From positions 9,466-73,465 of the forward strand of contig DAIQOR010000003.1 of NCBI GenBank assembly GCA_036787775.1: a stretch of 64,000 nucleotides of DNA, written 5' to 3'. The position numbers and the translations under genes were made by a program. Below, piece after piece: positions 1 through 64,000 of this stretch (positions within the stretch are counted from its first letter, which is position 1; each line of letters begins with the position of its first letter). Origin of the DNA: a bacterium. Its GTDB lineage: Archaea; Nanobdellota; Nanobdellia; Pacearchaeales; GW2011-AR1. Below the pieces are notes generated by a model. The model did no database searches. It was given only the letters and a program-made list of their open reading frames with translations, and was not told the origin of the DNA.

Positions 1-17
1 TTTTATATTGTTTCTAT

Positions 18-101
18 GCGGGAATGCCGGAGTGGTCAAACGGGACAGGCTTAGGACCTGTTAGCTTAGTGCTTACTTAGGTTCGAATCCTAATTCTCGC
101 A
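18..101 (+). tRNA. tRNA-Leu (anticodon TAG), class II with long variable arm
   Basis: Cloverleaf read by eye: acceptor gcgggaa/ttctcgc (one G-U), anticodon stem acagg/cctgt with loop cttagga, 15-nt variable arm, T-arm ttagg-ttcgaat-cctaa, discriminator A; 84 nt. Confidence 0.8.
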
Positions 102-111
102 TTTTTTAGAA

Positions 112-1044
112 TTATTTGTTTTTCTTTGCCTTAGCTTTCTTTTCTTTTTCTTTTATCTTTTCTTCTAAATCTAATTTTTCTATTAATTCTTTGTATCGAT
201 TTCTAATTGTAACTTCAGTGATTCCTGCGATGTCCGCAACTTCTCTTTGGGTTTTCTTTTCGTCGTTCATTAAAGCAGCGACGTAAAGTGCGGCTGCCGC
301 GATTCCTGCTGGACCTCGCCCCGAAGTTAATTCAACTTTTTCAGCGTCTCTCAAAACTTTCAAAGCGTCGTTCTGAGTTTTTGGAGAAAGTTTCAAAACT
401 GATGAAAATCTTGAGATGTAATTTTTAGGTGAGCTTTGTTTTACTTTTATTCCAAGTTTTCTTATGATGAATCTGTAGGTTCTTCCGATTTCTTTTCGCT
501 CAACGTCCGACGCTGTTGCCATTTCATCTAAAGTTCTTGGAATGTTGTATGAACGGCAGGCAGTGTAAAGGCAAGCTGCGATTACAGATTCCATGCTTCG
601 TCCTCGAACTAATCCTCTTTGTAAAACGTAATTGTAAATTCTCGAAGCTTCGTCTTTTACCACATTTGGTAAATTTAAATAAGAAGCGATAACTCTTAAT
701 TCAGCCATGGCCAATCTTAAATTTCTTTCAATTGAAGTTGATACTCTTTCTTGCCATTTTTTTAATCTTAAGAATTTTCGAGTTTGTTTTGGTTCTAATC
801 TGTAGATATCTGTGATTTCACCGACGTTGGTTGTTAATCCTTTGTCGAATTTTTGCATTGAGATTGGCGCTCCGCCTCGACCTTTTTTGTCGCTTTTGTC
901 GAATTTTCCTTGCATGTCAATTCCGGTGTCGACCATTTTTTCTTCAACAACAAGTCCGCAATCGTTGCAAATTACCTCTCCAAGATAAGAATCATATGTT
1001 AAATTTGTGCTATCACATTCGGGGCATTTTTTTATATTACTCAT
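112..1044 (-). CDS. tfb: transcription initiation factor IIB (TFB)
   Basis: N-terminal Zn-ribbon CPECDS...CNDCG, two cyclin-like repeats, C-terminal K/E tail; 310 aa. Confidence 0.9.
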   Translation of the reverse strand: MSNIKKCPECDSTNLTYDSYLGEVICNDCGLVVEEKMVDTGIDMQGKFDKSDKKGRGGAPISMQKFDKGLTTNVGEITDIYRLEPKQTRKFLRLKKWQERVSTSIERNLRLAMAELRVIASYLNLPNVVKDEASRIYNYVLQRGLVRGRSMESVIAACLYTACRSYNIPRTLDEMATASDVERKEIGRTYRFIIRKLGIKVKQSSPKNYISRFSSVLKLSPKTQNDALKVLRDAEKVELTSGRGPAGIAAAALYVAALMNDEKKTQREVADIAGITEVTIRNRYKELIEKLDLEEKIKEKEKKAKAKKNK

Positions 1045-1135
1045 TTTTAAAATTAGAGGGGTTTATAGTAAGGTTTATAAAGCGTTTCCTTTTATAAACC
1101 TTCCGATTTGCGTAATGATGTTTTAGAAGTAAAAG

Positions 1136-1504
1136 TTATTTAATTAAAATTCCGTTTACGCTTCCTTCTTGAGTTGGTCTGTTTGTGATTTTAACTTTTC
1201 CTAATTCTGTTTCAACGATTGTTCCTTTTGTTAAAATATTTTGTCTTGCTAAGAATCTGTTTGAAGGTGTTTCAAGAACGTTTTTTATTTGCACTTTTTT
1301 TGATTTTTTGTTGTCAGTCATAACATTAATCACATTTGATTTTAATAAAACTGTTTTTTCGTTTCCTCCTCGGATTCTTTCAGTTTTTCTTTTTTCCTCT
1401 CCGAGTTTCACTGTTCTTTTCTGTCCAGTAACTTCATATTTTTTCTTTTTTCTTCTCATGATGTATTTTCCACCAGAGATTTTTTTTCCTTTTCGCAAAC
1501 TCAT
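1136..1504 (-). CDS. rps8e: 30S ribosomal protein S8e
   Basis: Motifs GGKYIMRRKKKKYE, RKTERIRGGNEKTVLLK, KGTIVETELGKVKITNRP match S8e; 122 aa. Confidence 0.85.
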   Translation of the reverse strand: MSLRKGKKISGGKYIMRRKKKKYEVTGQKRTVKLGEEKRKTERIRGGNEKTVLLKSNVINVMTDNKKSKKVQIKNVLETPSNRFLARQNILTKGTIVETELGKVKITNRPTQEGSVNGILIK

Positions 1505-1582
1505 AGTAATTCAATTTTTATTTCGTTTAAATATCTTTCTGTGTGACGAAATGTTTATAAAACGGCGCGGTCATTATTTGTT

Positions 1583-1831
1583 ATGGCTAATGGAATAGAG
1601 AGACCTTTGGATTTGTTGAACAATTCTAAAGGTACTGAAGTGTTAGTGCATTTGAAGGGCGACAAGCAGTTCGTTGGGACTTTGTTGGCTTTCGATATCC
1701 ACATTAATTTGGTGATGGATAATACGAAAGAAATGCAGAATGGTGAGGTCAAACGAAATGTTGGCTTGACTTTTTTGCGAGGAGATACGATAATTTTTAT
1801 CTCTCCTGCTTCATCTGTACTTAAGAAATAA
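1583..1831 (+). CDS. Sm-like (LSm/SmAP) RNA-binding protein
   Basis: PLDLLNNSKG..VLVHLKGDKQFVGTLLAFDIHINLVMDN is a typical Sm1/Sm2 fold signature; 82 aa. Confidence 0.8.
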   Translation: MANGIERPLDLLNNSKGTEVLVHLKGDKQFVGTLLAFDIHINLVMDNTKEMQNGEVKRNVGLTFLRGDTIIFISPASSVLKK

Positions 1832-1930
1832 GCGTTTTACCTGTTGATTTTCGCTGGGTAGAATTCTGGTGTGTTATGGTTAGTGATAACTTTGAGTTAA
1901 TTATATAAAGATTTTTTTCTTATTTATTTT

Positions 1931-2842
1931 ATGGGAGAGAAAATTAAAATAACTTTTTTGGGAACTTCGGGGGCGATTCCTTCGATTGAGAGAAATCACA
2001 CGGCGGTTTTGCTTAGTTATAAAAGTGAAAATATTTTGGTTGATTGTGGTGAGGGCACGCAGAGGCAGTTCAAGTATGCTAAACTTAGTCCGAACAAAGT
2101 GACGAAACTTTTGATTACGCATTGGCACGGGGATCACGTTTTGGGAATTCCTGGATTTTTGCAGACGCTGGCGTTTAGTGATTATAAAAAAACTTTAGAA
2201 GTTTATGGGCCGGTCGGGACAAAAAAATTTATGGAATGTATGTTGAAAACTTTTGCTTTTTCTGGAGAAGTTAAAATGAAAATAATTGAATTAAGTAAAG
2301 AAGGAAAGTTTTTTGATTCGGGGGATTTTTATTTGGAGGCGAAGAAGTTGACGCACGGGGTTAGTTGTTTCGCGTATAATTTTGTTGAGAAAGGAAAATT
2401 GAAAATTGACAAGGATAAATTGAAAAAGTCTGGGTTGCCGGGCGGGCCGTTGATGAAAAAGTTGAAAGAAGGGAAAGATGTTTCGTGGAAAGGGAAGAAG
2501 TTTAAGTTTAAGGATTTGACTTATGGCGACGTTGAAAAAAAAGTTTCGATTATTTTGGATACGGCTTATGATAAAAAAATTGCGAAGTTTGTCGACGGGG
2601 CGGATTTGTTAATTAGCGAGGCGAGTTTTGATTCTTCATTTAAAACTAAAGCGAAAGAATATAATCACATGACTTCGGAGCAGGCGGCGGAAATTGCTAA
2701 AGCGGGGAAAGTTAAGAAATTAATTTTAATGCATTTGAGTCAGAGATATGGAAAGGCGACGAAAAAACTTTTGGATGAGGCGAAGAAAATTTTTAGTAAA
2801 AGTTCTTTGGCTGAAGATTTGGATATTGTAGAATTGAATTGA
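1931..2842 (+). CDS. rnz: ribonuclease Z (tRNA 3' endonuclease), MBL fold
   Basis: FLGTSGAIP, HxHGDH (ITHWHGDH) metallo-beta-lactamase motifs; 303 aa. Confidence 0.8.
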   Translation: MGEKIKITFLGTSGAIPSIERNHTAVLLSYKSENILVDCGEGTQRQFKYAKLSPNKVTKLLITHWHGDHVLGIPGFLQTLAFSDYKKTLEVYGPVGTKKFMECMLKTFAFSGEVKMKIIELSKEGKFFDSGDFYLEAKKLTHGVSCFAYNFVEKGKLKIDKDKLKKSGLPGGPLMKKLKEGKDVSWKGKKFKFKDLTYGDVEKKVSIILDTAYDKKIAKFVDGADLLISEASFDSSFKTKAKEYNHMTSEQAAEIAKAGKVKKLILMHLSQRYGKATKKLLDEAKKIFSKSSLAEDLDIVELN

Positions 2843-2882
2843 GTTCGGAAATGTTTTTATATGTTCTAATGTTCAAGTTATA

Positions 2883-4730
2883 ATGAGAACAATAATATTT
2901 TTAGTTTTTGGAATATTTATTTTAATTAGTTTGAATTTTGTCTTTGGTGCGAGTATTGAAGATGTTGGAAGTGTTGTTGATATGGATAAGGCGGAATTGC
3001 AAGGAGAGGGAGTTGATTATTCTATTCTTAACGAGGCTGAGACGAGAGAAAATGGTGCGGTGGTTTCGATTAAGATTGTTGATGAAGATGGAAGTTTTTG
3101 TGTTAGAGGAAATTGTTATGAAAATATTGATAAAAGTAAAACAAATTATTTTGATTTAGATGCTGAGGGAAATATTGTGAGTGCGAGTTTTGTGACAACT
3201 GGCGAAGGGAATTATACTCTTGGAGAAGATGAATATTTTTTGCCTAAGGGGACGAGTGTTGAATTTAGGGAAGGGAAGGCTGTTTTGAGTGGGGATGGTG
3301 ATTTTAAGATAAGAAAAGATGGATGCAAAGACCAATCAATATCATTTATAGAAAGGTTTCGGGAAGGAGATTTAATTATAGAGAATATGAAAGGTTGTGA
3401 AAGAAGACTTAAATCACGACAGATTATTTTTTTAATTAATAATGATTCATATTATTGTGGTTTTTGTGATGTTACCTTGGACGAATATGGAAGATTGCAA
3501 AAAATTGAAAAGGGAACTAGATTAGTTGGGGGCCCCCCTAAATTTTATAATTTTCGTCATGAATCTGTTAATCAAAACACCAATTTTTATTATAATTCAA
3601 ATTTTAATCCTGAAGAACATGAAAATGAAAATTATATAAATATTGATGGGAATAAATGGAGTATCGGCGGAGAAAATTTAAAGGTTGATTTTGGACCAAC
3701 ATCTAGTTTATTTTTAGGCATTGATGAGTCCTTTACTTTTTTTGAATTGACTGCTTCTGGGAAAACTAATATCTATGTTGATAATGGGAAGATTCGCGTG
3801 GACTCCTTTGGATATTCTGATTTAGAAACAGAAAATTTAAATGTTTTTACGTCTAATAATGGAAAAATCTTTAAGAAAATAATGAGTAATACCTATAATG
3901 AAGTTGGAGAAGATGTCTCTAAAGCAGATATGTTGATTACAACTTTTAATGAACATGAAAATATTGTTTCAACCATGAATGTCGATAAAGAAGGAAGTAT
4001 TTTTTCTGAAGAGGGGGATTTTTCTTTGTATTCTTCTCCGGCAACAGATACTATTGTGTCTCCTGATGAAAGATTGAATAAGTTTGAAGATAGAGATAAG
4101 GCAAGAGAGCAATTGAGGAATGAGGGGATAACTGATGAAAGGAGACAAGCTTATCTTCCAGAGGTGAGCGAATTTCTTTATAAACATATTAATGCCATTT
4201 GCGATTATGAAAATTATAATCTTGGGTTTGTAAATAATTTGGTTGGGGCTTTTGAAAATAATGAGGATCATTGTATTTCTTTTTGGGAAAGAAAAATCGC
4301 TAAAGGGGGGAGTTATGTTCCAGAAGATTTGTTACGAGCTTATATGGGATTGCCTCAAAAATATGGATCTCTTGGAGTTTCAGATTATCAACCTTCTATA
4401 AGTACCGAAAACAAATATTATTATAAGGTGAATAATTTTATTTCTGGGGAAAATATTAATTTTCTTTTAGAACGAATAAGTTTGGGGGAGGGTGATGAGA
4501 TAATTGAAAGAAAAAGCGGAGATTCAATTGTTTTTGGAGGAACTTTGGGAAAATATACTTTATCTCGGGGGAAAGATTCTTGTGGTTTTTATATTTCATA
4601 TTATGATATTTGGGATTTAGAACCGAATCTGTTGGAGGGTTTTGTTGGCAAGCCGTTTGAATTGTATGACCGAGTTTATTATGAACCTCTTACGTATGAA
4701 ATAATTGAAAATCCTTGTGGGAATGAATAG
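2883..4730 (+). CDS. large secreted protein, paralog 1 (signal peptide, unknown family)
   Basis: N-terminal signal peptide MRTIIFLVFGIFILISLNFVFGA; shares N- and C-terminal modules with 5509..7335; 615 aa. Confidence 0.6.
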   Translation: MRTIIFLVFGIFILISLNFVFGASIEDVGSVVDMDKAELQGEGVDYSILNEAETRENGAVVSIKIVDEDGSFCVRGNCYENIDKSKTNYFDLDAEGNIVSASFVTTGEGNYTLGEDEYFLPKGTSVEFREGKAVLSGDGDFKIRKDGCKDQSISFIERFREGDLIIENMKGCERRLKSRQIIFLINNDSYYCGFCDVTLDEYGRLQKIEKGTRLVGGPPKFYNFRHESVNQNTNFYYNSNFNPEEHENENYINIDGNKWSIGGENLKVDFGPTSSLFLGIDESFTFFELTASGKTNIYVDNGKIRVDSFGYSDLETENLNVFTSNNGKIFKKIMSNTYNEVGEDVSKADMLITTFNEHENIVSTMNVDKEGSIFSEEGDFSLYSSPATDTIVSPDERLNKFEDRDKAREQLRNEGITDERRQAYLPEVSEFLYKHINAICDYENYNLGFVNNLVGAFENNEDHCISFWERKIAKGGSYVPEDLLRAYMGLPQKYGSLGVSDYQPSISTENKYYYKVNNFISGENINFLLERISLGEGDEIIERKSGDSIVFGGTLGKYTLSRGKDSCGFYISYYDIWDLEPNLLEGFVGKPFELYDRVYYEPLTYEIIENPCGNE

Positions 4731-4777
4731 TTTAATTCTTAGAAAAGGTTTTTATATAAGAATTTGTTTAGTTAGTT

Positions 4778-5497
4778 ATGAAAAAAAGAGGACAGGTTAC
4801 TATTTTTATAATTGTGGCAATTGTGATAATTGTTGCGGGGGCGATAATTTTTTTTGTAAATCAAAAATCTAATTCTGCAATTAATTTGCAAGGTGATGAA
4901 GTTGGTTTGAGGGTTGAAAGTTGTTTGGAGAACTCTTTGGCTTTGGCGATTGTTTCTAATTCTCTTCAGGGAGGATATTTTGATTCCGAAGAATCTGGTT
5001 ATTATTTTGAGGATGGGAAATCTAATGTTCCTTCAAAAGAGGATTTGGAAAATAATTTATTGCTGGGCGTCGAGGGTATTTTCGGAAGTTGTTTGAATTT
5101 TTCTGATTTGCCTGGTGAGGTGAAATATGATTTGGAGAGAGCTATTTTTAAAATTGAAGGTGAAAATAATCTTATTAAAATTAATTTAAGATTGCCTATT
5201 ACTTTGAAGATGGATGATTCTTCTTTGGTGGTTGATGAGTTTAGTTCAGAGATTGAGACGGATTATTTTAATTTTTATAATGTTGCGGTTGAACTAACTC
5301 AGGAGCAGGAAAAACATGTTGATGAAATTTGTTTGAGTTGTGCGACGGATATTGCTGGACGAGAAAGAGTTTCAATTGTTTCTTTAGAAGGACAGAAAGA
5401 GGGAAATGATATTTTGATTTATACAATTTCAAAAGATAGAGAGGATGTTTTTAATCCATTGTTTATCTTTAAGCATAAATTTAAATTAGTGGAATAG
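4778..5497 (+). CDS. archaeal type IV pilin-like protein (class III signal peptide)
   Basis: MKKRGQ followed by a ~20-aa hydrophobic stretch VTIFIIVAIVIIVAGAIIFF, resembling a prepilin peptidase KG/Q cleavage site; 239 aa. Confidence 0.55.
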   Translation: MKKRGQVTIFIIVAIVIIVAGAIIFFVNQKSNSAINLQGDEVGLRVESCLENSLALAIVSNSLQGGYFDSEESGYYFEDGKSNVPSKEDLENNLLLGVEGIFGSCLNFSDLPGEVKYDLERAIFKIEGENNLIKINLRLPITLKMDDSSLVVDEFSSEIETDYFNFYNVAVELTQEQEKHVDEICLSCATDIAGRERVSIVSLEGQKEGNDILIYTISKDREDVFNPLFIFKHKFKLVE

Positions 5498-5508
5498 TTA
5501 ATAGGATT

Positions 5509-7335
5509 ATGAAATTTAGAGGATTATTTTTGTTTTTGTTTATTTTAATTAGTTTGAATTTTGTCTTTGGTGTGAGTATTGAAGATGTTGAAAGTTTGAT
5601 TGATCAGGAAAAAGCACAATTGCAAGGTCAAGGTATTGAATATATTATTTTTAACGAGGCTGAGACGAGAGAAAATGGTGCGGTGGTTTCGATTAAGATT
5701 GTTGATGAAGATGGAAGTTTTTGTGTTAGAGGAAATTGTTATGAAAATATTGATAAAAGTAAAACAAATTATTTTGATTTAGATGCTGAGGGAAATATTG
5801 TGAGTGCGAGTTTTGTGACAACTGGCGAAGGGAATTATACTCTTGGAGAAGATGAATATTTTTTGCCTAAGGGGACGAGTGTTGAATTTAGGGGAGGGAA
5901 GGTTGTTTTTGTTGGGAACGGAGATGTGGTAATAAACACAAAAGAAAATAAAAAATTTAATTTATTGTTGAATCCTGGTGTAAATGTTGAGGTGGAATTT
6001 TTGGAAAGGGGGAAAATGGTTTTTAGTGGAAGAGTGTTTACAATTAATGGATATTCTGGTGGTTCTTTGTCTTCAGAAGAACAAATTTCTATAATTTTTG
6101 ACAATCTTGGAAGAGTGTTGAGAGTTGAAGGAAAAGGTTTTATGCTTGGAGATGTAAGGGATTTTTCTTTAAATAATAAAGATTATTTGAATTTTTATTA
6201 TGGAGCAGATTTTAATATTTCAGCTCATAAAGATGAAAATTATTTTTATGAGGATTTGACAAGTGGGGTTTTGTATGCTGGAGGAGATTATTATTTGACT
6301 GAGCATTATGTTACCCGTTCGGGATTTAAGAGTATTTTTAGTTTAGTCCCGAATGGAAATGTTGAGATATCTAAGGGGAGGGGGTTAGCGAGAGTTTTAT
6401 GTGAGGGTTCTACAATTATTAATTCTGGTTATTTTAACACCTTGAGGATTTCTGAGGATGGGAAAATTTTTAAGAGATTTAATAGGGGATCTTTTTTTGG
6501 GAAATCTGAAGAAGAAATAAATCAAGAGGAGATTGATTTAGAGGTTGTAGTTAAATCTGGGGATGAATCTTCAAATTTAAACTATGATGGAACAAATAAT
6601 GTTTATTCTTCTGAGGGAGAGGATTTTTCTTTGTATTCTCTTCCAGCAAGAGACACTATTGAAGCGTCTGATGAGAGATTGAATAAATTTGAGGATAGAG
6701 AACGTGATAAACAATATTTTTTGGAACATGGAATAACTCCTGAATTAGAAAGAGGGTATGTTCCTAAAGTTAGTGAATGGTGGCAAGAAAATTTTAATCC
6801 TGCAGGAGATTATGTCTATGATTTAGCTACGCAGGATCCTATACAATTTATTAGAAATTTTAATGATAGGTTTAAAAGGGGGGCTACAGCATTTACTCAG
6901 GGAACTTCAACAGGAAGAGAAGATGCTTGGAGATTGTATTTGGGGATGCCCCAACAAGATAATACTTTTTCAATTTCAAAATATCAACCTTCGATAAGCT
7001 CGGAAAATAGATATTATTATAAAATAAATGAGTTTAGTGAGTTTGAAAATGTTCAACAAGTTTTATATAGAATCTCTCAAGGTGGAAAATCCAGAATTAA
7101 TGTAGACTCAGTTGTGATTCCAGATATGGGGGGGGCAGAGGGAGGAGTTGGTTTAAGAGACTATACACTTTCAAAAGGAAAAGATTCTTGTGGTTTTTAT
7201 ATTTCATATTATGATAAATGGGATCTGACTCCGAATAAGTTGGAAGGTTTTTTCGGAACACCTTTGGAAATTTATGATAGAATTTATTATGATCCAATTA
7301 CTTATGAGAAAATTGAAAATCCTTGCGGAAACTGA
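5509..7335 (+). CDS. large secreted protein, paralog 2
   Basis: Signal peptide; 243 nt (5651..5893) 100% identical to 3028..3270; C-terminal KDSCGFYISYYD..YDR.YY.P.TYE.IENPCGN shared with paralog 1; 608 aa. Confidence 0.6.
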   Translation: MKFRGLFLFLFILISLNFVFGVSIEDVESLIDQEKAQLQGQGIEYIIFNEAETRENGAVVSIKIVDEDGSFCVRGNCYENIDKSKTNYFDLDAEGNIVSASFVTTGEGNYTLGEDEYFLPKGTSVEFRGGKVVFVGNGDVVINTKENKKFNLLLNPGVNVEVEFLERGKMVFSGRVFTINGYSGGSLSSEEQISIIFDNLGRVLRVEGKGFMLGDVRDFSLNNKDYLNFYYGADFNISAHKDENYFYEDLTSGVLYAGGDYYLTEHYVTRSGFKSIFSLVPNGNVEISKGRGLARVLCEGSTIINSGYFNTLRISEDGKIFKRFNRGSFFGKSEEEINQEEIDLEVVVKSGDESSNLNYDGTNNVYSSEGEDFSLYSLPARDTIEASDERLNKFEDRERDKQYFLEHGITPELERGYVPKVSEWWQENFNPAGDYVYDLATQDPIQFIRNFNDRFKRGATAFTQGTSTGREDAWRLYLGMPQQDNTFSISKYQPSISSENRYYYKINEFSEFENVQQVLYRISQGGKSRINVDSVVIPDMGGAEGGVGLRDYTLSKGKDSCGFYISYYDKWDLTPNKLEGFFGTPLEIYDRIYYDPITYEKIENPCGN

Positions 7336-7481
7336 TTAATTTTTTTGTTTTATCGTCGGGAAATTTATTTTTTCGTATTAATAACCTTAGTGCACAAACC
7401 GCAGGTGGCCTGAAAGAAATTAGTTGGAAAAAATAGGGAAATAGAAAGATTTTAAATAAGATTATTTCTTGGTTTAATTAT

Positions 7482-7556
7482 GCCTCGGTAGCTCAGCCTG
7501 GATAGAGCACTAGCCTTCTAAGCTAGGGGTCGCAGGTTCAAATCCTGTTCGGGGCA
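7482..7556 (+). tRNA. tRNA-Arg (anticodon TCT)
   Basis: Acceptor gcctcgg/tcggggc (two G-U), anticodon stem ctagc/gctag with loop cttctaa, T-arm gcagg-ttcaaat-cctgt; 75 nt. Confidence 0.75.
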
Positions 7557-7558
7557 TT

Positions 7559-7631
7559 GCGCGGGTGGCACAGCGGCTACTGCGCTTCCCTGCAGAGGAA
7601 GTTTCCGTGGGTTCGAGTCCCACCCCGCGCT
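7559..7631 (+). tRNA. tRNA-Cys (anticodon GCA)
   Basis: Acceptor gcgcggg/cccgcgc perfect, anticodon stem cttcc/ggaag with loop ctgcaga, T-arm gtggg-ttcgagt-cccac; lies 2 nt after tRNA-Arg. Confidence 0.7.
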
Positions 7632-7652
7632 TAATTTACGAGAACCCGGTTC

Positions 7653-7749
7653 GACGAGCAACTCTGAAATTTCGAATAAATGAGCAACGAAAATAAAAAG
7701 CGAATTTAAAGAATATTTCACGGGTTGGGAGCACCATCCCCGCGCTTAA
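7653..7749 (+). repeat. tRNA-associated element fragment (second-half module) plus degenerate direct repeat of the tRNA-Cys 3' end
   Basis: 7653..7734 is ~80% identical to the reverse complement of 54318..54399; 7738..7749 ccccgcgcttaa repeats 7623..7634; the preceding ~20 nt mimic the Cys T-arm. Confidence 0.7.
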
Positions 7750-7783
7750 AAAATTTTAAATAGTTCTTTTTGTAGAGAATAAT

Positions 7784-9451
7784 ATGGCTTATGTGGTCAA
7801 ACAAAATGTTAATGGTGGCGATTACTATTATCTTCGGAAAAGTGTGCGTGAGGGCGGTAAGGTGGTGAGTAAGAGCATTGCATATCTTGGGAAGACAAAA
7901 ACCGAAGCAGATAAAAAGGCAAAAGAGATAATTAAGAACATGGGTAATTTAGATGTTGCAAAAAGTGAGAGTAAGGCGGTGAAAAAGTTAGTCTGTGAAC
8001 CGACGAATATTTCTATCGAGGAGTTGGCAAATTTTTGTAAATCGAAAGGATTTGTTTTTAGAAGTTCAGATATTTATGGGGGGCTTTCAGGTTTTTGGGA
8101 TTTTGGTCCGTTGGGAGTTGAGTTGTTTAAAAATTTAAAAGATGATTGGTGGAATCATTTTGTTTATCAAAATACAAATATGGTTGGAATGGAAGCGAGC
8201 ATTATTTCTCATCCAAGGACGTGGAAGGCTTCTGGGCACATAGAAAATTTTAATGATTTGGCTGTTGTTTGTAAGAAATGTAAAAAGGGAACTAAGATTG
8301 ATGTTTCTGAAGAAGGAAAAGTTAAATGTGAATGCGGGGGCGAGTTTGAAGTTAAAGGGAAATTTAGTTTAATGTTTAAAACAAATGTTGGAGCATTGAA
8401 TTCGGAAGTTGCTTATCTCCGAGGAGAAACCGCGCAAGGAATGTTTATGAATTTTAAATTGATTCATCAAACTTCGAGAATGCAATTACCTTTTGGTGTT
8501 GCCCAAATTGGAAGATGTTTTAGAAATGAGATTGCTCCGAGGGATTTTTTATTTAGATGTAGAGAATTTCATATTGGAGAGTTTGAATTTTTTATTCATC
8601 CTGAAGAGAAAAAATGTGAATTGCTCGACGATAAACATCTTAAAGTGAAATTTAGAATTTTGGATGCAGAGACGCAGGTTGCTGGAAAAGATGGTTTGAA
8701 AGAAGTTGCTATGAAAGAACTTGTTGCAAAAAATAAACTTGATGAGTGGCATGCTTATTGGTTGGCTGAACAAATTTTTTGGTTTAGAAGTTTAGGTTTG
8801 GATAAAATAAAAATTCGAGAGCACACAAAAGAGGAATTGAGCCATTATAGTTCTGCGACTTTTGATATTGATTATGAATATCCGTTTGGAAGTAAAGAGG
8901 TTGCGGGAAATGCAAATCGGGGACAATATGATTTGATGCAACATCAAAAAGAAAGTAAACAAAGTATGGAAGTTTTTGATGAGAAAACTAAACAGAAGGT
9001 TTTACCGAGGGTGATTGAGCCAACTTTTGGAATGGAAAGAGTTTTTTTGGCTATTTTAACTAATGCTTATTGTGATGATAAATCTCGAGGAAATATTGTT
9101 TTGAGAATTCCTGCGAAGCTTGCGCCTATTAAAGTTGCAGTTTTTCCTTTGATTAAACAAAAAGAATTTGAAGATTTAGCGAAAGGAGTTTCAAAAAACT
9201 TAGGAGAAGAGTTTAATGTTTGTTATGATAAGTCTGGTTCAGTTGGTAGACGATACGCGCGTAATGATGAAATTGGAACTCCATTTTGTGTAACCATCGA
9301 CGGTGATTCAGTAAAAAATAATGATGTTACAATTAGAGATAGAGATACAACAAAACAAATTCGTGTAAAAATTTCTGATTTGAAAGAAATTTTAAGAAAA
9401 TTAATTAATTCTGAGATTGAATTTGAAAAAGCAGGAAAATTAATAAATTAA
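7784..9451 (+). CDS. glyS: glycyl-tRNA synthetase (archaeal/eukaryotic alpha2 type) with ~50-75-aa N-terminal extension
   Basis: SDIYGGLSGFWDFGPLG and class II motifs; the first ~52 aa (GGDYYYLRK..GGKV..YLGK) are not part of canonical GlyRS; 555 aa. Confidence 0.85.
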   Translation: MAYVVKQNVNGGDYYYLRKSVREGGKVVSKSIAYLGKTKTEADKKAKEIIKNMGNLDVAKSESKAVKKLVCEPTNISIEELANFCKSKGFVFRSSDIYGGLSGFWDFGPLGVELFKNLKDDWWNHFVYQNTNMVGMEASIISHPRTWKASGHIENFNDLAVVCKKCKKGTKIDVSEEGKVKCECGGEFEVKGKFSLMFKTNVGALNSEVAYLRGETAQGMFMNFKLIHQTSRMQLPFGVAQIGRCFRNEIAPRDFLFRCREFHIGEFEFFIHPEEKKCELLDDKHLKVKFRILDAETQVAGKDGLKEVAMKELVAKNKLDEWHAYWLAEQIFWFRSLGLDKIKIREHTKEELSHYSSATFDIDYEYPFGSKEVAGNANRGQYDLMQHQKESKQSMEVFDEKTKQKVLPRVIEPTFGMERVFLAILTNAYCDDKSRGNIVLRIPAKLAPIKVAVFPLIKQKEFEDLAKGVSKNLGEEFNVCYDKSGSVGRRYARNDEIGTPFCVTIDGDSVKNNDVTIRDRDTTKQIRVKISDLKEILRKLINSEIEFEKAGKLIN

Positions 9452-9577
9452 ATTCACCGACGCTGATTTTGATAGTAATTGATTAAATTTTTTTGTGAAA
9501 AATGTTTTTTATTTTTTTACCGAAGACTTTTTAAAGTTTATATTCTTATAATAAATAATTAAAAAGAGGTATCTCAC

Positions 9578-9664
9578 ATGGCTGTAAAGAAAAAAGTTGC
9601 TAAAAAAAAGGTAGTGAAGAAGAAAGTAACTAAGAAGAAAGTAGTTAAGAAGAAAAAGAAATAA
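9578..9664 (+). CDS. small lysine-rich peptide MAVKKKVAKKKVVKKKVTKKKVVKKKKK (28 aa)
   Basis: ATG preceded by agagg 7 nt upstream; the VKKK repeat is the same type as the C-terminal tail of TFE in this window; below the 60-aa ORF-track cutoff. Confidence 0.4.
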   Translation: MAVKKKVAKKKVVKKKVTKKKVVKKKKK

Positions 9665-9743
9665 ACCTTTTTATTTTTTATTTTTTATTTTTTTATAATT
9701 GGTTTTTGATTAAGTTTTTAAATTCTGTTTGTTTGGTTTATTA

Positions 9744-10091
9744 ATGGAAGATTGTGTTTTTTGTAAGATAACGAATGGAGAAATTCCTGTTAAGATTATT
9801 TATGAAAATGATAATTTTGTTTCTTTTCCCGACGCTAATCAACAAATAGATGGTCATTCTTTGGTCGTTTCTAAGAAGCATTTTGCGACGGTTTTGGATA
9901 TTCCGAATACTTTGGGAGGTGAATTGCTTGATTGTATAAAGAATACTACTTTGAAACTTATGGCTGAGTATAAGAGTGAGGGGTTTAATATTGTGAGCAA
10001 TAATTTTGAGAGTGCGGGGCAGGTGGTTGGACACGTGCATTTTCATATTTTGCCGAGGAAGAAGGGGGGGAAAGTTCCGCGGGTTTATTGA
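9744..10091 (+). CDS. HIT family (histidine triad) hydrolase
   Basis: CVFCKI N-terminus and HVHFHILPR histidine triad; start chosen at MEDCVFCKI. Confidence 0.8.
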   Translation: MEDCVFCKITNGEIPVKIIYENDNFVSFPDANQQIDGHSLVVSKKHFATVLDIPNTLGGELLDCIKNTTLKLMAEYKSEGFNIVSNNFESAGQVVGHVHFHILPRKKGGKVPRVY

Positions 10092-10461
10092 TTTTGTTTT
10101 TTATTTTTAAAATTATTGCTGAAGAAAAAATTATTCCTATAAAATCTGTTAGAACATCTGTGATTGTTGAGCTTCTCATTGGCACGAAACTTTGATGAAT
10201 CTCGTCGCTGATTGCGTAAATTAATGAAAAGAAAATTGTTACGATTAAAACTTTGTAGGAAAATTTTTGTTTGGTTTGTAATGAGTAAAATAGAAAAAAG
10301 TTGAACAGGAAAAATACTGCGAAGTGGTAGATTATTGGGATGAATGTAATTCCGCCGGATTGATTTGTCCCTGGCAGACTTGAAAAGAAAAATATTTCTA
10401 TACCAATTAAAAGTGTTAGGATGATTGAGAGGGATTTGTTTTTTGAAAGTGTTTTTATCAT
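9985..10461 (-). CDS. VanZ-like family membrane protein
   Basis: SDEIHQSFVPMRSSTITDVLTDFIG matches the VanZ-like signature; multiple TM helices; the 3' end overlaps the HIT gene convergently by 107 nt. Confidence 0.6.
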   Translation of the reverse strand: MIKTLSKNKSLSIILTLLIGIEIFFFSSLPGTNQSGGITFIPIIYHFAVFFLFNFFLFYSLQTKQKFSYKVLIVTIFFSLIYAISDEIHQSFVPMRSSTITDVLTDFIGIIFSSAIILKIKNKINKPAELSPPSSSAKYENARVQPPAPHSQNYCSQY

Positions 10462-10523
10462 TTGAGAATATTTATTTTTAGATTTAAAAGAATTGTTGTG
10501 TTTGAGTGTTTTCTCCGGTCGAG

Positions 10524-10555
10524 AAAAAATAAATGGCTCTGAAGAGAATTTAACT
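10524..10555. repeat. direct repeat copy of the tRNA-Met 3' end plus flank (32-nt exact copy of 10638..10669)
   Basis: aaaaaataaatggctctgaagagaatttaact occurs at 10524..10555 and 10638..10669. Confidence 0.85.
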
Positions 10556-10647
10556 ACAACTCAATCATTGAAAAGTTGTCATTAATATTTTATTTTGCAC
10601 TTTCCAATAATTTCGCGACCTCTGTCGGTCTCGAGTTAAAAAATAAA

Positions 10648-10719
10648 TGGCTCTGAAGAGAATTTAACTCTCGACCTCTGCCTCATGAGAGCAGCGCTCT
10701 AACACTGAGCTACAGAGCC
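10648..10719 (-). tRNA. tRNA-Met (anticodon CAT), elongator type (G1-C72)
   Basis: Reverse complement folds: acceptor ggctctg/cagagcc, anticodon stem ctgct/ggcag with loop ctcatga, T-arm gagag-ttaaatt-ctctt (unusual T-loop lacking C56); 72 nt. Confidence 0.7.
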
Positions 10720-10790
10720 GAAACTATAAAAATAAATGGGTTTAAAAGTTTTAAGGTAAGGCTTAAATATTCTTTTTTCTTGTTTTATTT

Positions 10791-10991
10791 ATGGTTGGTC
10801 AAGAAGAAGTGATAAATCAAATGGTAAATATGTTTCCGCCAGAGGTGGCTTCTCAAATTAGTTTTTGGATTCAAGCAATTGGGGGAATTTTTGTTGTTTA
10901 TCTTGTGATTCTTTTATTTAGAACTTATTCTCAATATAAAATGAGTAGAGATATAAAATTAATTAAGAAAAAGTTGAAGATTAAGGGTTAG
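10791..10991 (+). CDS. small membrane protein (one TM), hypothetical
   Basis: 66 aa; hydrophobic core IGGIFVVYLVILLF. Confidence 0.35.
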   Translation: MVGQEEVINQMVNMFPPEVASQISFWIQAIGGIFVVYLVILLFRTYSQYKMSRDIKLIKKKLKIKG

Positions 10992-11301
10992 TTTTTGTTA
11001 GAGTTATTTCTATTGTTGAAACGTTTATTATTTTGCCTGTGTCGCTTTTTTTGGATTCGCTTCCTATTTTTATTTTTTTTACAGAAATGTTTTTCCCATC
11101 GACTTGTTTCTTTTTCATGACTTCTGCTAAATCGACGGCTTTTGTGATTTGTTTTCCTCGGGCAATTATTGTGACCTCGTCGTTTTCACTTTTGGTGAAT
11201 TGGAAAGTTATGCTTTTGATATAATTTAAGAAATGTTTAACTCCGACAAAAACTTTATTATTATTTTCTGGAGAATCCTCTTTTTGAATTGAATTCGTCA
11301 T
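10981..11301 (-). CDS. albA: Alba family DNA/RNA-binding chromatin protein
   Basis: VFVGVK..NYI...TFQF, IIARGKQITKAVDLAEV, NVSTIEITLTK match Alba. Confidence 0.85.
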   Translation of the reverse strand: MTNSIQKEDSPENNNKVFVGVKHFLNYIKSITFQFTKSENDEVTIIARGKQITKAVDLAEVMKKKQVDGKNISVKKIKIGSESKKSDTGKIINVSTIEITLTKTNP

Positions 11302-11302
11302 T

Positions 11303-11512
11303 TTATTCGGCGCTTAATTCTTCTTCTTTCTTTCTTTCTTGCCTTTTTGTTCTTACGAAAAGTCCTGCTATCTGATTTCTTATTTTTTTACTGGGCATTG
11401 TGTTATTTCCAAGAATTTTTTTATTGTGTTGAAATTCTTCTGAAAAAGTTAGACCTTTGTCTGAAAGTGTGTTCACAGTTCTTCGCACTAACTTAGATTT
11501 TATTTTTCCCAT
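11303..11512 (-). CDS. rps17e: 30S ribosomal protein S17e
   Basis: MGKIKSKLVRRT...FQHNKKIL...PSKKIRNQIAG matches S17e; 69 aa. Confidence 0.8.
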   Translation of the reverse strand: MGKIKSKLVRRTVNTLSDKGLTFSEEFQHNKKILGNNTMPSKKIRNQIAGLFVRTKRQERKKEEELSAE

Positions 11513-11546
11513 TCTTATTTGTCTATTTGAAGGTTTTTAAATATTT

Positions 11547-12500
11547 TTATTCGACTTTTTCGATTCCTGAGAGGTTTTTTATGGCTTCTATGAACTGGCT
11601 CATTTTTTTGGCGGGTTCTCCGAGGCTGAGGATTATGTAAGGGAGGTCTATTTCAGAGGCTTTTTTGTAGGCATCTATAAAGTCTTTTTCAACAATTCTT
11701 TTTTTATTGTAGGCGATTAAAAGATATTCTTTTTGGTTTTTGACCACTTTTAATCTTAAATCGGTTTTGCTGAAACTTTGAATGTCCGAGATTTCTATTG
11801 ATTTTTCTGAAAGATATTCTTTTATTTTATTGAAGAATTTTTCGTTTGTTTTTTGAGAATTTTCTATTTTTTTGAGGGGTTTCTTTTTATGAATTTCTTT
11901 TGGTTTTTCAATTATTTTTATTCGAGGTTTTTCTATTTGTTTTATTTCTTCTTTTTCTTGTTGTTTTCTAATTTCTTGAATTATTGATTTTGGAATTTGA
12001 GTTTGGGGAATTTCTTTTATCTCTGGTTTTGGTTCTTCTTTTATTTGAATAACTTCTTCTTGTTTTGGAACATCTTCTTTTTGGAATTCTGATTCTGGGG
12101 TTGTCAAATATCTCCAGATTATTTCATCATCTTTTTTGAAGGGGATTGCAAAATCTTTTATTTCTCTTAGTGCGACTCTTATTGCGGGCTGTTGTTCTCG
12201 GTCTTTTAGGAATTTTTCATTTCTTAGTAAATTGTATGCTTCGTTTTCTTTGTTTTTTATGTGCTCTGAGAATTTTTCTAATTTTGATTCTTGGCCTGGG
12301 ATGAAATAAACTGGTGTACACCCGACTTTCATGTGGCTTATTTTTAATTTTTTTTCGGAGAGGAGTTCGGATAGAAATGCCGAGGTGAAAAGTATGCTTT
12401 GATCAATTTCTTTTGAGAGGTGGACAGGTAAACTGGGTCCTCTTGTTCGGATGAATTGTATGATTTTCTCTTTTAATTGTGACGTGTCTTGTGCAGGCAT
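11547..12500 (-). CDS. hypothetical protein, N-terminal winged-helix-like domain plus K/E/P/I-rich low-complexity linker
   Basis: 317 aa; N-terminal ~90 aa look wH-like; middle is repetitive (EIKEIPQTQIPKSIIQEIRKQQEKEEIKQIEKPRIKIIEKPKE). Confidence 0.4.
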   Translation of the reverse strand: MPAQDTSQLKEKIIQFIRTRGPSLPVHLSKEIDQSILFTSAFLSELLSEKKLKISHMKVGCTPVYFIPGQESKLEKFSEHIKNKENEAYNLLRNEKFLKDREQQPAIRVALREIKDFAIPFKKDDEIIWRYLTTPESEFQKEDVPKQEEVIQIKEEPKPEIKEIPQTQIPKSIIQEIRKQQEKEEIKQIEKPRIKIIEKPKEIHKKKPLKKIENSQKTNEKFFNKIKEYLSEKSIEISDIQSFSKTDLRLKVVKNQKEYLLIAYNKKRIVEKDFIDAYKKASEIDLPYIILSLGEPAKKMSQFIEAIKNLSGIEKVE

Positions 12501-12570
12501 GATTGAAGAAGAATTAAGAGGGTTATAAATATTTTTATAATAATTTCTGGATATAAATTTATTTAAATGA

Positions 12571-12873
12571 TTGGGGATTAGTTTTTTTATGGTTGTAGTA
12601 ATTTCTGGTGAAGGTTATGATGAATTATTAGACGCATATTTTAAAGGAGAGGTGGCACCTTATTATGAGATTAGTGCAGATTTTGAACAAAAAAGATTTC
12701 TTTTATCAAATATAAAAACAACACTTTCTATCTATTTTACTGAAAAAGGAGTTTTAGTTAAGAAAAGAGTGCCGGGGGATAAAAGATCTGGATTAGAATT
12801 TTTGAGTTTAAATGATTTGAATGCGCTTACAGGATGGGGTGTTCCAAGTAGTAATCAGGAAATTAAGGTTTAA
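12571..12873 (+). CDS. hypothetical protein
   Basis: 100-aa ORF, no recognisable motif; start uncertain. Confidence 0.3.
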   Translation: MGISFFMVVVISGEGYDELLDAYFKGEVAPYYEISADFEQKRFLLSNIKTTLSIYFTEKGVLVKKRVPGDKRSGLEFLSLNDLNALTGWGVPSSNQEIKV

Positions 12874-13381
12874 TCCACTTAACCTCGTAATATGTGACAT
12901 CGCTTTCTTCGTCAAGAATTGCTATTAGAAGGTTCTTTTTTGTGGAATGTGCTACTCGGTTTTTTGCAGAGAATTCGTGCCAGGTTGATTTTTTAGATTC
13001 GTGTTCGACGAAGACAATCCATTGTGCGTGTTTCTTTCCAGGTTTTGCGCCTTTTTCGTAAACTCTAAAGTCCGCACCGAATTTTAATGCGGTTTTTACA
13101 ATGTAACCTTTTTCTCTTAAATCTTTGTAGATGGGATATTTGATTTGGAACTTTTTATCTATCTTGTTGAATTTTTTTATGACCTCGGTTTTTGCGAGTT
13201 TTTTGTTTCCTTGAATTATTTCGAGTTTTTCGGTTTCAACTAAGAAGTATGCTTCTGATAAACTGTATTGAATTTTGTCGCCGACTTGTTCTCCGAGCGC
13301 GGATTTTTTTGATAGTCCCATCGCGAGTGGGTCGTTGCTCTGGACAATTTCTCCGATTAAGTGTGCTTGTATTTTTTTCAT
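12863..13381 (-). CDS. endA: tRNA-splicing endonuclease (EndA)
   Basis: YFLVETEKL, YKDLREKGYIVKTALKFGADFRVYEKG...HAQWIVFV matches the EndA catalytic domain; 172 aa. Confidence 0.8.
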   Translation of the reverse strand: MKKIQAHLIGEIVQSNDPLAMGLSKKSALGEQVGDKIQYSLSEAYFLVETEKLEIIQGNKKLAKTEVIKKFNKIDKKFQIKYPIYKDLREKGYIVKTALKFGADFRVYEKGAKPGKKHAQWIVFVEHESKKSTWHEFSAKNRVAHSTKKNLLIAILDEESDVTYYEVKWIKP

Positions 13382-13567
13382 AGTGATAATAATTTATAAC
13401 AATATTTAAAAATATGCTTTTCATGTTTATATGATGAATGCTATTAGGGATTTAATTTTATGTAAGTCTTTGGTAGCCGTGATTCTCTTAAATTAAGTTC
13501 ATTGGTTTTCCGATGAACGAGCAATGTTTTGTTAAGAGAATTCTGAATTAAATTGGGAGGTATAAAA

Positions 13568-13858
13568 ATGGAAAAAGAAAAAAGGAAAGTAGCGTATCGA
13601 CCTTGCGAAACTGGAAGTAGGTCTTTTCAGTTGTTGAAGCCGTGTTCTGAAAGAGTTGCTGGTTATCATGACAGGGGTGCTCGTAAAACCGCTTTGGGCG
13701 TTTTCAATGCTTTTGAAAATTATGAGATGGTTTTTGAACCGCGGGCAGAAATAGAATTTCAAAAGTATCTTGAAAAAAGAACTGAGAAGAAATCTTTGTT
13801 TGAGAGAAAAGGGCTTGAGATAGTTGTTGTGAAGGCAAATAATATAAATGCGTTTTAA
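13568..13858 (+). CDS. hypothetical protein
   Basis: ATG preceded by gggaggt; 96 aa; GC richer than surroundings; no recognised family. Confidence 0.35.
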   Translation: MEKEKRKVAYRPCETGSRSFQLLKPCSERVAGYHDRGARKTALGVFNAFENYEMVFEPRAEIEFQKYLEKRTEKKSLFERKGLEIVVVKANNINAF

Positions 13859-13869
13859 GTTGTTTTAAT

Positions 13870-16293
13870 ATGACATATAATTTCAAACAAATAGAGAGCA
13901 AGTGGCAGAAGAAGTGGGACGAAGGAAACGTCTTTGTTGTTAAGGCAGATAGTCGACAAAAAAAATTTTACAATCTTGAGATGTTTCCTTATCCTTCTGG
14001 AGAGGGGTTGCATTTGGGGCACGGATTGAATTATACTATTGGAGATATTCGTGCGAGGTTCAAGCGTATGAGTGGTTTTAATGTGCTTTATCCGATGGGT
14101 TATGATTCGTTTGGTTTGCCGGCGGAGAATGCTGCGATTAAAGTTGGGGTGCATCCTCGGAAGTATACTCAGAATGCAATAAAGAATTTTATTGTTCAGC
14201 AGAAGGCGTTGGGTTTGAGTTACGATTGGACGAAGATGTTGAGTTCGTGCGAGCCAGAGTATTATCAATGGAATCAATATTTTTTCTTGAAATTTTTGGA
14301 GAAGGGTTTGGCATATCGGAAGAAGGCGCCAGTGAATTGGTGTGAGAAGTGTGATGGGGTTTTGGCGAATGAGCAGGTTCATAATGGAAAATGTTGGATT
14401 CATAAATGTGATGTCGAGGTTAAACATCTTGAGCAATGGTTTTTGAAAATTACAGATTATGCGGATGAACTTTTGGAAGTTGATAAATTGAATTGGCCTC
14501 AGAGAATTAAGACGATGCAGAGAAATTGGATTGGGAAAAGTTACGGGACTGAGATTGATTTTGATATTGGTGGCAAAAAATGGCCGATTTTCACAACTCG
14601 ACCAGATACGATTTATGGAGTTACTTTTATGGTTGTTTCGGCTCAACATAATAATTTATTTGATTTAGTTACCGAGGGGCAGAAGAAAGAAGTTGAGAAG
14701 TTTTTGAAAAAGTTGAAAAGTGTTTCTGAGAAAGAGTTGGAAGTTATGGAAAAGGAAGGGTTTTTTACTGGATCGTATGCGATTAATCCTTTGACTGGAG
14801 ATAAGGTTCCGGTTTATGCTGGGAATTTTGTCGTCGCTGATTATGGTTCTGGAATGGTTATGGCGGTGCCTGCTCACGATCAGAGAGATTTTTTGTTTGC
14901 GAAAAAATATGGAATTGATATTAAGGTAGTGATTAGTCCGAAGGATTTTGAGATTGAAGAGAAAAAATTGCCGGAGGCTTATACGGGGAAAGGAACTTTG
15001 ATTAATTCTGAAAATTTTAATGGAATGGAAAATGAAAACGCGAAGGAAGAGATTACTAAACTTTTGGTTAAGAAAAAATTTGGGAAAAAGAAAGTTCAGT
15101 TTAAGTTGAGAGATTGGTTGATTTCTCGTCAGAGATATTGGGGCACGCCGATTCCGATTGTGTATTGTGATAAGTGTGGGATGGTTCCTGTTCCTGAAAA
15201 AGATTTGCCTATTGAACTTCCTGAGAAAGTTGTTTTTGGAAAAGGAAATCCGTTGGTTACGAATAAGAAATTTTTGGAGACGAAATGTCCGAAGTGTAAT
15301 GGGAAAGCCCGACGGGAAACTGACACGATGGATACTTTTATTGATTCGAGTTGGTATTATATGAGGTTCGCGGATAATAAGAATGATAAAATTTATTTTG
15401 ATAAAAAGGCGGGTGATTATTGGTTGCCGGTTGATACTTATATTGGTGGGGCGGAGCACGCGACGATGCATTTGCTTTATGCGAGATTTTGGACGAAGGC
15501 TTTGAGAGATTTGGGAATTGTTAATTATGATGAGCCGTTTATTCAATTATTTAATCAAGGAATGTTGCACGCTTCCGACGGGAATAAAATGTCGAAGAGT
15601 TTGGGGAATGTAATTAATCCGATTGACACGATTAAAAAATATGGTGCGGATTCTTTGAGGTTGGCGTTGATGAGTTTTGCTTCGCCGGATTCTGATACAA
15701 ATTGGGATGAGAAAGTTTTGATTGGAAGTTATAAATTTTTGAATAAAGTTTGGGAAAAGTTTGAGAATATTAAAATTGGAAAGTCTAATCCGAAGATTGA
15801 GAGTAAGTTGAATAAAACGATTAAAGAAGTTTCGAGTCAGATTGAAAATTTCAAATATAGTTTGGCGATAATTAAGATTCGGGATTTGTTTAATTCTTTG
15901 GGAGATGAAGAGAGTAATGAAGTTCTTGAGAAAAGTTTGAAGTTGTTGCATCCGATTTGTCCGCATATTACCGAGGAGCTTTGGGAGAAAATTAAAGGGA
16001 AAGGAATAATTAGTTTGAGTGAATGGCCGAAGGCGGAAGAGAAAAAGATTGACGAGAGTTTTGAGAAGGCGGAGCAGGCTGTTGATAAATTGGTTAGTGA
16101 TATTGCGCAGATTAAAAAAATAACTGATAAATCTAATGCGAAAGTTTATGTTTATGTTTTGCCGAATGAGTTGGGAATTTACAAAGATGTTGAAGGAATA
16201 AATTTATTTGCTGTTTCGGATAAAAATAAATATGATCCGGAGAATAAGTCGAAGAAAGTTAAACCTGGACGGCCGGGAATTTATTTAGAATGA
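13870..16293 (+). CDS. leuS: leucyl-tRNA synthetase (archaeal/eukaryotic type)
   Basis: HIGH-type PYPSGEGLHLGHGLNY, KMSKS (GNKMSKSLGN), CP1 editing domain; 807 aa. Confidence 0.9.
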   Translation: MTYNFKQIESKWQKKWDEGNVFVVKADSRQKKFYNLEMFPYPSGEGLHLGHGLNYTIGDIRARFKRMSGFNVLYPMGYDSFGLPAENAAIKVGVHPRKYTQNAIKNFIVQQKALGLSYDWTKMLSSCEPEYYQWNQYFFLKFLEKGLAYRKKAPVNWCEKCDGVLANEQVHNGKCWIHKCDVEVKHLEQWFLKITDYADELLEVDKLNWPQRIKTMQRNWIGKSYGTEIDFDIGGKKWPIFTTRPDTIYGVTFMVVSAQHNNLFDLVTEGQKKEVEKFLKKLKSVSEKELEVMEKEGFFTGSYAINPLTGDKVPVYAGNFVVADYGSGMVMAVPAHDQRDFLFAKKYGIDIKVVISPKDFEIEEKKLPEAYTGKGTLINSENFNGMENENAKEEITKLLVKKKFGKKKVQFKLRDWLISRQRYWGTPIPIVYCDKCGMVPVPEKDLPIELPEKVVFGKGNPLVTNKKFLETKCPKCNGKARRETDTMDTFIDSSWYYMRFADNKNDKIYFDKKAGDYWLPVDTYIGGAEHATMHLLYARFWTKALRDLGIVNYDEPFIQLFNQGMLHASDGNKMSKSLGNVINPIDTIKKYGADSLRLALMSFASPDSDTNWDEKVLIGSYKFLNKVWEKFENIKIGKSNPKIESKLNKTIKEVSSQIENFKYSLAIIKIRDLFNSLGDEESNEVLEKSLKLLHPICPHITEELWEKIKGKGIISLSEWPKAEEKKIDESFEKAEQAVDKLVSDIAQIKKITDKSNAKVYVYVLPNELGIYKDVEGINLFAVSDKNKYDPENKSKKVKPGRPGIYLE

Positions 16294-16616
16294 AAATAAA
16301 AAAATTAACTGATACAGAGTTGGCGATTGTTGACAATCTTTCGGATATAGTTTACTTGGAAACTATCAAAGGAATGAACTGTGATGAGATGAAATCTTTT
16401 GATTGTTATGTTCCTAAAGATATGAGGCATTATTTGAGAAAACAAACTGAATGGATTTCGACGGAGAGAAATTTAATTGGAAGTCGAAAAGGGTGTTCTT
16501 GTGATGAAATTAATGATGAAGAATTGTTAGAAGATTTTAATCGTTGTCATAATGGTGAAAGGTTTAAAGTTTTTTATTGTTTGAAATTTCCCGAGTTAGT
16601 TGAAAGAAGAGATTAG
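16290..16616 (+). CDS. hypothetical Cys-containing protein
   Basis: ATGA overlap with the leuS stop; 108 aa; several Cys (CDE..CYV, CSCDE, CHNG). Confidence 0.4.
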   Translation: MKIKKLTDTELAIVDNLSDIVYLETIKGMNCDEMKSFDCYVPKDMRHYLRKQTEWISTERNLIGSRKGCSCDEINDEELLEDFNRCHNGERFKVFYCLKFPELVERRD

Positions 16617-16662
16617 AAACTTTAATAAATCGGAAAGTATTCTTTATTTTGTTTTCGGATAA

Positions 16663-17064
16663 TTGAAAGGAGGTAAAATGACACCAATAGAAATTATAGC
16701 ATTGGTTTTTGCATTAGTTGTAGCGGTTAAAATAATTGTGATTTTGATAAAGGCAGAGACGTGGATGAAATTTGTGAAATTTATTTACTCAAATTCGGTT
16801 TTGGCACAAATAATTTCTCTAATTTTAGCAGGAGTTACTTTGTATTATTTGGTTCGTGTTGAGGGTTTGAGCATCGTTCAAATTTTTGCAGTATTTTTAT
16901 TCATATCGTTTTTGATGGTATTGAGTTTTGCAGTTCATAGTAAGGATACAATTGGTTTTGCAAACACCATTTTAAAAAAGAAAAAAGTTATTAGAAAATA
17001 CTGGTTGGCTTTAATAATTTGGATTGTTTTAATAATCTGGTTTTTCAAAGAACTTTTGATGTAA
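16663..17064 (+). CDS. hypothetical membrane protein (4 TM)
   Basis: 133 aa, four hydrophobic helices. Confidence 0.4.
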   Translation: MKGGKMTPIEIIALVFALVVAVKIIVILIKAETWMKFVKFIYSNSVLAQIISLILAGVTLYYLVRVEGLSIVQIFAVFLFISFLMVLSFAVHSKDTIGFANTILKKKKVIRKYWLALIIWIVLIIWFFKELLM

Positions 17065-17082
17065 AATTTATTTTTTTATTTT

Positions 17083-18831
17083 TTATTCTAAAATAGCTTT
17101 AATTCTTCTAACACCAGAACTGCTTGATTCTTCTTTTTGTATTTTGAATTTTCCTAATTCACAAGTGTTTTTTACATGAGGTCCCGCACAAATTTCTTTT
17201 GAGAAATCACCGACGCTGTAAACGGAAACTATTTCTCCGTATTTATGTCCGAACGCGCCCAAAGCTCCTTGCTTTTTTGCTTCTTCTGGCGACATTTCTT
17301 CTCTAATTACCTCACAAGAAGATTGTATTTTTGCGTTAACTAAATCTTCAATTTCTTGAATTTCATCATTAGTTAATTTTCTGTCAAAATTGAAATCTAA
17401 TCTCAATCTTTCTGGAGTTATGTTCGAACCTTTTTGCATTATGTTTTCATCTTTCAAGACAACTCTTAGTGATTCTAAAAGTAAATGTGCTGTGGTGTGT
17501 AATTTTGTTGTTGCTTCGGAATTGTCTGCGAGTCCGGATTTGAATCGTCCAACCGATGCTGTTCGAGAGAGTTCTTGATGTTTATCGAAGTGTGCCTTGC
17601 ATTCTTTCTCTGGAAATTTCATTCCAGCCTTTTCAACTTCTTCTTTAATCATTTCAACTGGGAATCCGTAACTTTGATATAATAAGAAAGCGTCTTCACC
17701 GCATAAATCTTTTTTTGAGTCGAGTAATTTTTGAAGTTTTTTTATTCCTTGTTCTAAAGTTGATTCAAATTGTTTTTCTTCTTTTTTTATTTCTTCAAGA
17801 ATTTGTTTTTTGTTTTGTTCAAGATGTTCATAATCATCGTAGATTTTGAAAACTGGTTCCGCTATTTTTGAAATTGATTCGGAGATTCCTAAATCTTTTT
17901 TGTATTTTATTGCTCGTCGTAAAAGTCTTCTTAAAACATAACCTTGTTCCGAATTTCCTGGTGAAATCCCGTCGGCAATTATAAAAACTGAAGCTTTAAT
18001 GTGGTCGGCAATTATTCGCATTGCTTTTTCATTTCCTTTGTAATTTTTTTTAGAAAGTTTTTCTATTTCGTAAATTATTGGTTTGAATGTGTCTCCGAGG
18101 TAATTATCTTCTAATCCGTTTAGAATTGTGGTCGTTCTTTCAGTTCCCATTCCAGTGTCGACGTTTTTTTGTTTTGCGATTTCATATATTTCTTTTTCGT
18201 TTTTATTATACTGCATTAAAACATCGTTCCAAATTTCTACCCAATTTTTATTTTCGGGGTCAAAAATTTTTGGTGCTGGAATATTATTTAATTTCCAATA
18301 AAACATTTCTGTGTCTGGACCACAAGGTCCTGTTTTTCCGGCTGGTCCCCACCAATTGTCTTTTTTTGGGAGGAAAGCAATTCTTTCTTTTTTTATTCCT
18401 AATGATTTCCAAATCTCTGCTGCTTCTTCATCTTTGGGTGCGTCTTTGTCGCCTTTGAAACAAGTTACGGCAAATCTTTCTAAAGGAATTTTCAAAACTT
18501 TTGTTAGGAATTCAAATGAAAATTCAATTGCTTCTTTTTTGAAATAATCTCCGACGGACCAGTTTCCTAACATTTCGAAAAATGTGTGGTGGTATGTGTC
18601 TCCGACTTCTTCAATGTCACCGGTTCGAATGCATTTTTGAACATTTACTAATCTTTTTCCGAGGGGATGTGGTTGTCCCATTAAGTAAGGAACTAATGGG
18701 TGCATTCCTGCTGTTGTGAATAAAACTGTTGGGTCATTTTCTGGAATTAAACTTGAATTTGGAACTTCCCTGTGTTTTTTTGATTTGAAAAATTCAATGT
18801 ATTTTTTTATTAGTTCTTTTCGAGTTATCAT
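17083..18831 (-). CDS. alaS: alanyl-tRNA synthetase, short form (catalytic plus editing, no C-Ala domain)
   Basis: ENDPTVLFTTAGM class II AlaRS N-terminus; HTTAHLL editing-domain His motif; only 582 aa. Confidence 0.8.
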   Translation of the reverse strand: MITRKELIKKYIEFFKSKKHREVPNSSLIPENDPTVLFTTAGMHPLVPYLMGQPHPLGKRLVNVQKCIRTGDIEEVGDTYHHTFFEMLGNWSVGDYFKKEAIEFSFEFLTKVLKIPLERFAVTCFKGDKDAPKDEEAAEIWKSLGIKKERIAFLPKKDNWWGPAGKTGPCGPDTEMFYWKLNNIPAPKIFDPENKNWVEIWNDVLMQYNKNEKEIYEIAKQKNVDTGMGTERTTTILNGLEDNYLGDTFKPIIYEIEKLSKKNYKGNEKAMRIIADHIKASVFIIADGISPGNSEQGYVLRRLLRRAIKYKKDLGISESISKIAEPVFKIYDDYEHLEQNKKQILEEIKKEEKQFESTLEQGIKKLQKLLDSKKDLCGEDAFLLYQSYGFPVEMIKEEVEKAGMKFPEKECKAHFDKHQELSRTASVGRFKSGLADNSEATTKLHTTAHLLLESLRVVLKDENIMQKGSNITPERLRLDFNFDRKLTNDEIQEIEDLVNAKIQSSCEVIREEMSPEEAKKQGALGAFGHKYGEIVSVYSVGDFSKEICAGPHVKNTCELGKFKIQKEESSSSGVRRIKAILE

Positions 18832-18871
18832 GTTAAGTTATAAGAATTAGAGTTTTAAAATATTTGTGCAA

Positions 18872-19216
18872 TTATCTATCTAATGCTCTCAATCTATTTT
18901 GAATTTCTTTTAATTGGTATTCTAAATTGTCATCTTTTCTCGTTGTTGTTTTAATTTTTTCTTCTCTTTTTTTGATTGAAGGTATTTCTATTTCTGGAAG
19001 TATTTTTTGAAGTTTGTTTATGTTTGTTACAACTTCTTGCATTTTTTTATGAATTTTTAATTTGAGTTTTAATTCTTCCGTTCTTAATGTTCGGTATTGT
19101 TTTATTATTTGTGCAAGCTTTAATAGAGCTTGTTGAGAATATAACATATCTTTTTTTGATTCTACAGCCTCGCTAAATTCAAGTTTTATATGAATTAAAT
19201 TATTTTCTCCTTTCAT
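18872..19216 (-). CDS. hypothetical coiled-coil protein
   Basis: 114 aa, heptad-rich; 4-nt overlap with the upstream gene. Confidence 0.4.
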   Translation of the reverse strand: MKGENNLIHIKLEFSEAVESKKDMLYSQQALLKLAQIIKQYRTLRTEELKLKLKIHKKMQEVVTNINKLQKILPEIEIPSIKKREEKIKTTTRKDDNLEYQLKEIQNRLRALDR

Positions 19217-19836
19217 TCTACTTTAGAAAAAATGTCTTGGTTGACTTTTTCAATTTGATTTTTTATTAATTGTATTTCGTTTTCCCAAGCTTCAAGTTCT
19301 TTTTCTTCCCCTTCTTTTATTCTTTTTGTTTCTCCAAGTAAAGTTTCTATGTCTTTTATTTTTTCTTTAGTTTTTTCAAAAAGGTGAAGGCTTTCTTCAA
19401 ATTTATCAATTCTTATAAAAATTGGTTCGGCTTTTCTAATTCTGGAAGTGCCTGTTCTAAATTCTGAAGGGATTTCAATTTTTCTTTTTTCTGTTTGCAT
19501 TTTTATCGGAGTTTCTAAAGGCATCATTTGATTTTCTTCTTCGTCATCCAAATCAAATTCATCTGCCTCGAAATCTCCATCACCTTTTTCTCCTCCAGAA
19601 ACTGCCTCTTTTATAGCATTCTGTGAAAATCTATTTCCAAGTTCGCTCATCGGGAAACTCGGTAATTGTTGTAATTGATCTCTTTGAAAAGGCATTTGCG
19701 AATTTTGATTTTCTAGTGAAGGTAATTGTGGGAGAGAAATATTTCTTTGGGATTGCTGAGGCAACTCAGGTAATCTTGAAAGACTTGGAAGTTTTGGTAT
19801 GCCTTCCTCTTTTTTATTTTTGTTGAACCATCCCAT
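19213..19836 (-). CDS. hypothetical protein, Q/P-rich N-terminus, acidic patch, C-terminal coiled coil
   Basis: Start taken at MGWFNKNK; co-oriented and overlapping 18872..19216. Confidence 0.4.
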   Translation of the reverse strand: MGWFNKNKKEEGIPKLPSLSRLPELPQQSQRNISLPQLPSLENQNSQMPFQRDQLQQLPSFPMSELGNRFSQNAIKEAVSGGEKGDGDFEADEFDLDDEEENQMMPLETPIKMQTEKRKIEIPSEFRTGTSRIRKAEPIFIRIDKFEESLHLFEKTKEKIKDIETLLGETKRIKEGEEKELEAWENEIQLIKNQIEKVNQDIFSKVE

Positions 19837-19941
19837 TTTCGTGTATTTTTTGATATATATTATAAACAATATAAGTTTAAAAATGCTTCTACGATTTTCG
19901 CATAACTTAACATTTAAAAATACTTTTTTCGTTAGTTTCGA

Positions 19942-20694
19942 ATGTTAGATAAGTTTCTTAGAGAAGTTGTTGTAATTGCCGTTGGAAAACAAGCGGAAGG
20001 AATTGTAGATTTGTTGAATTCTAAAAAGTACGTTAATGAATTTATCCTCGCTAAAAAATTAAATCTCACAATAAATCAGACGAGAAATATTTTGTATAAA
20101 CTTTCGGATCATGGTTTGGTTTCGTCAACGAGAAAGAAAGATAAGAAAAAAGGGTGGTATACTTATTTTTGGAAAATAGAAGTTTTGAAAGCGTTGGAAT
20201 TTTTGAAGGATATAATGGACAAAAGGCTTTCACAAATTGGAAGCCAGATAAATAGTCGAGAGACAAAGCAGTTTTATATTTGTGAAAGATGTAACATTGA
20301 ATTTAACGAGGAGAACGCGCTTTTGAATGATTTTACTTGTAATGAGTGCGGGGATATTTTTACTTTGAAAGATAATTCTAAACTTTTGAGAGAGTTAATT
20401 AGGCGGATGGATAAATTGAAAAAAGAATTGGTTTTGGTAGACGAGGAAATTGCAATAGAATCGGACAAGGAAGAAAAAATTAGGTTGAAGGAAGTTGTTA
20501 AAGTAGAAAAAGAAGCTTCTGCAAAGCGGGCTGTGAAGAGAGCCGAGGCTGCGGTGAAAAGAGCAGTGAAAAGGAAAGAAGATGGTTTGCCTCCAATTGT
20601 TAAAAAAGTAGCAAAGAAAAAAGAAGTAAAGAAGGAAGTTAAGAAAAAAGTTATCAAGAAAGTAGCAAAGAAAATTTCTCCAAAGAAAAAATAA
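19942..20694 (+). CDS. tfe: transcription factor E alpha (TFE/TFIIE-alpha) with lysine-rich C-terminal tail
   Basis: wH motif LAKKLNLTINQTRNILYKLSDHGLV...KKGWYTYFWKI, Zn ribbon CERC...CNEC; VKKKV-type tail. Confidence 0.85.
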   Translation: MLDKFLREVVVIAVGKQAEGIVDLLNSKKYVNEFILAKKLNLTINQTRNILYKLSDHGLVSSTRKKDKKKGWYTYFWKIEVLKALEFLKDIMDKRLSQIGSQINSRETKQFYICERCNIEFNEENALLNDFTCNECGDIFTLKDNSKLLRELIRRMDKLKKELVLVDEEIAIESDKEEKIRLKEVVKVEKEASAKRAVKRAEAAVKRAVKRKEDGLPPIVKKVAKKKEVKKEVKKKVIKKVAKKISPKKK

Positions 20695-20695
20695 A

Positions 20696-21370
20696 ATGGG
20701 CGTTTATCAAGTTTATCCAACTCCGAAAAGAAAATCTTTTTTTAGTAATTTGAGTGTTAATACTAATTTGATTATTCTTAATGTTGTCGCGTTTTTTGTT
20801 TTTAGTGTTTTAATTTTAACAAAGGTTTTGCCTCTCGAATATATTGCAATTCAGCCGTCGAATATTTTTGTAGGGAAATATGTTTGGACTTTTTTGACGA
20901 GTATGTTTATGCACGCTGGATTTTTTCATCTTTTTGTGAATATGCTTTCAATGTTTTTTATTGGAGGATTAGTTGAAAAAATAATTGGTGCTAAAAGATT
21001 TTTGTATTTCTATTTAGCTTCGGGTTTGTTCGCGGGATTATTTTTTGTGTTGATGAGTAAGTTTGTTTTTGTAAATGATTTTGGTGTTTTTGCCGTCGGG
21101 GCGTCTGGAGCTTTGTTTGGGTTAGTTGGGCTTTTAGTTTTGTTGACGCCGAATCTTCCAGTTTATGTGATGTTTATTCCAATTCCAATTAAAATGAAAT
21201 ATGCTGCACCTGGTTTGTTGTTGGTTTTGTGGTTGGTTTCTATTGCTGGAAATGTTCCAATTGGAAACACTGCACATCTTGGAGGATTGTTGCTTGGTTT
21301 GGGTTATGGTTTGTATTTAAGAAAGAAATATAAAAATAAGATTCGACAGATTGGTAAGCAATTTAGTTAA
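20696..21370 (+). CDS. rhomboid family intramembrane serine protease
   Basis: GASGALFGL (catalytic Ser) and AHLGGLLLG (catalytic His) motifs; 6 TM. Confidence 0.8.
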   Translation: MGVYQVYPTPKRKSFFSNLSVNTNLIILNVVAFFVFSVLILTKVLPLEYIAIQPSNIFVGKYVWTFLTSMFMHAGFFHLFVNMLSMFFIGGLVEKIIGAKRFLYFYLASGLFAGLFFVLMSKFVFVNDFGVFAVGASGALFGLVGLLVLLTPNLPVYVMFIPIPIKMKYAAPGLLLVLWLVSIAGNVPIGNTAHLGGLLLGLGYGLYLRKKYKNKIRQIGKQFS

Positions 21371-21980
21371 AAGAGGAAAAATGAAGAAAAAAAATAAAAG
21401 AGGGTTTGATTTTAAGAAAGAGTATAAACTTAGTTGGGATTTTTTGAAAGAGTCGAAGAATTATATTTATTCTGTGATTGCGATATTTTTTGGGTTTGCT
21501 TTGATAGGATATTTTATGCCGGTTTCGGATTCGTTTAGAGATTATGTTTTGAAATTTCTTCAGGAATTATTAATGCAGACTGAGGGGCTTTCGCAATTTG
21601 AAATGATTAATTTTATTTTTTGGAATAATATTCAGAGTGGGTTTATGGGAATGATTTTTGGATTTGCGTTGGGGGTTTTTCCTGTTCTTGCGACTTTGGC
21701 AAATGGTTACTTTTTGGGGTTTGTTGCGTCTTTAGTTGTTGGAGAAAGCGGGCTTTCGATTTTATGGAAATTAGTTCCTCATGGGATTTTTGAATTGCCG
21801 GCGATTTTTATTTCCTATGGAATGGGAATGAAATTTGGAAGTTTTGCTTTTGAGAAGAAAAAATTAGAAAAATTTAAAGAATATTTTTGGAACTCGCTTA
21901 GAGTTTTCATTTTAGTGGTTCTACCACTCTTAGTAATTGCGGCAGTTATAGAAGGCAGTTTAATTTCTTTGCTTGGTTAA
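21351..21980 (+). CDS. SpoIIM/DUF95 family membrane protein
   Basis: VPHGIFELPA signature, multi-TM. Confidence 0.6.
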   Translation: MVSNLVKRGKMKKKNKRGFDFKKEYKLSWDFLKESKNYIYSVIAIFFGFALIGYFMPVSDSFRDYVLKFLQELLMQTEGLSQFEMINFIFWNNIQSGFMGMIFGFALGVFPVLATLANGYFLGFVASLVVGESGLSILWKLVPHGIFELPAIFISYGMGMKFGSFAFEKKKLEKFKEYFWNSLRVFILVVLPLLVIAAVIEGSLISLLG

Positions 21981-22174
21981 TCTTTTAAGTCACTGATTCC
22001 GAGCATTATGAAAAGTAAACCAATCATAATAACAAACCATACTAGACCGCCCTTGAAGAACAACCAAGCCGCTTCACCGAAACCAGTGAAAAACCATGCC
22101 ATGATCGCGCCGTTCAAAAGCAACAATCCCAATATTAGTTCAATCCATTTATTCATTGTAACATTTTGATACAT
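21977..22174 (-). CDS. small membrane protein (2 TM), hypothetical
   Basis: 65 aa. Confidence 0.35.
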   Translation of the reverse strand: MYQNVTMNKWIELILGLLLLNGAIMAWFFTGFGEAAWLFFKGGLVWFVIMIGLLFIMLGISDLKD

Positions 22175-22245
22175 TTTTGTTTTAAAAAGATTATGTTGTT
22201 TGAGTATATGGATAGTTTTTTAAAATCAGTTATTTAGATGGTATT

Positions 22246-23145
22246 ATGAAAGCGATAGAGCCGATTAAGGTTGAGAAGGACATGAAAGTTTCGGATTTAG
22301 TGGCGAGCATGGGTGGGGCCGGTTTTGGTGCGCGGAAAATTTCTGAGGCGAGTGTTATTATGAAGCAAATGTTTGAGGATAAAAAGTGTAAGGTTTTTTT
22401 TGGAGTTGCAGGGGCGATGGTTCCTGCGGGAATGAAAAATGTTATTATGGATGTTTTGGATGAGGTCGATGTTTTTGTTACGACGGGCGCGAATTTGACG
22501 CACGATTTGATGGAGTCTTTGGGTGAGAGGCATTATCACGGGGACGAATCTGTTGATGACGAGAAATTGAATAAAGAAGGTATTGATAGAATTTATAATG
22601 TTTTTTTGAAGAATTCAGTTTATGAGAAAATGGAGGATTTTTTTAAGGAACATTATGAAAAGTTTAAGGCGTGTAAGACTGTTAAGGAATTTTTGTGGAA
22701 GCTTGGGGAATTGGTTCCAGGAGACGGGATTTTGAAAAAGTGTTTTGAGAAAAAGATTCCGATTTTTTGTCCAGGGATTGCGGATTCTGGAATTGGTTTG
22801 ATGATTTGGGGTCGAAGTGTTGAAGGAAAGGGAGACACGAGCATTGATATTTTTGTGGACATGAAAGAGATAATTGATTTGGCTTGGACTTCGAAAAAGA
22901 ATGGAGTGATTTATGTTGGGGGCGGTTTGCCGAAGAATTTTATTCAGCAGTCTATGCAGTTTTCGAAAGGTGCGGAGTATGGAATTCAGATTACAACTGA
23001 TAGAGTTGAGCCTGGAGGAAGTTCGGGTGCGCCGTTGAAGGAAGGAATTTCTTGGGGAAAGATGGAAGCGAAGGCAAAGTTTGTTGATGTTTTTTGTGAT
23101 GCGACAATTGCGTTGCCGTTGATTTTTGGGGCTGTTAAGAAATAG
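22246..23145 (+). CDS. dys: deoxyhypusine synthase
   Basis: GVAGAMVPAG, VYVGGGLPKN, EPGGSSGAPLKEGISWGK motifs. Confidence 0.8.
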   Translation: MKAIEPIKVEKDMKVSDLVASMGGAGFGARKISEASVIMKQMFEDKKCKVFFGVAGAMVPAGMKNVIMDVLDEVDVFVTTGANLTHDLMESLGERHYHGDESVDDEKLNKEGIDRIYNVFLKNSVYEKMEDFFKEHYEKFKACKTVKEFLWKLGELVPGDGILKKCFEKKIPIFCPGIADSGIGLMIWGRSVEGKGDTSIDIFVDMKEIIDLAWTSKKNGVIYVGGGLPKNFIQQSMQFSKGAEYGIQITTDRVEPGGSSGAPLKEGISWGKMEAKAKFVDVFCDATIALPLIFGAVKK

Positions 23146-23201
23146 GATAATTTTAAAAATTTAACAAAAACATAATTTTCTTACAAAAGATTTAAATAAT
23201 T

Positions 23202-24326
23202 TTGAGTGTTTTTTTATTTATGGAAAATGAAAAGTTGGTTGAGAGCACCGTTTTTACTCCGGAAAAAAGTCATTATGAGACAATAAATCTTTTGGAAAAG
23301 GAAGATGCGTTTTTGAATATTTTGAAATTGTTTTCGCCAGGTACATCTTTGAGAACTGCAGTTGACGACATGGTTCGGGCGAAGATGGGGGCGTTGATTG
23401 TTGTTGATAAAGAAGGTCTTTCGAATGCTTTTGAGGGGGGTTTTAGAGTTAATTGTAAATTCAGTGCCCAGAGGTTGGTTGAGTTGGCGAAGATGGACGG
23501 GGCGATAATTCTTTCTAATGATTTGAAAAAGATTTTTTATGCGAATACTTTGCTTGTTCCGAGCGCGGGAATAAAAACTAAAGAAACTGGGACTCGGCAT
23601 AAGGCGGCGGAGAGAATTTCTAAGCAATTTGGGGCGATTGTTATTGCGGTTTCGGAAAGGAAAAATAAAACTACTGTTTATTGGGGAAATGAAAAACACG
23701 TTTTGGAAAAGAGCGAGGAGATTTTGAGACGGGCGACGGAGACTTTGCAGATTTTGGAAAAACAGAAAGAGAGTTTTAATGATTTACTTTTACATTTGAA
23801 TGTTTTGGAAATTACTAATCTTTCGAACACGCGGGATGTTTGCGAGGTGCTTCAGAGAACGGAGATGATTAAACGGGTTTCGGAAATTGTTCGAAGGTGT
23901 TTGGTTGAGTTGGGAAAAGAGGGAATTATAATTAGTATGCGTTTGAAAGAATTGACGCGGGATTTTTATCGAGAGGTTGATATGATTTTGGAGGATTATT
24001 TTGGATTGGGTTCGGCGAGGGTGGAGGAACTTTTGGAAAGCATGAATTTTGATTTTTTGTTGGAGACTTCAAATGTTTCGAGAATGATTTTCGAGGATAT
24101 TCATGATAAGGAAATTTCTCCGAGGGGAATTAGAATTTTGAGTAAAACTGATTTGCTTCCGAAGGATATGGATACTTTAATTGGAAAATTTGGAAGATTG
24201 GATCAGATTTTTGATTTGGGTCGGGAAGATTTGATGAGTGTTTTTAATAACGAGAGTTTTATTAATTCATTAATTATGGATTTGAGAGATTTGAGAGAGA
24301 AGATACTTGCAGGAAAAAAGGTTTAG
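23202..24326 (+). CDS. DisA-like diadenylate cyclase (N-terminal DAC domain)
   Basis: GALIVV...DGAIIL...TGTRHKAAERIS..AIVIAVSERK match DAC-domain motifs; long helical C-terminal region. Confidence 0.7.
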   Translation: MSVFLFMENEKLVESTVFTPEKSHYETINLLEKEDAFLNILKLFSPGTSLRTAVDDMVRAKMGALIVVDKEGLSNAFEGGFRVNCKFSAQRLVELAKMDGAIILSNDLKKIFYANTLLVPSAGIKTKETGTRHKAAERISKQFGAIVIAVSERKNKTTVYWGNEKHVLEKSEEILRRATETLQILEKQKESFNDLLLHLNVLEITNLSNTRDVCEVLQRTEMIKRVSEIVRRCLVELGKEGIIISMRLKELTRDFYREVDMILEDYFGLGSARVEELLESMNFDFLLETSNVSRMIFEDIHDKEISPRGIRILSKTDLLPKDMDTLIGKFGRLDQIFDLGREDLMSVFNNESFINSLIMDLRDLREKILAGKKV

Positions 24327-24360
24327 AAACCATTAAATACCTTTTTCATTTTGGTTCTTT

Positions 24361-25407
24361 ATGTTAACGAAGAAACAAGTTGAAGAGATTAAAGAACATC
24401 TCGAACGGGCACAGAATCCGGTTTTCTTTTTTGATAATGACCCAGATGGAATGTGTAGTTTTCTTTTATTGCAAAGATATATTGAACGAGGAAAGGGAGT
24501 TGCGATTCGGACTTTTCCGTCGCTGGAAGTTGGATATTTTAGAAAAGTTGAAGAGTTGAACGCGGATTATATTTTTATTGTGGATAAGCCGATTGTTTCA
24601 CAAGAGTTTTTTGACGAAGTTGAAAAGCAGAATATTCCTGTCGTTTGGATTGACCATCACGAGACTTCTCAGGAAATTCCGGCGTTTGTGAATTATTATA
24701 ATCCGACAAATAATAAGAAAAAAACAAATGAGCCTGTGACGGCTTTGTGTTATCAGATAACAAATAGGAAACAGGATTTGTGGCTCGCGGTTATTGGATG
24801 TATTTCGGATAAATTTATTCCGGAGTTTTATGAAGAGTTTGAAAAAGAATATCCGGATTTGTCGACGGAGAATGTTGAGGTTAATGATGCTTTTGATATT
24901 TTGTATAATTCTAAAATTGGGAAGGTGGTGAAAATTCTTGATTTTGGTTTGAAAGATTCGATTAGTAATGTTGTGAGGATGTTGAAGTTTTTGTTTGGTG
25001 CGAAGAGTCCGTATGAAGTTTTGGATGAGGATAATAAAAAAATTTCTTTGTATACGAAATATAATGAGATAGATAAAAAGTATCAAAAAGTTTTGAATAA
25101 AGCGATTAATGGTTTTGACGAGGGGGAGAAATTTTTGTTTTTTAAGTATGGGGGAGATTTGAGCGTGAGTAGTAATTTGTCGAATGAACTTAGTTATTTA
25201 TTTCCTGGAAAATATATTATTATTGCTTATGTTAATGGAACTAAAGTTAATATTTCTGGTCGTGGAAAAGATGTGAGGAAAATAATTTTGAAAGCGATTG
25301 AAGGTTTTGAAGATGCGACGGGTGGAGGACACGAAGATGCCGTCGGCGCGAAGATTTATGAAAAAGATTTGGAGATGTTTCGAGAAAGGGTTGAAGGGTT
25401 GATTTGA
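24361..25407 (+). CDS. DHH/DHHA1 family phosphoesterase (nanoRNase / cyclic-dinucleotide phosphodiesterase-like)
   Basis: DNDPDGMCS (motif I), WIDHHE (DHH), GGGHEDAVGA (DHHA1). Confidence 0.75.
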   Translation: MLTKKQVEEIKEHLERAQNPVFFFDNDPDGMCSFLLLQRYIERGKGVAIRTFPSLEVGYFRKVEELNADYIFIVDKPIVSQEFFDEVEKQNIPVVWIDHHETSQEIPAFVNYYNPTNNKKKTNEPVTALCYQITNRKQDLWLAVIGCISDKFIPEFYEEFEKEYPDLSTENVEVNDAFDILYNSKIGKVVKILDFGLKDSISNVVRMLKFLFGAKSPYEVLDEDNKKISLYTKYNEIDKKYQKVLNKAINGFDEGEKFLFFKYGGDLSVSSNLSNELSYLFPGKYIIIAYVNGTKVNISGRGKDVRKIILKAIEGFEDATGGGHEDAVGAKIYEKDLEMFRERVEGLI

Positions 25408-25478
25408 AAGTTGTGTGTCTAAAATAGTTTCATTCATATTTTTTTTCTGTTTGTATTATTTATAACAAGTTTTGGTTT

Positions 25479-26171
25479 TCAATTAATTTTTTTAAGTTTG
25501 GTTTCAAGATAGGCTATAATAAAAGTTGCAATTGCAAAGAAGAGTGCAAAACCGCATAATACTGAAGGAAATCCTGCGTTAAAGTGGGGTAATACAACCA
25601 TGAGCAATAATGTTGGGACAAGCATCATAATCGTGCCTATAAATGCTATAATTCTTATTTTTCTTTTTATTTTATTTTTCTGATGCAGATAGTCTTTTAG
25701 AATAAAGGCTAGAGCAAGAACTATAAAACCAAAATAATAGGCCATGTAAATCCAAGAGACCGAACTCTGAAGAAGTCCCGGGTTTTCTATTAATGCAAGT
25801 CGTACCTGAACAAAAACCGCGGTGCATTTTGCGCCGGTGATAAAATTAGAATTTATAATTGCGAGTAGGGAGAATGCAAAAGGAATTAAATATATTCCGA
25901 AAACTTTCATATTTTTCCCAGAAATCCTTAGCACCGAATGAAGCACCAATGCCGGCAAGAGGGTATAAGTAATAAATCCTAATTTAGCCCATAAAAAAGC
26001 ATTGTTTGATGTGCAGAGCATAAATTCTGTGAATTGGTAAAAACCCAGAACATAAATAATCCATGCAAAATACATCCTGAAATTTGTTCGCTTAAAAAAT
26101 ATAAGAATTATTGTTGTCAGAATCCATTCAATAATCGCGATACTTAATGAAACAGCGGGAGTAAAACACAT
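25479..26171 (-). CDS. hypothetical polytopic membrane protein
   Basis: 230 aa, ~7 TM. Confidence 0.4.
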   Translation of the reverse strand: MCFTPAVSLSIAIIEWILTTIILIFFKRTNFRMYFAWIIYVLGFYQFTEFMLCTSNNAFLWAKLGFITYTLLPALVLHSVLRISGKNMKVFGIYLIPFAFSLLAIINSNFITGAKCTAVFVQVRLALIENPGLLQSSVSWIYMAYYFGFIVLALAFILKDYLHQKNKIKRKIRIIAFIGTIMMLVPTLLLMVVLPHFNAGFPSVLCGFALFFAIATFIIAYLETKLKKIN

Positions 26172-26348
26172 TCATAAATGAGGAAAGGAACGTATATATG
26201 TCTTTACCAGTTTAGAGAAAACATCAAGCGATTAATAATATACTAAAACTTATAGGTTTGTCGAGGGTGTAAGGAAAATGAAAAGGATTCTAGTTCAGCT
26301 TCCCCAGTCAAACCGAAGCTATTTAAATGATGTAATGCTTTTTAGATA

Positions 26349-27416
26349 ATGGAAATTAATAACCAATATAAAAAAATAGTTCCGTTTATAATTTTTGTAT
26401 GGGCATTGGTTTTGTTTTTTATGCTTGTTCGACCAATGATAGTTATTTTTTTGAGCAGTGTGCTTTTAGCTTACATTACTTTTCCTTTGTATAAGCGAAT
26501 AAATAAAAAGATACCTAATGAGTCTCTTTCAGCTATTTTATCTTTGTTAATTATTTCTATTATTATGTTAATTCCTTTTTTTATTTTAGGTTCGTTAATT
26601 ATACAGCAGGGAATTTATTTTCATGATTCTTTATCAACCAGTATTAGTCAGGGGGCAGTGTTTGGTTTTGGATGTACTGGTACGGATTCAAAATTATGTA
26701 CAATTATTAATGATATAGAAAAATTTAGTTTAGAGCAATCGTCATCTTTTGGAATTGAAGGACAACTTCAAAAATTCTTGCCGTTTTTGAAATCGAAATT
26801 GATAAATTTTATTCAGAGCATACCGATTATATTGGCAAAGATTTTTCTTACATTAATTATAACTTTTTTTATTCTAAAAGAATGGAGAAAAATACTGAAT
26901 GGGATAATTGATTTGCTTCCCATGAAAAAGAAAACAACGGATAAACTTATTAGTCAATTCGGAGATATAACTCACACGGTACTTTATGCGCAATTATTTA
27001 TTGCATTAATTCAGGGTGTTGTTGGAATCGTCGGATTTTATATTTTTGGTGTTCCTTTTCCTATAATCTTGGGGTTGTTGTTAGCGTTTTGTGCTTTGAT
27101 TCCTGCTATTGGGACAGTTATTATCTGGTTGCCAGCGTCGCTGTTTTTGATTTTAAGCGGTTATTTTTCCAATGATTATTTGATGTTGGGTAGGGGAATA
27201 GGTTTGTTTTGTTACGGCCTTTTAATAATTAGCACAATTGATAATCTTCTTCTTGCAACAATCGTGCGTTCAAAAGCAAAGGTAAATCAAATAATTGTAA
27301 TTGTGGGAGTTATAGGTGGAGCGAGTCTATTTGGAATTGTAGGGATTTTTATAGGACCAATATTGTTGCCTTTGCTTATAACATATTTTCAGGCATTTAA
27401 AGAAAGATTTGAATGA
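26349..27416 (+). CDS. AI-2E (PerM/UPF0118) family transporter-like membrane protein
   Basis: Topology and length typical of the family; no sharp motif. Confidence 0.5.
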   Translation: MEINNQYKKIVPFIIFVWALVLFFMLVRPMIVIFLSSVLLAYITFPLYKRINKKIPNESLSAILSLLIISIIMLIPFFILGSLIIQQGIYFHDSLSTSISQGAVFGFGCTGTDSKLCTIINDIEKFSLEQSSSFGIEGQLQKFLPFLKSKLINFIQSIPIILAKIFLTLIITFFILKEWRKILNGIIDLLPMKKKTTDKLISQFGDITHTVLYAQLFIALIQGVVGIVGFYIFGVPFPIILGLLLAFCALIPAIGTVIIWLPASLFLILSGYFSNDYLMLGRGIGLFCYGLLIISTIDNLLLATIVRSKAKVNQIIVIVGVIGGASLFGIVGIFIGPILLPLLITYFQAFKERFE

Positions 27417-27422
27417 GTCTTT

Positions 27423-27650
27423 TTGAGTTCTTACAAATATTTATCTATTTTGGAGATGATAACTTTTATTATAAGGGATTTATTTAAAATGAAAATGAAA
27501 AAAATAAAAAAACAAGTAAAGAAAGTTACTAAAAAAGTAATGAGGGATCCTTTAACAAAAGAGTTTTTAGAAGACGAAAAAAAAGTTGTTAAGAAAGCAA
27601 TCGGAAGAGCCGAGAGTAGGGCAAAAAGGTTTGTGATGGTTAAAAAGTAA
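27423..27650 (+). CDS. small basic protein, hypothetical
   Basis: K-rich; start uncertain. Confidence 0.3.
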   Translation: MSSYKYLSILEMITFIIRDLFKMKMKKIKKQVKKVTKKVMRDPLTKEFLEDEKKVVKKAIGRAESRAKRFVMVKK

Positions 27651-28162
27651 TTTTCTGATTGAACTGTTAAACTATTCTATTAGCAATAAATTTAAATTAA
27701 TAATTATTTACAATTCTCGACGATGATATTATTTTGAAATAACTACTTTTACTATCGATAAATATATAAACTTATTATTCTTGGATAAGATATGGAGCAA
27801 AGATTTAGTCTGACGTGGAATTGTAGATCCGGCTTAGTCTGTACTGCCCCTATTAAACATTATTCATTTTAATTCACGGTTTTAGGCCTGGGTTGAAATG
27901 AAATTTCTTTACAACTTAATGGGTCTGAAACTTTTGAATTGATTTGGATTTTTGGAAAATAAAATGAAACAAACATACGAAAAACAAGAATTGAGTGAAA
28001 GAGTTTTCGTGGAGCAAGAATTAAACGGTTTGATAGAACGAACTCTTCACTTAGAGAACGAACTATACAAAATCCTTAGACAATAATGTTGCTTTGGGAT
28101 TACTCTTAGTAGGTTAGTGATAGTTGTGCAAGTTTTAAAAAGTATAATTGATTAAATAAAAT

Positions 28163-29605
28163 ATGGTTAAGAAATCAGAAGAAGGATTGACAGTAAAGAA
28201 GGAAGATGATTTTACAGAGTGGTTTATTCAGTTGATGACAAAGGCCGAGCTCGCAGATTATTCGCCGGTTTCTGGTTTTATTGTTTATCGTCCTTATGCT
28301 TTTGAAATTTGGGAAAGGATGAAAGAGGCTGTTGATAAAGAATTTAAAAAACTTGGAGTTAAGAATGCATATTTTCCAATGTTGTTTCCCGAGAGTTTAT
28401 TTGAGAAAGAGAAAGAGCATGTTGCGGGTTTTGCTCCGGAGGTTGCGTGGGTTACGGAGGTTGGAAATAAAAAATTGAGTGAGCGATTGGCGATTCGTCC
28501 GACGTCGGAAGTTATTATGTATTATTTTTATTCGAAGTGGATTAGAAGTCATCGTGATTTGCCTTTGATAATTAATCAGTGGAATAATGTTGTGCGGTGG
28601 GACACGAATAATCCTGTGCCATTTTTTAGAGGACGAGAATTTTTATGGAACGAATTGCACACGGCTTTTGCTACAGAGAAAGAATGTTTGAAGCACGGGT
28701 TAAATGTTATAAAAGCTTATGATAAAGTTACTGAAGAATTGATGGCGGTTCCTGCGATTTATGGAAGGAAGACCGAAAAAGAAAAATTTGCTGGCGCGGT
28801 TTTTACAGAGAAGAATCATGTTTATTTGCCGAATGGAAAAGTCTTGGAAGGAACTTGTAATCATTATGACGGGCAGAATTTTGCGAAGGCGTATGATATA
28901 AAATTTAAAGATAGCGATGGAAAAGAAAATTATGTTTATCAAAACACTCACGCGATTTCGACGAGGTTGTTGGGCGGGATGTTAGGAATGCATTCAGATA
29001 ATAATGGTTTGGTTTTGCCTCCAAGGATTGCGCCGAATAAAGTTGTTATAATTCCGTTGTTGTTTAAAGGAAAGGAGAAAGAAGTTTTGGAAGTTGCTAA
29101 AAATATTGAGAAGGATTTGAAATCTTTTGATCCGCTTTTGGATGACAGGGATTATGTTACGCCTGGAAGAAAATTTGGAGAATGGGAGTTGAAAGGAATT
29201 CCGTTGAGAATTGAATTAGGTCCGAGGGATTTGGAGAAGAAGCAGGTTGTTGTTTCGAATAGAGTTAGTGGCGAGAAAATTGAAATTAAAATTAAAGATT
29301 TGAAAAATAAAATTCCTGTGATTTTGGAAGAGATGCAAAAAGAACTTTATGCTCGTGCGAAGAAATTGTTGGATGAAAGCATGGTGAAGGCGGAGACGAA
29401 AAAAGATTTGAAGAAATTTCTTGACGCGAAGAAAATGGTTTCTATTCCAATGTGTGATGGTTTTGCTTGCGAGGATTTGATGAAGTCGGAGAATAGTGGG
29501 GCGAAGACTTTATTTATTGATGAGAAGAATTCTGCGAAAGGAAAGAAATGTTTGTATTGTGGGAAGAATGCTAATTATTGGGTTTATGTTGGGAAGACTT
29601 ATTAG
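28163..29605 (+). CDS. proS: prolyl-tRNA synthetase (archaeal/eukaryotic type)
   Basis: Class II motifs; C-terminal Zn-binding extension ending YWVYVGKTY; 480 aa. Confidence 0.85.
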   Translation: MVKKSEEGLTVKKEDDFTEWFIQLMTKAELADYSPVSGFIVYRPYAFEIWERMKEAVDKEFKKLGVKNAYFPMLFPESLFEKEKEHVAGFAPEVAWVTEVGNKKLSERLAIRPTSEVIMYYFYSKWIRSHRDLPLIINQWNNVVRWDTNNPVPFFRGREFLWNELHTAFATEKECLKHGLNVIKAYDKVTEELMAVPAIYGRKTEKEKFAGAVFTEKNHVYLPNGKVLEGTCNHYDGQNFAKAYDIKFKDSDGKENYVYQNTHAISTRLLGGMLGMHSDNNGLVLPPRIAPNKVVIIPLLFKGKEKEVLEVAKNIEKDLKSFDPLLDDRDYVTPGRKFGEWELKGIPLRIELGPRDLEKKQVVVSNRVSGEKIEIKIKDLKNKIPVILEEMQKELYARAKKLLDESMVKAETKKDLKKFLDAKKMVSIPMCDGFACEDLMKSENSGAKTLFIDEKNSAKGKKCLYCGKNANYWVYVGKTY

Positions 29606-29719
29606 ATAGTTTAATATATATTTTAGAATGTATATTTTGGAGTGTAGTATTTTTTATAAATTGTTATTTTGTGATTTTATTAGAGGTGGTGGTACCTCAG
29701 AGACCTAATTCTGAGAAAA

Positions 29720-30502
29720 TTGAAAATGACATTTAAAATAAAAGTAAAACAAGGTTTGGTAGTTTTAGTTGTACCTTTCGTTATTGGAAGCACTGTTAAT
29801 GCGGTTGCTGGGGAGAATCAAGTTCAGGAAAAAAAATCTTTGGTTGAATTGACTGGTGCAAGTATTGGAAATGATTATGTTTCACAATATGTTACTGGAA
29901 GTGGTTCTATTTTTAATGATTCGCCGGTTGTTCAGAGTTCCGTTGATTTTACAACTAATTTATTTGGAGTGAATGTTTGGAATAATTATGTTGTTAGAGA
30001 TCATATTACAAATGAGCGAGATGTTGAAGTTAGAGTGCCTTTTAGTACGGAGTATGTTAATTTAAAATTAGCGGGGTGTTATTTTACTTTTCCAAATACA
30101 GATTTGGGGGAAGGTTTTGCGGTGACGGGAAAAGTTTCTTCAACTAATCTTCCAGTGGATTTATCTTTAGCAGTTCCAAATATTTTTTGGGAAGGTTATG
30201 AACAAGGAAGAAGGTTTGATTTTGGAATTGGAAAATCTTTTGAGGATTTGTTTACTGATGGATTGAATTTAGGATTGAATGGATTTGTTAAATATAATGA
30301 TAGATGGTTTGCTCTCGAAGGAGATAAAACAAAAGATTGGTCTCATTATGGTTTATCTGGAAATGTAAGTTATTCTCTTCCTGAAAATGTTTCGTTGAAT
30401 GTAGGAATTAATTATCAAAAACCTTTTGAAGGTTCGAAGTTTGAAGATAAATATAAAGAAACTTTTTGGAATAGCTTCGGTGTTAATTGGGGTTTTGATT
30501 AA
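29720..30502 (+). CDS. secreted beta-rich protein with outer-membrane beta-barrel-like pattern
   Basis: Signal peptide (..VNAVA/G); alternating hydrophobic beta-strand pattern; aromatic C-terminus FGVNWGFD. Confidence 0.45.
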   Translation: MKMTFKIKVKQGLVVLVVPFVIGSTVNAVAGENQVQEKKSLVELTGASIGNDYVSQYVTGSGSIFNDSPVVQSSVDFTTNLFGVNVWNNYVVRDHITNERDVEVRVPFSTEYVNLKLAGCYFTFPNTDLGEGFAVTGKVSSTNLPVDLSLAVPNIFWEGYEQGRRFDFGIGKSFEDLFTDGLNLGLNGFVKYNDRWFALEGDKTKDWSHYGLSGNVSYSLPENVSLNVGINYQKPFEGSKFEDKYKETFWNSFGVNWGFD

Positions 30503-31347
30503 ATCAGCGTCTGATTTAAAGCTCCTTGAGAAATTTCATTAACTATATTTTCTATGTATTTTGATTCAAGTGCGAAACCTAAACTTTCTCCTCCGCCGAT
30601 TTTGAAATTGTTAATTCCTATGACTTCTCCTTGTTTGTTGATTAAAGGTCCGCCCGAGTTTCCGGGGTTTAGTGCGGCGTCGGTTTGGATGTATGCATTT
30701 ATTCCGTTTGCTCCTGGTCTGTTAATTGCTGAAACTATTCCTTCGGAGACTGAGAATTGTAATCCTAATGGGTTTCCTATTGCGATTACTTTTTCCCCGA
30801 TTTGTAATTCGTCGGAGTTTCCTATTTCTATTGATTGCACGCTTTTGTCTATTTTTAATAATGCGATGTCGTAGTCCGCGTTGTATCCTATGAATTTTGC
30901 GGGGAGGTTTTCTTGTTCGTATGTTATTGCAGTTATTGTTTTTCCTCCGACGAGAACGTGGGCGTTTGTTACGATGTATCCGTCGTCGGTGATTATGAAT
31001 CCTGTGCCTTGTCCGACGTCGGTTCTTATTGTAACGACGGATTTTATTGCGTCTTCAATTATTCCTGAGAAATCTGCACTTGTTGATGCTTTTAGTTCGT
31101 CGAATTCTTGGCCGATTGTTCCGAGTTTTGAGCCGAGGTTTTTGAGTTCAGTGTTTGCTTGTATGAGACTTGAAGATATTTCGGTTATTTTATTTTGGGA
31201 GTCGATTATTTCTGTGCTTAATTTGTCGTAGTTCATTTGTTGGTTTACGAATAATCCGTACATAAATATTGAACTTAAAATCATGAAAACTATTACAATT
31301 GTTGTGAAACTTCCAATCATGTATTTGTGTTTTCTTTCTAATACCAT
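30499..31347 (-). CDS. trypsin-like serine protease (HtrA/DegP family, no PDZ domain), membrane-anchored
   Basis: TNAHV (His), DIALLKI (Asp), TDAALNPGNSGGPL (Ser) catalytic triad motifs; N-terminal TM. Confidence 0.8.
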   Translation of the reverse strand: MVLERKHKYMIGSFTTIVIVFMILSSIFMYGLFVNQQMNYDKLSTEIIDSQNKITEISSSLIQANTELKNLGSKLGTIGQEFDELKASTSADFSGIIEDAIKSVVTIRTDVGQGTGFIITDDGYIVTNAHVLVGGKTITAITYEQENLPAKFIGYNADYDIALLKIDKSVQSIEIGNSDELQIGEKVIAIGNPLGLQFSVSEGIVSAINRPGANGINAYIQTDAALNPGNSGGPLINKQGEVIGINNFKIGGGESLGFALESKYIENIVNEISQGALNQTLI

Positions 31348-31407
31348 CTTTCTTTTAAATGAGTAAAACTCAAATTATATAAATCTAACTTTTTTAGTAA
31401 AGTGATT

Positions 31408-31479
31408 GGGCCTATAGTTCAGTGGATAGAATAACAGGTTTCGGCCCTGTTGACCGAGGTTCGAATCCTCGTAGGCTCA
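31408..31479 (+). tRNA. tRNA-Arg (anticodon TCG)
   Basis: Acceptor gggccta/taggctc, anticodon stem acagg/cctgt with loop tttcggc, T-arm cgagg-ttcgaat-cctcg; 72 nt. Confidence 0.7.
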
Positions 31480-31496
31480 TTTGAATTTGAACCGGT

Positions 31497-31574
31497 GGTT
31501 TCGTTTTACCACGCTTGGGAGAACGAGCGAGCGACTTGTTCGCGACGCCGAATCCTCGTAGGCTCATTTGAATT
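31497..31574 (+). repeat. tRNA-associated element core (53 nt) plus 25-nt direct repeat of the tRNA-Arg 3' end
   Basis: 31497..31549 is 51/53 identical to the reverse complement of 54400..54452; 31550..31574 is an exact copy of 31463..31487. Confidence 0.85.
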
Positions 31575-31681
31575 TTTTAAAAATAAATTCACAAATAACT
31601 TTTTATACTGGTTTGTTTTTATTTTGTTATGAAAGAAGTAAATCAAATATTTTCATACTTTCATTTTAGGGGGAATTTAAA

Positions 31682-32812
31682 ATGAAAGGTGATACAAAAA
31701 GATTTTTTTCGGCGTCGGCAATCCTGATTGGAACTTGCATTGGTGCTGGCGTTTTGGCGATTCCGTATGTTGCGGTGCAGTCGGGTTTTTTTGTTGCGCT
31801 CGGTTATATTCTATTTATTGGTTTGATGTTGATGGTTGTTAATCTTTATCTTGGAGAAATTTCTTTGAGGACGAAAGAGAAACATCAGCTTGCGGGATAT
31901 GTTGAGAAATATCTTGGGAGAAAAGCGGGCTGGGTTATGGAGTTTGCTTTTGTGTTTGGGATTTATTCGGCGATAATTGCGTATCTTTTGGGAATTGGCG
32001 GGAGCATTAGTTTTTTGGTTTATGGTGATTTGAGTCATACTTTATTGTTCGGAGTTTTGTTTGGGGTTTTTATGTCGGCTTTGATTTGGAGGGGTTTGAA
32101 GTCGCTTAAGTTTTTTGAGAAGGTCGGGGTTTCACTTGTGTTTTTGTTGCTCATTTTAATTTTTATAATTTTCATAAAAGATTTTTCTTTTGTTAATTTG
32201 ACTGGTTTTAATTCTTCGAATATTTTCTTGCCGTTTGGAGTTGTGCTTTTTGCGTTGCTATCTTTTAGTGCGATTCCGGAAGTTAATCTTGTTCTGAAAA
32301 AGAACGAGCATCTTATGAAACGAAGTATTCTTTTTGCGATTGTGTTTTGCACGATTTTTTATGCTTTGTTTACACTTATTATTGTTGGTGCAAAAGGTTT
32401 TGAAACGCCAGAAATAGCGACGCTGGCGTTGGGAACTATTTTTGTTTTCTTTGGTATTTTGACAATGTTTACTTCTTATCTTGCGTTAGGAAATGCTTTG
32501 AGGGATAATTTGAAATATGATGAGAGAATGAGTCGTTTTAAAGCGTGGTTTTTTTCTGCAATAATCCCTGTTGTTGTTTTTGCTTTGATAAATTATTTTG
32601 ATATTTTTTCATTTAGTAAAATTCTTTCTATTGGAGGTACTATTGCGGGAGGATTGACTGCAATTTTAATTTTATTTTGTGTGAAGGTGGCGAAGAAAAA
32701 AGGAAATAGAAAACCTGAATATAGTTTTCCACTTAATTGGTTTATTTTAGGAATTGTGACTTTGATATTTGTTTTGGGAATTGTTCAAGAAGTTTGGGGG
32801 ATTTTGGTTTAG
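31682..32812 (+). CDS. amino acid permease (APC-superfamily-like), ~11 TM
   Basis: Topology and G-rich TM1 (IGTCIGAGVLAIP) typical of aromatic/amino-acid permeases. Confidence 0.5.
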   Translation: MKGDTKRFFSASAILIGTCIGAGVLAIPYVAVQSGFFVALGYILFIGLMLMVVNLYLGEISLRTKEKHQLAGYVEKYLGRKAGWVMEFAFVFGIYSAIIAYLLGIGGSISFLVYGDLSHTLLFGVLFGVFMSALIWRGLKSLKFFEKVGVSLVFLLLILIFIIFIKDFSFVNLTGFNSSNIFLPFGVVLFALLSFSAIPEVNLVLKKNEHLMKRSILFAIVFCTIFYALFTLIIVGAKGFETPEIATLALGTIFVFFGILTMFTSYLALGNALRDNLKYDERMSRFKAWFFSAIIPVVVFALINYFDIFSFSKILSIGGTIAGGLTAILILFCVKVAKKKGNRKPEYSFPLNWFILGIVTLIFVLGIVQEVWGILV

Positions 32813-32857
32813 GAAGAAATAGCAATTTTTATTAAGACTAAAAATTATCTTTATTGT

Positions 32858-33127
32858 ATGTCTAAGAAAATTATTAAATTAAGGACAACTGGAAAATATC
32901 CTTGTCAATATGACGATTTAATTGATGAAAATAATTTAACTCGAGCAACGTTTTATACTTTGGAAGAAATTAAGAAAGATTTGTCTTCTTCGAAAGAAGG
33001 GATTACAAAAGGAACAGATGGAGTTTATGATATTGTTCTTGAATTAGAAGAACTGACTATTAAGGATGTTAGAAAAGCATTGGAAATGTTGGGGAAATTT
33101 TGTAATTTTGAATTTGTTTTAATTTAA
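32858..33127 (+). CDS. hypothetical protein
   Basis: 89 aa, no motif. Confidence 0.3.
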   Translation: MSKKIIKLRTTGKYPCQYDDLIDENNLTRATFYTLEEIKKDLSSSKEGITKGTDGVYDIVLELEELTIKDVRKALEMLGKFCNFEFVLI

Positions 33128-33379
33128 AATAGATTGTCTCGCCTTCGGCGAGGATGATTGAAAATTTTTCCTGACTTTGTCGAGGAAAATTTTTTTGGGA
33201 AGGAATTATTAATGAACTGGCTATCGCCGAAAATCGTTTGAGAAACTATTGGAGATTAGATTGTGAGATATGTTTTTGAGAATAGAAAAGTTTAATGATT
33301 TTAGAAATTCTCCTACAAATCCATTTCAAAAATAAAAGTAAATTTTTCTCTCATCTTTTTTCTAAAAAGAAGATTTTAT

Positions 33380-33688
33380 CTAATAAATTTTAAATAATGA
33401 ATCTAATTTTTTTATTATAAAACTAAAACATCCTCCAAAGCAAAGAGAAAGTATTACTCCAAAAATCGCAGAAAGAAGTGGAGATAAATTGAGAGCTTTA
33501 ATGCAAAATAAAGAAATTAAAATAAAAGAAGCCAGGCATAAAATAACTTTTAAAATTAATTCTGCTGGAGTTTGTGGATATATGTTTACAATAGTTCCTT
33601 TGGGAAAATTATGTAAATCTATATTCCCTCCACATCCGCAAGAATTTTTTAAATTAACCATCTTAAAATTATTTAGTTTTGACACCAA
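33380..33688 (-). CDS. small membrane protein with N-terminal CGCGG motif
   Basis: 102 aa; 16-nt overlap with the upstream Cys-rich gene. Confidence 0.35.
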   Translation of the reverse strand: MVSKLNNFKMVNLKNSCGCGGNIDLHNFPKGTIVNIYPQTPAELILKVILCLASFILISLFCIKALNLSPLLSAIFGVILSLCFGGCFSFIIKKLDSLFKIY

Positions 33689-34164
33689 GCAATTTCTCCT
33701 GCATTACAACTATAAGAGCTACTTCCTGTAAAGATAGCATAAAGTCCTTTGGTATGGCAAGTTGCAACTTCTCCAGTATTACAAGTAGTATATGGTTCAT
33801 CTTCGTCTACACAGATAGAATATTGGTCTGAAGAGCAATAAGAAATTTGTTGGTTTTGATTTACACAAGTTGCTTGTTCATTTTTTAGAGCATTGCATTT
33901 TACGACACTATCTGTTTTTGTATCATAAATCATAGCATATTCATTTGAGTTATAACAAGTATAACTTTGCCCTTTCTCGCAATAGAAACCTTGACTTCCT
34001 TCTGGGACAAATTGATAATTATTATACATATCAGATAAACTTGAACTTTGTTCTTTAATTATTTGAGACATACCAAAAAGAATTAAAACTGATAACACTG
34101 CCCAAACCATTAAAATTATTTTCCAAACATCTTTTTTCTTGTGAGTTGTATGTGGTTCAACCAT
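33673..34164 (-). CDS. membrane-anchored Cys/Tyr/Ser/Thr-rich extracellular protein
   Basis: N-terminal TM anchor; 12 Cys in 163 aa. Confidence 0.4.
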   Translation of the reverse strand: MVEPHTTHKKKDVWKIILMVWAVLSVLILFGMSQIIKEQSSSLSDMYNNYQFVPEGSQGFYCEKGQSYTCYNSNEYAMIYDTKTDSVVKCNALKNEQATCVNQNQQISYCSSDQYSICVDEDEPYTTCNTGEVATCHTKGLYAIFTGSSSYSCNAGEIAWCQN

Positions 34165-34273
34165 TCTATTAACAAAAAGAACTTCTTTATAAATCTTACT
34201 ATGTATTTACAATACATTACCAATAGATAACCAAAAGAGGTTTTATAGTTAATCTGTTTCGTATAGATTAACT

Positions 34274-34441
34274 ATGGTTAGTAAATATACAAATGTTGCA
34301 TTGCCAGAAGAACTAATTCAAGAAATTGATTTGGTTGTTAAGAAAAGTGGTTTGGGCTACACTTCACGAGGAGAAATTGTGAAAGAAGCTGTGCGAAGAT
34401 TTTTGAAAGAACTAGCAGAATACAAGCAAATTAAAAAATAA
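34274..34441 (+). CDS. ribbon-helix-helix (CopG/Arc/MetJ-like) DNA-binding protein, 55 aa
   Basis: MVSKYTNVALPEELIQEIDLVVKKSGLGYTSRGEIVKEAVRRFLKE: beta-strand then two helices typical of RHH; absent from the ORF track (<60 aa). Confidence 0.5.
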   Translation: MVSKYTNVALPEELIQEIDLVVKKSGLGYTSRGEIVKEAVRRFLKELAEYKQIKK

Positions 34442-34623
34442 AAATAAAATTTACTTGTTTTTCTTAGAAGAAAAATTTTTATCTTTTTTATAAATAAAAC
34501 TTTTTTGGCAAGGCTGACAAAATATCTGAAGAATTTGGAACTTCTATATTAATGAAAAATTTGGGCGAATCCAAGCAACAGACTTTTAACGAACTTTGAT
34601 AAATTAAACAAATTAATTAACAA

Positions 34624-35979
34624 TTAATCCAATTCTCTAATCAACATTTCCTTCGCGGTTTTAAAATCAGCCCTCTTATTACTTAATTTCATTACTTGTC
34701 CTACGAGGAAGTTTATTGATTCTTGTTTTCCAGCTTTATAATCTTCGACGGCTTTTTGGTTTTCCTTAATTGCTTGTTGTACGAATTTATCTATTTCAGA
34801 TTTGCCTGAAATTTTGGCGTGTGCCTTTGCGTGTTCTTTTGGTGAGAAAGACTTTGGAATAAATTGCCTCAGAATTTCTTTTGCCTTCAGTTCGGTGATT
34901 GTGTTTTTTTCTACAAGTTGCAAAAGTTCGATGAAATGTTTTGCTTCAATCTCGACGTCTTCCAATTCTTTCTTGACATAATTCAAAGCTCCGACGAGTT
35001 CTATTGTTATCCACGGGATTGCGATTGAGGGTTTTATTTTTTCGATAACTTGTTCAAATAGTTCAACAATTTCTAATTTTTTTGTCAGGATTGTTGCGTG
35101 TTGTGATGGAATTTTATGTTTTTTAATTAATTTAGATAATTTTTCTTGAGGGGTTTCAGGTAATTCAGATTTTATTTTTTGTATTCTTTTTTTATCAATA
35201 ATTAACATTGGTAAATCTGGGTCAGATATAAATCGGTAGTCCGCGGTTTCTTCTTTTGAACGCATTTTTGTTGTGGTGTTTTTTTTGTCGTCATATCGTC
35301 GGGTTTCTTGTTCTAAAGGTAAATCTTTTTGTTGTCTTTTTATTTCAGATTCGATTGCGTTTTTTATGTTTGTTAAACTGTTGATGTTTTTCATTTCTAT
35401 TCTTTTTCCTTTAGGGATTGACACATTTACGTCGGCCTTTATTCCTGCGTTTTTGTCGATTGCTTTTATGTAGCTTAAAGTTGCGAGTAATTGTTTTAGC
35501 CATTCGATGACTTCGTCTGAACTTTTGAAATCTGGGTCGGTGACTATCTCGATTAGTGGGCTTCCGCTTCGGTTGTAGTCGATTTCTCCAGTTTGTGGGT
35601 TCCAGGCGGCAGGGTCTTCTTCGAGATGACATTCAGTTATTCCGATTCCTAAGAATTTTCCTTTGGTTCCGTTAGGTGTGGAGTGCGGGCCCGAGATTGT
35701 GTTCTGATATCCTTTTGGTAGGTCTGCCCAGTTGTAATGTTTTCTTTGCCAAGTTAATTTTTCATTTACTTTGCATCCGAGGATTAGTGCGATTTGAATT
35801 GCTTTGTCGACGGCGGTTTTGTTTGGGAGTTGGGGTTTGCATCCGGGTTGGGCTGTGCATATCGGGCAAATTGAAATGTTTGGTTTTGTGTTTTTCGCTC
35901 CGTGGATTGCTTCGCAAGAACAGAATAATTTTTTTTTAGTGTCCAAGTAGCCGTGAATTTCCAAACCTATTTTTACCAT
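34624..35979 (-). CDS. gatB: Asp-tRNA(Asn)/Glu-tRNA(Gln) amidotransferase subunit B (GatB)
   Basis: GLEIHGYL..KLFCSC N-terminus; C-terminal GatB/YqeY tail. Confidence 0.85.
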   Translation of the reverse strand: MVKIGLEIHGYLDTKKKLFCSCEAIHGAKNTKPNISICPICTAQPGCKPQLPNKTAVDKAIQIALILGCKVNEKLTWQRKHYNWADLPKGYQNTISGPHSTPNGTKGKFLGIGITECHLEEDPAAWNPQTGEIDYNRSGSPLIEIVTDPDFKSSDEVIEWLKQLLATLSYIKAIDKNAGIKADVNVSIPKGKRIEMKNINSLTNIKNAIESEIKRQQKDLPLEQETRRYDDKKNTTTKMRSKEETADYRFISDPDLPMLIIDKKRIQKIKSELPETPQEKLSKLIKKHKIPSQHATILTKKLEIVELFEQVIEKIKPSIAIPWITIELVGALNYVKKELEDVEIEAKHFIELLQLVEKNTITELKAKEILRQFIPKSFSPKEHAKAHAKISGKSEIDKFVQQAIKENQKAVEDYKAGKQESINFLVGQVMKLSNKRADFKTAKEMLIRELD

Positions 35980-36059
35980 GTAATTAGAAAGATTGTTTAT
36001 TTTTATAGGTTATGTTGTATTATAGTAATATTTATATAAGGAATTGGCGGTAGGATTTT

Positions 36060-36425
36060 ATGGAAAAGGATACTTTGAAGGAGTCGTTCGCGCGGGTTAA
36101 GAATGATATAATGAATATTCAGGCGCAGTTGATGGAGATAAGTTCGCAACAGATGGAGTTGTTTGACGTGATTAACGATTTGAAAAGAAAAGATGTTCAG
36201 TTGGTTAAAGGAATTTCTGAAAATAAGAAAACTATTGAAAAGAAAATTGCTTCGAAAAAGGCTGTTAAAGTTCATACTTATATTGCGTCGAAGACTGGGA
36301 AAAATTTTCACATTAAAGAATGTCCGTTTGCAAAGAATATTTCTCCGAAAAGTTTGGTGCGATATAATTCTGCACAGAAAGCTTTGGAAGAAGGGTATAA
36401 AGCCTGCGATTGTGTTCGAGCTTAA
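36060..36425 (+). CDS. coiled-coil protein with C-terminal Ada-type Zn-binding-like domain
   Basis: C-terminus FHIKECPFAKNISPKSLVRYNSAQKALEEGYKACDC resembles the Ada metal-binding domain. Confidence 0.45.
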   Translation: MEKDTLKESFARVKNDIMNIQAQLMEISSQQMELFDVINDLKRKDVQLVKGISENKKTIEKKIASKKAVKVHTYIASKTGKNFHIKECPFAKNISPKSLVRYNSAQKALEEGYKACDCVRA

Positions 36426-36451
36426 TTAATTTTGATTCTTTTTGATTTATA

Positions 36452-36537
36452 CTTCGTTGGAAGAAGTCTCGAGTACGGACGTACCCCAAGGAGGGGCGAG
36501 AACCTGCAAGCAGGCACTTCGTAACCTTCCGCCTCGT
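36452..36537 (+). ncRNA. candidate structured ncRNA (GC-rich multi-hairpin island); strand not determined
   Basis: Local GC well above surroundings; nested helices GGAAGAAGT/ACTT..CTTCC, CTCG/CGAG, GTAC-GGAC-GTAC, CCCC-aagga-GGGG. Confidence 0.35.
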
Positions 36538-36619
36538 ATAAACCTAAAAATAATTCAAAATTTTATATATGGAAATATAAATTAGTTAAGTTTATAATTT
36601 GAAATTTCATTATTAATTT

Positions 36620-37018
36620 ATGAAAGAGGAGATAGTTAGATATTCTGCACCTGTGAAGTATTTCTTTTTTTTGGCGGGGCTGATTGCGACTTTGGCTTAT
36701 CGGGTTGTCATTGTGTTGAATTTTTATAGTCCGCTTTGGGTTAAGATTTCTTGGTATATTGGAACTGTGGGTTTCATTTTGTATTTTGGTTATCAATATA
36801 GTGTTGAGGCAAGAGAAAGAAATATTATTTTAGATTATGGTTTGGCGAAGATGATTAGGGACGATAAAAAAATAAAAGGAAAGCAAAGGCAGGCCTTGAA
36901 TTATGTGATTAATACTTCTGTAAATTCAAAGGCGAGGTGGAATTCTTTGCTTATTTGCTTGCTTTCAATTTTTGCTTTGATTGTTGGAATTGTTTTGGAT
37001 GCGGGAGTTTTTGGATAG
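36620..37018 (+). CDS. hypothetical membrane protein (4 TM)
   Basis: 132 aa. Confidence 0.4.
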   Translation: MKEEIVRYSAPVKYFFFLAGLIATLAYRVVIVLNFYSPLWVKISWYIGTVGFILYFGYQYSVEARERNIILDYGLAKMIRDDKKIKGKQRQALNYVINTSVNSKARWNSLLICLLSIFALIVGIVLDAGVFG

Positions 37019-37048
37019 TTTTATTAATTCTATTTTTCTTTTAGTTTT

Positions 37049-38317
37049 ATGACAGCAGAAGTTGGAGATTATGTTGAATTGCATTTTAGTTTGAAAATTT
37101 ATGAAGGTGTTTTGTTAGAAGTTCCGAAGTCGGAGAAGGGCATTGTGCTTTTGAAGTTGGATAATGGTTATAATATTGGTTTTAATAAAAAAGATATTTT
37201 GGAAATTAAAGTTAAGCGGAAGTTTAAGAAAGGCGAGAAAGTTGAGGAAATTATTAAGAAAGATTCTGCGAAGCCGAATGTAGCGATGATAATTACTGGC
37301 GGGACTATTGCTTCGAAGTTGGATGCAAAAACGGGGGGCGTTAGTTGGTTGACTGACACGAATGATTTTTTAAAATTTTATCCTGAGCTTTTGAAGAAAG
37401 TTAATATTTCTAAAATTGAAGTTCCGTTTATGAAAGGTTCGGAGGATATGGATTACAAAGATTGGATTAAAATTGCTAAAACTTGTGAAAAATTACTTAA
37501 TGATGATAATCTTAAAGGAATTATAATTACGCATGGGACAGATACTTTGCATTTTACAGCGTCGGCGTTGAGTTTTATGTTGAGGGATTTGAACAAGCCG
37601 GTTGTTTTGACTTATTCGCAGAGAAGTATTGATAGAGGTTCGTCGGATGCGAATTTGAATTTGCAGTGTTCGGCGTTGACGGCGATTTCTGATATTGCTG
37701 AAGTGGTTTTAGTTGGGCACGCGACGACAAATGATGATTATTGTTATGCTTTGCGTGGAACTAAAGTTAGAAAGTTGCATGCTTCTCGACGGGATGCGTT
37801 TAAGCCAGTGAATGAAAAACCTATTGCGAAAATTGATTCGGAGAAGATAATTATTTTGAATGAACATAAAATTAGAAATAAAGCGAAGGTGAAATTGGAT
37901 ACAAAATTCGAGGAGAAAGTTGCGTTGTTGAAATTTTATCCGGGGCAGAGTGCGGATATTTTGGATTATTATTTGAAAAATAAATTTAAGGGAATTGTGA
38001 TTGAGATGACTGGGTTAGGACATGTTGCGACTTCGAGTTCGAGAAATAGTTGGATTAAAAAGTTGAAAGAAGTTCAGGAAAAAGGTTTGATTGTTTGTGC
38101 CGCGGCTCAGACGATTAATGGGAAATTGGATCCTTTAGTTTATTCTAATGGTCGAGAGATTATGGAGACAGGAGTTATTTTTTTGAAAGATATGTTGAGT
38201 GAGACGGCTTTTGTGAAATTGGGTTGGGTTTTGGGGCATGTTACGAAAAAAGAAGAAGTAAAGAAATTGATGTTGGAAAATATTTCTGGTGAGTTTAATG
38301 AAAGGTTGGAAGAATAG
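37049..38317 (+). CDS. gatD: Glu-tRNA(Gln) amidotransferase subunit D (GatD), asparaginase-like
   Basis: N-terminal small domain plus type I asparaginase fold (ITGGTIAS, HGTDT). Confidence 0.8.
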   Translation: MTAEVGDYVELHFSLKIYEGVLLEVPKSEKGIVLLKLDNGYNIGFNKKDILEIKVKRKFKKGEKVEEIIKKDSAKPNVAMIITGGTIASKLDAKTGGVSWLTDTNDFLKFYPELLKKVNISKIEVPFMKGSEDMDYKDWIKIAKTCEKLLNDDNLKGIIITHGTDTLHFTASALSFMLRDLNKPVVLTYSQRSIDRGSSDANLNLQCSALTAISDIAEVVLVGHATTNDDYCYALRGTKVRKLHASRRDAFKPVNEKPIAKIDSEKIIILNEHKIRNKAKVKLDTKFEEKVALLKFYPGQSADILDYYLKNKFKGIVIEMTGLGHVATSSSRNSWIKKLKEVQEKGLIVCAAAQTINGKLDPLVYSNGREIMETGVIFLKDMLSETAFVKLGWVLGHVTKKEEVKKLMLENISGEFNERLEE

Positions 38318-38351
38318 AAAGAATTAAATATCTGAGTAAATAAATTAACTT

Positions 38352-38579
38352 ATGAAAAGAAATAATTATATTTTAATTTTTTTGGTTATTGGGGCACTTG
38401 CTGGATTGATTTATGGTTTTAGTTATTCACCAACTTGTCCGGTTAATTCTTTAACAGGAGAGATTTCTTCTTGTATGGGAGATCCAAAATATTACGCTTT
38501 TTTTGGATTAATTGGCGGTTCTATTGCTGGGGCAGTTGTCGGATTAATTTTGGGATTAATTTTTAATCGGAAAAAATAA
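38352..38579 (+). CDS. small membrane protein, hypothetical
   Basis: 75 aa, 2 TM. Confidence 0.35.
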   Translation: MKRNNYILIFLVIGALAGLIYGFSYSPTCPVNSLTGEISSCMGDPKYYAFFGLIGGSIAGAVVGLILGLIFNRKK

Positions 38580-38589
38580 TTTTTCATTA

Positions 38590-39018
38590 TCACTTCTTTC
38601 CCAATCTCCTTTCAATTCTATCAAGTTGTTTGAGAATGATAACATTTTCTCTTTCGGCTTTTCTGTTAACTTTATAGTCATATTCCGCTCGTTGTCTGTC
38701 TTTTTCTGAAGCTCTGTTTTGGGACATTAAAATTACTGGAGCTTGGATTGCGGCGAGGCAGGATAAAACTAAGTTTAGAAAAATGAATGGGTATTCGTCC
38801 CAATTTTTTCCGAAGATTATCCAACTTGTGTTCATAGTCATCCAAAGAACTATAAGAATAAAAAAAGATATTATGAATGTCCAACTTCCTGCCCATTTGG
38901 TTAGTTTGTCGGCGGCTCTTTGACCGAGGGTGATTTTTCCTCCGAATCCGAGGGCATCCGTGATAGTTTTGTTAATCACAATTTGTTTTTTGTCGTCTCC
39001 TTTTATCATATTATTCAA
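38590..39018 (-). CDS. DUF1003 family membrane protein
   Basis: FGKNWDEYPFIFLNLVLSCLAAIQAPVILMSQNRASEKDR..AEYDYKVNRKAE matches the DUF1003 signature. Confidence 0.65.
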   Translation of the reverse strand: MNNMIKGDDKKQIVINKTITDALGFGGKITLGQRAADKLTKWAGSWTFIISFFILIVLWMTMNTSWIIFGKNWDEYPFIFLNLVLSCLAAIQAPVILMSQNRASEKDRQRAEYDYKVNRKAERENVIILKQLDRIERRLGKK

Positions 39019-39103
39019 AGGGAAATTTTTTTTATAAATGTATTTGATGGAATTACTTTAATGTTGTAACTATTTAAAGGTTACAAATAGAAAGGTTTAA
39101 ATA

Positions 39104-40075
39104 TTGAAAAATCGTAAATTATTTATGGCAAATAAGGAACAAATTATGTCTTATATTGATGCAATGAAAGAGGCTTCGTCTTTAATTACGAGAGAGAATC
39201 CTGACTATTTAGTTGTACCTATGTTGGGTTCTATTCCTTTTATAGATGCAATGGCAATTGTGGATCGTGATTTTGATCCAACAAATGTTATCTATATGCC
39301 GGCTTCGAGTAGAATTAATAATATTAGTCACATAATAAAAGAGTGGTATGGGAATTTTTTAGAAGACGTTGTTAATTCTCCAAATCATTTTCCAACTATT
39401 TTAGGAATTGACGAAGTTGTTAGTGGTAATTCTCTTGTTAGATGCGTTAAGAATATTGATGTGGCTACTCAAAATTATAGAAAATTATTGCAGCAAGATT
39501 TAATAAAACGAATTTCTTCTCACGACGATGAGGAATGTTTGAAGGCAATTGATGATTTAGATTTTTTGACAGATAGTAAGGAGAGCGTTGAACTAACAAA
39601 TATTAGAAATAGATTTGGTGATGGTTCTTACAGAAAGGATAAATCTCTTGTTATTAATGATTCAAAATATCTTCGAGAATCAGTTAAAAAATCTCTTTCA
39701 GAGAAATTAGTTTATAGGTCAATCGGGATAGAAGATTCTAAAGCAAAAAATAATCGAGGTAAACAATATTCTTCTTTGAGATCTGAAGGCCGAATTTTGC
39801 CGGTTGAAGTTGAGATGATTCTTACAATGGATGATCCGAGACTTTGCCCCGTTAGTTATGAAATGGCAAAAGGTGTAAATAGTTCTGATTATGATATTTT
39901 TACTCCAAGAGTAAAAAATGATCTTAATGTCACTGAAGAGTATGTTAATTTTCTTTCAAATCTTGCAAGATATGTTGGAGTAAATCCTTCACAAGTTTCA
40001 ATAACTACTGTGGGAAATATGGAGCGTATGCTTGCGTCAAACAAATATCTTGAAGATAGTAATAATTCCCATTAA
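39104..40075 (+). CDS. hypothetical protein with N-terminal phosphoribosyltransferase-like fold
   Basis: VVPMLGSIPF ... ILGIDEVVSGNSL resembles the PRTase type I PRPP-binding loop; C-terminal 180 aa unknown. Confidence 0.35.
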   Translation: MKNRKLFMANKEQIMSYIDAMKEASSLITRENPDYLVVPMLGSIPFIDAMAIVDRDFDPTNVIYMPASSRINNISHIIKEWYGNFLEDVVNSPNHFPTILGIDEVVSGNSLVRCVKNIDVATQNYRKLLQQDLIKRISSHDDEECLKAIDDLDFLTDSKESVELTNIRNRFGDGSYRKDKSLVINDSKYLRESVKKSLSEKLVYRSIGIEDSKAKNNRGKQYSSLRSEGRILPVEVEMILTMDDPRLCPVSYEMAKGVNSSDYDIFTPRVKNDLNVTEEYVNFLSNLARYVGVNPSQVSITTVGNMERMLASNKYLEDSNNSH

Positions 40076-40105
40076 TTTATTAAACTCTTTCTTCTTTATT
40101 TTTCA

Positions 40106-41542
40106 ATGGATTATGAAAAGTTAGGATTTAAGTCTGGGTTGGAAATTCATCAGCAGTTGGACACGCATAAACTTTTTTGTGATTGTCCGTCGGTGTTGAG
40201 AAATGATGAGCCGGATTATGAGGTTGAGCGGAGGTTGCATGCGGTTGCGGGAGAGTCGGGCGAAGTTGATGTTGCGGTTGCGCACGAAGTTTCTTTGAAT
40301 AAAAAATTTATTTACCAGGGTTATAATGAAAATGTTTGTCTTGTTGATTTGGACGAGGAGCCGCCGCATGAGATTAATTCTGAGGCTTTGAAGATTGCGT
40401 TGCAGATTGCAATTTTGTTGAATTGTAAAATTGTGCCCTTGAGTCAGATTATGCGGAAAACGGTTTTGAATGGTTCGAACACGGGCGGGTTTCAGAGGAC
40501 AGTTATGATTGCATTTGATGGTTTTGTTGAGACTTCTCGAGGGAATGTTAGAATTAATCATCTGTTTTTGGAAGAGGATTCTGCGCGTCCCGTCGAGAAA
40601 ACCGAAGATAAAGTTATTTATCGTCTTGATAGGTTGGGAATTCCTTTGGTTGAGATTGCTACTCGTGCAGATATTAAAGATGCAGAGCACGCAAAAGAAA
40701 CTGCTTTAAAGATTGGTGAGATTTTGAGAAGTTGTAAAGTTCGTCGAGGAATTGGAACTATTAGACAGGATATTAATATTTCAATTAAGGGAACTAATCG
40801 AGTTGAGTTGAAAGGTTTTCAGGATCCGAAAATGATGATTAAGACAGTTGAGAACGAAGTTGAAAGGCAGTTGGAATTTGTAAAAGTTAAGAAAGAAAAT
40901 TCTGAAGAAGTTAGAAATGTTTTGGAGGATGGGAGTTCGGAGTTTTTGAGACCGATGCCCGGAAGTGCGAGAATGTATCCGGAGACAGATTTGCCGTTGT
41001 TGAAAATTCATCGAGATTTAATTAATGAAGTTAAGCGGACTTTGCCGAAATTGCGAAGTGTTGTCGAGGAGGAATTGAGGAAAGAGGGGCTTGGCGAGGA
41101 TATGATTAAGTTATTGTTTAAGCAGAATAAAGTTGAGGAATATAAAGAATTGTTGGCGATTTTTAATAATCCGAATTTGGTCGCGAAGATTTTATTGATG
41201 TGGTTGAAAGAGGTTGGGACGAAGAATAATTTGGGCGAGGAGCGGGTTGAGGAATTGGTTGAGGATAATCTTGGAAATGTTTTGAGTTTGTTGGTTAAGA
41301 AAAAGATTTCGGAGAATCAGATTAAGGATGTGATGGATAAGTTGGCGAAGGGAGAGAGTTTGGAAGATGCGATTAAAGTTGAGAAAATTGATTTGGGTGA
41401 TGTCGAGGAGAAAATTTTGAAAATGATAAAATCGAAACCCGGACTTTCTGAAAAGGCTTATATGGGATTGGTGATGAAGGAGTTTGGTGGAAAAGTTTCT
41501 GGAAAAGAAGTTATGGGGATTATTGGGAAGTTTGTGAAATGA
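40106..41542 (+). CDS. gatE: Glu-tRNA(Gln) amidotransferase subunit E (GatE)
   Basis: SGLEIHQQLDT.KLFCDC N-terminus, short length and archaeal-type insertion. Confidence 0.8.
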   Translation: MDYEKLGFKSGLEIHQQLDTHKLFCDCPSVLRNDEPDYEVERRLHAVAGESGEVDVAVAHEVSLNKKFIYQGYNENVCLVDLDEEPPHEINSEALKIALQIAILLNCKIVPLSQIMRKTVLNGSNTGGFQRTVMIAFDGFVETSRGNVRINHLFLEEDSARPVEKTEDKVIYRLDRLGIPLVEIATRADIKDAEHAKETALKIGEILRSCKVRRGIGTIRQDINISIKGTNRVELKGFQDPKMMIKTVENEVERQLEFVKVKKENSEEVRNVLEDGSSEFLRPMPGSARMYPETDLPLLKIHRDLINEVKRTLPKLRSVVEEELRKEGLGEDMIKLLFKQNKVEEYKELLAIFNNPNLVAKILLMWLKEVGTKNNLGEERVEELVEDNLGNVLSLLVKKKISENQIKDVMDKLAKGESLEDAIKVEKIDLGDVEEKILKMIKSKPGLSEKAYMGLVMKEFGGKVSGKEVMGIIGKFVK

Positions 41543-41721
41543 AAGAAGATTATAATTTAGGTTTGCAAAAGGCGATGGATGAATGTAAAGAATTATATTC
41601 CGAATGTGTAAAATATATGGATGATTGTACTAAGTGCCCTTATTCTGATAAAAATTGTAAGAGTGGTTGTAGGGTTTTTGATGAATTGTTAGGGCGATTA
41701 GAAAAGAGTAAAAAGAAATAA
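41539..41721 (+). CDS. small Cys-rich protein (7 Cys in 60 aa)
   Basis: ATGA overlap with the gatE stop. Confidence 0.35.
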   Translation: MKEDYNLGLQKAMDECKELYSECVKYMDDCTKCPYSDKNCKSGCRVFDELLGRLEKSKKK

Positions 41722-41751
41722 TTTTAAATAACCTATTTCCTTTTTCTTTTC

Positions 41752-42162
41752 ATGAAGACTTGGATTAAAGTGGTTTTAATTTTTCTTGTAATATTTTTAT
41801 TAATTATTGGGGGATATTTTTCTTATAAAAAAATTAAGAGTATGATGTACCGAGAGAAGATAGTTGATGAAAATCTTTGTTTTCAAGAATGTGTTCTTTT
41901 AGTATTTCCAGAATCCGAGGGAGAAATTGACTCTTCGGCACTTTATCAATTTGTTTCGAATGCTTCTTTTAATTGTCGTCTTCAGTGCTTTTCTGGATTG
42001 TATGAAAATTATTATGATGATAAACTAAAATCTTTGAGTCCTTATTGTTTGACAATTTCAGAGAATGTAATGGAAGAAGATTCATTTGAATCTAAAAATA
42101 AACAGTATAAAACTTATCTTGAATGTATGAATAATGAATTTAAGAAATTGAAGAATGATTAA
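41752..42162 (+). CDS. membrane-anchored Cys-containing protein, hypothetical
   Basis: N-terminal TM, 136 aa. Confidence 0.35.
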   Translation: MKTWIKVVLIFLVIFLLIIGGYFSYKKIKSMMYREKIVDENLCFQECVLLVFPESEGEIDSSALYQFVSNASFNCRLQCFSGLYENYYDDKLKSLSPYCLTISENVMEEDSFESKNKQYKTYLECMNNEFKKLKND

Positions 42163-42191
42163 TTATATAACTTAGAAATTCTTTTTTATTC

Positions 42192-42563
42192 ATGAAAATT
42201 AGATGGCATTTGTTTTTTTCGGTGGTGGTTTTTGTAGATGTGATTTTTGCTGGGGCTTATGCTTATTAATATGTTGAATGTTGGAGCATGTTGGATTCGG
42301 TTTATTTTGTGGTTGTGACTGTGATAACGATTGGTTATGGCGATATTGTTCCGATTACAGCGACGGGAAAAATTTTTACAATGTTTTATTCTTTTTTTGG
42401 AGTTGGAATGGCGTTTTATTTTCTTTCTTTAATTGGAATTGTGATGTTTAAGAAACATGTTTCGGCAAAGGTGAGTGAAATTAAAAGAGAAGTTAAGAAG
42501 GAGGAAAAGATTAAGGATGCTGTTGATGAGGCGATAAAAAGAAATAAAAAAAGGAAGAGATAA
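42192..42563 (+). pseudogene. two-TM (KcsA-type) potassium channel interrupted by an in-frame TAA between TM1 and the pore helix
   Basis: 42192..42266 encodes MKIRWHLFFSVVVFVDVIFAGAYAY then TAA at 42267; the same frame continues into 42288..42563 with LDSVYFVVVTVITIGYGD selectivity filter and TM2. Confidence 0.6.
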
Positions 42564-42593
42564 TTTAATAAACAATATTTTTCTGTTTAATTT

Positions 42594-43901
42594 ATGAAAG
42601 ATGATTTTGATTTGGTTAAGTTGAATGAAAATAGAACCTCGATAAAAGATGTTTTTGAAAGTAAGAAAAAGAGCGTTGAGATTGCGGGTTGGGTGCATAA
42701 TACTCGTGGGCTTGGGAAGATTAAGTTTTTGCTTTTGAGAGATGTTTCGGGTTTGATTCAGGTTACGGCGGTTAAGGGGAAAGTTGACGACGCTGTTTTT
42801 GAAATTGCTGATAAAGTTTCTCGAGAGTCGGTGGTTTATGTTAAGGGTTCGGTTGTGGATTCGAAACAGGCGCCTGGTGGGAAGGAAATTATTCCAGAGA
42901 AGATTTATGTTTTTGCGAGTGCGGATGAATTGCCGATTGATGTTTCTGATTTTTCTAAAACTGAATTGCCGAAGAGGTTGGATTATCGGTTTTTGGATTT
43001 GCATCGTTCGAGGACGCAGGCGATTTTTAAAGTTCAGTCTACAATTATGCAGGCGTTTAGAGAATTTATGATTAAAGAAAATGCGGTTGAAGCGGTTTTT
43101 CCGTCGATAATTAGTTCTTCGAGTGAGGGGGGGACAGAATTATTCGAGGCGAAATATTTTGATAAGAAAGCTTATTTGAGTCAGAGTTGTCAGTTGTATA
43201 AACAAATGTTGGCTTGTTCGATGGAGAAAGTTTTTTCAATTTTTACTGTTTGGCGGGCGGAGAAGCATAACACAGTTCGGCATTTGAATGAAGCGAGGCA
43301 GTTGGATTTTGAGATGGCGTTTGCGGACGAGTTTGTGGTGATGGAAGTTATGGGGCGTTGTGTTCAGTATATTATTGAGAAAGTTTTGGAAATAAATTCT
43401 GAAGAGTTGAAATTATTGGAAGTTAAATTGAAAGTGCCGAAGACGAAATATATTACTTTTGAAGAAGTTGTGGAGTTGATGAAGAAAAATAAAATTAATA
43501 TGGAGAAGCACGATTTGTCTACAGAGGCAGAGAAAAAGTTAGGGGATTTGTTTCCGGATACGATTGTTTTTGTGCATGATTGGCCATTGGAAGGCAAGCC
43601 GTTTTATATTATGCCGAAGGGAAAAAATTCTTCGAAAGGTTTTGATGCGATTTATCAAGGAATGGAGATAACTTCTGGAGGACAGAGAATTCATATTCCA
43701 GAATTGTTGGAAGAAAGATTGAAAGCGAAGGGATTGAAATCTAAGGATTTTAAGTCTTATATTGATAGTTTTAGATTTGGTGCGCCTCCTCACGCGGGTT
43801 GGGGAATTGGTTTGGAAAGATTGACTATGTTAATTTTAGGAATTCAGAATATTCGTGAAGTTACTTTGTTCCCGCGTGATAGAGATAGGCTTACACCGTA
43901 A
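42594..43901 (+). CDS. aspS: class IIb aspartyl-tRNA synthetase (possibly non-discriminating; AsnRS not excluded)
   Basis: OB-fold N-terminus, SQSCQLYKQM flipping-loop region, FRAE-type motif 2, GAPPHAGWGIGLERL motif 3; 435 aa. Confidence 0.7.
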   Translation: MKDDFDLVKLNENRTSIKDVFESKKKSVEIAGWVHNTRGLGKIKFLLLRDVSGLIQVTAVKGKVDDAVFEIADKVSRESVVYVKGSVVDSKQAPGGKEIIPEKIYVFASADELPIDVSDFSKTELPKRLDYRFLDLHRSRTQAIFKVQSTIMQAFREFMIKENAVEAVFPSIISSSSEGGTELFEAKYFDKKAYLSQSCQLYKQMLACSMEKVFSIFTVWRAEKHNTVRHLNEARQLDFEMAFADEFVVMEVMGRCVQYIIEKVLEINSEELKLLEVKLKVPKTKYITFEEVVELMKKNKINMEKHDLSTEAEKKLGDLFPDTIVFVHDWPLEGKPFYIMPKGKNSSKGFDAIYQGMEITSGGQRIHIPELLEERLKAKGLKSKDFKSYIDSFRFGAPPHAGWGIGLERLTMLILGIQNIREVTLFPRDRDRLTP

Positions 43902-43959
43902 TTCTTACTGTAATTTAGTGGTTAGAAAGCTTTAAAAATGATTAACCTTGTGGAGTTTT

Positions 43960-44058
43960 ATGGCATGCGATTGTGGAAAATGCGATGAGTGTAAGTGGAA
44001 TGCGATAGAAGACGACACTAGTTTGGACGATGATTTGGATTTCCTCGATGACGATTAG
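43960..44058 (+). CDS. small acidic CxxC peptide MACDCGKCDECKWNAIEDDTSLDDDLDFLDDD (32 aa)
   Basis: ATG preceded by ggag; not in the ORF track (<60 aa). Confidence 0.35.
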   Translation: MACDCGKCDECKWNAIEDDTSLDDDLDFLDDD

Positions 44059-44138
44059 TTTCCCTTTAGGGTTTATGTAAATCTTTAAAAAAGGTGGAAT
44101 TTTTATGTTTCTATCTAAATTAAGGAGGTAAAAATAAA

Positions 44139-44378
44139 ATGACATGTGGCGAATGCGATGAAGAAATTGAAGATGTTGAAGAAGATTCAGATGAAGAAGA
44201 ATCAGAAAATGATTCTAGTGAGGATTCAGATGATGATTCTGAAGATGTAGAAGAATCTGAAGATGAAGTTGAAGAAGAGGTTATAGAAGGGTCTGATGCG
44301 GAAGATGAAGTTGTAGAAGAAGATTCCGATGATGATGACGATGACGACGATTCCGATGATGATGAGGATGAATATTAA
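44139..44378 (+). CDS. hyperacidic protein (N-terminal MTCGECDEE, then ~70% D/E/S)
   Basis: 79 aa; strong aggagg Shine-Dalgarno-like sequence 9 nt upstream. Confidence 0.45.
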   Translation: MTCGECDEEIEDVEEDSDEEESENDSSEDSDDDSEDVEESEDEVEEEVIEGSDAEDEVVEEDSDDDDDDDDSDDDEDEY

Positions 44379-44501
44379 TCTTTCTCATTTTTTATTTTTA
44401 TTTTTATTTTTTATTGGCTAGTTTGTACCTATTTTTTAGGGCATGGAAATGTTTAAAAACTGAACAAATAAATAGTTTTATTCTAAATTGGAGGGTTGAA
44501 A

Positions 44502-44582
44502 ATGCCTGAAGACGAATATGACGATGACTATAACGAAGATGACGATGACTTCGATGCAGACGATGACTACGACGACGAGTAA
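44502..44582 (+). CDS. small hyperacidic peptide MPEDEYDDDYNEDDDDFDADDDYDDE (26 aa)
   Basis: ggaggg 7 nt upstream of the ATG. Confidence 0.3.
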   Translation: MPEDEYDDDYNEDDDDFDADDDYDDE

Positions 44583-44648
44583 GTTTCTTAGTTAGTCGAC
44601 TTTATTTTTTATTTTTTATAAATTTATATACTCTGTTTCTGAGGGATT

Positions 44649-45503
44649 TTGATGTTGGAAAGTATTTTAAATGAAAGTTCTTTGAATGAAAGTATGAAAG
44701 TTTTGATTGTTGGTGATCCACATGGAGATATTTCTAAGATTAAAAAGTCTGATTTGAAAAAAGCTGATTTGATTTTGATTACAGGAGATATTGGGAAAGC
44801 GGATTTGGCTCGGAAGCAATTTTTTGAAAATCTTAAACGAAAGAGGGAGGGTTTGCCTGAATTAGAAAAGGATGCGAAGTTTGAGAAAAAAGTTCGGATG
44901 GAAATTTATGATTCGACTTTGAGTATTGTTAAAGAATTGTCAAGATATGCTCCAGTTTATTCTATTTTGGGAAATGTTGGTTCAACAATGATTCAAGAAT
45001 TTGAAAGGAAAAAAGTGGAGAAGAAAAATAAAATTAAATTACCTTCTCTTAGAAAAGAATTAGATAAGATTGAAAATTTTTATTTGGTTAAAAATGTTTC
45101 GAGGAATATTGGGAATTTGAGGGTTGGTTTTTTGGAGCATTTTAATGATGTTTCTTGGGTTAAGGAATTCAAACCTAAAGATTATTCTAAAGAATTGAAA
45201 CGAGCTAAAAAAGAAAGTGATAAAGCAAAAAAAGTTTTGAGGAATTTTAAGAATATTGATGTGTTGGTTTGTCATGCTCCACCTTATGGAATTTTGGATG
45301 AAGTTAGTGGAAAATTTGGGGCGCCGAAACATTGGTGGGGAAAGCATGCGGGGAGCAAAGTTATTTTAGATTATGTTAAGAAATATCAACCGAAATATGT
45401 TTTTTGTGGGCACATTCACGAGGGGAAAGGAATGAAGAAGATTGGGAAATCGATTGTGTATAACGTTGGTTTTAATGGTGATTATGTTTTGTTGGATATT
45501 TAA
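44649..45503 (+). CDS. calcineurin-like metallophosphoesterase
   Basis: VGDPHGD (motif I), GDIG (motif II), CGHIHEG (motif V). Confidence 0.7.
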   Translation: MMLESILNESSLNESMKVLIVGDPHGDISKIKKSDLKKADLILITGDIGKADLARKQFFENLKRKREGLPELEKDAKFEKKVRMEIYDSTLSIVKELSRYAPVYSILGNVGSTMIQEFERKKVEKKNKIKLPSLRKELDKIENFYLVKNVSRNIGNLRVGFLEHFNDVSWVKEFKPKDYSKELKRAKKESDKAKKVLRNFKNIDVLVCHAPPYGILDEVSGKFGAPKHWWGKHAGSKVILDYVKKYQPKYVFCGHIHEGKGMKKIGKSIVYNVGFNGDYVLLDI

Positions 45504-45536
45504 TAATTTTATAAATTGATTTGTTCTTTGTAATTA

Positions 45537-45875
45537 ATGGAAGAATTGGTGAGAAATGTCTTAAAAAAGATTGAGGCTTATTCTTTAAATCAAATTGAAA
45601 TTCGACCTTATTGTTTTGGAAGAATGAATGAGAGAAATGTTGAGGAGACTCTTTTAATATCAACGCTTTTTTCAAGAAATCTTTATTATGTCCAGAAACA
45701 AAATAAGACTTTTAATGGAGAACCTGAAAAAAGATATAAATTAATATTCAAAATAAGTTCGAAATATTCTTTAATTATCATTGTGGCTTTTGGGGCAAAG
45801 ATTTTAAAGGTCATTAATGTTATTAAAACTAGTAAAGGGGTGGAGAAAAAATGGCAGAAAGAAATATTAAAGTAA
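45537..45875 (+). CDS. putative DUF4258-like toxin component
   Basis: 112 aa; overlaps the downstream DUF2283 gene by 25 nt; pattern compatible with DUF4258 but weak. Confidence 0.35.
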   Translation: MEELVRNVLKKIEAYSLNQIEIRPYCFGRMNERNVEETLLISTLFSRNLYYVQKQNKTFNGEPEKRYKLIFKISSKYSLIIIVAFGAKILKVINVIKTSKGVEKKWQKEILK

Positions 45876-46198
45876 GTTATGATAAAGAAGAAGATTTGCT
45901 TCATGTTCTTAGAGAAAATGAGAAGATAAAATTTAGTTTTGATATTGAATTACCTCAAGGAGACCTTGTTGTAGATTTTGGATTTAATGGGCAAATAATT
46001 GGATTAGAGTTTTCTGATGCTTCAGATTATTTTCCTTTTTTAAAAAAGATTAATGAGAATAAGGTACGGGCTAAAATGTCCATACAATATGGTTCAAATT
46101 GGGCACGGATTAAGTATGAAATTTCGGCTCCAGGGGTTAAGCCAGTAGTTAAAGAGATTATTTCTCCATATAATAAAAGAATGATTTTGGAACATTAA
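45851..46198 (+). CDS. DUF2283 family protein (antitoxin-like partner)
   Basis: IKVSYDKEEDLLHV ... DLVVDFGFNGQIIGLEFSDAS matches the DUF2283 signature. Confidence 0.6.
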   Translation: MAERNIKVSYDKEEDLLHVLRENEKIKFSFDIELPQGDLVVDFGFNGQIIGLEFSDASDYFPFLKKINENKVRAKMSIQYGSNWARIKYEISAPGVKPVVKEIISPYNKRMILEH

Positions 46199-46255
46199 GA
46201 GAAGCAATCCTAATTTGTCAAGTAATTTTATAAATCCCTTATTCTATATTATATT

Positions 46256-46516
46256 ATGAGTGATTTTATGTGGCACAAGGTTTCTGATAAAGAGAAGGAA
46301 GATATTGAGAGGCAGGCGAAGGGGATTATGGATTCTTTTGTGGGGAAGTTGGCAAGTGTCGAGGGTCGGCTTGGAGGTGAGGCTGTTGTTGAGCGAGATG
46401 TTTGTGAGAGGGCTGAGGACGGCGGGAAGTGTGCGGAGATGAGTCGGAAAATTATGTTTGAGAATGCGCCGAATTTCGATGAGGATTTTATAATTGCGGA
46501 GAAAGGTGGATGGTGA
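46256..46516 (+). CDS. gatC: amidotransferase subunit C (GatC)
   Basis: Small size, C-terminal ENAPNFDEDFIIAEKG matches the GatC tail; lies upstream of gatA. Confidence 0.6.
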   Translation: MSDFMWHKVSDKEKEDIERQAKGIMDSFVGKLASVEGRLGGEAVVERDVCERAEDGGKCAEMSRKIMFENAPNFDEDFIIAEKGGW

Positions 46517-47229
46517 TGATAGACGCACATTTACATTTAGGTTCAATTTCTGATAAGACAGGAAAAAAATGGGGAAGTTTTGGAGAGTATCAAAAGATAG
46601 CAAAGAAATTGAATTTAGATTATTATTGTGTTGTTCCAATTGGTTTGCCTGAAAATTTTTCAAATAATTCAACGCCAGATAATGATTCTGTTTTGGAGGC
46701 TACGAAGAAAGATAAAAAAATAATTCCAATTTATTGGTTTAATGTTTTTGATTTGCCAGAGGTAATTGATGAAAGATATAAGGCGATTAAATTTCATCCA
46801 GATATTGGACAAATTGAAATAGATGATGAAAGAGTTGTAGATTTTGTTAAAAAGATTAATCTTCCCGTTTTTGTTCATACGAATGAGGGAAAAGAATATT
46901 CTAATTTGGGCAAGGCTTCTAATTTGGCGAAAAAAGTTAAGGTTCCAGTTGTGGCTGTTCATTCGGGTTCTATTACAAGAACTTTTTTTACATTAGATGG
47001 TTATGATTTTCCAGACAATTTTTACTTTGAAACTTCTGGAATTCAATATGCTGTTATCTTAAAAAAAATTTATAAAAAATTTGGAGCAGAAAGAATTATT
47101 TTTGGAAGTGATTATCCTTTTGGAGATCCGCGGGTTTCTTTAGGAATGGTTGACTCTCTCTCTCCAAATAAAAAAGAATATAATCAAATTGTCGGGGGAA
47201 ATATTAAGAGGATTTTGGGTTTGAAATGA
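46510..47229 (+). CDS. amidohydrolase-family (TIM-barrel metal-dependent) hydrolase
   Basis: MIDAHLHLG N-terminal metal-binding motif, FGSDYPF near C-terminus. Confidence 0.55.
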   Translation: MVMIDAHLHLGSISDKTGKKWGSFGEYQKIAKKLNLDYYCVVPIGLPENFSNNSTPDNDSVLEATKKDKKIIPIYWFNVFDLPEVIDERYKAIKFHPDIGQIEIDDERVVDFVKKINLPVFVHTNEGKEYSNLGKASNLAKKVKVPVVAVHSGSITRTFFTLDGYDFPDNFYFETSGIQYAVILKKIYKKFGAERIIFGSDYPFGDPRVSLGMVDSLSPNKKEYNQIVGGNIKRILGLK

Positions 47230-48533
47230 CAACAACATCAAAAGTAAAAAAATATTTGAGAGAGATTTGGGCGAATGATCAAGCTGGAAAAAAAATAAAT
47301 GCATTTATTCAGGTTCGAGATGAAAAAGATTTAGTGAAAGAGGCGGAGGAAATTGATAAGAAAATAAAAAGTGGAAAGGCGGGGAAACTTGCGGGAATGA
47401 TTTTTGGAATTAAGGCTTGCATTAATGTTGAGGGTTTGAATTGTAATTGTGCGTCGAAAACTTTGGAAAATTATCGTGCAGTTTTTGATGCGACTGTTGT
47501 TAAAAAAATTAAAGCGGAAGATGGTTTGATAATTGGTGTTTGTAATATGGATGAGTTTGCTTGCGGGAGTTCGGGCGAGACTTCGGCTTTTGGTCCGACG
47601 AAAAATCCTGTTGATTTAGAATATATTCCTGGTGGTTCGTCGTCGGGAAGTGCGGCTGCTGTTGCGGCGGGTTTTTGTGATGTGGCTTTGGGTTCGGATA
47701 CTGGAGGAAGTTTAAGATGCCCAGCTTCTCATTGCGGGATAGTTGGATTAAAACCGAGTTATGGTTGCGTTTCAAGATATGGTTTGGTTGATATGTCAAT
47801 GAGTTTGGATCAGATTGGGCCTTTGGGAAAAAATGTCGAGGACGTTGCAAAAGTTTTGGAAGTTATTAAAGGGCGAGATGAATGCGATTCGATTAGTGTT
47901 GATTCAAAAGTTTCTGTTAAGGTTCCTAAAAAAATTATTGTGGGTTTGTTGGATTATGAAACTTCGGACAAGAGAGTTGGAGATTTGATTAATAAAAAAA
48001 TTGAAGAGGTTGCGAAGAAAAATAATTGGGTTGTTAAGAAAGTAAAAATTGACTTGATTGATTTGGCGATTCAGACTTATTATCCGATTGTTTATACTGA
48101 GGTTTTTTCTGGCACGAGGAAATTTGATGGGCGAAGGTTTGGAAAGAAAATTGAGGATTCTTGCGGGCCTGAAGTTTTGAGGAGAATTCTTGGTGGCGCG
48201 GAAATTACGAAGGCGGAATATGGCGGGAGATATTATCATCGGGCTTTGAAGGCGAAGAGGTTGATTGAGAAAGAGTATGGGAAACTTTTTGGGAATTTTG
48301 ATTGTATTGTTAGTGCGACTGTTCCGAGGTTGCCGTGGAAAATTGGCGAGAAGATTTCTGTTGAGGAAGGTTATGCGACGGATGTTTTGACTGTGCCTGC
48401 GAATTTGGCGGGGATTTGTGCGATTAGTGTTCCTGCTGGAAGAATTGATAATTTGCCTGTTGGGATTCAGATTGCTTGTGATAAATTTCAAGAGGGGAAA
48501 TTGTTTGGGATTGCTAAGGAATTTGAGAAGTAA
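47226..48533 (+). CDS. gatA: amidotransferase subunit A (GatA), amidase signature family
   Basis: GGSSSGSAAAVAAG...GSDTGGSLRCPAS amidase signature. Confidence 0.85.
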   Translation: MTTTSKVKKYLREIWANDQAGKKINAFIQVRDEKDLVKEAEEIDKKIKSGKAGKLAGMIFGIKACINVEGLNCNCASKTLENYRAVFDATVVKKIKAEDGLIIGVCNMDEFACGSSGETSAFGPTKNPVDLEYIPGGSSSGSAAAVAAGFCDVALGSDTGGSLRCPASHCGIVGLKPSYGCVSRYGLVDMSMSLDQIGPLGKNVEDVAKVLEVIKGRDECDSISVDSKVSVKVPKKIIVGLLDYETSDKRVGDLINKKIEEVAKKNNWVVKKVKIDLIDLAIQTYYPIVYTEVFSGTRKFDGRRFGKKIEDSCGPEVLRRILGGAEITKAEYGGRYYHRALKAKRLIEKEYGKLFGNFDCIVSATVPRLPWKIGEKISVEEGYATDVLTVPANLAGICAISVPAGRIDNLPVGIQIACDKFQEGKLFGIAKEFEK

Positions 48534-48556
48534 ATCTTTAAAAAACTCTGCTTGTT

Positions 48557-49222
48557 TTGATTTGTATGGATATTGAGAATATTAAGCTGGATTGGCTTGG
48601 ACATTCGGGTTTTAAGATAACTAATTCAAAGGTGATTTATATTGACCCGTTTAATATTCCGCCGAACAGCGAGAAGGCAGATTTGATTTTGTTGACGCAT
48701 AGTCATTATGACCATTGCAGTTTTCTGGACATTCAGAAGATTATTAAGGAAGAGACGAAGATTGTTTTGACGGCGGATTGTCAGAGTAAGATTTTGCGTT
48801 TCGATTTTCCGATTAAGATGGAGATTGTTGGTCCGGGGCGAGAGTTTTCTTACGGCGAGATAAAAATTTCCACGCTTCCGGCGTACAATTTGGATAAGCC
48901 GTTTCATGCGAAGAGCGAGGAATGGATTGGTTATCTTTTGAAAATTGGAAAAGTTTTGATTTATCATGCAGGGGATACGGACAAAATTCCTGAGATGCAG
49001 AAACTTACTGGGCATGGGGATAAAAAGTTGATTGCTCTGCTTCCGATTGGCGGGAGATTTACGATGGATGTTGAAGAGGCGGTTGAGGCGGCGAAATTGA
49101 TTAAACCTTTTTTGGCTGTGCCGATGCATTATGGTTCGATTGTTGGTTCGAAAGAAGATGCTAAAGAATTTGTTGAACTTTGCAAGGAAGAAAATATAAA
49201 TGCGGAAATATTAGAGAAATAA
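48557..49222 (+). CDS. MBL-fold metal-dependent hydrolase
   Basis: LTHSHYDH motif. Confidence 0.6.
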   Translation: MICMDIENIKLDWLGHSGFKITNSKVIYIDPFNIPPNSEKADLILLTHSHYDHCSFLDIQKIIKEETKIVLTADCQSKILRFDFPIKMEIVGPGREFSYGEIKISTLPAYNLDKPFHAKSEEWIGYLLKIGKVLIYHAGDTDKIPEMQKLTGHGDKKLIALLPIGGRFTMDVEEAVEAAKLIKPFLAVPMHYGSIVGSKEDAKEFVELCKEENINAEILEK

Positions 49223-50253
49223 TGGATTATTTAATTGGAAGTAAAAAGGAATTTTTGGATTTTGTGGATTCAATTAAGGCGGAAGATAAAATTGGAATTT
49301 TGACGCACACGGATTTGGATGGTTTGGCTTCGGCGGTTTTCTTGGAAAAAATTTTGGAGGCAAAAGGGCACGAAGTAACTTTCTTGGATTTTTTATTTTA
49401 TGAGGACGGAGTTTTAGAAAAAGTCATCTCTAATTTGAAAGAAAATTTGATAGACAAAATTTTTATTTCGGATTTTAGTATTGATAGTTTGGACGATGTC
49501 GCGTTTAATTTATTGAAGGAAGAGTTTGATGTTTTTTTGATTGATCATCATCCTTTGGTTGGAGGTTTTGATTATGGAAATAAAGTGATAAAGACGGCTT
49601 CTTCGGATTGTTCGGCTTTGACAATTTTTGATTTGGGCAAAGAAATTTTTGATAGCGAGAATTGGGAGTGGTTGGTTTGTGCGGCGATTTTTTCTGATTA
49701 TTCTTATAAAAGTTCAGAGAATTTTGAATTTATGAAAAGTGTTTATCCTGATTTGACTCTTGAAAATATTTCTTATTCGAAGCCAGGAATAATTGCAAAG
49801 AAAGTTTCTTCGGCTTTGATTTATTATAAAAGAGATTTGAAAAAAGTTTATGATTTGGTTTTGGAAAAAAATCTTTCCGAATTGGACGAGATTCATGAAA
49901 TTATCGACGAGGAAATTAATAAATGTGTGGAAGAATATTTTGATAAGGCAGAATTTTATCCAGATAAGAATATGTTTATTTATGAGGTTGATTCGAAGTT
50001 TAGTATTGCGTCTTATGTTACAACAATGGTTTCAACTATGAAAAAGGATTTTACTTTTATTTCTTATCAAGGCGGAGGAGAGTATTATAAAATTAGTGCG
50101 AGAAATCAGAATGTTACACAAGATATGAATAAGTTAATGAAAAAAGGTGTTGAGGGTTTGGAAAATGCTATGGGGGGTGGGCACGCACCGGCATCTGCTG
50201 CGAGAATTATGCGTGAGGATTTGGGAAAGTTTAAGGAGAATATTTTGAAATGA
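49222..50253 (+). CDS. DHH/DHHA1 family phosphoesterase (second copy)
   Basis: HTDLDGLAS, LIDHHP, GGGHAPASAA; start taken at the ATG overlapping the upstream stop (TAATG). Confidence 0.7.
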   Translation: MDYLIGSKKEFLDFVDSIKAEDKIGILTHTDLDGLASAVFLEKILEAKGHEVTFLDFLFYEDGVLEKVISNLKENLIDKIFISDFSIDSLDDVAFNLLKEEFDVFLIDHHPLVGGFDYGNKVIKTASSDCSALTIFDLGKEIFDSENWEWLVCAAIFSDYSYKSSENFEFMKSVYPDLTLENISYSKPGIIAKKVSSALIYYKRDLKKVYDLVLEKNLSELDEIHEIIDEEINKCVEEYFDKAEFYPDKNMFIYEVDSKFSIASYVTTMVSTMKKDFTFISYQGGGEYYKISARNQNVTQDMNKLMKKGVEGLENAMGGGHAPASAARIMREDLGKFKENILK

Positions 50254-50792
50254 GAATTGACAATTTCCCCCAAAGAAAAAAAGATGTTCTTGAAAAGTTG
50301 GATAAGAGTTCTGTCGGAGGATGGGATGAAAAGATAAAAGATTTGTGTGATAAAATAAATTCTTTGGAAAATTATTACACGACTTCGTCATGTTCTGGAA
50401 GAATTATTGTTATGGTTGACCAAGATAAAAAAGGTCCTGGGCTTTTCGAATTTGTTAGTCATGATTTAGTTAAAGAGTTGAAAAAATTTAAATGGAAGAA
50501 TTTGAAATTTAAATCTGAACCGCCGATTCTTCATGTGGCTTGTAAAACTCTTGAGGATGCGGAAACTTTTTTGATTAAAGCGCAAAACGCTGGTTGGAAA
50601 AGGTCTGGAATAATTTCTTTGAGAAGGAATATTGTTGTTGAAATAATTAGTACAGATAAGTTGGAATTTCCGTTGGTTAAGAATGGGAAACTTTTGGTGG
50701 ATGAAGAATTTTTGAAAATTGTTTTGGAAAAGGCGAATGAGAATTTGAAGAAGGGTTGGCGAAAGATTGAAAAACTAAAAAAGATTATTTAG
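50250..50792 (+). CDS. tRNA wybutosine/wyosine synthesis protein Tyw3/Taw3
   Basis: SSCSGRI signature. Confidence 0.7.
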   Translation: MRIDNFPQRKKDVLEKLDKSSVGGWDEKIKDLCDKINSLENYYTTSSCSGRIIVMVDQDKKGPGLFEFVSHDLVKELKKFKWKNLKFKSEPPILHVACKTLEDAETFLIKAQNAGWKRSGIISLRRNIVVEIISTDKLEFPLVKNGKLLVDEEFLKIVLEKANENLKKGWRKIEKLKKII

Positions 50793-50795
50793 TTT

Positions 50796-51263
50796 ATGTA
50801 TCCACAATCACATTTTTTATTTTCGTTTTTGGTAGCTTCGGTGTTTGCGAAGTTGGGAGTTTTTGATTTTAGAGTTGCTTTGCTCGTTGCTGTTTTTGCT
50901 TTCTTGGTTGATGTTGACCATTTTATTTTGTTCGTTTCTAAATTTAAAGATTCGAGTTTGAGAAATGCTTGGAATAAAGCGGTTTATGGAAAATATGCTG
51001 GGCGAACTTTTATTCATCATTGGATTGGGTTTTTGATTATGACTGCGATAATTATTTTTTTGTATTTTTATAATTTGAATTTATTTTGGATTGTTGGGCT
51101 TGGTTATTATACGCATATGATTTTAGATTATGCGCATTTAAATTTTCTTAAAATTAAAGGAAGATTGAGTTTGAGGTTCGGAGGTTTTGTTGAGAGGATT
51201 GGAAAGTTTGAAGCTTTGTTTGATATTTTTATTTTGATGGGAATGGTGTTGGTTTGGATATAG
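50796..51263 (+). CDS. membrane-bound metal-dependent hydrolase-like protein (DUF457/YdjM-like)
   Basis: VDVDHF, HHWIG, HMILDYAH His/Asp clusters in TM context. Confidence 0.45.
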   Translation: MYPQSHFLFSFLVASVFAKLGVFDFRVALLVAVFAFLVDVDHFILFVSKFKDSSLRNAWNKAVYGKYAGRTFIHHWIGFLIMTAIIIFLYFYNLNLFWIVGLGYYTHMILDYAHLNFLKIKGRLSLRFGGFVERIGKFEALFDIFILMGMVLVWI

Positions 51264-51501
51264 TTGAATTTCACAACGAAAATATATTTAAACTCGAGAA
51301 GCCTCTATTTTTTTATCATATTATAATTTGGGTGGTACTGAATTTAATATGCGGGCTTCGGCCCATTTTTTTTCTAAGGTAAACATAGAAGGTGCTGGAA
51401 GTTTTTAAGGCTTTATCACCACTTTCGAAATACAGATGAAAGAGAGTTTTCAACTCTCAAACAAACGCGAGGAATCGCATTTGAAAGGAGGAAATAAATA
51501 A

Positions 51502-52581
51502 ATGGTTTTAGATTTTGCAAAAGAAGCGATACAAAATACGGCTACACATAGTATTAACTTTGACGAGTTGCGAGCAGGTAAGGCTAGCATTAAAGTTGTT
51601 GGATGCGGAGGTTGCGGTGGAAACATGACAACTTGGCTTTTCAATAAAGGAATTAATGGGGCGACAATTTATTCTGTAAACACAGACGCTTTGCACCTTA
51701 GTGTTACAAAAGCAGATGAGAAGGTTCTTTTGGGTAAGGAATTAACAAGAGGTCTTGGTGCTGGAGGAATGCCGAACAAAGGTCGGGAAGCAGCTAAGGA
51801 AGCAATTGTTGAACTTAAGAAAGCAGTTGGTAATTCAGATATGGTTTTCGTTCTTGCAGGTCTTGGAGGTGGTACCGGTACTGGTTCTGCACCGGTTGTG
51901 GCTCAATTAGCTAAAGAAACTGGAGCAGTTGTTATTGCAGTTGTTACAATGCCTTTCGAGTCAGAGAAAGCAAGAATTGATAAGGCTGAGTTTGGACTTC
52001 AAGAATTAAGAGAAGTTAGTGATACTTGCATCGTGCTTGACAACAATCGTTTAGTTGATATTGCTGGACAATTACCTATCGAACAGGCTTTCGCAGTTGC
52101 TAATGAACTTGTTTCTACAATGATTAAAGGAATTGTTGAGACAATCACTCTTCCGAGTTTAATTAACTTGGATTATGCTGATGTTTCGACTATCATGAAG
52201 AACGGGGGAGTTGCTGTGATTGGAATTGGAGAATCGGACGCTGCAGATCGTGTTCAAGAATCAGTAAGGCAAGCCCTGACTCATCCTCTACTTGATGTGG
52301 ATTATAAAGGAGCTACCGGAGCTTTGATTCATATTACGTGCGGTCCTGATTTAAAGTTGGAAGAGTTCGATACTATCGGTAAGACTGTTTCAGAAAACTT
52401 AAGTAATGAAGCGCAGGTTATAATTGGTGCGAGAATTTCTAAAGATTTTGTTGGAAAGGTTCGTGTTATTACAATTATGACTGGTGTTAAATCTCCTTAC
52501 GTTTTAGGAAGAGGAAGAGATAACAATTCAATGCCTGTTTCAAGAGAAGTTTCTGATTTAGGTATAGACGTCTGGCGTTAA
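51502..52581 (+). CDS. ftsZ: cell division GTPase FtsZ
   Basis: VVGCGGCGGNM, tubulin signature GGGTGTG, T7-loop region. Confidence 0.9.
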   Translation: MVLDFAKEAIQNTATHSINFDELRAGKASIKVVGCGGCGGNMTTWLFNKGINGATIYSVNTDALHLSVTKADEKVLLGKELTRGLGAGGMPNKGREAAKEAIVELKKAVGNSDMVFVLAGLGGGTGTGSAPVVAQLAKETGAVVIAVVTMPFESEKARIDKAEFGLQELREVSDTCIVLDNNRLVDIAGQLPIEQAFAVANELVSTMIKGIVETITLPSLINLDYADVSTIMKNGGVAVIGIGESDAADRVQESVRQALTHPLLDVDYKGATGALIHITCGPDLKLEEFDTIGKTVSENLSNEAQVIIGARISKDFVGKVRVITIMTGVKSPYVLGRGRDNNSMPVSREVSDLGIDVWR

Positions 52582-52659
52582 ACAAATTAATTAATTTTTA
52601 TTTTATTTTTTTAAAGGGGAGAAAATTTCTCCCCTTTTACTTTTTTAGAATTTTTTTTA

Positions 52660-53244
52660 TTATATTAGAGCGGGAGCTATTCCCATAACCATTAAAATGG
52701 CAAAGATTATATAAATTATTATTGGAGTAATTATTAATAATATGAACCAAATCCAAGGTCCTACTCTTTTTTCATTTTCTCTGTCGTCAATAATTCTGTT
52801 AATCTCATATTGTAAATAAGCGAAGTTGAAGAAGAATGTGAATAGTCCAGAGATTTTTCTTGTTACGCCTTTTTTATCTAAAGCTTGATTTAATACTGTT
52901 CTTGTTGAGAATGCCAAAATTAATATTATTATAAATTGAATTAATCCTACAAGTGAAAGTAGTCCTAAAAAAATTGTAAAAGAAGCTAAAGCTACTAAAT
53001 CCAGAGTCATTATTGCTCCCCTCATCATCGTTTGAATTATTATGGCTAAAATTAAATAGAGTATGTGCAAAATTAAATATGTCTTCGCTAAACCTACACT
53101 TAATTTTTTTTCTGTGTTTAAATTATTTAGTTCTTTAGTTCTTTTCAAATACCAAACTGGAACATAAATTCCTGCGGTAATTATTGATAAAAATAATAAC
53201 AATACTACGCTTTTTTTCTCTGGTAAGTTTTTCATTTTAAGCAC
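52660..53244 (-). CDS. hypothetical membrane protein (DUF4234-like)
   Basis: GIYVPVWY motif, 4 TM. Confidence 0.4.
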   Translation of the reverse strand: MLKMKNLPEKKSVVLLLFLSIITAGIYVPVWYLKRTKELNNLNTEKKLSVGLAKTYLILHILYLILAIIIQTMMRGAIMTLDLVALASFTIFLGLLSLVGLIQFIIILILAFSTRTVLNQALDKKGVTRKISGLFTFFFNFAYLQYEINRIIDDRENEKRVGPWIWFILLIITPIIIYIIFAILMVMGIAPALI

Positions 53245-53806
53245 TCATCTTTCCCACCTTTTTCATTCTTTTGTTTCCGTATTTTTCGAAATAAATAATT
53301 TTGTCGAGGGAAATTCTTCTTTTTTCTGTTGTTTTTTGTCCTTTAATTTTTGCTTCAAATCCTATTGGGAAAATTGCTTCGACTTGAGTTCTTTCGGGGA
53401 TTGAAAGTGTTTTTTTAATTTGGTCTTCTACAAAATGTCCAACCCAGCAAGTTGCGAGTCCGACTTCTTCAATTTTTAATAAAAAGTTTTGTATTGCGGC
53501 TCCGCTTTGTTGTCGGTTGTAGACTTCACCGTTTTTCTCTTCGTAGGCGTTTAGTAAAATTTTTGGAACTGAGCAAACTACTAAAACATAATGTGCGGTT
53601 GAGACAAAAGGTTGTTGTGATGCCTCGGCGAGTTTTTCGATTTTTTCTGGGTCGCTTACGAGAATTATTTTTAGCGTGCAATTGTTGCCGGCTTTTGGTG
53701 CGTGTCGCATCGCGTCGACACATTCAAGAATGTATCTCCAGTCGGGTTTTTTTGAAGTAAATTTTTTCACGCTCTTTCTTGATTCAATTAGATTGTCTAA
53801 ATCCAT
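53237..53806 (-). CDS. nitroreductase family protein
   Basis: RKSVKKF N-terminus, nitroreductase fold length and conserved G/W positions. Confidence 0.65.
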   Translation of the reverse strand: MDLDNLIESRKSVKKFTSKKPDWRYILECVDAMRHAPKAGNNCTLKIILVSDPEKIEKLAEASQQPFVSTAHYVLVVCSVPKILLNAYEEKNGEVYNRQQSGAAIQNFLLKIEEVGLATCWVGHFVEDQIKKTLSIPERTQVEAIFPIGFEAKIKGQKTTEKRRISLDKIIYFEKYGNKRMKKVGKMSA

Positions 53807-53845
53807 AAAATGATTAGGAGAAAAGTATTAATAAATGTTTTTGAA

Positions 53846-54259
53846 TTATGCCGCGAAATTCTGTCTGAGATAATCATCTCTTGCCATGAATCTTTGGGAT
53901 AATTCATTACAAATTTTTACTAAATATTCTAATTTTTCTTCGGGGAGTTTGGGGGTATGAACTGAATTTAATTCTTGATAGAGAAGTTTGGCTTGAACTT
54001 TTGCATTATTCCAATCTCTGTATTCTTCCATTTTAGAAGGATTTTCTTTAGCGTCTTTTTCAATTAATTCTATATACATATCAGTTATTATTGAACTTAT
54101 TCCTTCTGTCATAAAATTTATTGAATTCTTATTTTTATATTCTCTTCGAATTAATTTTTTTAATTTTTTTAGTTGTGCAAAACCATTTCCCCTACCTAAT
54201 TTATAGTTATCTATTTCAGTTCCTGCAGAACACGCAATTTCAGCTAATTCTAAACTCAT
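53846..54259 (-). CDS. hypothetical protein
   Basis: 137 aa, alpha-helical, no motif. Confidence 0.35.
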   Translation of the reverse strand: MSLELAEIACSAGTEIDNYKLGRGNGFAQLKKLKKLIRREYKNKNSINFMTEGISSIITDMYIELIEKDAKENPSKMEEYRDWNNAKVQAKLLYQELNSVHTPKLPEEKLEYLVKICNELSQRFMARDDYLRQNFAA

Positions 54260-54303
54260 TCAGAAAATAGTTGTTTTGTGTTTATAAAAATTGTTGTGAT
54301 AAG

Positions 54304-54452
54304 AACGTCCCGAGAAGTGCTCTCAATCCGTGAAATGTTCTTTAAATTCGCTTGTTAAATTTTCTCGCTCTTTTATTAGAAATTTCAGAATTGCTCGTCG
54401 GCGTCGCGAACAAGTCGCTCGCTCGCTCTCCCAAGTGTGGTAAAACGAAACC
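54304..54452. repeat. tRNA-associated element (repeat of the tRNA-Asn 3' end, second-half module, 53-nt core); near-complete copy
   Basis: 54304..54317 repeats 54477..54490; 54318..54399 is ~80% identical to the reverse complement of 7653..7734; 54400..54452 is 51/53 identical to the reverse complement of 31497..31549. Confidence 0.85.
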
Positions 54453-54478
54453 TAAGGTTCTCGTCCTATTTTTAAAAA

Positions 54479-54551
54479 CGTCCCGAGAAGGACTCGAACC
54501 TTCGACCTAACGGTTAACAGCCGTTCGCTCTACCGACTGAGCTATCGGGAC
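54479..54551 (-). tRNA. tRNA-Asn (anticodon GTT)
   Basis: Reverse complement: acceptor gtcccga/tcgggac, anticodon stem aacgg/ccgtt with loop ctgttaa, T-arm gaagg-ttcgagt-ccttc. Confidence 0.75.
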
Positions 54552-54601
54552 ATGAAAATCTTACAGCAAATTTCCTTTTAAAGTTTATCTTTTCGGGACG
54601 T

Positions 54602-55102
54602 TTACTCTCTTAATCCTAAATCTTCTATAGGAGGGGTTTTGTTCCTTTCAGCACGAGAATATACATTTGTTTGTTTTGAGCCTTGCACGATTTCTATTAT
54701 CGCGTCTTGCGCGTTTTTTATTAGTTCGGGGTTTCCGATTATTCCGACTTTGTTTTCATTTATTTCTAAATTGCATCCAGTTAAGTTTGAGATTGTTTTC
54801 AAGGTTTTTCCTTCTTTTCCAATTATTCTTCCTCGGATTCTTTCGTAGTTTTGTTTTGTGGTGTAATCTTTTACGTTAAGTATTTCGAATTCTTTTTCTT
54901 CTTTTTTTATTGAAACTGCGTAGGAGAATGGGAATCCGAAGTTTATTGCGTCGATGACTTTTTCTGCGATGTATTCATCTTCGGGCGAGCCTTCTATGTT
55001 TACTTCTTTTCCTCGGTTTGTTATTTTGATGTTCAAAATTTTTTCGAGTTTTTTCTTGTTCTTTATAATTCTTGGGAGTTTTTCAGATATTATTGTTCTC
55101 AT
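54602..55102 (-). CDS. KH-domain RNA-binding protein (Dim2/Pno1-like)
   Basis: Two KH GxxG loops (IIGKEGKTLK; IIGNPELIKNA). Confidence 0.65.
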   Translation of the reverse strand: MRTIISEKLPRIIKNKKKLEKILNIKITNRGKEVNIEGSPEDEYIAEKVIDAINFGFPFSYAVSIKKEEKEFEILNVKDYTTKQNYERIRGRIIGKEGKTLKTISNLTGCNLEINENKVGIIGNPELIKNAQDAIIEIVQGSKQTNVYSRAERNKTPPIEDLGLRE

Positions 55103-55144
55103 GAATAATAGGAGAATAAAGGTGTTATAAGGTTTTTGATTGAT

Positions 55145-55489
55145 TCAGAATTCAGTTTTCGTTGTTTCAAGGTAGCCGTGTTTTTTTAGCCATTGAATTT
55201 GATTTGGTTTGTATTTTAGTAAAACGTCTCCTTTTGTGTTGTCGAGTTCCCAAGGTTCGATGATTACGACGTCGTTTGGTCTTAGCCACAATTTTCTTCT
55301 GAGTCTTCCGGGAACTCTGCAGTTTCTTGTTTTTCCATCGACGCAGGCGACCATCATTTTGTTTCCGCCGAGTCTTTGGTCAATTGTTCCGAGAACTTCT
55401 CTTCCTTTCGGCAAGGGCACTCTAATTCTTATTTCGCCTTCAGGAGAATCTAATAGTTCATCCTCGATGTCTTTGAATTCTTCTTCCAT
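55145..55489 (-). CDS. eif1a: translation initiation factor 1A (aIF1A)
   Basis: S1-like OB: GTIDQRLGGNKMMVACVDGKTRNCRVPGRLRRKLWLRPNDVVII. Confidence 0.85.
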   Translation of the reverse strand: MEEEFKDIEDELLDSPEGEIRIRVPLPKGREVLGTIDQRLGGNKMMVACVDGKTRNCRVPGRLRRKLWLRPNDVVIIEPWELDNTKGDVLLKYKPNQIQWLKKHGYLETTKTEF

Positions 55490-55530
55490 ACTAAATCAGG
55501 GAAAATGTATTTTATAAAGATATTGAATTA

Positions 55531-55830
55531 TTAAGCAAGAATTAGTGCGTAAGGCATGCCGTTGATTGTTTTGACGTTTTCTTTTGAGATTATGTTTTCT
55601 TTGATTGCGAGTGCGGTTGATTTTTTTCCGATGATATTGAATGTCGCGTCTTCTTTCGCCATGCTTTGTATGATTTGCGAAGTTTCTTCTTCGTTTTTTA
55701 GTTCGCCTTTATAGAAAGATTCTTTTGCGTCCAGTTGCAGGTTGCCTTCTTCGAATTTTTTCCCGAGAATTTCCGAATCGCATATTGCCACAATATTTCG
55801 GCAAGTCTCAATAATGTTTACGTAGAACAT
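55531..55830 (-). CDS. DUF424 family protein
   Basis: VAICDSEILGKKFEEGNLQLDAKESFY matches the DUF424 signature. Confidence 0.55.
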   Translation of the reverse strand: MFYVNIIETCRNIVAICDSEILGKKFEEGNLQLDAKESFYKGELKNEEETSQIIQSMAKEDATFNIIGKKSTALAIKENIISKENVKTINGMPYALILA

Positions 55831-55894
55831 GTTAATTTGAATGTCCTACGCTTTAAAAATATTTAGAAAAAATAAAATAAAAATAAAAAGGAAA

Positions 55895-56086
55895 TTAGAA
55901 AGCTTTTTTAGCGCCTTCTTTGATTGCTTTTTCAGCGTTGTCTTTGGACATCATCGCACACATGTTGCATCCACAAGATTTACATGCGCCTTTAGCCATA
56001 TAGCCCCCACGAGCAGTTTGAACAACTTCTGGGTTTTTCATGTCTTGACCTTTTTTCTTACATTTTACACAATAAGCTTTTACCAT
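55895..56086 (-). CDS. small Cys-rich zinc-ribbon-like protein (63 aa)
   Basis: Start taken at MVKAYCVKC, which has aggagg 6 nt upstream; CxxC...CxxCGC pattern. Confidence 0.45.
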   Translation of the reverse strand: MVKAYCVKCKKKGQDMKNPEVVQTARGGYMAKGACKSCGCNMCAMMSKDNAEKAIKEGAKKAF

Positions 56087-56178
56087 TTTTGCCTCCTTGA
56101 ATTTAATTATAGATTCATTGAATCTCTTAAATTTCATAAGGGAAATTCTTTTTTAAAGGTTTAGATTGGGAAAAAAAA

Positions 56179-56589
56179 TTAGATTTTACTTCTGACAGAG
56201 TGTTTTGCACCACACGCCAAACAATTTATGAAAGTTAATCTGTCTTCTTTTTTTAGTTCAGTGTCGGGTTTTCCGCATTCTTTGCATATCACAAATTCTT
56301 TTGTGTATTGTTCAATTTTTTGATTTATTTTAGCACTCGGGACTTTATTATTAAATATTAATCTGTCGCCTTCGATTTGTCCTTGGGTCGCTAATTCTCT
56401 TAATAGGAATTTTTGAAAATGTTCTGGTTGTCTTCTAAGATGAGATGCGATTTGCGAGAAGTTTGTTAAAATTGTTTTTTTGCCTTCAAAATGTCCTTGA
56501 ATTTTTGGGATTTCGAATCTTTCGCCCGACGTGTTTGATTGTTTCACTTTGCTGTATGCTTCTTCTAAAAGTTTTTCGTAGTCTGTCAT
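56179..56589 (-). CDS. eif2b: translation initiation factor 2 beta subunit (aIF2-beta)
   Basis: C-terminal Zn ribbon CKECGKPDTEL...CLACGA. Confidence 0.85.
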   Translation of the reverse strand: MTDYEKLLEEAYSKVKQSNTSGERFEIPKIQGHFEGKKTILTNFSQIASHLRRQPEHFQKFLLRELATQGQIEGDRLIFNNKVPSAKINQKIEQYTKEFVICKECGKPDTELKKEDRLTFINCLACGAKHSVRSKI

Positions 56590-56700
56590 AAGAATTAAAG
56601 ATTGAGAGGGTTTTTAAGATTTGGGTTTGGGAAAATTGCTCGCTGTCGCGAGAGATTGATTGCTACGAGTTCGCAGGGGATTTCTTTGTAGGGAATATAA

Positions 56701-56979
56701 TTAATGAGAAATTGGTTTTTGTTCTTTAGTGCTTTCTCCTAAAAATGATTTGGCAGCGATAACTTCCAATAATATTTCATCACTACAAATAAATGTTCTG
56801 TAAATCCAACCTTTACTTTCAAATTTCCTGATGATTTCTTCAGGGCATCTGGTTTCTTTCTCAAATTTTCTTTCGTAAGTTCTCATAAGATTTTCTTCCG
56901 TAATTTTTCTAATCTCCTCAAGATATCTTTGGTCAGTTCCCCTTTTTGAAATATGATAATTTTTTAAGTGCATTTTCAA
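56701..56979 (-). CDS. hypothetical protein
   Basis: 92 aa; 4-nt overlap with the upstream RPA-like gene. Confidence 0.35.
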   Translation of the reverse strand: MKMHLKNYHISKRGTDQRYLEEIRKITEENLMRTYERKFEKETRCPEEIIRKFESKGWIYRTFICSDEILLEVIAAKSFLGESTKEQKPISH

Positions 56980-57602
56980 CCAAGGTACCTCAATTTTCCA
57001 GGTCGGGGTTCGAAGATGATTCCTTCTTCGAGGAGTTTTTTGATTTCTTGATTAATTATTTCTGGCGAGGTGTTTCTGAGAGTCATTATCATTTTGTCTA
57101 TTTCTATCCCTCCGTCTTCTTCTGATTCTTTTATTGCGTTGAGTATTTGGTCTTTGATTGCGACGATTTGTCCTTTTTCAACGGGCGGGGCGATTTGCGA
57201 TTGTTGTTTTTGCAATTCGAGTTTTCTTATGAGAAGGTATTTTTGGCTGTATTCTTTTATTATTTCAGGTGTTATGTAGACTTCGTTGTTGAAGCTTCTT
57301 AGGGAGCCGATTACTAAAACGGTTTGGCCTTGTGTGAAGTTTTTGAATTTTTCGAAGTCGTCGCCGAACACTCTTAGTTTGATTTGTCCCGAGCCGTCGT
57401 CGAGTGTGAAGAAAACGTATTTTTTTTCGCCTTGATTTTCATATTTGTCGACGATGTTTCCGATTAAATTTGCTCGGTTGATTTTTTTGTCGCCGAGTTC
57501 CAAATATATGAATTTTTCTTGGTCGAACGCGGGTTTTCCAAGTAGTAAGTCGTTGATTCGAAGTTTGAATGCTATGTTTCTTTTAAATTGTGCGTCAGAC
57601 AT
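56976..57602 (-). CDS. RPA-like single-stranded DNA-binding protein (OB fold plus C-terminal winged helix)
   Basis: OB-fold segment ANLIGNIV...VFFTLDDGSGQIKLRVFGD...VLVIGSLRSFNNEVYIT; C-terminal wH. Confidence 0.55.
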   Translation of the reverse strand: MSDAQFKRNIAFKLRINDLLLGKPAFDQEKFIYLELGDKKINRANLIGNIVDKYENQGEKKYVFFTLDDGSGQIKLRVFGDDFEKFKNFTQGQTVLVIGSLRSFNNEVYITPEIIKEYSQKYLLIRKLELQKQQSQIAPPVEKGQIVAIKDQILNAIKESEEDGGIEIDKMIMTLRNTSPEIINQEIKKLLEEGIIFEPRPGKLRYLG

Positions 57603-57713
57603 ATTATGAAATAATCGCGTTCATTTATAAGTTTTTATGAGGTTTTTTAGATTGATTAAATTGCTCGCTGAGAGAAAATTTTTGAGAATTAAATTAATGG
57701 AGGTTCAACTCAA

Positions 57714-57822
57714 TCGTGAGCCAAAGATAAAGAGTAAAGAGTTAGTAAAGAGGACACTTTAAAACCCCCGACCACTCGCCCCTAAAATGTAGAAATTGTT
57801 GTAAATACGAAGTGAGCCGCCT
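57714..57822. repeat. left arm of ~110-nt imperfect inverted repeat
   Basis: Blocks tcgtgagcca, aaagaggacacttta, agaaattgttgt, gtgagccgcc recur in reverse complement and the same order at 59253..59352. Confidence 0.75.
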
Positions 57823-58016
57823 TGGTGCTTCGCACATTTACTCTCGCTTTCAGCGAGGCAGAAAAACTTCTTTTATCCGACCAAAGAAAACTCACGAAAT
57901 TAAAATTTCGTTTAACAAAGGATAAAAGGCTTCGCCCAAATTTTTCTGATTTTATTGGGGCACTCTCAAAACAAAAAAGAAAGCTTTTTATATGGGCTTT
58001 AATCTATATATTTATA

Positions 58017-58253
58017 ATGGCAAAAAAGAAAATTCAACCAAGCACAATATTTTTTTGGATAGCAGGAATATTTTTATTTGTTCTTGTGGCAAAGATTTTT
58101 GGAATATTGCCTATGTCCGTTGTTGGAGTAGAATTAGGACAAGAGGGAATTAAAGCAACAATCTCTGATATTTCTGAAACAACAGCAGTTTTATTGTTTA
58201 TTCCAATTGTTTCGGCATTAATTGGAGCATACTTAAAATCAAAAGGAAAATAA
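58017..58253 (+). CDS. small membrane protein (2 TM), hypothetical
   Basis: Start taken at MAKKKIQPS; the longer ORF-track start lies inside the inverted repeat. Confidence 0.4.
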   Translation: MAKKKIQPSTIFFWIAGIFLFVLVAKIFGILPMSVVGVELGQEGIKATISDISETTAVLLFIPIVSALIGAYLKSKGK

Positions 58254-58254
58254 A

Positions 58255-58884
58255 ATGACAAATAAAAACAATTATCTTTATATCGGAATTGCGGTAGTTG
58301 TTGTTATTGTTCTCGCCATTGTTTTTATTTCAAATTCAAATAATAATTCTCAAAATGAAGTTACTTGTAATTCTCCATATATTAAAGTCGGAATTTCATG
58401 TTGTTTAGACCAAAACTATAATAGTGTTTGTGATGATGATGAAAAATTAGGCAACTTCAATTTTATTTTATATGCAAGTAGTGATTATGAGAGTTTGGAG
58501 GGTTACTCTTGGGAAGATAATGTTCCCTTTTCAGAAGCAACATTAATAACTAGAAAAAGCGGAATTTTAAATGGCAATGATTGTCATGATGTCTATGGCG
58601 GAATCTCGCTGTTTATTGACACTAATCCAGATAATAAACAAGTTGGTTGCGAAATAAAAGAATATTATGGTAACACCTTAAATGAAGTTATAAATCGAGA
58701 ATTAACTTGGTCCGAATGGCATTTAGATACAGGAATTAATCTTAATTATGAAATAGATAAAAAACCAGAAAAAGTGAAATATGTAGTTAAATGTAAAAGA
58801 GCAGAAGACCAAAGAGAAGTTACCAAAGAATTTACAATAAATCTTAACTATAATCCGTTAGATGAGAATTTAAATATTTGTTAG
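58255..58884 (+). CDS. membrane-anchored extracellular protein, hypothetical
   Basis: N-terminal TM, then a Cys-containing N/D/S-rich domain. Confidence 0.4.
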   Translation: MTNKNNYLYIGIAVVVVIVLAIVFISNSNNNSQNEVTCNSPYIKVGISCCLDQNYNSVCDDDEKLGNFNFILYASSDYESLEGYSWEDNVPFSEATLITRKSGILNGNDCHDVYGGISLFIDTNPDNKQVGCEIKEYYGNTLNEVINRELTWSEWHLDTGINLNYEIDKKPEKVKYVVKCKRAEDQREVTKEFTINLNYNPLDENLNIC

Positions 58885-58913
58885 TTTAAGTGATGTTCTA
58901 TTTGTAATCTTTC

Positions 58914-59162
58914 CTATTCCAAATCAAGTTCAACATTCTGATTATATTTTTTTGATAGTTTCTTTTTCAAATCTTGACTATCAAAACATTTTAAATCAGT
59001 ATCGGAGTAATCACCATTTAATCCATTTCCAAGAATGCTCAATCCACCACCTTTTCCTTTTTGAGAAACTGGGCAAATCCCATGTTTTTCCTTTCCGCAA
59101 TCATATTCAAATCCCGAATCGGTTTTTCTTATTTTACATTTAAGTTCTTTATTCATTTTCAT
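58914..59162 (-). CDS. small Cys-containing protein, hypothetical
   Basis: 82 aa, 5 Cys, G-rich segment. Confidence 0.35.
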   Translation of the reverse strand: MKMNKELKCKIRKTDSGFEYDCGKEKHGICPVSQKGKGGGLSILGNGLNGDYSDTDLKCFDSQDLKKKLSKKYNQNVELDLE

Positions 59163-59252
59163 TCTGTTCTAAAATATTCTTCATATACTTAAATCTTTCG
59201 TTGATTAACGAGAGTGCCCCCTCTTCTTTTTTAGAAAAAAAGAAGCAAAAAA

Positions 59253-59352
59253 GGCGGCGGCTCACAAAACAAAAATACACAACAATTTCTATTGTAAAAT
59301 GGACAGCGTCCCGCCGTCCTAAAGTGTCCTCTTTAAAATTAATATGGCTCAC
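59253..59352. repeat. right arm of inverted repeat (pairs with 57714..57822)
   Basis: See left arm. Confidence 0.75.
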
Positions 59353-59436
59353 GACTTTGATTTTTTGCCTTCGGCATCGTTGCACTAAAAATCAATCCCT
59401 GCAAGTATTCGTATTTTTTATAAGAAATTATTATTT

Positions 59437-61485
59437 CTACATCTTTTGAACGAATCCTCGACGAGGTTTATATATTTCTGAGTTAATTACTAATTTGTTT
59501 ATTGCTTCTTCGATTTCGTCTTTTGACATTTTTCCTTCGAGTTTGTTTTCTATTTCTTCGATTGGAATCATTTTTCCAAATTTGTTTTCTAATTCTGTGA
59601 TGACTTCTTTGACTCCGAAAATTCTGTTTCTCTGGGAAGTTGAAAATTTACTGCTGATTTTGTCGATGTCAAAAGTTTTCGTTTCGTAGTCGAATCCGAC
59701 CTGCATCAAGTAATATTTCATTAGGTTTATTGCGATGTTTGCGTCGTCGATTGAGATTGTGTCTTTTAGTTTTACTTTTGCTGAGGCTTCGGCTAATCTT
59801 ACCAGAGCTTGTAGCTGTCTTGCAGAAATTGGAATTGGTCGCATTGCGCTTTCGGATGAGATTGGACGGTTTCTTAAATCTACGTAGAATTTTTTTATTT
59901 CGTCGAATGCTTCGGGAGTTAATTTTGGTTTTACTTTTCTTTTTGAGTAGGCGACATATTTTCTGAAAAGGTCTTTTGGAATCATCATCGCGGGGGTGTC
60001 TTTAAGGTGTTCTTGTAAAACGTGTGTTGCGATTTTCTCGTCGTTTTCTTTGTTGGGCAAATCTCTTAGAGTGAAAATTATATCGAAACGATTTATTAAT
60101 GTTGGGGGCAAATCAATTTGTTGTGCGATTCCTTGGTGCGGGTCGAATCGTCCGAATTTTGGATTTGCTGCTGCGAGAACCGATGTCTCTGCTCTCAAAG
60201 TTGCTTGAACGTTTGCTTTTGAAATTGTGATTGTTTGTTGTTCCATTGCTTCGTGCATGGCACTTCTATCTTGGGGGTCCATTTTTTCTAATTCATCTAT
60301 ACACACCAAACCTTTATTTGCTAAAACCATTGCACCGGCTTCAAGGGACCAGCCTCGCAAGTATTCGTCTCGAACCACCGTCGCTGTCAGTCCTGCACCT
60401 GATGCGGATTTTCCTACAACGTATCTTCCTTTGGGGGAAATGTTCGCCATGAAAACTAAAGTTACGGATTTTGCAACACCGGGATCACCGATTAATAAAA
60501 TGTGAATGTCTCCTCTGTTGATTCCTCCGTCGGGTCTTTTTTTTGTGACGCCTCCGAATAATTGCAGAACTAAAGATTTTTTTATTTCTTCATAACCCCA
60601 AACGCTCGGGCTGATACTGCTTGCTAATTTTTCAAATATCTCTGGGTCTTCGGCCAATTCTAAAATTTGTCTTTCGTCTTCGTCGCTGATATTCAATTCT
60701 TCGAAAGTTTCTTCCATTGGGATTAAATTATTTACTTCCAGAGCTAATTCGAATCGCGTAGACATTCCGCCTGTTTTTAACGGGACTGGCACTTCTTTTA
60801 AAATTCCGATAACTTTTATTCTGCTTCCGGGCGTGGTTTTTTCTTCCATTCGCGGTTCAACTAAATCTTCTTTTACGAAAACATTTAATCTTTTTGGTTG
60901 TTCACCGCCGGATAACGATTCAGGCGATTCTTCTAAAACTAATCTTTGTGTGTCCACCATTTCTTGGCTCATTTTTCTGAATCCGCCTCTTCTTCCACAG
61001 GAGCATCTTGAAGGTTCTCGGAATTTTTTTTCGATTTGTAAAACTGAGATTATTGTTCCGCAACTTGGGCATTCGAATTTCGCGTTCACGACTTGGGGTC
61101 TAACGTCCGAGGTTTGCCGGATTATTCCCTCGATTACTATCATTTGGTCAAGGTGCTTTGAACGGATGTTTCTTATTTTTATTTCTTGACTTTTTGGGAA
61201 GTTGAATAATCTGACTCGCACGTTTTTTACTAATCCTGATTCTTCGATTGCTTGTTCTATTAATTGGAGCGTGTCTTCAGGATTTAGGATTACTTCGTCC
61301 GATAGCAGGCTTGAGAATTCTGAGAGCTCTGAGAAATCTATCTGAATAACGCTGTCGCCTCGTCTTAGGGATTCTCCGACCTGTTTTTTGTAAGAATCGA
61401 AGAAGTTCTTCGCTTCTGTGACCAAGTCCTCTTTTTTGGATTTCTGCGGGGCCGTGTCTGCTTTTGGTTTTAGTTCCTCTTCCAT
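59437..61485 (-). CDS. mcm: MCM replicative helicase
   Basis: Zn finger CPSCG..CSCG, Walker A IHILLIGDPGVAKS, Walker B/arginine finger region, C-terminal wH. Confidence 0.9.
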   Translation of the reverse strand: MEEELKPKADTAPQKSKKEDLVTEAKNFFDSYKKQVGESLRRGDSVIQIDFSELSEFSSLLSDEVILNPEDTLQLIEQAIEESGLVKNVRVRLFNFPKSQEIKIRNIRSKHLDQMIVIEGIIRQTSDVRPQVVNAKFECPSCGTIISVLQIEKKFREPSRCSCGRRGGFRKMSQEMVDTQRLVLEESPESLSGGEQPKRLNVFVKEDLVEPRMEEKTTPGSRIKVIGILKEVPVPLKTGGMSTRFELALEVNNLIPMEETFEELNISDEDERQILELAEDPEIFEKLASSISPSVWGYEEIKKSLVLQLFGGVTKKRPDGGINRGDIHILLIGDPGVAKSVTLVFMANISPKGRYVVGKSASGAGLTATVVRDEYLRGWSLEAGAMVLANKGLVCIDELEKMDPQDRSAMHEAMEQQTITISKANVQATLRAETSVLAAANPKFGRFDPHQGIAQQIDLPPTLINRFDIIFTLRDLPNKENDEKIATHVLQEHLKDTPAMMIPKDLFRKYVAYSKRKVKPKLTPEAFDEIKKFYVDLRNRPISSESAMRPIPISARQLQALVRLAEASAKVKLKDTISIDDANIAINLMKYYLMQVGFDYETKTFDIDKISSKFSTSQRNRIFGVKEVITELENKFGKMIPIEEIENKLEGKMSKDEIEEAINKLVINSEIYKPRRGFVQKM

Positions 61486-61572
61486 GTTTAATAGAGAGGA
61501 TTTTCTTTTTTATAGATTTATATGAATTCTTTGGTAGTTTCAGAATGAGAGGATTATTTCAAAGGGGTGAAT

Positions 61573-62151
61573 TTATTGCTTATAATTTTTCAAAGCAGCT
61601 TTCACATTTTTCAAAAGTTGGTCCATGCTGAATTCGAGTTGTTGTTTGTTTTTAGTTCCGGTGCAAACAAGTTTCCCGTTTGAGAAAAGAAGGAATGTTG
61701 CGTTTGGCTCGATTAATTTGTAAACTAATCCGGGGAATTGCTCTGGTTCATATTCTGTGTTTTCCATTTCAAGAGCGAGGAAATTAAGATTAAGTTTTAA
61801 GTCGATTGTTCCTGAAGCTACAATATTTTGAACGGTTATTTTTGGAGTGATTGTTACATTTACATTTATTTTTCTAAGTTGTTTTATTACTTCTTCAATT
61901 ACTTTTTTTACTTGAGCAACTGATTTTGTTCCTGTGCAAACGAGGTTTCCCGACGAGAAAACTAAAACTGCGGATTTTGGTTCTTTGATTCTTAAAACTA
62001 ATCCTGGGAAAGTTTTCGGATTGTATTCTGTGTTTGGTTGAGTTCTTGCCAATTTTACTAAAGGAACTGGTTTGCCCAAAGAAGTCGTTGCTACGATGTT
62101 TTGAATTTTATATTCGCTTTTAGATTTAGTTGAGGGAGTTGTTTCGGCCAT
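61573..62151 (-). CDS. tbp: TATA-box binding protein (TBP)
   Basis: Two direct repeats IQNIVAT..FPGLV...SGNLVCTG / IQNIVAS..FPGLV...NGKLVCTG. Confidence 0.9.
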   Translation of the reverse strand: MAETTPSTKSKSEYKIQNIVATTSLGKPVPLVKLARTQPNTEYNPKTFPGLVLRIKEPKSAVLVFSSGNLVCTGTKSVAQVKKVIEEVIKQLRKINVNVTITPKITVQNIVASGTIDLKLNLNFLALEMENTEYEPEQFPGLVYKLIEPNATFLLFSNGKLVCTGTKNKQQLEFSMDQLLKNVKAALKNYKQ

Positions 62152-62196
62152 CTTATTGTATTTATAAAGAAAAATCCTTTATAAAGGTTACGAGGG

Positions 62197-62703
62197 TTAG
62201 AAATAAATATTAACGAATTTTCCTACATAGAAACTTATAATTATCACAGCAATCATAATTAAAATATGTTCTGCAATTGCCTTGAGTGGTTTTGATTTGT
62301 GTGATTTCGCGATGTAAAAACTTAGTGTGGTTATTAATAAAAATCCCCAGATTATGCTTGCGATTATTGCGGTTTGGATTTCTAAAGTTAAAATTGGAAC
62401 GGCGAAAGTTAGAGCGATGATTAATTTTGCGAAAAATGTCGAGGCTGTTGATGACCATATTTGTGATTTATCTTTTGTTTTTGATTCTGTCGCGAGGTGC
62501 ATTCCTGTTGCGTCAGAGAGTGCGTCGGCGATTGCGATTACAAAAATTCCTCCGAGGATTGCCAATTTAGAATTTGTCGAAGAATACAAACCGATGATTA
62601 AACCTAAAGTTGTGATAACTCCTGATGTTAATCCAAAACTTAACCCTGATTTTATTGATGATTTCATTTTATCCATATCTCCAATTTCTTTTTTGATTGT
62701 CAA
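62197..62703 (-). CDS. hypothetical membrane protein (possibly VIT1/CCC1-like)
   Basis: 5 TM; weak resemblance to the VIT family. Confidence 0.35.
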   Translation of the reverse strand: MTIKKEIGDMDKMKSSIKSGLSFGLTSGVITTLGLIIGLYSSTNSKLAILGGIFVIAIADALSDATGMHLATESKTKDKSQIWSSTASTFFAKLIIALTFAVPILTLEIQTAIIASIIWGFLLITTLSFYIAKSHKSKPLKAIAEHILIMIAVIIISFYVGKFVNIYF

Positions 62704-64000
62704 AATCTTTTTCTATTTCTTCTAAAGAAGAAATTTCTGAAAGTGGTTTGTCTGGTCGCATTGCTGTGAATCGTGGGAATCTTAATGCCCAGCCTGAATT
62801 GTAATTTGGTGAACGCTGGATTTCTTGGTATGTAACAGCGACGACAATTTTTGGTTTTATTGAAACTGATTTTCCTTTTTCGCTTTCAATTAATGGTGTA
62901 AGTTTTTTTGTTAATTCATCGAAGGAAATTCCTCCAACTTCTTCTTCAGTTTTTTCTTTTATTCCTGTTCCGACTTTTCCGATTTCCAAATATTCGCCTT
63001 TCTTTTTTCCTTTACATGAAAGAATAAATGACGACATCCATCCACTTCTTTTCCCGGTTCCGTATTCCGCGCCGGTGATTACTAAATCTAAATCTCTTTC
63101 TTCGGGTTTCATTTTTACCATGTTGCCGACTCTTCGTCCTGGTTTGTAAGGCGCGTCAAGATTTTTCATCATCACACCTTCTTGATTATCTTTCAATGCT
63201 TTTTTGTAGAATTCCTCAACTTTTTTTTCGTCGTCGGTAATAATTTGTTTTGATTGGATAATTTTGTAAGGGTGGTTTTTCAAAATTTTTCTGATTATTT
63301 CAGTTCTTTTTTGAAATGGTTCTTCGAGTAGGGATTTTCCGTTGTAATGTAAAATGTCGAACACGTTTACTTCTACGGGGAGTTCTTTTTGTAATTTTTC
63401 GATGTTGTGTTTTCTTCGGATTCTTTGACTTATTTTTTGGAAAGAAGTGTATTCTTTTGTTTTTTTGTCGAAGCCGACTGCTTCGGAATCTAAAATGAAC
63501 GCTTCTCCGTCGACGAAATTTTCAACATACTCTGCGACCTCAGGGAATTGGTTTGTTACGTTTTCTAAACTTCTTGTGAAAAGTGTTACGCCTTTGCTGT
63601 TTTTGTGAATTATCATTCTGAACCCGTCGTATTTGTATTCTACCGCGCATGGTTTTCCGACTTCTTTGAATCCATCTTTGATGTTTGTTACTTTTTTACA
63701 TAGCATCGCTTTTATTGGCTTTCCAACTTCAAGATGGATTTTTTTTAATTCTTTTAGGTTTCCTTTTTTTGACATGTCGAACACGATTGCTAAATCATTT
63801 GAACGGTCAATTGCTCTTTGAATTGCTTGCGATGCTTCTTTGTCGCCGTGGAAAAATGCTTGCGATAATGCTTCTCGGATTGTGCTTTCTAGGGTTCCGA
63901 TTCTTAAGTCGCCGATTAAAGTTCTTGTTATGTAAAGTGCTTCGACAGGTTCGGCGGAAGTTAGTAGTTCAGTTATTAGTCCGATTTTTTTATTTACTGT
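62669..64000 (-). CDS. lig: ATP-dependent DNA ligase, N-terminus beyond window edge
   Basis: Motif I EYKYDGFR (KxDG); the reading frame stays open upstream to 64000, encoding DBD-like ...DLRIGTLESTIREALSQAFF... Confidence 0.8.
   Translation of the reverse strand, partial: TVNKKIGLITELLTSAEPVEALYITRTLIGDLRIGTLESTIREALSQAFFHGDKEASQAIQRAIDRSNDLAIVFDMSKKGNLKELKKIHLEVGKPIKAMLCKKVTNIKDGFKEVGKPCAVEYKYDGFRMIIHKNSKGVTLFTRSLENVTNQFPEVAEYVENFVDGEAFILDSEAVGFDKKTKEYTSFQKISQRIRRKHNIEKLQKELPVEVNVFDILHYNGKSLLEEPFQKRTEIIRKILKNHPYKIIQSKQIITDDEKKVEEFYKKALKDNQEGVMMKNLDAPYKPGRRVGNMVKMKPEERDLDLVITGAEYGTGKRSGWMSSFILSCKGKKKGEYLEIGKVGTGIKEKTEEEVGGISFDELTKKLTPLIESEKGKSVSIKPKIVVAVTYQEIQRSPNYNSGWALRFPRFTAMRPDKPLSEISSLEEIEKDFDNQKRNWRYG

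Follow-up and report, generated by a model that had tools for sequence, protein, structure and literature searches.

The 103 nt that follow an intact tRNA-Cys gene in a 64-kb stretch of archaeal DNA (positions 7635–7737; the whole stretch that was analysed is called the window below) are probably a complete member of a family of small, hairpin-based, non-coding insertion elements that are non-autonomous and target the tRNA T-loop. This reading draws on the anatomy of the insert, the family to which it belongs, the covariation of its hairpin, its association with tRNA genes, its presence/absence polymorphism and the absence of an enzyme gene nearby. A non-coding hairpin of ~100 nt, with tRNA-grade conservation, is found at the 3′ ends of many tRNAs in the smallest archaeal genomes known; a description of such units was found neither in the literature searched nor in a 2026 survey of Nanobdellota genomes. 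If mobile, the units point to a trans-acting enzyme and to T-loop targeting that does not kill the gene; if functional, they are a structured RNA or DNA family that has gone unannotated in DPANN archaea.

Inserts behind the tRNA genes of the window

At its far end the tRNA-Cys insert meets a perfect 12-nt repeat of the 3′ end of the tRNA (Table 1). The two copies of this 12-mer are its only occurrences in the window and cannot be extended on either side. The succession of tRNA-Cys, inserted DNA and exact 3′-end repeat given in the preliminary description was confirmed by ARAGORN, Rfam and the 12-mer itself. Within the left arm, GAACCC is an inverted copy of the tRNA-Cys T-arm GGGTTC and GGTTCGA a direct copy of the start of the T-loop; by shuffling, the direct match gave p = 0.02 and the inverted 6-mer alone p = 0.14, which is not significant. 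The same left arm (CGAGAACC-N-GGTTCGA) is also present in L140, L143, L144, L146, L154 and L171. The conserved hairpin that comes next, designated B, starts with CGAGCAAC TCTGAAATTTC and ends with GAATATTTCACGG GTTGGGAGCA, and the filler between hairpin and distal repeat measures 0–6 nt at other B copies. In L166 a scaffold gap falls exactly at the tRNA-Cys insert locus.

Table 1. Features of the four insert-bearing tRNA loci in the window.
Feature	Position	Strand	Details
tRNA-Arg(TCT)	7481–7557		ends 1 nt before tRNA-Cys
tRNA-Cys(GCA), intact	7559–7631	+	ARAGORN; Rfam RF00005, 58 bits
Proximal direct repeat CCCCGCGCTTAA	7623–7634	+	final 9 nt of tRNA-Cys plus 3 nt of flank
Left arm of insert	7635–7654	+	tttaCGA, GAACCC (7642–7647), GGTTCGA (7648–7654); read from sequence
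Hairpin element B (conserved family core)	7655–7733	+	covariance-model hit 7651–7735, 82 bits
Filler CCAT, 4 nt, from hairpin B to distal repeat	7734–7737	+	read from sequence
Distal direct repeat CCCCGCGCTTAA	7738–7749	+	exact; GlyRS promoter region next, ATG at 7784
tRNA-Met insert, 83 nt	10555–10637	-	CTCGAGACCga, CAGAGGTCGCGA, AT-rich hairpin C
tRNA-Met(CAT), intact	10648–10719	-	ARAGORN, Rfam
tRNA-Arg(TCG), intact	31407–31480	+	ARAGORN, Rfam
tRNA-Arg(TCG) insert, 60 nt	31489–31548	+	GAACCggtGGTTTCG, then module A
tRNA-Asn 14-nt repeat CTTCTCGGGACGTT, distal copy	54304–54317	-	proximal copy 54477–54490
tRNA-Asn insert, 159 nt	54318–54476	-	sequence comparison; B covariance-model hit 54316–54401
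tRNA-Asn(GTT), intact	54478–54552	-	ARAGORN, Rfam

Positions 7653–7734 and the reverse complement of 54318–54399, beside tRNA-Asn, are identical in 72 of 84 alignment columns (85.7%, slightly above the ~80% first estimated), and sub-patterns of this module match only these two places in the window (0.00–0.01 expected from shuffles). The string that had been taken for a degenerate Cys T-arm (CACGGGTTGGGAGCA) adjoins tRNA-Arg, -Pro, -Asn and -Leu in identical form in other genomes; it therefore belongs to the hairpin element, of which it forms the conserved right arm, and is not decayed tRNA-Cys. Rfam at gathering score returned tRNAs alone in the window, and nothing meaningful emerged at E ≤ 10 over the Cys and Asn loci.

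Four of the six tRNAs in the window (Cys, Met, Arg-TCG and Asn) are followed by an insert of 60–159 nt between repeats of their own 3′ end, with exact repeat lengths of 12 (Cys), 14 (Asn), 27 (Arg-TCG) and 31 nt (Met); the tRNA-Met locus had previously been overlooked. The tRNA-Asn insert consists, in order, of a spacer, inverted and direct T-arm pieces (GAACCTT/AGGTTTCG), a GC-rich module A (~54400–54460) and hairpin B. The tRNA-Arg(TCG) insert, between repeats at 31462–31488 and 31549–31575, is lodged within the copied T-loop (..GGTTTCG[A]CGAATCC..); the resemblance anticipated for 31480–31580 holds in that a module is shared with the tRNA-Asn locus (56/61 identical), but this module is A, not B. 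In the tRNA-Met insert, between repeats at 10638–10668 and 10524–10554, CAGAGGTCGCGA is a copy of tRNA-Met CAGAGGTCGAGA; its hairpin C folds as RNA with z = -5.0, and the unit is doubled in tandem in strain L007. Different unrelated hairpins (A, C and others) thus occupy the same slot behind tRNAs: the B covariance model matches neither C nor A in the window, and it is the shared architecture that suggests a kinship of C and A with B. The probability that no element is involved, and that these loci reflect coincidental repeats or plain tandem duplication in place, is negligible: tandem doubling of units does occur, but the pattern matches lie far beyond chance (0 expected) and the same module recurs at unrelated tRNAs in many genomes.

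A covarying hairpin family at archaeal tRNA genes

B is a non-coding hairpin of about 73–91 nt with strong covariation. A covariance model (R1) combined with pattern scans yielded at least 46 hits (at least 41 distinct copies), all in DPANN archaeal contigs and scoring 36–92 bits (at least 55 bits except for the two weakest), while over the window, with filters off, the model found only the two known copies (Cys and Asn). Because the sample was seeded with exact patterns from the tRNA-Cys/Asn element, its apparent conservation is inflated. The pattern run against the genome collection was loose, so that the number of DPANN genomes counted is a minimum; the ~105 random bacterial matches listed are false, with 0 covariance hits in 100 non-DPANN loci to which the loose pattern had pointed. 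The family is confined to DPANN archaea of the Nanoarchaeota class (Pace-/Woesearchaeota). Three IMG/VR scans and BLAST against GenBank phages gave no true match to B, a single viral match being a chance 18-mer in a GC-rich phage.

RNAalifold, applied to an unbiased MAFFT alignment of B, predicted 20 pairs, six of them with compensatory changes. Pairing holds for 97.8% of the cells in the B alignment, with both sides changed in 12 pairs; none of 500 shuffles reached this pairing and slid controls were 24–61% paired. The outer stem covaries between subtypes (GAGCAAC/GTTGGGAG, GAGTAAT/ATTACGAG, GAACATCT/AGTGTGAG and GAAGATCT/AGTCTGAG), the terminal inverted repeats have the arms TCTGAAATTTC / GAAGATTTCACGG, and (C)GAG flanks B on both sides, the targets containing CGAG/TTCGA. 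Two tandem G.A motifs are conserved. Among variable pairs the forward strand has 13 G:T against 6 A:C, one T:G pair is almost invariant, and the Cys copy folds better forward (z = -1.7) than in reverse (+0.1).

These traits, including the strand preference that hairpin C shares, would suit a host-functional structured non-coding RNA, or a DNA structure, travelling with tRNA genes. Such an RNA would share the transcript of the tRNA or be expressed from the A/T-rich flank of the tRNA, and its duplication would leave the tRNA fragments as by-products. Three B copies without any tRNA, which lie behind promoter-like sequence, also agree with such a role. We regard it as rather unlikely, given that the orientation to the tRNA is not fixed, that unrelated hairpins sit in the same slot, that no Rfam family matches even at E ≤ 10 and that the tRNA-Asn unit is wholly missing in one strain (see below). 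Several known structures were rejected. The borders CGAG-CAAC ... GTTG-GGAG form a helix that tandem G.A motifs bracket and that carries a 1-nt bulge, in place of the 3-4-3 structure of a BHB intron, and the GA-(hairpin)-GA borders are reminiscent of K-turn, C/D, H/ACA and hammerhead RNAs, but the required motifs are absent from B (3-nt bulge, RUGAUGA/CUGA boxes, ACA box, CUGANGA..GAAA core).

Thirty of the 41 distinct copies lie within 201 nt of a called tRNA, in either orientation, and at least 14 tRNA types are represented: Cys, Asn, Glu, Pro, Gln (two isoacceptors), Arg (two), Thr, Ser (two), Leu (four), Phe, Tyr, Met and Gly. By context, 23 copies are directly 3′ of a co-oriented tRNA, one is in a duplicated 5′ half and 6–7 are reversed relative to the tRNA (six of these 3′ of it), with 20–201 nt between tRNA and hairpin in 29 copies. 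Elsewhere, two copies are found at the duplicated 3′ end of a protein gene containing GGCGTTCGAAG, and B also occurs at another small gene. Target repeats are usually still present at copies away from tRNAs, and both window copies adjoin tRNAs; the scattering over many non-tRNA positions without a repeat that would have spoken against an insertion was not seen.

The architecture of the units is as distinctive as their location. B is lodged in a 5′-truncated second copy of the 3′ part of the tRNA, in or near the T-loop, and is usually preceded by an inverted T-arm piece; to the left of the hairpin a tRNA-specific direct T-arm copy was detected in 20 of 27 inserts and an inverted copy in 14 of 27 (each p < 0.05, shuffling). 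The duplicated target varies from 11 to 80 nt, with the element inside one copy. Tandem arrays of units were seen in L007, L172 and L158, and an array in L153 has a ~560-nt unit with a small ORF that has no Pfam match.

A portable promoter or 5′ UTR, with the right half of the hairpin (GCGAA TTTAAAGAAG) acting as BRE/TATA box for the downstream gene, is a very improbable explanation. A co-directional gene does follow all four window units, and this half resembles an archaeal BRE+TATA, from which a start near the hairpin/repeat junction is predicted when known archaeal promoter spacing is applied to the sequence; over the 32 scorable copies, however, the next ORF is co-directional in 16 and convergent in 16, the orthologous copies in L140 and L146 precede unrelated downstream DNA, and the left arm and stem covariation are left unexplained. 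The module is therefore not the promoter or 5′ UTR shared by unrelated genes that had been named as a competing possibility.

Presence, absence and conservation of the units

Empty sites were found for both window copies of B. In another strain of this species (L169) the tRNA-Asn site is precisely empty, the 159-nt insert and one 14-nt repeat both being absent, and in a related species (L172) tRNA-Cys lies 8 nt from GlyRS with no insert. The tRNA-Asn unit is dispensable, being absent altogether in L169, although this empty allele could stem from a slippage deletion between the 14-nt repeats and not represent the pre-insertion state. Polymorphism of this kind makes the units usable as presence/absence markers in strain tracking; their tRNA-like fragments and repeats can mislead assembly as well as the annotation of tRNAs and the prediction of att sites and islands.

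Copies at different tRNAs can be closely similar: those at tRNA-Leu and tRNA-Gln are 95% identical, those at tRNA-Asn and tRNA-Leu 90%, and a left-end spacer (TATRYTATCTTTAGATAAYATTT) is common to tRNA-Asn (L140/L146) and tRNA-Arg (L171). Copies within one genome differ by 8–17%, which argues against a recent burst. At orthologous tRNA-Asn loci of two species (L140 and L146), hairpin and left arm differ by one substitution and three loop indels in ~110 nt, while the tRNA-derived repeat beside them differs at 5/13 positions and the DNA further downstream cannot be aligned. This looks like purifying selection or concerted evolution acting on the hairpin, which is unlike a purely selfish, decaying copy; conservation in situ at the level of a tRNA, next to a decaying repeat, is also what a host-functional RNA would show.

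No integrase, transposase or reverse transcriptase Pfam family was detected among the called genes (~60 kb of the window), no integrase was seen near any B copy examined, and neither the window nor the flanking DNA read at other copies contained an autonomous IS with matching termini. With neither an enzyme nor an autonomous partner found, the inference of mobility draws solely on how the copies are distributed and on their polymorphism.

The locus had been interpreted as the attL/attR footprint of integration into a tRNA gene, with only ~100 nt of the inserted DNA remaining. The anatomy and the discrete insertion stand, as the empty sites in L169 and L172 attest; the notion of a decayed remnant does not, a unit of 60–235 nt being the whole element in more than 40 loci. 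Deletion of integrase and cargo from a large tRNA-integrating virus or plasmid down to ~100 nt is accordingly improbable. It would account for foreign DNA between direct repeats of a tRNA 3′ end, the tandem arrays resemble the tandem accretion of integrative elements, and the ~560-nt, ORF-bearing unit of L153 could be read in the same way. Against this, the unit is short at >40 loci and at least 14 tRNA types, with no longer, gene-carrying version among the loci examined; deletions that happened independently would not all leave a single conserved, covarying hairpin; and the hairpin interrupts the distal tRNA copy instead of lying between intact att sites. An intact, integrase-carrying element, which the footprint interpretation had led one to expect, was seen neither in the window and loci examined nor in the viral collections (IMG/VR and GenBank phages). 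A precedent in archaea for a recombinase-carrying element that leaves tRNA fragments behind is the disruption of the Caldiarchaeum tRNA-Thr gene (PMC3293823).

Comparison with known elements and a possible mechanism

In the insertion-element reading that we favour, the element would lodge at T-loop-like DNA (GGTTCGA / ..CGAG) at the 3′ end of tRNA genes. The arrangement observed is always a rescued one: an intact tRNA with a few bases of flank, a short spacer that often includes an inverted T-arm piece, and a 5′-truncated second tRNA 3′ copy, interrupted by the hairpin in or near the T-loop. With this layout the direct repeats would be target duplication and not attP leftovers. Units would be gained and lost whole, loss being precise between the repeats, and a putative trans-acting enzyme would recognise the folded hairpin and the CGAG/T-loop target. 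The position of the hairpin inside the second copy, not between the repeats, is unexplained by simple target-site duplication; duplication and inverted junction may arise from fold-back or template-switch DNA synthesis at the palindromic T-arm or, alternatively, the duplication may come from an excised circle integrating through the repeat.

More tentatively, the hairpin may be the active core of a new class of selfish element homing to the tRNA T-loop (GGTTCGA/CGAG), and/or a small transcription unit. As a selfish element it would exploit the T-loop as the one DNA motif that no cell can change, be recognised as a folded single strand (DNA or RNA) and insert replicatively by target-primed fold-back; such insertion would necessarily copy the tRNA 3′ part, so that the host tRNA survives. 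As a transcription unit it would yield a hairpin RNA joined to the 3′ fragment of a tRNA. If true, either possibility would be a mechanism outside integrases, classical transposases, casposases, and group I/II or BHB introns.

tRNA genes are classic landing sites of mobile DNA, usually occupied by kilobase elements with their own integrase and a fixed copy of one tRNA 3′ end; integrase crossovers are reportedly sublocated at the T-loop and the anticodon-loop (Williams 2002). Tyrosine-integrase elements (SSV1-type, pNOB8-type, genomic islands) share with the present units the intact tRNA, foreign DNA and displaced partial 3′ copy, a second copy starting at the T-arm, where those integrases cross over, a precise empty site, and tandem arrays at one tRNA. 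Here, in contrast, there is neither an integrase nor any gene in the 60–235 nt, the hairpin interrupts the distal copy in either orientation with an inverted T-arm at the junction, and at least 14 tRNAs, a protein gene and another small gene are targeted by one family, which is unlike a classical integrase with a fixed attP.

With MITEs, RAYT-mobilised REP/REPIN sequences and the PATEs of IS200/IS605, the units have in common that they are short, non-coding, multi-copy and intergenic with a long imperfect hairpin, and B bears the MITE traits of terminal inverted repeats, small size, lack of coding capacity and multiple copies. The enzymes of those elements are encoded elsewhere; no TnpA, RAYT or related autonomous IS was found in the window or the flanks read. 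Elements that transpose as single-stranded DNA typically fold differently on their two strands, and IS200/IS605-type PATE/REP elements, whose folded hairpin is recognised in that form, insert 3′ of a fixed tetranucleotide without duplication. MITEs, REPINs and PATEs show a fixed short target duplication or none, whereas here it spans 11–80 nt with the element inside one copy, and they are not known to target the tRNA T-loop.

Integron attC sites are similar in being imperfect hairpins of 57–141 nt whose arms covary, with one base bulged out and a central loop that varies; one B subtype (..CAAC / GTTG..) ends like RYYYAAC / GTTRRRY, the T-loop GTTCGAR resembles the core site, and arrays form beside a fixed site. 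An attC identity was rejected nonetheless, AAC/GTT not being conserved (subtypes CAAT/ATTG, TAAT/ATTA and CATCT/AGTG lack it); no IntI was seen in the window, tRNA fragments and not cargo lie between hairpins, and target duplication is a feature here, not of integrons. Casposons (Cas1 transposons) measure several kb, encode Cas1 and PolB, have terminal inverted repeats and duplicate a fixed length of target; they too are archaeal, insert at tRNA 3′ ends and make a long target duplication (14–15 bp). They were set aside because the insert contains no genes and its duplication is variable in length. A retro-copy origin found no support: the right end of the repeat falls at an oligo-T terminator for Met and Arg-TCG, not for Cys, Asn, L120 and L140, and there is no CCA.

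The BHB introns of archaeal tRNAs are also short, hairpin-like inserts at non-canonical positions including the T-arm, with related sequences across tRNAs, and in Thermoproteales their transposition between tRNA genes has been proposed. Here, however, the hairpin sits in a promoterless, 5′-truncated pseudo-copy, and the upstream tRNA is complete without it (ARAGORN, Rfam). Presence/absence polymorphism of introns also exists in the same population. Finally, tandem inversion duplications and template-switch events at quasi-palindromes produce the same order of direct, short inverted and direct copies, with turn-arounds at a palindrome (the T-stem) and hairpins directly 3′ of the tRNA; such rearrangements are sporadic, whereas the present architecture recurs at dozens of sites, always with a conserved foreign hairpin.

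Hairpin inserts behind four tRNAs of the window

The window derives from an AT-rich DPANN archaeon whose GlyRS is identical to an NCBI protein named Candidatus Pacearchaeota archaeon, the next-closest GlyRS sharing only 79% identity. ARAGORN and Rfam agreed on six tRNAs. The preliminary description of the tRNA-Cys locus was accurate: CCCCGCGCTTAA occurs only twice in the window, at the tRNA 3' end and beyond the insert, and the resemblance to the tRNA-Asn locus amounts to 85.7% identity in reverse complement. Pieces of this module (B) have no other match in the window, with none expected by chance.

The arrangement recurs systematically across the window. Behind tRNA-Asn lie a 159-nt insert and a 14-nt repeat of its 3' end; tRNA-Arg(TCG) has a 60-nt insert flanked by 27-nt repeats, and tRNA-Met an 83-nt insert flanked by 31-nt repeats. 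Three inserted modules are distinguishable, namely B, an AT-rich hairpin at tRNA-Cys and tRNA-Asn; A, which is GC-rich (56/61 identical between the tRNA-Arg(TCG) and tRNA-Asn copies); and C, an AT-rich hairpin at tRNA-Met (fold z = -5.0). No unit (insert plus 3'-end repeat) stands behind tRNA-Leu or tRNA-Arg(TCT) in the window. The latter probably shares one transcript with tRNA-Cys, which starts 1 nt downstream, because the gap is a single base (7557-7559); in relatives the two lie apart, and tRNA-Arg(TCT) has its own hairpin unit. A same-species contig (L004) carries a ~40-nt insert in the tRNA-Arg(TCT) anticodon loop, after CTTCTAA; neither the window nor eight further contigs have it, which makes this a tRNA intron of variable presence in a single population.

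Coordinates of features in the window and in comparison loci (L-numbers) from other assemblies
Feature	Locus	Position	Strand
tRNA-Leu	window	17-102	
Tandem paralogous genes	window	2901-5497; 5524-7335	
tRNA-Arg(TCT)	window	7481-7557	
tRNA-Cys	window	7559-7631	
CCCCGCGCTTAA, two copies	window	7623-7634; 7738-7749	
Module B, at tRNA-Cys and tRNA-Asn	window	7653-7734; 54318-54399	
tRNA-Met	window	10648-10719	minus
tRNA-Arg(TCG)	window	31407-31480	
Permease gene	window	31682-32812	
GAT/GAA repeat tract	window	44163-44578	
tRNA-Asn	window	54478-54552	minus
57-nt inverted repeats	window	57746-57802; 59279-59335	
Hairpin B in second copy of tandem ~110-nt unit	L028; L073; L122	700-1000; 1250-1560; 350-650	
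Strain-specific gene island	L162	11167-15073	
Scaffold gap at tRNA-Asn unit	L166	12760-13230	
Merged tRNA-Cys/GlyRS ORF	L172	3001-3200	

Anatomy of the unit and structure of hairpin B

Read in tRNA orientation, a unit comprises the intact tRNA with 1-10 nt of flank; a spacer, which often forms a small hairpin with a T-run; part of the T-arm, copied in inverse orientation; a direct copy of a variable-loop/T-stem/T-loop segment; the hairpin; and the remainder of the tRNA 3' end, then flank. The direct piece matches the local tRNA specifically: left of the hairpin at the window's tRNA-Met stands CAGAGGTCGCGA (tRNA sequence, CAGAGGTCGAGA), and the copies at four comparison loci are the same as in their tRNAs (L094, CGTTCGATTC; L069, TTCAAATC; L139, GGTCGTGG; L149, GGTCGGGA). 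Of 27 tRNA-linked inserts, shuffling showed the direct piece to be significant in 20 and the inverted one in 14. What looks like a plain repeat of the tRNA 3' end is thus the last part of a second, 5'-truncated copy, into which the hairpin is set in or near the T-loop. Besides A, B and C, at least three further hairpins fill this slot, and some of the set are visibly flanked by CGAG..(C/G)GAG; module A of the tRNA-Asn unit lies within the T-loop-like GGTTCG|ACGAG of the left arm.

RNAalifold on a plain MAFFT alignment gave a 20-pair hairpin with compensatory changes at 6 pairs. In the model-based alignment, which is fitted to the model and owes part of its invariance to the search patterns, 97.8% of cells are paired and 12 pairs change on both sides; none of 500 shuffles matched the observed pairing or two-sided change, and sliding the partners as a control lowered pairing to 24-61%. 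The outer stem, beyond the modelled pairs, covaries too, in five arm pairings (GAGCAAC with GTTGGGAG, GAGTAAT with ATTACGAG, GAACATCT with AGTGTGAG, GAAGATCT with AGTCTGAG and GAGAATCT with AGTTCGAG). Tandem 5'-GA/5'-GA mismatches lie in the base and in the apical stem, and the central loop varies in length. What had been read as a decayed Cys T-arm, CACGGGTTGGGAGCA, is in fact the right arm of hairpin B, found identical beside tRNA-Arg, -Pro, -Asn and -Leu in other genomes. A weak indication that a single strand folds, whether as RNA or as single-stranded DNA, comes from the excess of G:T over A:C pairs at variable positions (13 vs 6) and from the better folding of the forward strand relative to its complement.

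Reach and genomic context

A permissive pattern scan with one genome for each species, whose listed matches included random bacterial ones, gave at least 13 matches in DPANN metagenome-assembled genomes among the matches listed, several of these within one genome, and tighter patterns matched 29 loci in JGI metagenomes. A covariance model built on 37 distinct copies found 46 matches in DPANN loci, representing 41 distinct copies (36-92 bits; at least 55 bits except for the two weakest), and none in 100 non-DPANN loci taken from pattern matches. With filters off, it recovered just the two known copies in the window (82 and 77 bits), the next-best score being 19 bits. Nothing similar to hairpin B was present in IMG/VR or GenBank phages, no Rfam family matched it, and such units are not mentioned in the literature that was searched or in a 2026 survey of 208 Nanobdellota genomes. 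Hairpin elements of this tRNA-tail family are widespread in DPANN archaea, and we found no description of them.

Among the 41 distinct copies, 23 lie 20-201 nt 3' of a co-oriented tRNA, six lie 3' of a tRNA with the hairpin in reverse, one is inside a duplicated promoter and 5' half of tRNA-Gln, and 11 have no ARAGORN tRNA within 330 nt. Several of these 11 stand behind tRNA-like 3' ends or deeper in arrays, two lie where the 3' end of a protein gene containing GGCGTTCGAAG is duplicated, and three are in the second of two copies of a small unit that looks like a promoter plus an RNA and contains GGCGAG. The tandem ~110-nt unit at L028, L073 and L122 resembles a promoter plus a ~45-nt small RNA (..AATCCTGAAAGGCGAG..CGAGTATAAAGATTTTT). 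At least 14 tRNA types are occupied by hairpin B. The next downstream ORF is co-directional in 16 cases and convergent in 16, which rules out reading the module as a gene promoter or 5' UTR.

Probable movement, mechanism and known systems

The Cys unit is unchanged in all 10 contigs encoding an identical GlyRS. At the tRNA-Asn site of L169 (same species, identical FtsZ, k127 assembly) there is exactly one repeat copy and no insert (..GGGACGTT/CTTATCAC..), and in the relative L172 (78% GlyRS identity) tRNA-Cys lies 8 nt upstream of GlyRS, again without insert. L172 has its own units at tRNA-Arg(TCT) and tRNA-Met, the latter doubled; where the window has a single tRNA-Met unit (10524-10668), strain L007 has the 83-nt insert plus 31-nt repeat twice in tandem, and the distal repeat of L008 carries one SNP. 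In arrays, the tRNA 3' end is present in up to four copies. Some hairpins have almost the same sequence at two different tRNAs (tRNA-Leu vs tRNA-Gln, 95%; tRNA-Asn vs tRNA-Leu, 90%), and tRNA-Asn (L140/L146) and tRNA-Arg (L171) units have a left-end spacer in common. Empty sites, doubled units, arrays, near-identical hairpins and the common spacer argue for movement between tRNAs.

That the units are simply decaying junk is disfavoured by the sequence comparisons: the two window copies of B differ by 14%, and in orthologous tRNA-Asn units of two species the hairpin is nearly unchanged beside a tRNA-derived repeat with 5/13 differences and unalignable downstream DNA.

The L153 array includes, ~270-770 nt downstream of tRNA-Met, a unit of ~560 nt that holds an ORF of 120 aa without a Pfam family; copies of the tRNA-Met 3' end flank it, amid hairpin units, and arrays can therefore carry a coding insert. 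At L166 a run of N with duplicated tRNA-Asn 3' sequence on either side falls exactly at the tRNA-Asn unit locus, where the repeats seem to have hampered assembly and scaffolding. In L172 the gene caller merged tRNA-Cys (44-nt intron) into a 620-aa GlyRS ORF, the real start being 8 nt past the tRNA.

The arrangement is discrete and polymorphic, with a covarying hairpin core. Called genes over ~60 kb of the window include no integrase, transposase or reverse-transcriptase Pfam family, and we infer a non-autonomous element targeting T-loop-like DNA. Only arrangements with an intact tRNA are seen, presumably since the cell would not survive an insertion into a single-copy tRNA. The junction runs direct, short inverted piece, direct, and turns around at the T-stem palindrome. 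Such an order points to fold-back or template-switch synthesis, as in tandem inversion duplications, and looks unlike a conservative integrase crossover. Alternatively, a circle made up of spacer, inverted piece, direct piece, hairpin and repeat could be excised and re-integrate through the repeat, which would reproduce the unit layout and account for the precise empty site. Each route is possible, as are DNA or RNA intermediates. An origin of the units as retro-copies has little support, since there is no CCA and the right boundary meets an oligo-T terminator at some loci only.

The finding is real, and the original reading of the structure of the Cys locus was right in outline. Unit anatomy works like the attL/attR pair of tRNA-integrating elements. 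The Cys insert is not a dead prophage stump, however, and the units differ from that class in lacking an integrase, in size and in having no single-tRNA specificity. Recombinase-carrying elements can scatter tRNA fragments in archaea, as at Caldiarchaeum tRNA-Thr (PMC3293823). Small size, a hairpin form and a presumed dependence on a trans-acting enzyme liken the units to MITE, REPIN and PATE elements, but they have no fixed short target duplication; their hairpin design resembles that of attC sites, but they lack conserved AAC/GTT ends and IntI. They belong neither to BHB introns or casposons nor to any Rfam family. We rate them as a kind of tRNA-targeting mobile DNA, and see a small but real chance that the way in which they target and duplicate, or else an RNA function, is of a new type.

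Elsewhere in the window, tandem paralogous genes encode ~600-aa proteins with an N-terminal hydrophobic segment (DNA identity 77-91% over several blocks; no Pfam matches listed), and a D/E-rich GAT/GAA repeat tract lies within a coding region. The 57-nt inverted repeats (70% complementary) enclose ~1.5 kb with three or four small ORFs without Pfam matches, a segment that could be another mobile unit. In the same-species L162, a strain-specific gene island (DUF7557/ParE toxin pair, LemA, NUDIX) lies downstream of the permease gene, in place of the window's genes there.

Follow-up and report, generated by a model that had tools for sequence, protein, structure and literature searches.

The window analysed here is a stretch of 64,000 nucleotides (positions 9466 to 73465 of contig C6) from a 755-kb, 18-contig genome labelled G000. 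Behind its tRNA-Met gene lies a 114-bp unit, composed of an 82-nt insert and a 32-nt repeat, for which the best explanation is a miniature non-coding insert in a duplicated 3' part of the tRNA gene. The unit is also best explained as belonging to a class of hairpin mini-inserts located behind many tRNA genes of Woesearchaeota/Pacearchaeota-type archaea. Within this class of tRNA-trailing inserts, the Met insert forms a subtype of its own, confined to a single locus and constrained in structure. With modest confidence we take it for an old mini-insert, constrained in structure and kept identical to the tRNA of its own genome by recombination between the repeats. The host genome (33% GC, 91% complete) is that of a Woesearchaeota-type (DPANN) archaeon. 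Its tRNAs are archaeal, several of them containing introns and the initiator exhibiting an A1:U72 pair, and no tmRNA was found in the genome.

Read in the sense of the tRNA, the locus comprises the tRNA-Met gene, the trailer TTTATTTTTT, the 82-nt spacer, the second repeat copy, the flank CTCGACCGGAG and a co-oriented gene of the VanZ family. The features are the following, in window coordinates:

10648..10719, minus strand: tRNA-Met, anticodon CAU, most likely the elongator (ARAGORN and Rfam tRNA)
10638..10669, minus strand: repeat copy 1, 22 nt of tRNA 3' end (starting two bases before the T-loop and ending with the discriminator A73) and the 10-nt T-rich trailer TTTATTTTTT (exact 32-nt repeat)
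10613..10634, minus strand: hairpin 1, a GACC/GGTC stem whose 3' arm carries a tRNA-like GAGGTCGnGA "echo" (fold; invariant in four genera)
10563..10612, minus strand: hairpin 2, in the G000 copy a stem of about 14 bp, interrupted close to its base by a tandem GA/GA internal loop and capped by about 22 nt of A/T-rich loop (fold and covariation)
10556..10637, minus strand: the whole 82-nt non-coding insert, or Met-type element (repeat spacing, fold and four-genus alignment)
10524..10555, minus strand: repeat copy 2, a spare tRNA 3' end with trailer, preceded by no usable T-stem (exact 32-nt repeat)
10513..10523, minus strand: CTCGACCGGAG, the beginning of another, truncated insert copy that adjoins repeat copy 2 (sequence reading against insert starts)
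9985..10461, minus strand: the downstream VanZ-family gene, outside the element (Pfam VanZ, E = 2e-11)

The first-pass annotation of this DNA had reported a 32-nt direct repeat of the tRNA-Met 3' end. The window contains two identical copies of this 32-mer and no more, at 10524-10555 and 10638-10669; none of 100 shuffled sequences matched it, with up to 3 mismatches allowed. The repeat is thus beyond chance. As described, it corresponds to a duplicated tRNA 3' end (22 nt of tRNA and 10 nt of trailer) with a spacer of 82 nt. Pattern searches identified the same element behind tRNA-Met, at the same coordinate, in four genera, represented by G000 and the genomes G010, G098 and G379. The repeats are 32 nt long in G000, 22 to 40 nt in G010, 41 nt in G098 and 23 nt in G379, and each matches the tRNA of its own genome. 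The carrier tRNAs differ, yet the repeat starts two bases before the T-loop in all four. The insert is always co-oriented with tRNA-Met and is found at one locus per carrier genome.

An alignment of the four inserts exhibits a mean column identity of 83%, and the 82-nt insert of G000 folds with a z-score of -4.3. In the consensus fold, hairpin 1 (GACC/GGTC) is invariant; hairpin 2 has 17 bp and contains a tandem GA/GA internal loop that is likewise invariant. Of the 21 base pairs of the fold, four are changed on both sides, 98.8% of the cells remain paired, and the covariation score was reached by 3 of 500 shuffles. When the pairing partners are slid along the alignment, pairing falls to 29-51%. 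Among the conserved pairs, several are G.U. In three of the four Met-type copies the sense strand gains about 8 kcal/mol over the antisense strand on folding, and it also folds better in 21 of the 25 copies of another insert type, module C, described below. This better pairing on the tRNA-sense strand, together with the retention of G.U pairs, points to selection for structure on that strand, whether in RNA or in single-stranded DNA.

The "echo" of the tRNA that had been noticed in the spacer is present at the insert start in all four carrier genera, as GAGGTCG followed by nGA. It forms the 3' arm of the small GACC/GGTC hairpin, and it corresponds to a diverged copy of the variable-loop/T-stem segment of the tRNA. 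Read in this way, the downstream block looks like a partial 3' half of a tRNA, in the T-stem of which hairpin 2 would have been inserted. Several other identities were considered for the insert and rejected. A MITE or IS-derived miniature transposon does not fit a repeat length of 22-41 nt and one locus per genome, and the repeat listing contains no pair of terminal inverted repeats with one arm at each insert end. An archaeal tRNA intron does not fit either, the intact tRNA upstream being uninterrupted and the 2x2 GA loop lacking the 3-4-3 geometry of a bulge-helix-bulge. Inspection of the inserts for C/D-box RNA, K-turn, small-ORF and bulge-helix-bulge readings revealed a wrong order or spacing of boxes, no 3-nt bulge and unconserved reading frames.

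The same structural evidence is what would be expected of an RNA useful to the host. According to this alternative, the 3' trailer of the pre-tRNA-Met contains a vertically inherited structured RNA, acting in processing or stability, as a regulatory module, or as a small RNA released by tRNase Z, and the duplicated tRNA end is a by-product or a part of the function. The compensatory changes, the conserved G.U pairs and the invariant tandem GA loop all agree with it, as do the better folding of the sense strand and the constant co-orientation with the tRNA. In three of the four genera there is no T-run between tRNA and insert; the insert is confined to one clade, and its conservation is above that expected of neutral DNA. 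However, a T6 terminator-like run does lie between tRNA and insert in G000, and the insert is absent from half of the genomes of its own clade (4 of 8) and from 11 relatives, checked up to 20 kb. Sister strains vary in copy number, one allele having none. No Rfam family matches the insert: a permissive scan of positions 7400-10800, covering the Cys and Met loci, against Rfam 15 returned only tRNAs and chance matches. We regard a host RNA as a genuine possibility, on the unlikely side, and retain the old, recombining mini-insert as the preferred reading.

A phylogenetic tree of GlyRS from 16 genomes places the four carriers in one clade of eight genomes (support 100/99), with G010 and G098 as sisters. 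The four other genomes of this clade lack the insert, and no copy of the last 12 nt of tRNA-Met was found up to 20 kb downstream of the gene in 11 non-carrier relatives. The carriers exhibit only about 70% GlyRS identity to G000, whereas the inserts are 73-81% identical between genomes, which indicates that the insert is constrained. Its flanks have nothing in common across the carrier genera. The simplest reading is one old origin followed by vertical descent under constraint, with clean losses. In another genome (G024, locus L016), the tRNA-Met gene is followed after 28 nt by a 10-nt copy of its 3' end (CTCAGAGCCA), and no hairpin insert can be recognised there; this copy could be a scar, or else a tiny insert of another kind.

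Using the VanZ protein as bait, we collected alleles of the locus from sister strains. Seven contigs with an identical VanZ protein match the window, with one unit. Another allele (L074) contains two units, and a further one (L077) contains at least two, with SNPs between them, including one SNP in the distal tRNA-end copy. In the allele L079 the tRNA trailer is joined straight to the flank, giving 0 units; this is a Logan contig assembled at k=31, in which the 32-nt repeat may be collapsed. It retains the truncated insert start CTCGACCGGAG and is therefore not a virgin site, none of which was seen in this lineage. In G010 the locus is an array of at least two units with a 100-N scaffold gap.

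Short repeats such as these can mislead assemblers, and the gap in the G010 array is a reminder of this in metagenome-assembled genomes. The possibility that the locus is an assembly artefact is nevertheless effectively refuted by its identical occurrence in at least seven independent assemblies (JGI, ENA) and by the existence of SNP variants between units. The locus could also have arisen with no distinct element at all, by simple tandem duplication on the spot or by slippage of replication at the structured tRNA gene. This would account for the 114-bp period and the varying copy number, and the insert start is indeed similar to the tRNA, through the GAGGTCG echo, as well as to the flank that follows the last repeat. 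However, about 57 nt of the spacer, corresponding to hairpin 2, have no source in the tRNA or the flank, and this hairpin is retained, with covarying pairs, in genera that have no flanking sequence in common. Nor was the hairpin-2 sequence seen as ordinary flank in any unduplicated relative. Duplication without an element is thus very unlikely.

The Met locus is not isolated in the genome. A BLAST search of all tRNAs and their flanks against G000 showed that five tRNAs have their own 3' end exactly repeated 87-219 nt further downstream: Gln-CTG (40 nt), Thr-TGT (34 nt), Met (32 nt), Arg-TCG (27 nt) and Arg-CCT (20 nt). A same-sense copy of the last 11 nt, with at most one mismatch and within 500 nt downstream, is present behind 10 of the 34 tRNAs, in one case only through an adjacent tRNA-Leu paralogue. 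Control probes from the 5' ends matched only at that adjacent tRNA-Leu pair. Within the window, the architecture that the first reading had seen at Met as a fourth tRNA is indeed present at four of the six tRNAs (Cys, Arg-TCG, Asn and Met).

Many of the spacers in G000 share either a segment of about 85 nt, termed module C, or one of about 50 nt, termed module B. Module C was also found on about 20 metagenome contigs, each time behind a tRNA (Ser, Asn, Phe, Leu, Gln, Tyr, Glu or Ile) and followed by the 3' end of that tRNA; it is occasionally inverted. Its motif is present in 10 of the 301 genomes of the order, and in multiple copies only in G000 and G108. A BLAST search of module C against 40 relatives returned only A/T-rich chance matches, none of them adjoining tRNAs. 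In G000, an inverted copy (C15 149851-149996) lies between tRNA-Phe and the RNase P RNA gene (149997-150288, minus strand); it carries a piece of the tRNA-Phe 3' end and is bracketed by repeats of about 19 nt of the RNase P RNA 3' end. The inserts are thus not restricted to tRNA genes. In the array behind tRNA-Gln-CTG (C2 62023-62420) two insert types alternate and a tRNA 3'-end copy closes each of them; the 219-nt period occurs at least twice. The 3' half of module C (for example at 7655-7735 of the window) exhibits a BRE/TATA-like sequence, GAATTTAAAGA, about 24 nt before the tRNA-end copy, the same spacing as that between TATA box and tRNA 5' end in G000. Through GAATTTAAAGA, module C might have a promoter role; the downstream genes carry their own TATA boxes.

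The Met insert resembles the module C and module B inserts in its architecture. In each, a short GC-rich hairpin stands directly behind the tRNA; it is followed by a long, imperfect, A/T-rich hairpin, for which the sense strand is the better folder, and a copy of the 3' end of the local tRNA closes the unit. Both kinds form arrays and are patchily distributed among genomes. They differ in that module C is multi-copy, stands behind many tRNAs and the RNase P RNA gene and is sometimes inverted, whereas the Met type is found only at tRNA-Met and always co-oriented. The repeat begins before the T-loop in the Met type and in the 3' strand of the T-stem in module C. An nhmmer profile built from 25 copies of module C recovers the other copies of G000, most with E-values of about 1e-17 to 1e-19, and does not match the Met spacer at E<=10. 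Pairwise local alignments with eight other spacers gave z-scores of 0.2-2.6, and the best of them was matched by 7 of 300 shuffles. A proposed link through the motif gattgag is weak: the 7-mer is common to the Met and Asn inserts and is lacking at the other loci, including Cys. On these comparisons the Met insert has no detectable homology to module C; by architecture it is a member of the class.

The first-pass annotation had interpreted the locus as the remnant of an integrated element. On this reading, an integrase would have inserted a larger virus or plasmid in tRNA-Met, and nearly all of it would later have been deleted, leaving attL and attR 82 nt apart. The duplicated segment from the T-loop to the 3' end is indeed the classic footprint of an integrase. 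There are precedents in SNJ2, which integrates in tRNA-Met with 14-bp cores (PMC5861418), and in the islands of Thermococcaceae, 9-23 kb long and flanked by 44-bp repeats (PMC9897764). However, independent deletions would not leave one and the same structured unit of about 80 nt, at the same junction and with compensatory changes, in four genera, and this small unit occurs in tandem arrays. A search of 11 relatives revealed no larger element at tRNA-Met. IMG/VR viral contigs, scanned with the tRNA-Met 3'-end segment and two module C motifs, gave nothing or chance matches. In the 91%-complete genome no tyrosine integrase passed the cut-off: PF00589 gave only a 17-bit fragment and PF16795 nothing. 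A remnant is thus unlikely, and the old mini-insert remains our reading of the spacer.

A search for other enzymes that could mobilise the insert found no Cas1, Y1/HUH transposase or TnpB in the same genome. The only clear recombinase found in it is one large serine recombinase with Resolvase and Recombinase domains, split into two ORFs (C15 559-1350 and 1363-1764) and located between a NUDIX gene and that of ribosomal protein S9. The genome also contains two reverse-transcriptase genes (C15 172313-172948 and 263686-264291), each with a pair of repeats of 81-86 nt, about 85% identical, just upstream. Most differences within these pairs are an A in the copy adjacent to the reverse transcriptase against G, C or T in the other copy. 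Both are plainly diversity-generating retroelements with VR/TR pairs, two of them in a 0.75-Mb genome. An origin of the Met repeats by reverse transcription was rejected, both enzymes being assigned to such retroelements; moreover, the repeats carry the genomic trailer rather than CCA, which excludes copying from the mature tRNA.

The preferred explanation may be put as follows. In the ancestor of one subclade, a small hairpin-forming element would have entered tRNA-Met in its T-arm region. The tRNA gene would have stayed intact through duplication of everything from the T-loop to the 3' end, the footprint that recombination at a tRNA attachment site is expected to leave. Units would then be added and removed by frequent events between the repeats, whether unequal recombination, slippage or gene conversion. 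The same process would also keep the spare copy identical to the tRNA, as is seen in each carrier genome. Several facts stand against this explanation. Besides the lack of an integrase, Cas1, HUH transposase or TnpB in the 91%-complete genome, a unit of 107-114 bp is too small for a conventional double-stranded circular intermediate. The Met-type insert occupies a single locus in each genome, so that its mobility is only putative, and its carriers all belong to one clade, as would be expected of a resident functional element no less than of a mobile one. As for the 0-unit allele, its contig was assembled at k=31, which could collapse the 32-nt repeat, and it retains the truncated insert start. 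Finally, the insert lies inside a partial tRNA copy, which neither a plain target-site duplication nor a plain attL/attR pair predicts.

We found no description of such mini-inserts behind tRNA genes in the literature searched. Among known systems, the integrase-borne elements of tRNA genes, such as the SNJ2 pleolipovirus (PMC5861418) and the Thermococcaceae islands (PMC9897764), are similar in that a direct repeat of the 3' part of the tRNA brackets foreign DNA, the repeat begins at the T-arm and the upstream copy completes a functional tRNA. In contrast, the Met element is 82 nt long, non-coding and tandem, has no integrase in itself or in the genome, lies within a partial tRNA copy (the variable-loop/T-stem echo precedes it) and recurs as the same small unit in four genera. 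In bacterial CIME/ICE systems, integrase-less units bounded by att copies accrete in tandem behind one tRNA gene. Their att-bounded, integrase-less stacks resemble the Met arrays; however, they are kilobase units derived from known ICEs and served by integrases in trans, while the Met units measure about 0.1 kb and have no known partner. Archaeal tRNA introns and split tRNA genes, processed at bulge-helix-bulge motifs and discussed under a disruption model (PMC3293823), likewise place foreign sequence within tRNA-derived sequence, at a non-canonical T-arm position. At the Met locus, by contrast, the interrupted copy is partial, the intact gene stands upstream, and the consensus fold exhibits no bulge-helix-bulge at the junctions.

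Integrons provide a further comparison. Their attC sites are imperfect, strand-specific hairpins of about 60-140 nt located at unit boundaries, with a 7-nt core, in a system that has an IntI-type integrase. The Met locus shares with attC arrays the strand-specific hairpins beside a fixed attachment site and a structure kept more than its sequence. It differs in having no IntI-type integrase and no cassette ORFs, and in a boundary formed by a 22-41-nt tRNA end rather than by a 7-nt core. By analogy, the hairpins might be single-strand recombination sites of an undescribed archaeal system, for which the 3' ends of tRNA and RNase P RNA genes would serve as docking sites where small units, sometimes gene cassettes, are stacked; the recombinase would then be of no known family, or a nucleic-acid enzyme of the host. 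We put this forward as a speculation and consider it rather doubtful.

Inserts that duplicate a tRNA end behind 10 of 34 tRNA genes in a 0.75-Mb genome, with no enzyme visible that could place them, point to an undescribed recombination process in DPANN archaea. The Met type is old, limited to one clade, under selection for a structure on one strand, and variable in copy number within a species. Together, these traits make it a manageable system in which to ask if the inserts serve themselves, the host or both, and by what means the spare tRNA end stays identical to the gene.

The tRNA-Met gene itself deserves comment, its unusual loops having raised a suspicion of pseudogene status. The suspicion is refuted. 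ARAGORN calls tRNA-Met(CAU) at 10648-10719 on the minus strand and Rfam agrees: the gene scores 67.8 bits against RF00005 (gathering score 29), ranking fifth of the 32 tRNA matches in the genome. A genome-wide search for canonical tRNA-Met genes elsewhere produced one other CAU tRNA, the archaeal-type initiator (C15 241981-242061). The window gene is unlike this initiator, with G1:C72 in place of A1:U72, the anticodon stem CUGCU/GGCAG and no series of three G:C pairs in that stem; it is the only elongator-type CAU tRNA found. An intron-bearing tRNA at C2 10267-10440 (52 bits) reads Ile(UAU) by manual parsing, and ARAGORN reports intron-containing Ile(tat) genes on related contigs. With the intron-bearing gene so assigned, the window gene is most likely the elongator tRNA-Met of the cell.

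The T-loop TTAAATT and the D-loop AGTGTTA are as atypical as had been described. The G19:C56 pair joins the D-loop and T-loop at the elbow of tRNA and is nearly universal (PMC7912444). We compared the elbows of 15 tRNA-Met genes, that of G000 and its counterparts in 14 other genomes. All 11 genomes with A56 (T-loop TTAAATT or TTAAAAT) exhibit G18-U19, and all four with C56 exhibit G18-G19; the tRNA-Met of G098 and G379, outside this set, follow the same pattern. The elbow pair has thus been exchanged from G19:C56 to U19:A56, the double change keeping it Watson-Crick. With this clean split of A56 with U19 and C56 with G19, the swap is a compensated one, a lineage trait rather than decay. A U19:A56 pair is also seen in the tRNA-Thr(UGU) of G000 (C4 18631-18702, minus strand; D-loop AGTGTTA, T-loop TTAGAAT).

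The anticodon loop is equally unusual. An anticodon ending in U is usually followed by A37, the site of the t6A37 modification. In 14 of the 15 genomes the tRNA-Met loop is CUCAUGA, with G37 instead of A37; every other ANN-reading tRNA of G000 has A37, the usual t6A37 site being missing from the reader of AUG only. Its conservation makes G37 a trait of the lineage and not a sign of decay. Both the U19:A56 swap and the G37 of this AUG reader are relevant to the Cm56 and t6A37 modifications of these lineages. For annotation, tRNAs with non-standard elbows risk being flagged wrongly as pseudogenes, and loci of the present kind yield partial tRNA-like fragments.

Two other tRNAs of G000 exhibit a C at position 55: tRNA-Val(GAC) (C4 19989-20063, minus strand; T-loop TCCGATT) and tRNA-Gly(UCC) (C15 12252-12338, plus strand; T-loop TCCGAAT). 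On the scale of the whole window, the GC skew is strongly positive (0.4-0.5 in 2-kb windows) over most of 2-52 kb and about 0 beyond 52 kb.

Follow-up and report, generated by a model that had tools for sequence, protein, structure and literature searches.

Miniature non-coding inserts between tRNA genes and copies of their 3′ ends in a pacearchaeal genome

Four of the six tRNA genes in the DNA segment analyzed here (64,000 nt from a Pacearchaeota (DPANN) genome, hereafter the window) are followed by a short non-coding insert, behind which an exact copy of the tRNA's own 3′ end appears. This layout was found at tRNA-Arg(TCG), tRNA-Asn, tRNA-Cys and tRNA-Met. The copied 3′ end, with or without trailer nucleotides, measures 12–32 nt (X in this text; X1 within the tRNA gene, X2 behind the insert), and the inserts measure 60–160 nt. 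If tRNA-Ile and tRNA-Val, which lie on the same contig outside the window, are counted as well, at least four of eight examined tRNA genes of this genome have an insert with X behind them. The inserts are composed of shared modules, termed L, A′ and B. With moderate confidence, we lean towards att-type site-specific recombination at the T arm of the tRNA as the process that left these miniature elements behind.

The window has a GC content of 33% and codes for an archaeal-type ProRS, GatB/GatD/GatE-type amidotransferase subunits, TFB, TBP, MCM and a KRR1-type KH protein. On the + strand, the GC skew is very strong (+0.35 to +0.5) over most of positions 2001–52000 and close to 0 where the genes turn to the − strand. 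The positions of all tRNA genes with inserts, their repeats and the modules are collected in Table 1.

Table 1. Coordinates of tRNA genes, 3′-end repeats and insert modules in the window
Feature	Position	Strand	Remarks
tRNA-Arg(TCG)	31407–31480 (ends 31407/8 and 31479/80 by tool)	+	Intact, intronless; ARAGORN; Rfam RF00005, 66.4 bits
X1(Arg)	31462–31488	+	Copy 1 of the 27-nt repeat: final 19 nt of the tRNA, from the T loop, and 8 nt of trailer
L at Arg	31489–31502	+	Small hairpin gaacc-ggt-ggtttc; 13 nt identical in the sister species (L012)
A′ at Arg	31503–31548	+	GC-rich, two small hairpins; remainder of the 53-mer 31497–31549
X2(Arg)	31549–31575	+	Orphan tRNA 3′ end and trailer, then a T6 run; second copy of the 27-nt repeat
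tRNA-Asn(GTT)	54478–54552	−	ARAGORN, Rfam
X1(Asn)	54477–54490	−	CTTCTCGGGACGTT, last 13 nt of the tRNA and 1 nt of trailer; exact repeat
L at Asn	54447–54466	−	ggacgagaacc-tta-ggtttc
A′ at Asn	54400–54446	−	53-mer copies 51/53; missing from the orthologous sister-species insert (L074)
B at Asn	54318–54399	−	Long imperfect hairpin; invariant AGCGAATTTAAAGAA (archaeal promoter-like) 22 nt before X2
X2(Asn)	54304–54317	−	Orphan tRNA-Asn 3′ end CTTCTCGGGACGTT
X″(Asn)	54589–54602	+	Inverted third copy, 13/14; abuts the stop codon of the KH-domain gene; edge of the block inverted relative to the sister species
tRNA-Cys(GCA)	7559–7631	+	ARAGORN
X1(Cys)	7623–7634	+	CCCCGCGCTTAA; exact repeat
Insert at Cys	7638–7737	+	L 7638–7652 (acgagaacccggttc) and B 7653–7737; no A′
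X2(Cys)	7738–7749	+	Orphan tRNA-Cys 3′ end CCCCGCGCTTAA
tRNA-Met(CAT)	10648–10719	−	ARAGORN
X1(Met)	10638–10669	−	32 nt including 10 nt of trailer; exact repeat
Insert at Met	10556–10637	−	Diverged L (ctcgagacc..ggtc hairpin) and B-like 14-bp hairpin ending ttcaatgattgag
X2(Met)	10524–10555	−	Orphan tRNA-Met 3′ end and trailer

Repeats and modular inserts at the tRNA genes

An exact repeat of the tRNA-Arg(TCG) 3′ end had been described in an earlier note on this DNA. The 25-mer gaatcctcgtaggctcatttgaatt indeed occurs exactly twice (31463–31487 and 31550–31574), with none expected from 100 shuffles, and one further matching base on each side extends it to 27 nt (31462–31488 and 31549–31575). 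The two copies enclose an insert of 60 nt. This insert probably is co-transcribed with the tRNA, since the sole T6 terminator-like run at the locus follows X2.

The same note had pointed out a 53-mer at 31497–31549 (+) that resembles 54400–54452 (−). We could confirm this match, which has two mismatches (51/53) and would not be expected by chance in shuffled sequences. At both tRNA-Arg and tRNA-Asn, the 53-mer follows the tRNA when read in the direction of that tRNA, and the similarity around it extends to 63 nt at 92% (31489–31551 versus 54398–54460). The idea that it forms the conserved core of an element did not survive, however: it consists of the last 6 nt of L (the 3′ strand of the L hairpin) and A′, and has no flanking repeats of its own. 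The "conserved core" is a shuffled module, and the main interest lies in the wider pattern of modular footprints at tRNA ends.

The repeat and the insert at tRNA-Arg are no assembly artefact, because eight other contigs from separate samples carry the identical region (8 of 11 same-species contigs compared, from JGI, ENA and NCBI samples). No empty-site polymorphism was seen at this locus among the same-species contigs compared. Some deviations in the neighborhood deserve mention. A same-species metagenome contig (L011, 840–900, about 31400–31430 of the window) is missing about 30 nt from the 5′ end of tRNA-Arg. Exactly at this gap, identity to the window rises abruptly from 91.5% to 99.5%; the contig either is a chimeric assembly or has a recombination boundary there, at the tRNA. 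In the NCBI MAG GCA_018304115.1 (L006, positions 7677/7678 and 8420), 42 nt and 87 nt are absent relative to window positions 30511–30552 and 31296–31382. The 87-nt gap, which immediately precedes the promoter region of tRNA-Arg, deletes the beginning of the protease gene; that its length equals the period of the Arg repeat may be a coincidence or an assembly effect. Downstream of the permease, there is a strain-level variable island, where L004 11136–13998 replaces window positions 32817–34619; it codes for a ParE toxin with a DUF7557 partner, LemA, NUDIX and small ORFs.

At tRNA-Asn, tRNA-Cys and tRNA-Met, X measures 14 nt (with a further inverted copy), 12 nt and 32 nt, and the inserts between the X copies measure 159 nt, 103 nt and 82 nt, respectively. 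The flanks of tRNA-Leu in the window contain no repeat of its 3′ end, and none was found for tRNA-Arg(TCT) in the window or for tRNA-Ile. A GC-rich insert lies behind tRNA-Val, where the sequence ends before the possible position of a repeat. A single nucleotide separates tRNA-Arg(TCT) from tRNA-Cys (7481–7631), so that presumably both are on one transcript. Directly upstream of this pair, a tandem duplication of about 2.6 kb (2883–7335) comprises two paralogous ORFs of about 610 aa without a Pfam match, and its repeated stretches share 77–91% nucleotide identity.

Alignment of the inserts showed their organization into modules. L forms a short hairpin with (a)CGAGAACC…GGTT(T)C, A′ comprises 47 nt (gttttacc…gcgacgcc), and B is a long imperfect hairpin of about 82 nt, whose 3′ arm carries the invariant AGCGAATTTAAAGAA approximately 22 nt before X2. 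The insert at tRNA-Arg consists of L and A′, that at tRNA-Asn of L, A′ and B, that at tRNA-Cys of L and B, and that at tRNA-Met of a diverged L and B. The boundaries of A′ and B are identical wherever these modules are present, and B at tRNA-Cys is 87% identical to B at tRNA-Asn. The hairpins accommodate G·U pairs, and there is one compensatory change (T-A/C-G) in B. The folding energies do not stand out (z = −1.1 for A, −0.2 to −0.6 for B). As a general motif, the palindrome GAACC-N-GGTTC is not clearly enriched (10 occurrences versus 5.6 expected).

Module L is a short form of a GC-rich two-hairpin motif (CGAGAACC) that also occurs elsewhere. This motif has the form [NNCC-aagra-GGNN]-(c)CGAGAA-[CCTN-loop-NAGG]. 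Both its stems show compensatory changes, which were read by eye from the alignment, the hairpins not being recovered by MAFFT/RNAalifold. We found it at positions 36483–36527 of the window and in related contigs at L034 16778–16823, L012 15062–15142, L012 8991–9036, L043 about 7720–7790 and L063 19381–19426 (−). It lies in intergenic DNA or inside a 2H-phosphoesterase-like ORF, and in two species it forms an in-frame insertion of 81/69 nt in gatD, which is absent from gatD of the window and of L014.

Related genomes and a sister species

For comparison, 53 loci from Pacearchaeota and related DPANN archaea were gathered from a genome contig collection via the neighboring permease; in most of them, tRNA-Arg(TCG) lies upstream of the permease gene. 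Together with the six window tRNAs, 48 tRNAs from these loci were screened. Within 500 nt downstream, 12 of the 54 tRNAs have an exact copy of at least 11 nt of their 3′ end, versus a single case in the upstream control with the same query. A BLAST screen returned 14 downstream copies at 11 tRNAs in seven genomes, and all 14 start at tRNA position 51–63 and reach the last tRNA nucleotide. On the left, the copies begin in the T arm or where the 3′ acceptor strand starts; their right edge is not fixed. X often takes in 7–15 nt of non-tRNA trailer that are the same in both copies (8–9 nt at tRNA-Arg, 10 nt at tRNA-Met, 12 nt in L060, 15 nt in L063), and the duplication length ranges from 12 to 34 nt across all cases.

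The relatives with downstream copies include L028 (tRNA-Arg), L060 (tRNA-Arg, two extra copies), L062 (tRNA-Ile) and L063 (tRNA-Gln). Tandem inserts of another family were found behind tRNA-Glu, tRNA-Gln and tRNA-Thr of L050. This second family (8420–8700 on the − strand and 10408–10650 on the + strand) is made of P/Q units of about 115 nt, in which P is an 11-bp hairpin whose stem shows compensatory changes between copies around a conserved loop (cgttagttagtcacgaa). At three tRNAs (L050 Glu, L060 Arg and L063 Gln) there are tandem arrays of the type X-Y-X-Y-X, as expected of repeated integration. In the L050 Glu array, both orphan ends read GAGTTT in the T loop/stem, versus GAATCT in the tRNA; such a shared variant is expected if the left part of the orphans derives from the attP of the element.

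Behind tRNA-Gln of L063 there are three orphan ends, the last of them behind an insert of 960 nt (18400–19340, −), the longest insert in any locus. It is distal to two mini-inserts and contains an ORF of 247 aa without a Pfam match; the direct repeat on either side of it measures 22 nt, with 7 nt from the end of tRNA-Gln and 15 nt of trailer. When whole loci were scanned with words of at least 13 nt, no distant orphan ends, the expected marks of full-size integrated elements, appeared beyond this insert. Most orthologues of tRNA-Arg(TCG) have no insert, empty sites being common among these loci, and many carry a canonical intron of 21–136 nt at position 37/38 instead.

A sister species of the window genome (contigs L012/L013 and L074/L075), in which the flanking proteins are 70–83% identical and four-fold degenerate sites 56% identical, allowed us to compare two of the inserts directly. 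L is conserved at 13/13 positions at tRNA-Arg and at 15/16 at tRNA-Asn, B is 72% identical with an invariant AGCGAATTTAAAGAA, and X2(Arg) matches at 22/24 positions. At the Arg locus, L012 (8941–9112) contains an older, decayed copy of tRNA-Arg and, behind it, an intact tRNA-Arg whose acceptor pair is changed. The former lies under the conserved host promoter and consists of a 5′ half, a 74-nt insert with the two-hairpin motif and a degenerate T arm; the pair looks like a tRNA gene replacement. Behind the intact tRNA follow L, a diverged counterpart of A′ in the same place (sharing gaaccggtggttt, cgagc(a)gagcga and cgacg-c) and an orphan end with the acceptor sequence of the window type.

At tRNA-Asn, L074 has L, B and X without A′. 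The block made of promoter, tRNA-Asn, L, B and X is inverted between the two species (window 54304–54602, L074 10501–10728), and its flanks, the KH gene and a nitroreductase gene, have kept their orientation in both. Directly after the KH stop codon, a reverse-complement copy of X is present in the window (X″) as well as in L074. The tRNA-Asn genes of the two species differ solely by a compensatory pair in the acceptor stem (C-G versus T-A), and the X2 of each species, as well as X″ of the window, carries the variant of its own species. An extra ORF of 137 aa (53846–54259) is present in the window and absent in L074.

From this comparison we infer that A′ probably belongs to the Arg insert and that the Asn copy is a recent secondary transfer into an older L+B insert, because A′ is missing at tRNA-Asn of L074, a diverged counterpart is present at tRNA-Arg of L012, and the two 53-mer copies are 96% identical. 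The A′ junctions at tRNA-Asn are marked by the short homologies ggtt(t)c and cgacg. No A′ or 53-mer was found outside this species in viral and metagenome contig scans or in related loci.

Proposed recombination at the T arm and its alternatives

The repeats, the modules and where they occur, the inversion and the co-variation are direct observations, from which we infer an att-type recombination and the kind of enzyme behind it. DNA bearing a copy of the 3′ part of a tRNA would recombine with the tRNA gene, which would rebuild an intact tRNA (with X1) and leave an orphan 3′ end (X2) past the insert. The remnant, or possibly the moving unit itself, would be a non-coding miniature element of 60–160 nt composed of L, A′ and B. 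These modules may represent recombination arms beside the att core, and the recombinase would be supplied in trans. The X copies would still be recombinationally active, having mediated the inversion of the Asn block and having been kept matched in sequence to the tRNA. A′, native to the tRNA-Arg insert, would have been copied into the Asn insert at the ggtt(t)c and cgacg homologies.

Several observations argue for this model. Every repeat begins in the T arm or at the beginning of the 3′ acceptor strand and continues through the tRNA end, as an identity block of the T-loop class would, and the tRNA upstream of each insert is intact (ARAGORN and full-length Rfam matches at the four loci). Homologous inserts occur at different tRNAs, each with the X of that tRNA, and many orthologous tRNA-Arg(TCG) loci are empty sites. 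Furthermore, the Asn block is inverted with an X copy at the KH-stop breakpoint in both genomes, and the X copies co-vary with the acceptor pair of tRNA-Asn. A tandem duplication can be rejected, since the insert is foreign to the empty sites and common to different tRNAs.

Other points count against the att model. We searched for an integrase or another recombinase among the neighboring genes of the four sites, the further window ORFs that were scanned or Pfam-annotated, about 18 kb of additional contig and L050, and none was found; the genes flanking the insert sites are housekeeping genes or have no Pfam match. Likewise, no Phage_integrase match appeared among the scanned ORFs of the window, L050 and L063 or in precomputed Pfam lists, and neither the ORF of the long L063 insert, an L012 ORF beside an orphan end nor the scanned window and L050 ORFs resemble a recombinase in Pfam. 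The inserts are tiny and non-coding, and even the longest one contains only an ORF without a Pfam match. A single element family at several tRNAs would need repeated switching of the att site, and a circle of 87–180 bp is an implausible recombination substrate, which implies that the elements were once larger or that the mechanism is different. Independent decay of large elements, in turn, would not give identical module boundaries across the inserts.

Free, viral or plasmid copies of the modules were also missing from the collections searched. Exact scans of viral contigs with module A, module B and a 25-nt palindrome of L012/L050 gave no match, and two viral matches to the two-hairpin motif lay in high-GC coding sequence and were judged to be chance. 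A scan of the genome contig collection for module B gave nothing, a scan of metagenome contigs for module A gave a single contig of the same species, and a blastn query of phage and plasmid collections with the Asn insert gave no match. The earlier note had implied that the duplication is the att-like trace of an integrative element, and this stands in part. The block from T arm to 3′ end, the inversion and the co-variation agree with it; a larger element, an integrase or a virus or plasmid copy could not be found in the window, the additional 18 kb of contig, the 53 related loci or the viral, phage, plasmid, genome and metagenome collections. Nor was an intact copy of the 53-mer found in this material at the end of a larger element or plasmid with an integrase.

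The identical trailer of 8–15 nt in the X copies is explained more simply by a target-site duplication than by a tRNA-like attP. The inserts could accordingly be MITE-like non-autonomous transposons that target tRNA 3′ ends with staggered cuts, a reading that we consider doubtful. It would account for X1 and X2 being exactly equal even in the non-tRNA trailer, and for one insert family occurring at different tRNAs, each with its own X. Tiny, non-coding, palindrome-rich inserts would suit it as well, as would the long inverted repeat of B, which resembles a TIR, and the related CGAGAACC two-hairpin motif in ORFs and intergenic DNA of several genomes. However, the duplications have no fixed length (12 to 34 nt), and only their right edge varies in position, the left one always lying in the T arm or where the 3′ acceptor strand begins; we know of no prokaryotic transposase that gives such long and variable duplications at a fixed structure. 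Whole inserts lack terminal inverted repeats, the hairpin of B being internal, and the two-hairpin copies within ORFs are not flanked by a duplication. A MITE-like origin is also at odds with the differences from the tRNA that both L050 Glu orphans share and with the position of an X copy at the inversion breakpoint, and no transposase was seen in the ORFs examined.

Whatever their origin, the inserts may be functional parts of the tRNA loci that serve in 3′-trailer processing or termination, as co-transcribed small RNAs or, in the case of B, as an outward promoter for the next gene. This appears improbable to us, and it would leave the duplication of the tRNA end unexplained. It is true that conservation exceeds that of neutral sites in L, in part of B and in X2(Arg), that the hairpins tolerate G·U pairs with one compensatory change in B, and that the Arg insert, with the sole T6 run only behind X2, probably is co-transcribed with the tRNA. 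Yet the positions of terminator and promoter vary by locus, most related genomes have no insert at the same tRNA, A′ was found in this species only, and the folding energies are unremarkable. A search of the window against Rfam 15 returned only the six tRNAs above the gathering score and nothing overlapping the inserts even at E ≤ 5, and we rejected a curated RNA family for lack of a covariance-model match. The 53-mer thus is not part of a widespread housekeeping RNA, the outcome that the earlier note had named as evidence against its proposal: it has no Rfam match and was found in this species alone.

It is very improbable that the insert and one X form a non-canonical T-arm tRNA intron with a bulge-helix-bulge (BHB) structure or that X2 is the 3′ piece of a split tRNA: DPANN archaea are rich in introns, with those of 21–136 nt at 37/38 of tRNA-Arg(TCG) orthologues as examples, a splicing endonuclease gene lies in the window, and B is promoter-like about 22 nt before X2, but an intact contiguous tRNA precedes every insert, X holds trailer bases outside the tRNA, and X2 spans just 51–63 to the end, too short for a half gene, which would start at about position 38, with a leader complementary to the trailer of a 5′ half and no intact gene present. 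A register-by-register BHB scan that recovered the true intron of L014 gave no consistent motif at Arg, Asn and Cys, and the formal BHB of tRNA-Met at 59/60 (H=4, h=5, h′=2) arises only from its self-complementary T loop TTAA.

Coming back to att-type recombination, a more far-reaching and rather speculative version of it is that Pacearchaeota carry an undescribed class of gene-less recombination cassettes of about 60–180 nt that target tRNA 3′ ends and are self-contained units, not decayed proviruses. Such cassettes would insert at the T arm of many tRNAs, rebuild the tRNA end, stack, swap modules, flip tRNA genes and persist over speciation. Their persistence could possibly be due to a service of the orphan ends or of L/B to the host, for example as decoy att sites, trailer-processing signals or promoters.

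Significance and comparison with known systems

tRNA genes are classic landing sites of integrating viruses and plasmids, and tRNA-gene rearrangement in streamlined archaeal genomes has been discussed for split and intron-bearing tRNAs. To our knowledge, the mobile DNA of DPANN archaea has hardly been described, and the lineage studied here has no described viruses or plasmids. Here, at least four of eight tRNA genes carry miniature modular footprints, which are conserved between species and in one case tied to an inverted tRNA gene. If the inserts are autonomous units on which a trans-acting recombinase works, no smaller mobile elements that target tRNAs would be known, and the inserts would offer a handle on tRNA fragments, replacement and inversion in streamlined archaeal genomes. 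If they are mere scars, tRNA-targeted integration would still have been frequent in a lineage without described viruses or plasmids.

CIMEs of streptococcal ICEs are bacterial elements of several kilobases that are flanked by attL and attR, lack their own recombination genes and depend on an integrase in trans. The att flanks and the trans-acting integrase are features that the pacearchaeal inserts would share; the inserts, however, are only about 100 nt long, modular and palindromic. Short GC-rich hairpin modules in varied order are also known from the RPEs of Rickettsia, the BIMEs of E. coli and pneumococcal BOX elements, which are not tied to a duplication of tRNA 3′ ends. The modular hairpins, and the in-frame occurrence of the two-hairpin motif CGAGAACC in gatD, are reminiscent of these repeats, whereas the tRNA-end duplication sets the inserts apart. 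Casposons encode Cas1, are bounded by terminal inverted repeats and duplicate a nearly constant 14–15 bp of their target. The possible targeting of a tRNA 3′ end, the duplicated target and the repeat-insert-repeat arrays recall casposons and the duplication of CRISPR repeats. We nevertheless rejected a casposon, since the inserts have neither an ORF (or Cas1 gene) nor terminal inverted repeats and their duplication length is variable.

Two further parallels concern mobile elements at tRNA genes. Mycobacteriophage Ms6 uses a tyrosine integrase and a 26-nt attP/attB core at the T loop of a tRNA (PMC1762012). With such T-loop att elements the inserts share the intact tRNA at one junction, the orphan 3′ end at the other and the tandem arrays. 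They differ in being non-coding, 60–160 nt long and without an integrase, in being homologous at four tRNAs, in a repeat that often reaches 8–15 nt past the tRNA, and in their persistence across a species split. In Caldiarchaeum subterraneum, a 5′ fragment of tRNA-Thr lies beside a 1.8-kb insertion that encodes a recombinase (PMC3293823). Here the fragments are 3′ ends and the inserts are tiny and gene-less, but in both cases an archaeal tRNA gene was partially duplicated by inserted DNA, for which the decayed tRNA-Arg of the sister species may be compared.

Follow-up and report, generated by a model that had tools for sequence, protein, structure and literature searches.

Very acidic sequences and short Cys clusters are known from several described systems. 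The OB1 fold of BRCA2 is a target of DSS1, which shuts off DNA binding by BRCA2 (PMC11329725). Ocr and ArdA, which are borne by mobile elements and are represented amongst the PHROGs, fold into dimers that display a fixed array of charges (PMC3439906), and the micro-proteins of Haloferax volcanii contain two C(P)XCG knuckles and form a folded zinc ribbon (PMC6562870, PMC10716476). On the side of translation, intrinsic ribosome destabilisation was found to be Mg2+-dependent in bacteria, its strongest inducers being N-terminal sequences rich in Asp, Glu and Pro (10.1101/2021.02.02.429294; PMC9718836), and bulky residues counteract the destabilisation of the ribosome by acidic nascent chains (10.1101/2021.02.02.429294).

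Here we describe three tandem small acidic ORFs (ORF1-3) in a window of 64,000 nucleotides (contig C6) from the 755-kb, 91%-complete genome of a tiny groundwater DPANN archaeon, whose relatives carry the labels Pacearchaeota, Woesearchaeota or Nanoarchaeota. On the evidence of sequence and gene order, ORF1-3 belong to an unannotated family that recurs at aspS, the gene for the aspartyl-tRNA synthetase (AspRS), in related archaea.

Three acidic reading frames follow aspS

The three ORFs lie between aspS and a metallophosphoesterase gene (Table 1). The AspRS orthologues in the relatives show 51-79% identity, and aspS forms the conserved upstream anchor of the acidic mini-ORF family; the metallophosphoesterase gene has an equivalent slot in several relatives. 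A gene of the GatB/GatE family is located farther 5' of aspS, and a GatC-like gene together with gatA farther 3' of the phosphoesterase gene. No integrase, phage or plasmid genes were found around ORF1-3, the surroundings being a conserved housekeeping aspS-gatCA cluster.

The preliminary description of this DNA had listed three + strand ORFs, and re-reading them gave identical translations; the T-rich spacers that it mentioned were seen as well, 3' of ORF2 and of ORF3. ORF1 carries its Cys residues at positions 3, 5, 8 and 11, that is, four within nine residues, and 13 of its 32 residues are Asp or Glu (41%), giving a net charge of -11. ORF2 combines 52 Asp/Glu residues (66%) with not a single basic one (net charge -52), and in ORF3 18 of the 26 residues are acidic (69%, net charge -18).

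The coding strand in this genome displays a very strong purine and G-over-C bias, with a + strand GC skew of about +0.45, and strong + strand GC skew favours GAN codons. This composition would fit a non-functional reading, in which the frames arose by chance or were recently born in GA-rich spacer DNA. A six-frame scan of the 755 kb for ATG-ORFs of at least 20 aa with at least 45% Asp/Glu, however, returned only three genome-wide, two of which are ORF2 and ORF3. As such acidic ORFs are near-unique in the genome and clustered at this site, the cluster is not a by-product of the purine and G-over-C bias. With respect to codon usage, ORF3 is GAC-rich (P = 0.0016), and ORF2 is rich in GAT and GAA, to a degree equal to the background or above it.

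Table 1. Features of the aspS-metallophosphoesterase interval and its flanking genes (positions counted from the first nucleotide of the window)
Feature	Position	Strand	Evidence or conservation
aspS (archaeal-type AspRS, 435 aa)	42594..43901	+	Pfam tRNA-synt_2 (8e-73) and OB anticodon-binding domain
Unit 1 promoter, AGAAAG then cTTTAAAAA (BRE/TATA-like)	43924..43938	+	kept in L205; aligns with family promoters
ORF1, 32 aa, CxCxxCxxC head, Trp13, acidic tail with Leu and Phe	43960..44058	+	
Unit 2 TATA box, TTTAAAAAA, 55 nt before ORF2 ATG	44084..44092	+	kept in L205 and G020
Unit 2 leader, TCTAAATT then AAGGAGGT (7-nt match to 16S 3' end)	44114..44129	+	
ORF2, 79 aa, MTCGEC head, 70-aa Asp/Glu/Ser tail with terminal Tyr	44139..44378	+	
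Unit 2 terminator, T-run tract (T6, T5, T5, T6), archaeal oligo-T	44388..44415	+	read in sequence
Unit 3 TATA box, TTTAAAAA, 50 nt before ORF3 ATG	44452..44459	+	aligns with family promoters
Unit 3 leader, TTCTAAATT then GGAGGG	44481..44495	+	
ORF3, 26 aa, MPEDEY start, then Asp runs interrupted by Tyr/Phe	44502..44582	+	
Unit 3 T-run terminator	44601..44618	+	read in sequence
TATA-like box of the next gene, 3' of unit 3 terminator	about 44616-44629	+	
Metallophosphoesterase gene, downstream neighbour, outside the acidic family	44652..45503	+	Pfam Metallophos (2.5e-14)

Predicted archaeal expression signals of the three units

Genome-wide, the sequence TTTAAAA peaks at positions -30 to -21 from start codons, and any SD-like site is found in only 13% of the long ORFs. 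This combination of a TATA box at leaderless spacing with rare SD sites indicates that most mRNAs in this genome are leaderless. ORF1, ORF2 and ORF3 are each predicted to form a separate transcription unit with its own archaeal promoter: three copies of TTTAAAAA are present on the + strand within 620 nt (at 43931, 44084 and 44452) versus 0.16 occurrences expected (P = 5.6e-4). The TATA box of ORF1 lies 29 nt before the ATG and ends 22 nt before it, which is the usual leaderless spacing in this genome, and judging from this arrangement the ORF1 mRNA looks leaderless; ORF1 shares the family promoter, but its ATG sits at the position where the leader usually starts. The leaders of ORF2 and ORF3 contain an (AA)GGAGG(T) sequence that pairs over 6-7 nt with the 3' end of the 16S rRNA (GGATCACCTCCT). 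An SD-like site had been assigned to each of the three ORFs before; a GGAG-type sequence is indeed present 5-9 nt before each ATG, but the 'ggag' of ORF1 is not conserved in the relative L205.

The alignment of 20 upstream regions of the family shows a common order of AGAAAnnTTTAAAAA, about 15 nt, (T)TTATTCTAAATTGGAGGT, 4-9 nt and the ATG. The full unit, consisting of the AGAAAnnTTTAAAAA box, the TTCTAAATT-GGAGG leader, the ATG and the oligo-T tract, is found at ORF2 and ORF3, while ORF1 has the promoter only. Promoter and leader are conserved in at least 15 lineages, and comparable T-runs are located 3' of every family member, those after ORF2 and ORF3 being five or six T long. Within the genome studied here, ORF2 and ORF3 are the only places where an ATG follows the leader motif, and at aspS loci an acidic mini-ORF follows in 11 of the 12 matches. 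Across the whole genomes of 61 relatives the motif did not rise above a reversed-pattern control, one match being located before the gene of the ribosomal stalk protein aP1. As there is no whole-genome excess in the relatives, the leader motif is characteristic of the family only at aspS loci and within its own genome.

The TATA-like box that follows the unit 3 terminator indicates that the phosphoesterase gene has its own promoter, and since every unit possesses a promoter and terminator of its own, no operon logic ties ORF1-3 to aspS or gatCA. No Rfam element was detected at ORF1-3 at gathering score, and no alternative RNA structure was found there. A scan for sigma-70 promoters and hairpin terminators likewise returned nothing, the models being bacterial and the host an archaeon. 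Neither the recurrence of such ORFs after aspS nor the presence of one archaeal promoter per ORF had been part of the preliminary description.

Conservation of the reading frames in relatives

The exact ORF1 protein is present in gene calls on at least 24 metagenome contigs of a nearly clonal population. The nearly clonal contigs (L195-L204) vary at three sites, namely a synonymous change at 44147 in the codon of Cys3 of ORF2, an intergenic SNP at 44421, and, in one contig, the loss of 12 bp from the spacer of the ORF1 promoter.

L205 allows a comparison over a larger distance, its AspRS being 75.5% and its phosphoesterase 62% identical to those of this genome, with 28 of the 32 residues of ORF1 being identical (87.5%). 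The two ORF1 genes differ by 14 nucleotide changes, 10 of them at codon position 3, and only four of the amino acids are changed. When 14 changes were placed at random, so few amino acid changes without a stop codon arose in 5 of 10^6 trials (P = 5e-6). At residues identical in both organisms, the same codon is kept in 69% of the cases for ORF1, compared to 72% for aspS and 57% for the phosphoesterase gene. A synonymous divergence similar to that of aspS in combination with a higher protein identity indicates that ORF1 is as old as its neighbours and more constrained, and the substitution pattern points to clear purifying selection on ORF1 at the protein level. This genome (G000) and L205 are not sister lineages in the AspRS phylogeny; an exchange of ORF1 and ORF2 between them by recent horizontal transfer was considered and rejected, the synonymous divergence of ORF1 being equal to that of aspS.

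In L205, ORF2 retains its TATA box, its leader and its first nine residues (MTCGEC, one Asp/Glu and Glu-Glu) and is 78 instead of 79 aa long; its tail has been fully replaced by a sequence rich in Glu, Ala, Pro and Thr that lacks Asp entirely. In G020 (AspRS 70% identical), an ORF2-type promoter and leader precede an ORF shortened to 30 aa, which starts with MSCGNC, and in both relatives the tail has remained acidic. Among G000, L205 and G020, synonymous differences are seen in the codons for Cys and Gly of the ORF2 head; the Cys-bearing N-terminus, already pointed out in the preliminary description, is thus conserved through synonymous codon changes. In G014 (AspRS 51% identical), a 31-aa ORF located 43 nt past aspS combines a CCGC head with an acidic tail, and outside of this genome Cys heads were encountered only in L205, G020 and G014. 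Homologues of ORF3 are located at the matching place after aspS, beginning with MPEDEY in L035 and L116-118 (AspRS 79% identical) and with MLEDEY in L156; between ORF3 and its homologues in L035/L116-118 the first seven codons differ solely at third positions.

The possibility that relatives might preserve nothing but GA-rich DNA, raised at the outset, is therefore not borne out, as the frames themselves are conserved. A non-functional origin would be in line with the fast change of the low-complexity tails and with the absence of the family from most relatives, yet such ORFs are unique in the genome and confined to one position across 110 loci, with promoter, leader, start codon, frame and terminator conserved across clades, and the substitution pattern of ORF1 rejects neutrality. 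We consider chance or newborn frames very unlikely overall, and for ORF1 this reading is largely refuted. ORF1 is a real gene in all likelihood, and we are also rather confident, if to a lesser degree, that ORF2 and ORF3 are real genes.

The same data bear on an explanation at the level of translation, according to which the value of the ORFs lies in being translated, since N-terminal acidic nascent chains destabilise ribosomes; in one variant, the runs of Asp and Glu codons would report, next to aspS and gatCA, the charging of Asp- and Glu-tRNA, and the outcome would modulate read-through into downstream genes. The sequence of ORF3, with its M-P-E-D-E-Y start and Asp runs broken by Tyr and Phe, matches the destabilising pattern, but this form of ribosome destabilisation has been described for bacteria and eukaryotes rather than for archaea. 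The ORFs are placed beside genes that handle Asp-tRNA; the L205 version of ORF2, however, contains no Asp codon, so that Asp sensing is not conserved. While the tails change fast with their composition staying the same, as a sensor would allow, ORF1 is under selection at the protein level and ORF2 has kept its Cys head. Read-through, finally, is difficult to reconcile with T-run terminators 3' of the ORFs, with downstream genes that have their own TATA boxes at leaderless spacing, and with the lack of an alternative RNA structure or Rfam element. We therefore judge a translation-level sensor to be distinctly unlikely. A leader-peptide attenuator was considered as well and appears unlikely in view of the terminators and separate leaderless promoters before the next genes, the Asp codons of ORF2, which are not conserved, and the missing match to an RNA family.

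Distribution and history of the family downstream of aspS

Because HMMER-based homologue searches miss these sequences, the family was traced by means of DNA patterns, synteny and ORF scans. The aspS loci were taken from genome and metagenome collections, 105 distinct loci being counted, and a family member was defined as an ATG-ORF 14-130 aa long, with Asp and Glu making up at least 45% of its residues, located on the same strand and no more than 600 nt 3' of aspS. ORF2 and ORF3 pass this composition line, and ORF1 falls just under it. The same-strand stretches of 600 nt that follow aspS yielded 13 acidic mini-ORFs in 60 kb of searched sequence, and further downstream there were four in 194 kb. 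The control flanks, consisting of the regions upstream of aspS (251 kb) and the opposite strand (642 kb), contained none, that is, zero in about 890 kb.

An acidic mini-ORF is present at 17 of 110 Pacearchaeota-like loci (about 15%), or at 19 of 110 if a slightly looser cut is applied. On the AspRS tree, where relatives are non-independent samples, the trait is clustered (only two of 500 shuffles gave a value as low), with members at 9 of 23, 7 of 27 and 1 of 55 loci in the three main groups. The tree calls for at least 12 gains or losses, five of which are forced by well-supported branches. L084, L095 and L097 carry family members of a 44-48-aa type. Many members conserve single F/Y/W/L residues inside the acidic runs, along with composition and net charge, and Tyr or Trp is often the last residue (ORF2, L078, L084, L095/L097, L128). 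Most members in other lineages have no Cys.

Acidic mini-ORFs also occur away from aspS, in G008 (45 aa, 17 nt past aEF-1alpha) and elsewhere in the genome in G015 (57 aa); with the pattern used, none were found in G002 and G023. The latter two are the nearest genomes by AspRS identity, and neither they nor about 85% of the loci have a family member at the aspS site, which argues that the family is dispensable or relocatable. The copies located elsewhere in G008 and G015 suggest that the position next to aspS may have historical and not functional grounds. As promoter and leader are common to the tree groups, the units share ancestry, and the simplest history is that of an old resident gene with many losses; in its simplest form this history would continue with a tandem duplication of the ancestral unit to three copies in the present lineage. 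The Cys heads, conserved yet found in few lineages, would then be an add-on.

Homology, domain and structure searches

An HMMER-based search for homologues of ORF2 gave no match in 150 family genomes, and ORF2 residues 1-40 gave none amongst 5.8 billion proteins, although the tools are blind to such sequences and absence elsewhere is not implied. The profile of ORF1, run against 1.84 billion representatives, recovered ORF1 itself only. In Pfam, no match was obtained for ORF1-3 at E <=0.01, nor for ORF2, ORF3 and eight relatives at E <=10, and NCBIfam contained no family match for ORF1-3. The DSS1_SEM1 profile (PF05160) was matched by neither ORF1-3 nor the relatives, in a search in which the composition filters of HMMER may hide weak matches. 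The sole sequence match in the PDB, to a [2Fe-2S] ferredoxin loop, was non-significant (E = 5.2), and the likeness was set aside on this ground. AlphaFold (AF2) models, built from inputs of one or two sequences, reached a mean pLDDT of 56.5 for ORF1 and 59.9 for ORF2, the latter without secondary structure, and suggest that the products are intrinsically disordered.

These searches also concern the idea, put forward in the preliminary description on the basis of the extreme charge, that the ORFs encode DNA mimics with an anti-restriction or anti-defence function, which would be of mobile-element origin. Their strongly negative charge does resemble that of Ocr and ArdA (PMC3439906), but a folded charge array is not predicted by AF2, and ORF1-3 had no PHROG match below E = 0.15 and no match in PADLOC. 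The patchy distribution, with its dozen or more gains or losses, could speak for mobility; on the other hand, the ORFs reside in a housekeeping aspS-gatCA locus free of integrase, phage and plasmid genes, the synonymous divergence of ORF1 matches that of aspS and hence indicates vertical co-inheritance, and the conservation of promoter and leader across clades marks an old resident gene. We accordingly regard this idea as extremely improbable.

Proposed role as disordered polyanionic partners

In the reading that we favour, and to which we would give slightly less than an even chance, the three ORFs are tandem paralogues of a DPANN family of acidic microproteins acting as disordered polyanionic partners of basic proteins. 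The ancestral unit would have consisted of a TATA box, a short leader with a strong SD sequence, an acidic ORF and an oligo-T terminator just 3' of aspS. Its products would be disordered polyanions dotted with single aromatic or hydrophobic residues, and their grip on basic surfaces would result from electrostatics together with these few hydrophobic anchors. In a proteome that is rich in Lys (10.5% of residues, with 58% of the proteins net positive), such polyanions could bind to the surfaces by which basic proteins contact nucleic acids, shield them or compete for them. As to the choice of partner and the physiological role of ORF1-3, we infer as candidates the adjacent OB-fold AspRS, the GatCAB machinery, histones and Lys-tailed proteins; the same genome encodes several Lys-tailed proteins and three histone-fold genes. 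This mechanism of polyanionic partnership is itself tentative, and we place it somewhat below even. The preliminary description had suggested, amongst other things, a chaperone for highly basic proteins and a cation-binding module, and both of these ideas may be called plausible. By analogy with the effect of bulky residues in acidic nascent chains, the interspersed aromatics could instead serve translation.

In this lineage a short Cys head would have been acquired by two of the copies, ORF1 (CxCxxCxxC) and ORF2 (CxxC). Judging by the Cys spacing, the head may bind a metal ion, and this would dimerise or tether the polyanion. Two copies of a lone CxxC can jointly coordinate a Zn ion, an arrangement seen in the Rad50 hook, and the outcome would be a metal-dependent dimer. 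A more specific version can be formulated for the Cys-headed copies, namely that they are metal-bridged polyanions whose tail imitates nucleic acid and which regulate the binding of tRNA or DNA by a basic partner. This partner would be the non-discriminating AspRS/GatCAB 'transamidosome' encoded around the ORFs, or the histones. We regard this version as unlikely; if true, it would be an archaeal, microprotein-sized counterpart of DSS1/prothymosin-type regulation equipped with a metal switch.

The Cys heads can also be taken as the centre of a different explanation, in which ORF1-3 buffer cations and metals: Mg2+, Ca2+ or polyamines would be captured by the carboxylate tails and soft metals (Zn, Cu, Fe or a small Fe-S cluster) by the thiolate heads, with the peptides serving as minimal metallochaperones or ion reservoirs. 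The motif M-T/S-C-x-x-C is the loop motif of HMA metallochaperones, and ORF2 starts with M-T-C-x-x-C and its G020 homologue with M-S-C-x-x-C. No HMA-domain protein was found in this genome, which would leave the niche empty, but neither is there a linked metal transporter or metalloenzyme partner, the adjoining phosphoesterase gene having its own promoter. The four conserved Cys within nine residues of ORF1 and the extreme net charges of all three products would suit such a buffer; it leaves unexplained, however, the conserved single aromatics as well as the part of ORF1 outside the Cys residues (Trp13 and the Leu/Phe pattern). As Cys is absent from most family members elsewhere, metal binding cannot be the core role of the family, and we consider a cation or metal buffer unlikely.

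If ORF1-3 do act as disordered polyanionic partners, they would extend to prokaryotes the principle of the 'disordered acidic partner', of which DSS1, prothymosin-alpha and histone chaperones are known examples, and should they prove to be abundant polyanions in charge of basic nucleic-acid-binding proteins, they would supply a missing piece in the charge handling of ultra-small, Lys-rich archaea. Genes so short and of such low complexity elude gene callers and all profile databases, while the expression signals of ORF1-3 are amongst the strongest in a 755-kb genome that has little room for ballast. The Cys-headed paralogues offer a cheap experimental handle, and the tandem triplet provides natural variants to compare.

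Comparison with known systems

The HMA metallochaperones (PF00403) share M-[TS]-C-x-x-C with ORF2 and its G020 homologue, which, however, have no beta-alpha-beta-beta-alpha-beta domain, the remainder of the sequence being an acidic tail. Similar to ORF1 and ORF2, the zinc-finger micro-proteins of Haloferax volcanii (<70 aa) are archaeal and have a small Cys cluster as their only obvious feature. In contrast to these zinc ribbons, ORF1 features a compressed CxCxxCxxC with one C-x-C-G and ORF2 a single CxxC (C-G-x-C), both followed by acidic tails and without a predicted fold. The acidic ORFs also resemble the destabilising D/E-rich N-termini in having runs of Asp and Glu with an occasional Pro after the start codon and with bulky interruptions, but for ORF1 and the ORF2 head it is the peptide sequence itself that is conserved. 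With Ocr and ArdA they have in common a very negative charge able to compete with nucleic acid; in contrast to these proteins, ORF1-3 are chromosomal, are found in a housekeeping context without PHROG or PADLOC matches, and have no predicted fold in AF2 models from one- or two-sequence inputs.

DSS1/Sem1 (PF05160), which interacts in eukaryotes with BRCA2, RPA and the proteasome lid, resembles ORF1-3, predicted to be disordered as well, in being small, disordered and Asp/Glu-rich with isolated Trp, Phe and Tyr residues. It engages OB folds or the lid by way of acidic stretches with aromatic anchors. The target of DSS1 in BRCA2 is an OB fold, and the AspRS encoded beside ORF1-3 likewise contains an OB-fold anticodon-binding domain. 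ORF1-3 differ from DSS1 in that they show no sequence relationship to it in the Pfam searches, are shorter, and in some cases bear Cys heads, so that the likeness is one of predicted mode of action and not of family. By this analogy, the mode of action of ORF1-3 is most likely closer to that of DSS1 or prothymosin-alpha than to that of a folded DNA mimic.

Variation around the ORF1 promoter and the phosphoesterase gene

Within the nearly clonal population from which the window derives, one metagenome contig (L204) lacks the 12 bp at 43939-43950, between the TATA box and the ATG of ORF1, a deletion that would leave a spacing of 10 nt instead of 22 between TATA box and start codon. L204 also has the phosphoesterase gene that follows ORF3 broken into two pieces, of 183 and 102 amino acids. 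A second contig of this population, L197, carries a phosphoesterase gene shortened to 198 amino acids, after which a different gene follows on the opposite strand.

On the other side of the acidic cluster, upstream of aspS, the small K+ channel gene is seen in the window only as a 91-amino-acid ORF corresponding to the pore half; the version found in relatives comprises 124 amino acids. Strand asymmetry, computed as skew along the window (1-64000), is very strong: GC skew reaches +0.40 to +0.50 in stretches with plus-strand genes, and is about 0, with an AT skew of about -0.27, in stretches with minus-strand genes. This pattern implies that a coding bias is overlaid by a large bias of replication type, the two being similar in size.

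Leaders and acidic mini-ORFs in other loci

The leaders of two MPEDEY-type (ORF3-like) mini-genes share a conserved small inverted repeat, TCTACA and TGTAGA separated by 3 nt, which may form a hairpin in the 5' UTR. In two relatives (G008 and G015) no acidic mini-ORF follows aspS, and one is present elsewhere in each genome; that of G015 has a TATA box of its own.

Coordinates of leaders, mini-ORFs and the K+ channel gene
Feature	Location	Context	Remarks
MPEDEY-type mini-gene leader	L035:3150-3243; L156:2360-2451		longer leader, inverted repeat 5' of SD
Small K+ channel gene	window 42192-42563	upstream of aspS	Ion_trans_2 match
Acidic mini-ORF, 45 aa	L229 (G008:C17, about 13460)	17 nt after aEF-1alpha gene	67% Asp/Glu
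Acidic mini-ORF, 57 aa	L227 (G015:C1, about 183870)	near DnaG-type primase gene	44% Asp/Glu

Comparable features at other genes

A Cys-rich coding unit, GCTGTTGCGGGGGCTGTTGCGAAGA, occurs twice in a short region (L033:1440-1560; G224:C25), where the repeat gives rise to a 19-amino-acid ORF beginning with MNCGGCCED that follows the gene of a 410-amino-acid membrane protein, a position unrelated to aspS. A long acidic C-terminal tail is found on the 124-amino-acid Rpo6/RpoK-like RNA polymerase subunit of G002 (L222, G002:C1, about 441511). In G019 (L210, G019:C10, about 50229), the gene of the ribosomal stalk protein aP1 is likewise preceded by the leader motif, TCTAAATT-GGAGG; the Ala/Pro/Glu-rich hinge of aP1 resembles in composition the rewritten ORF2 tail of the diverged relative L205.
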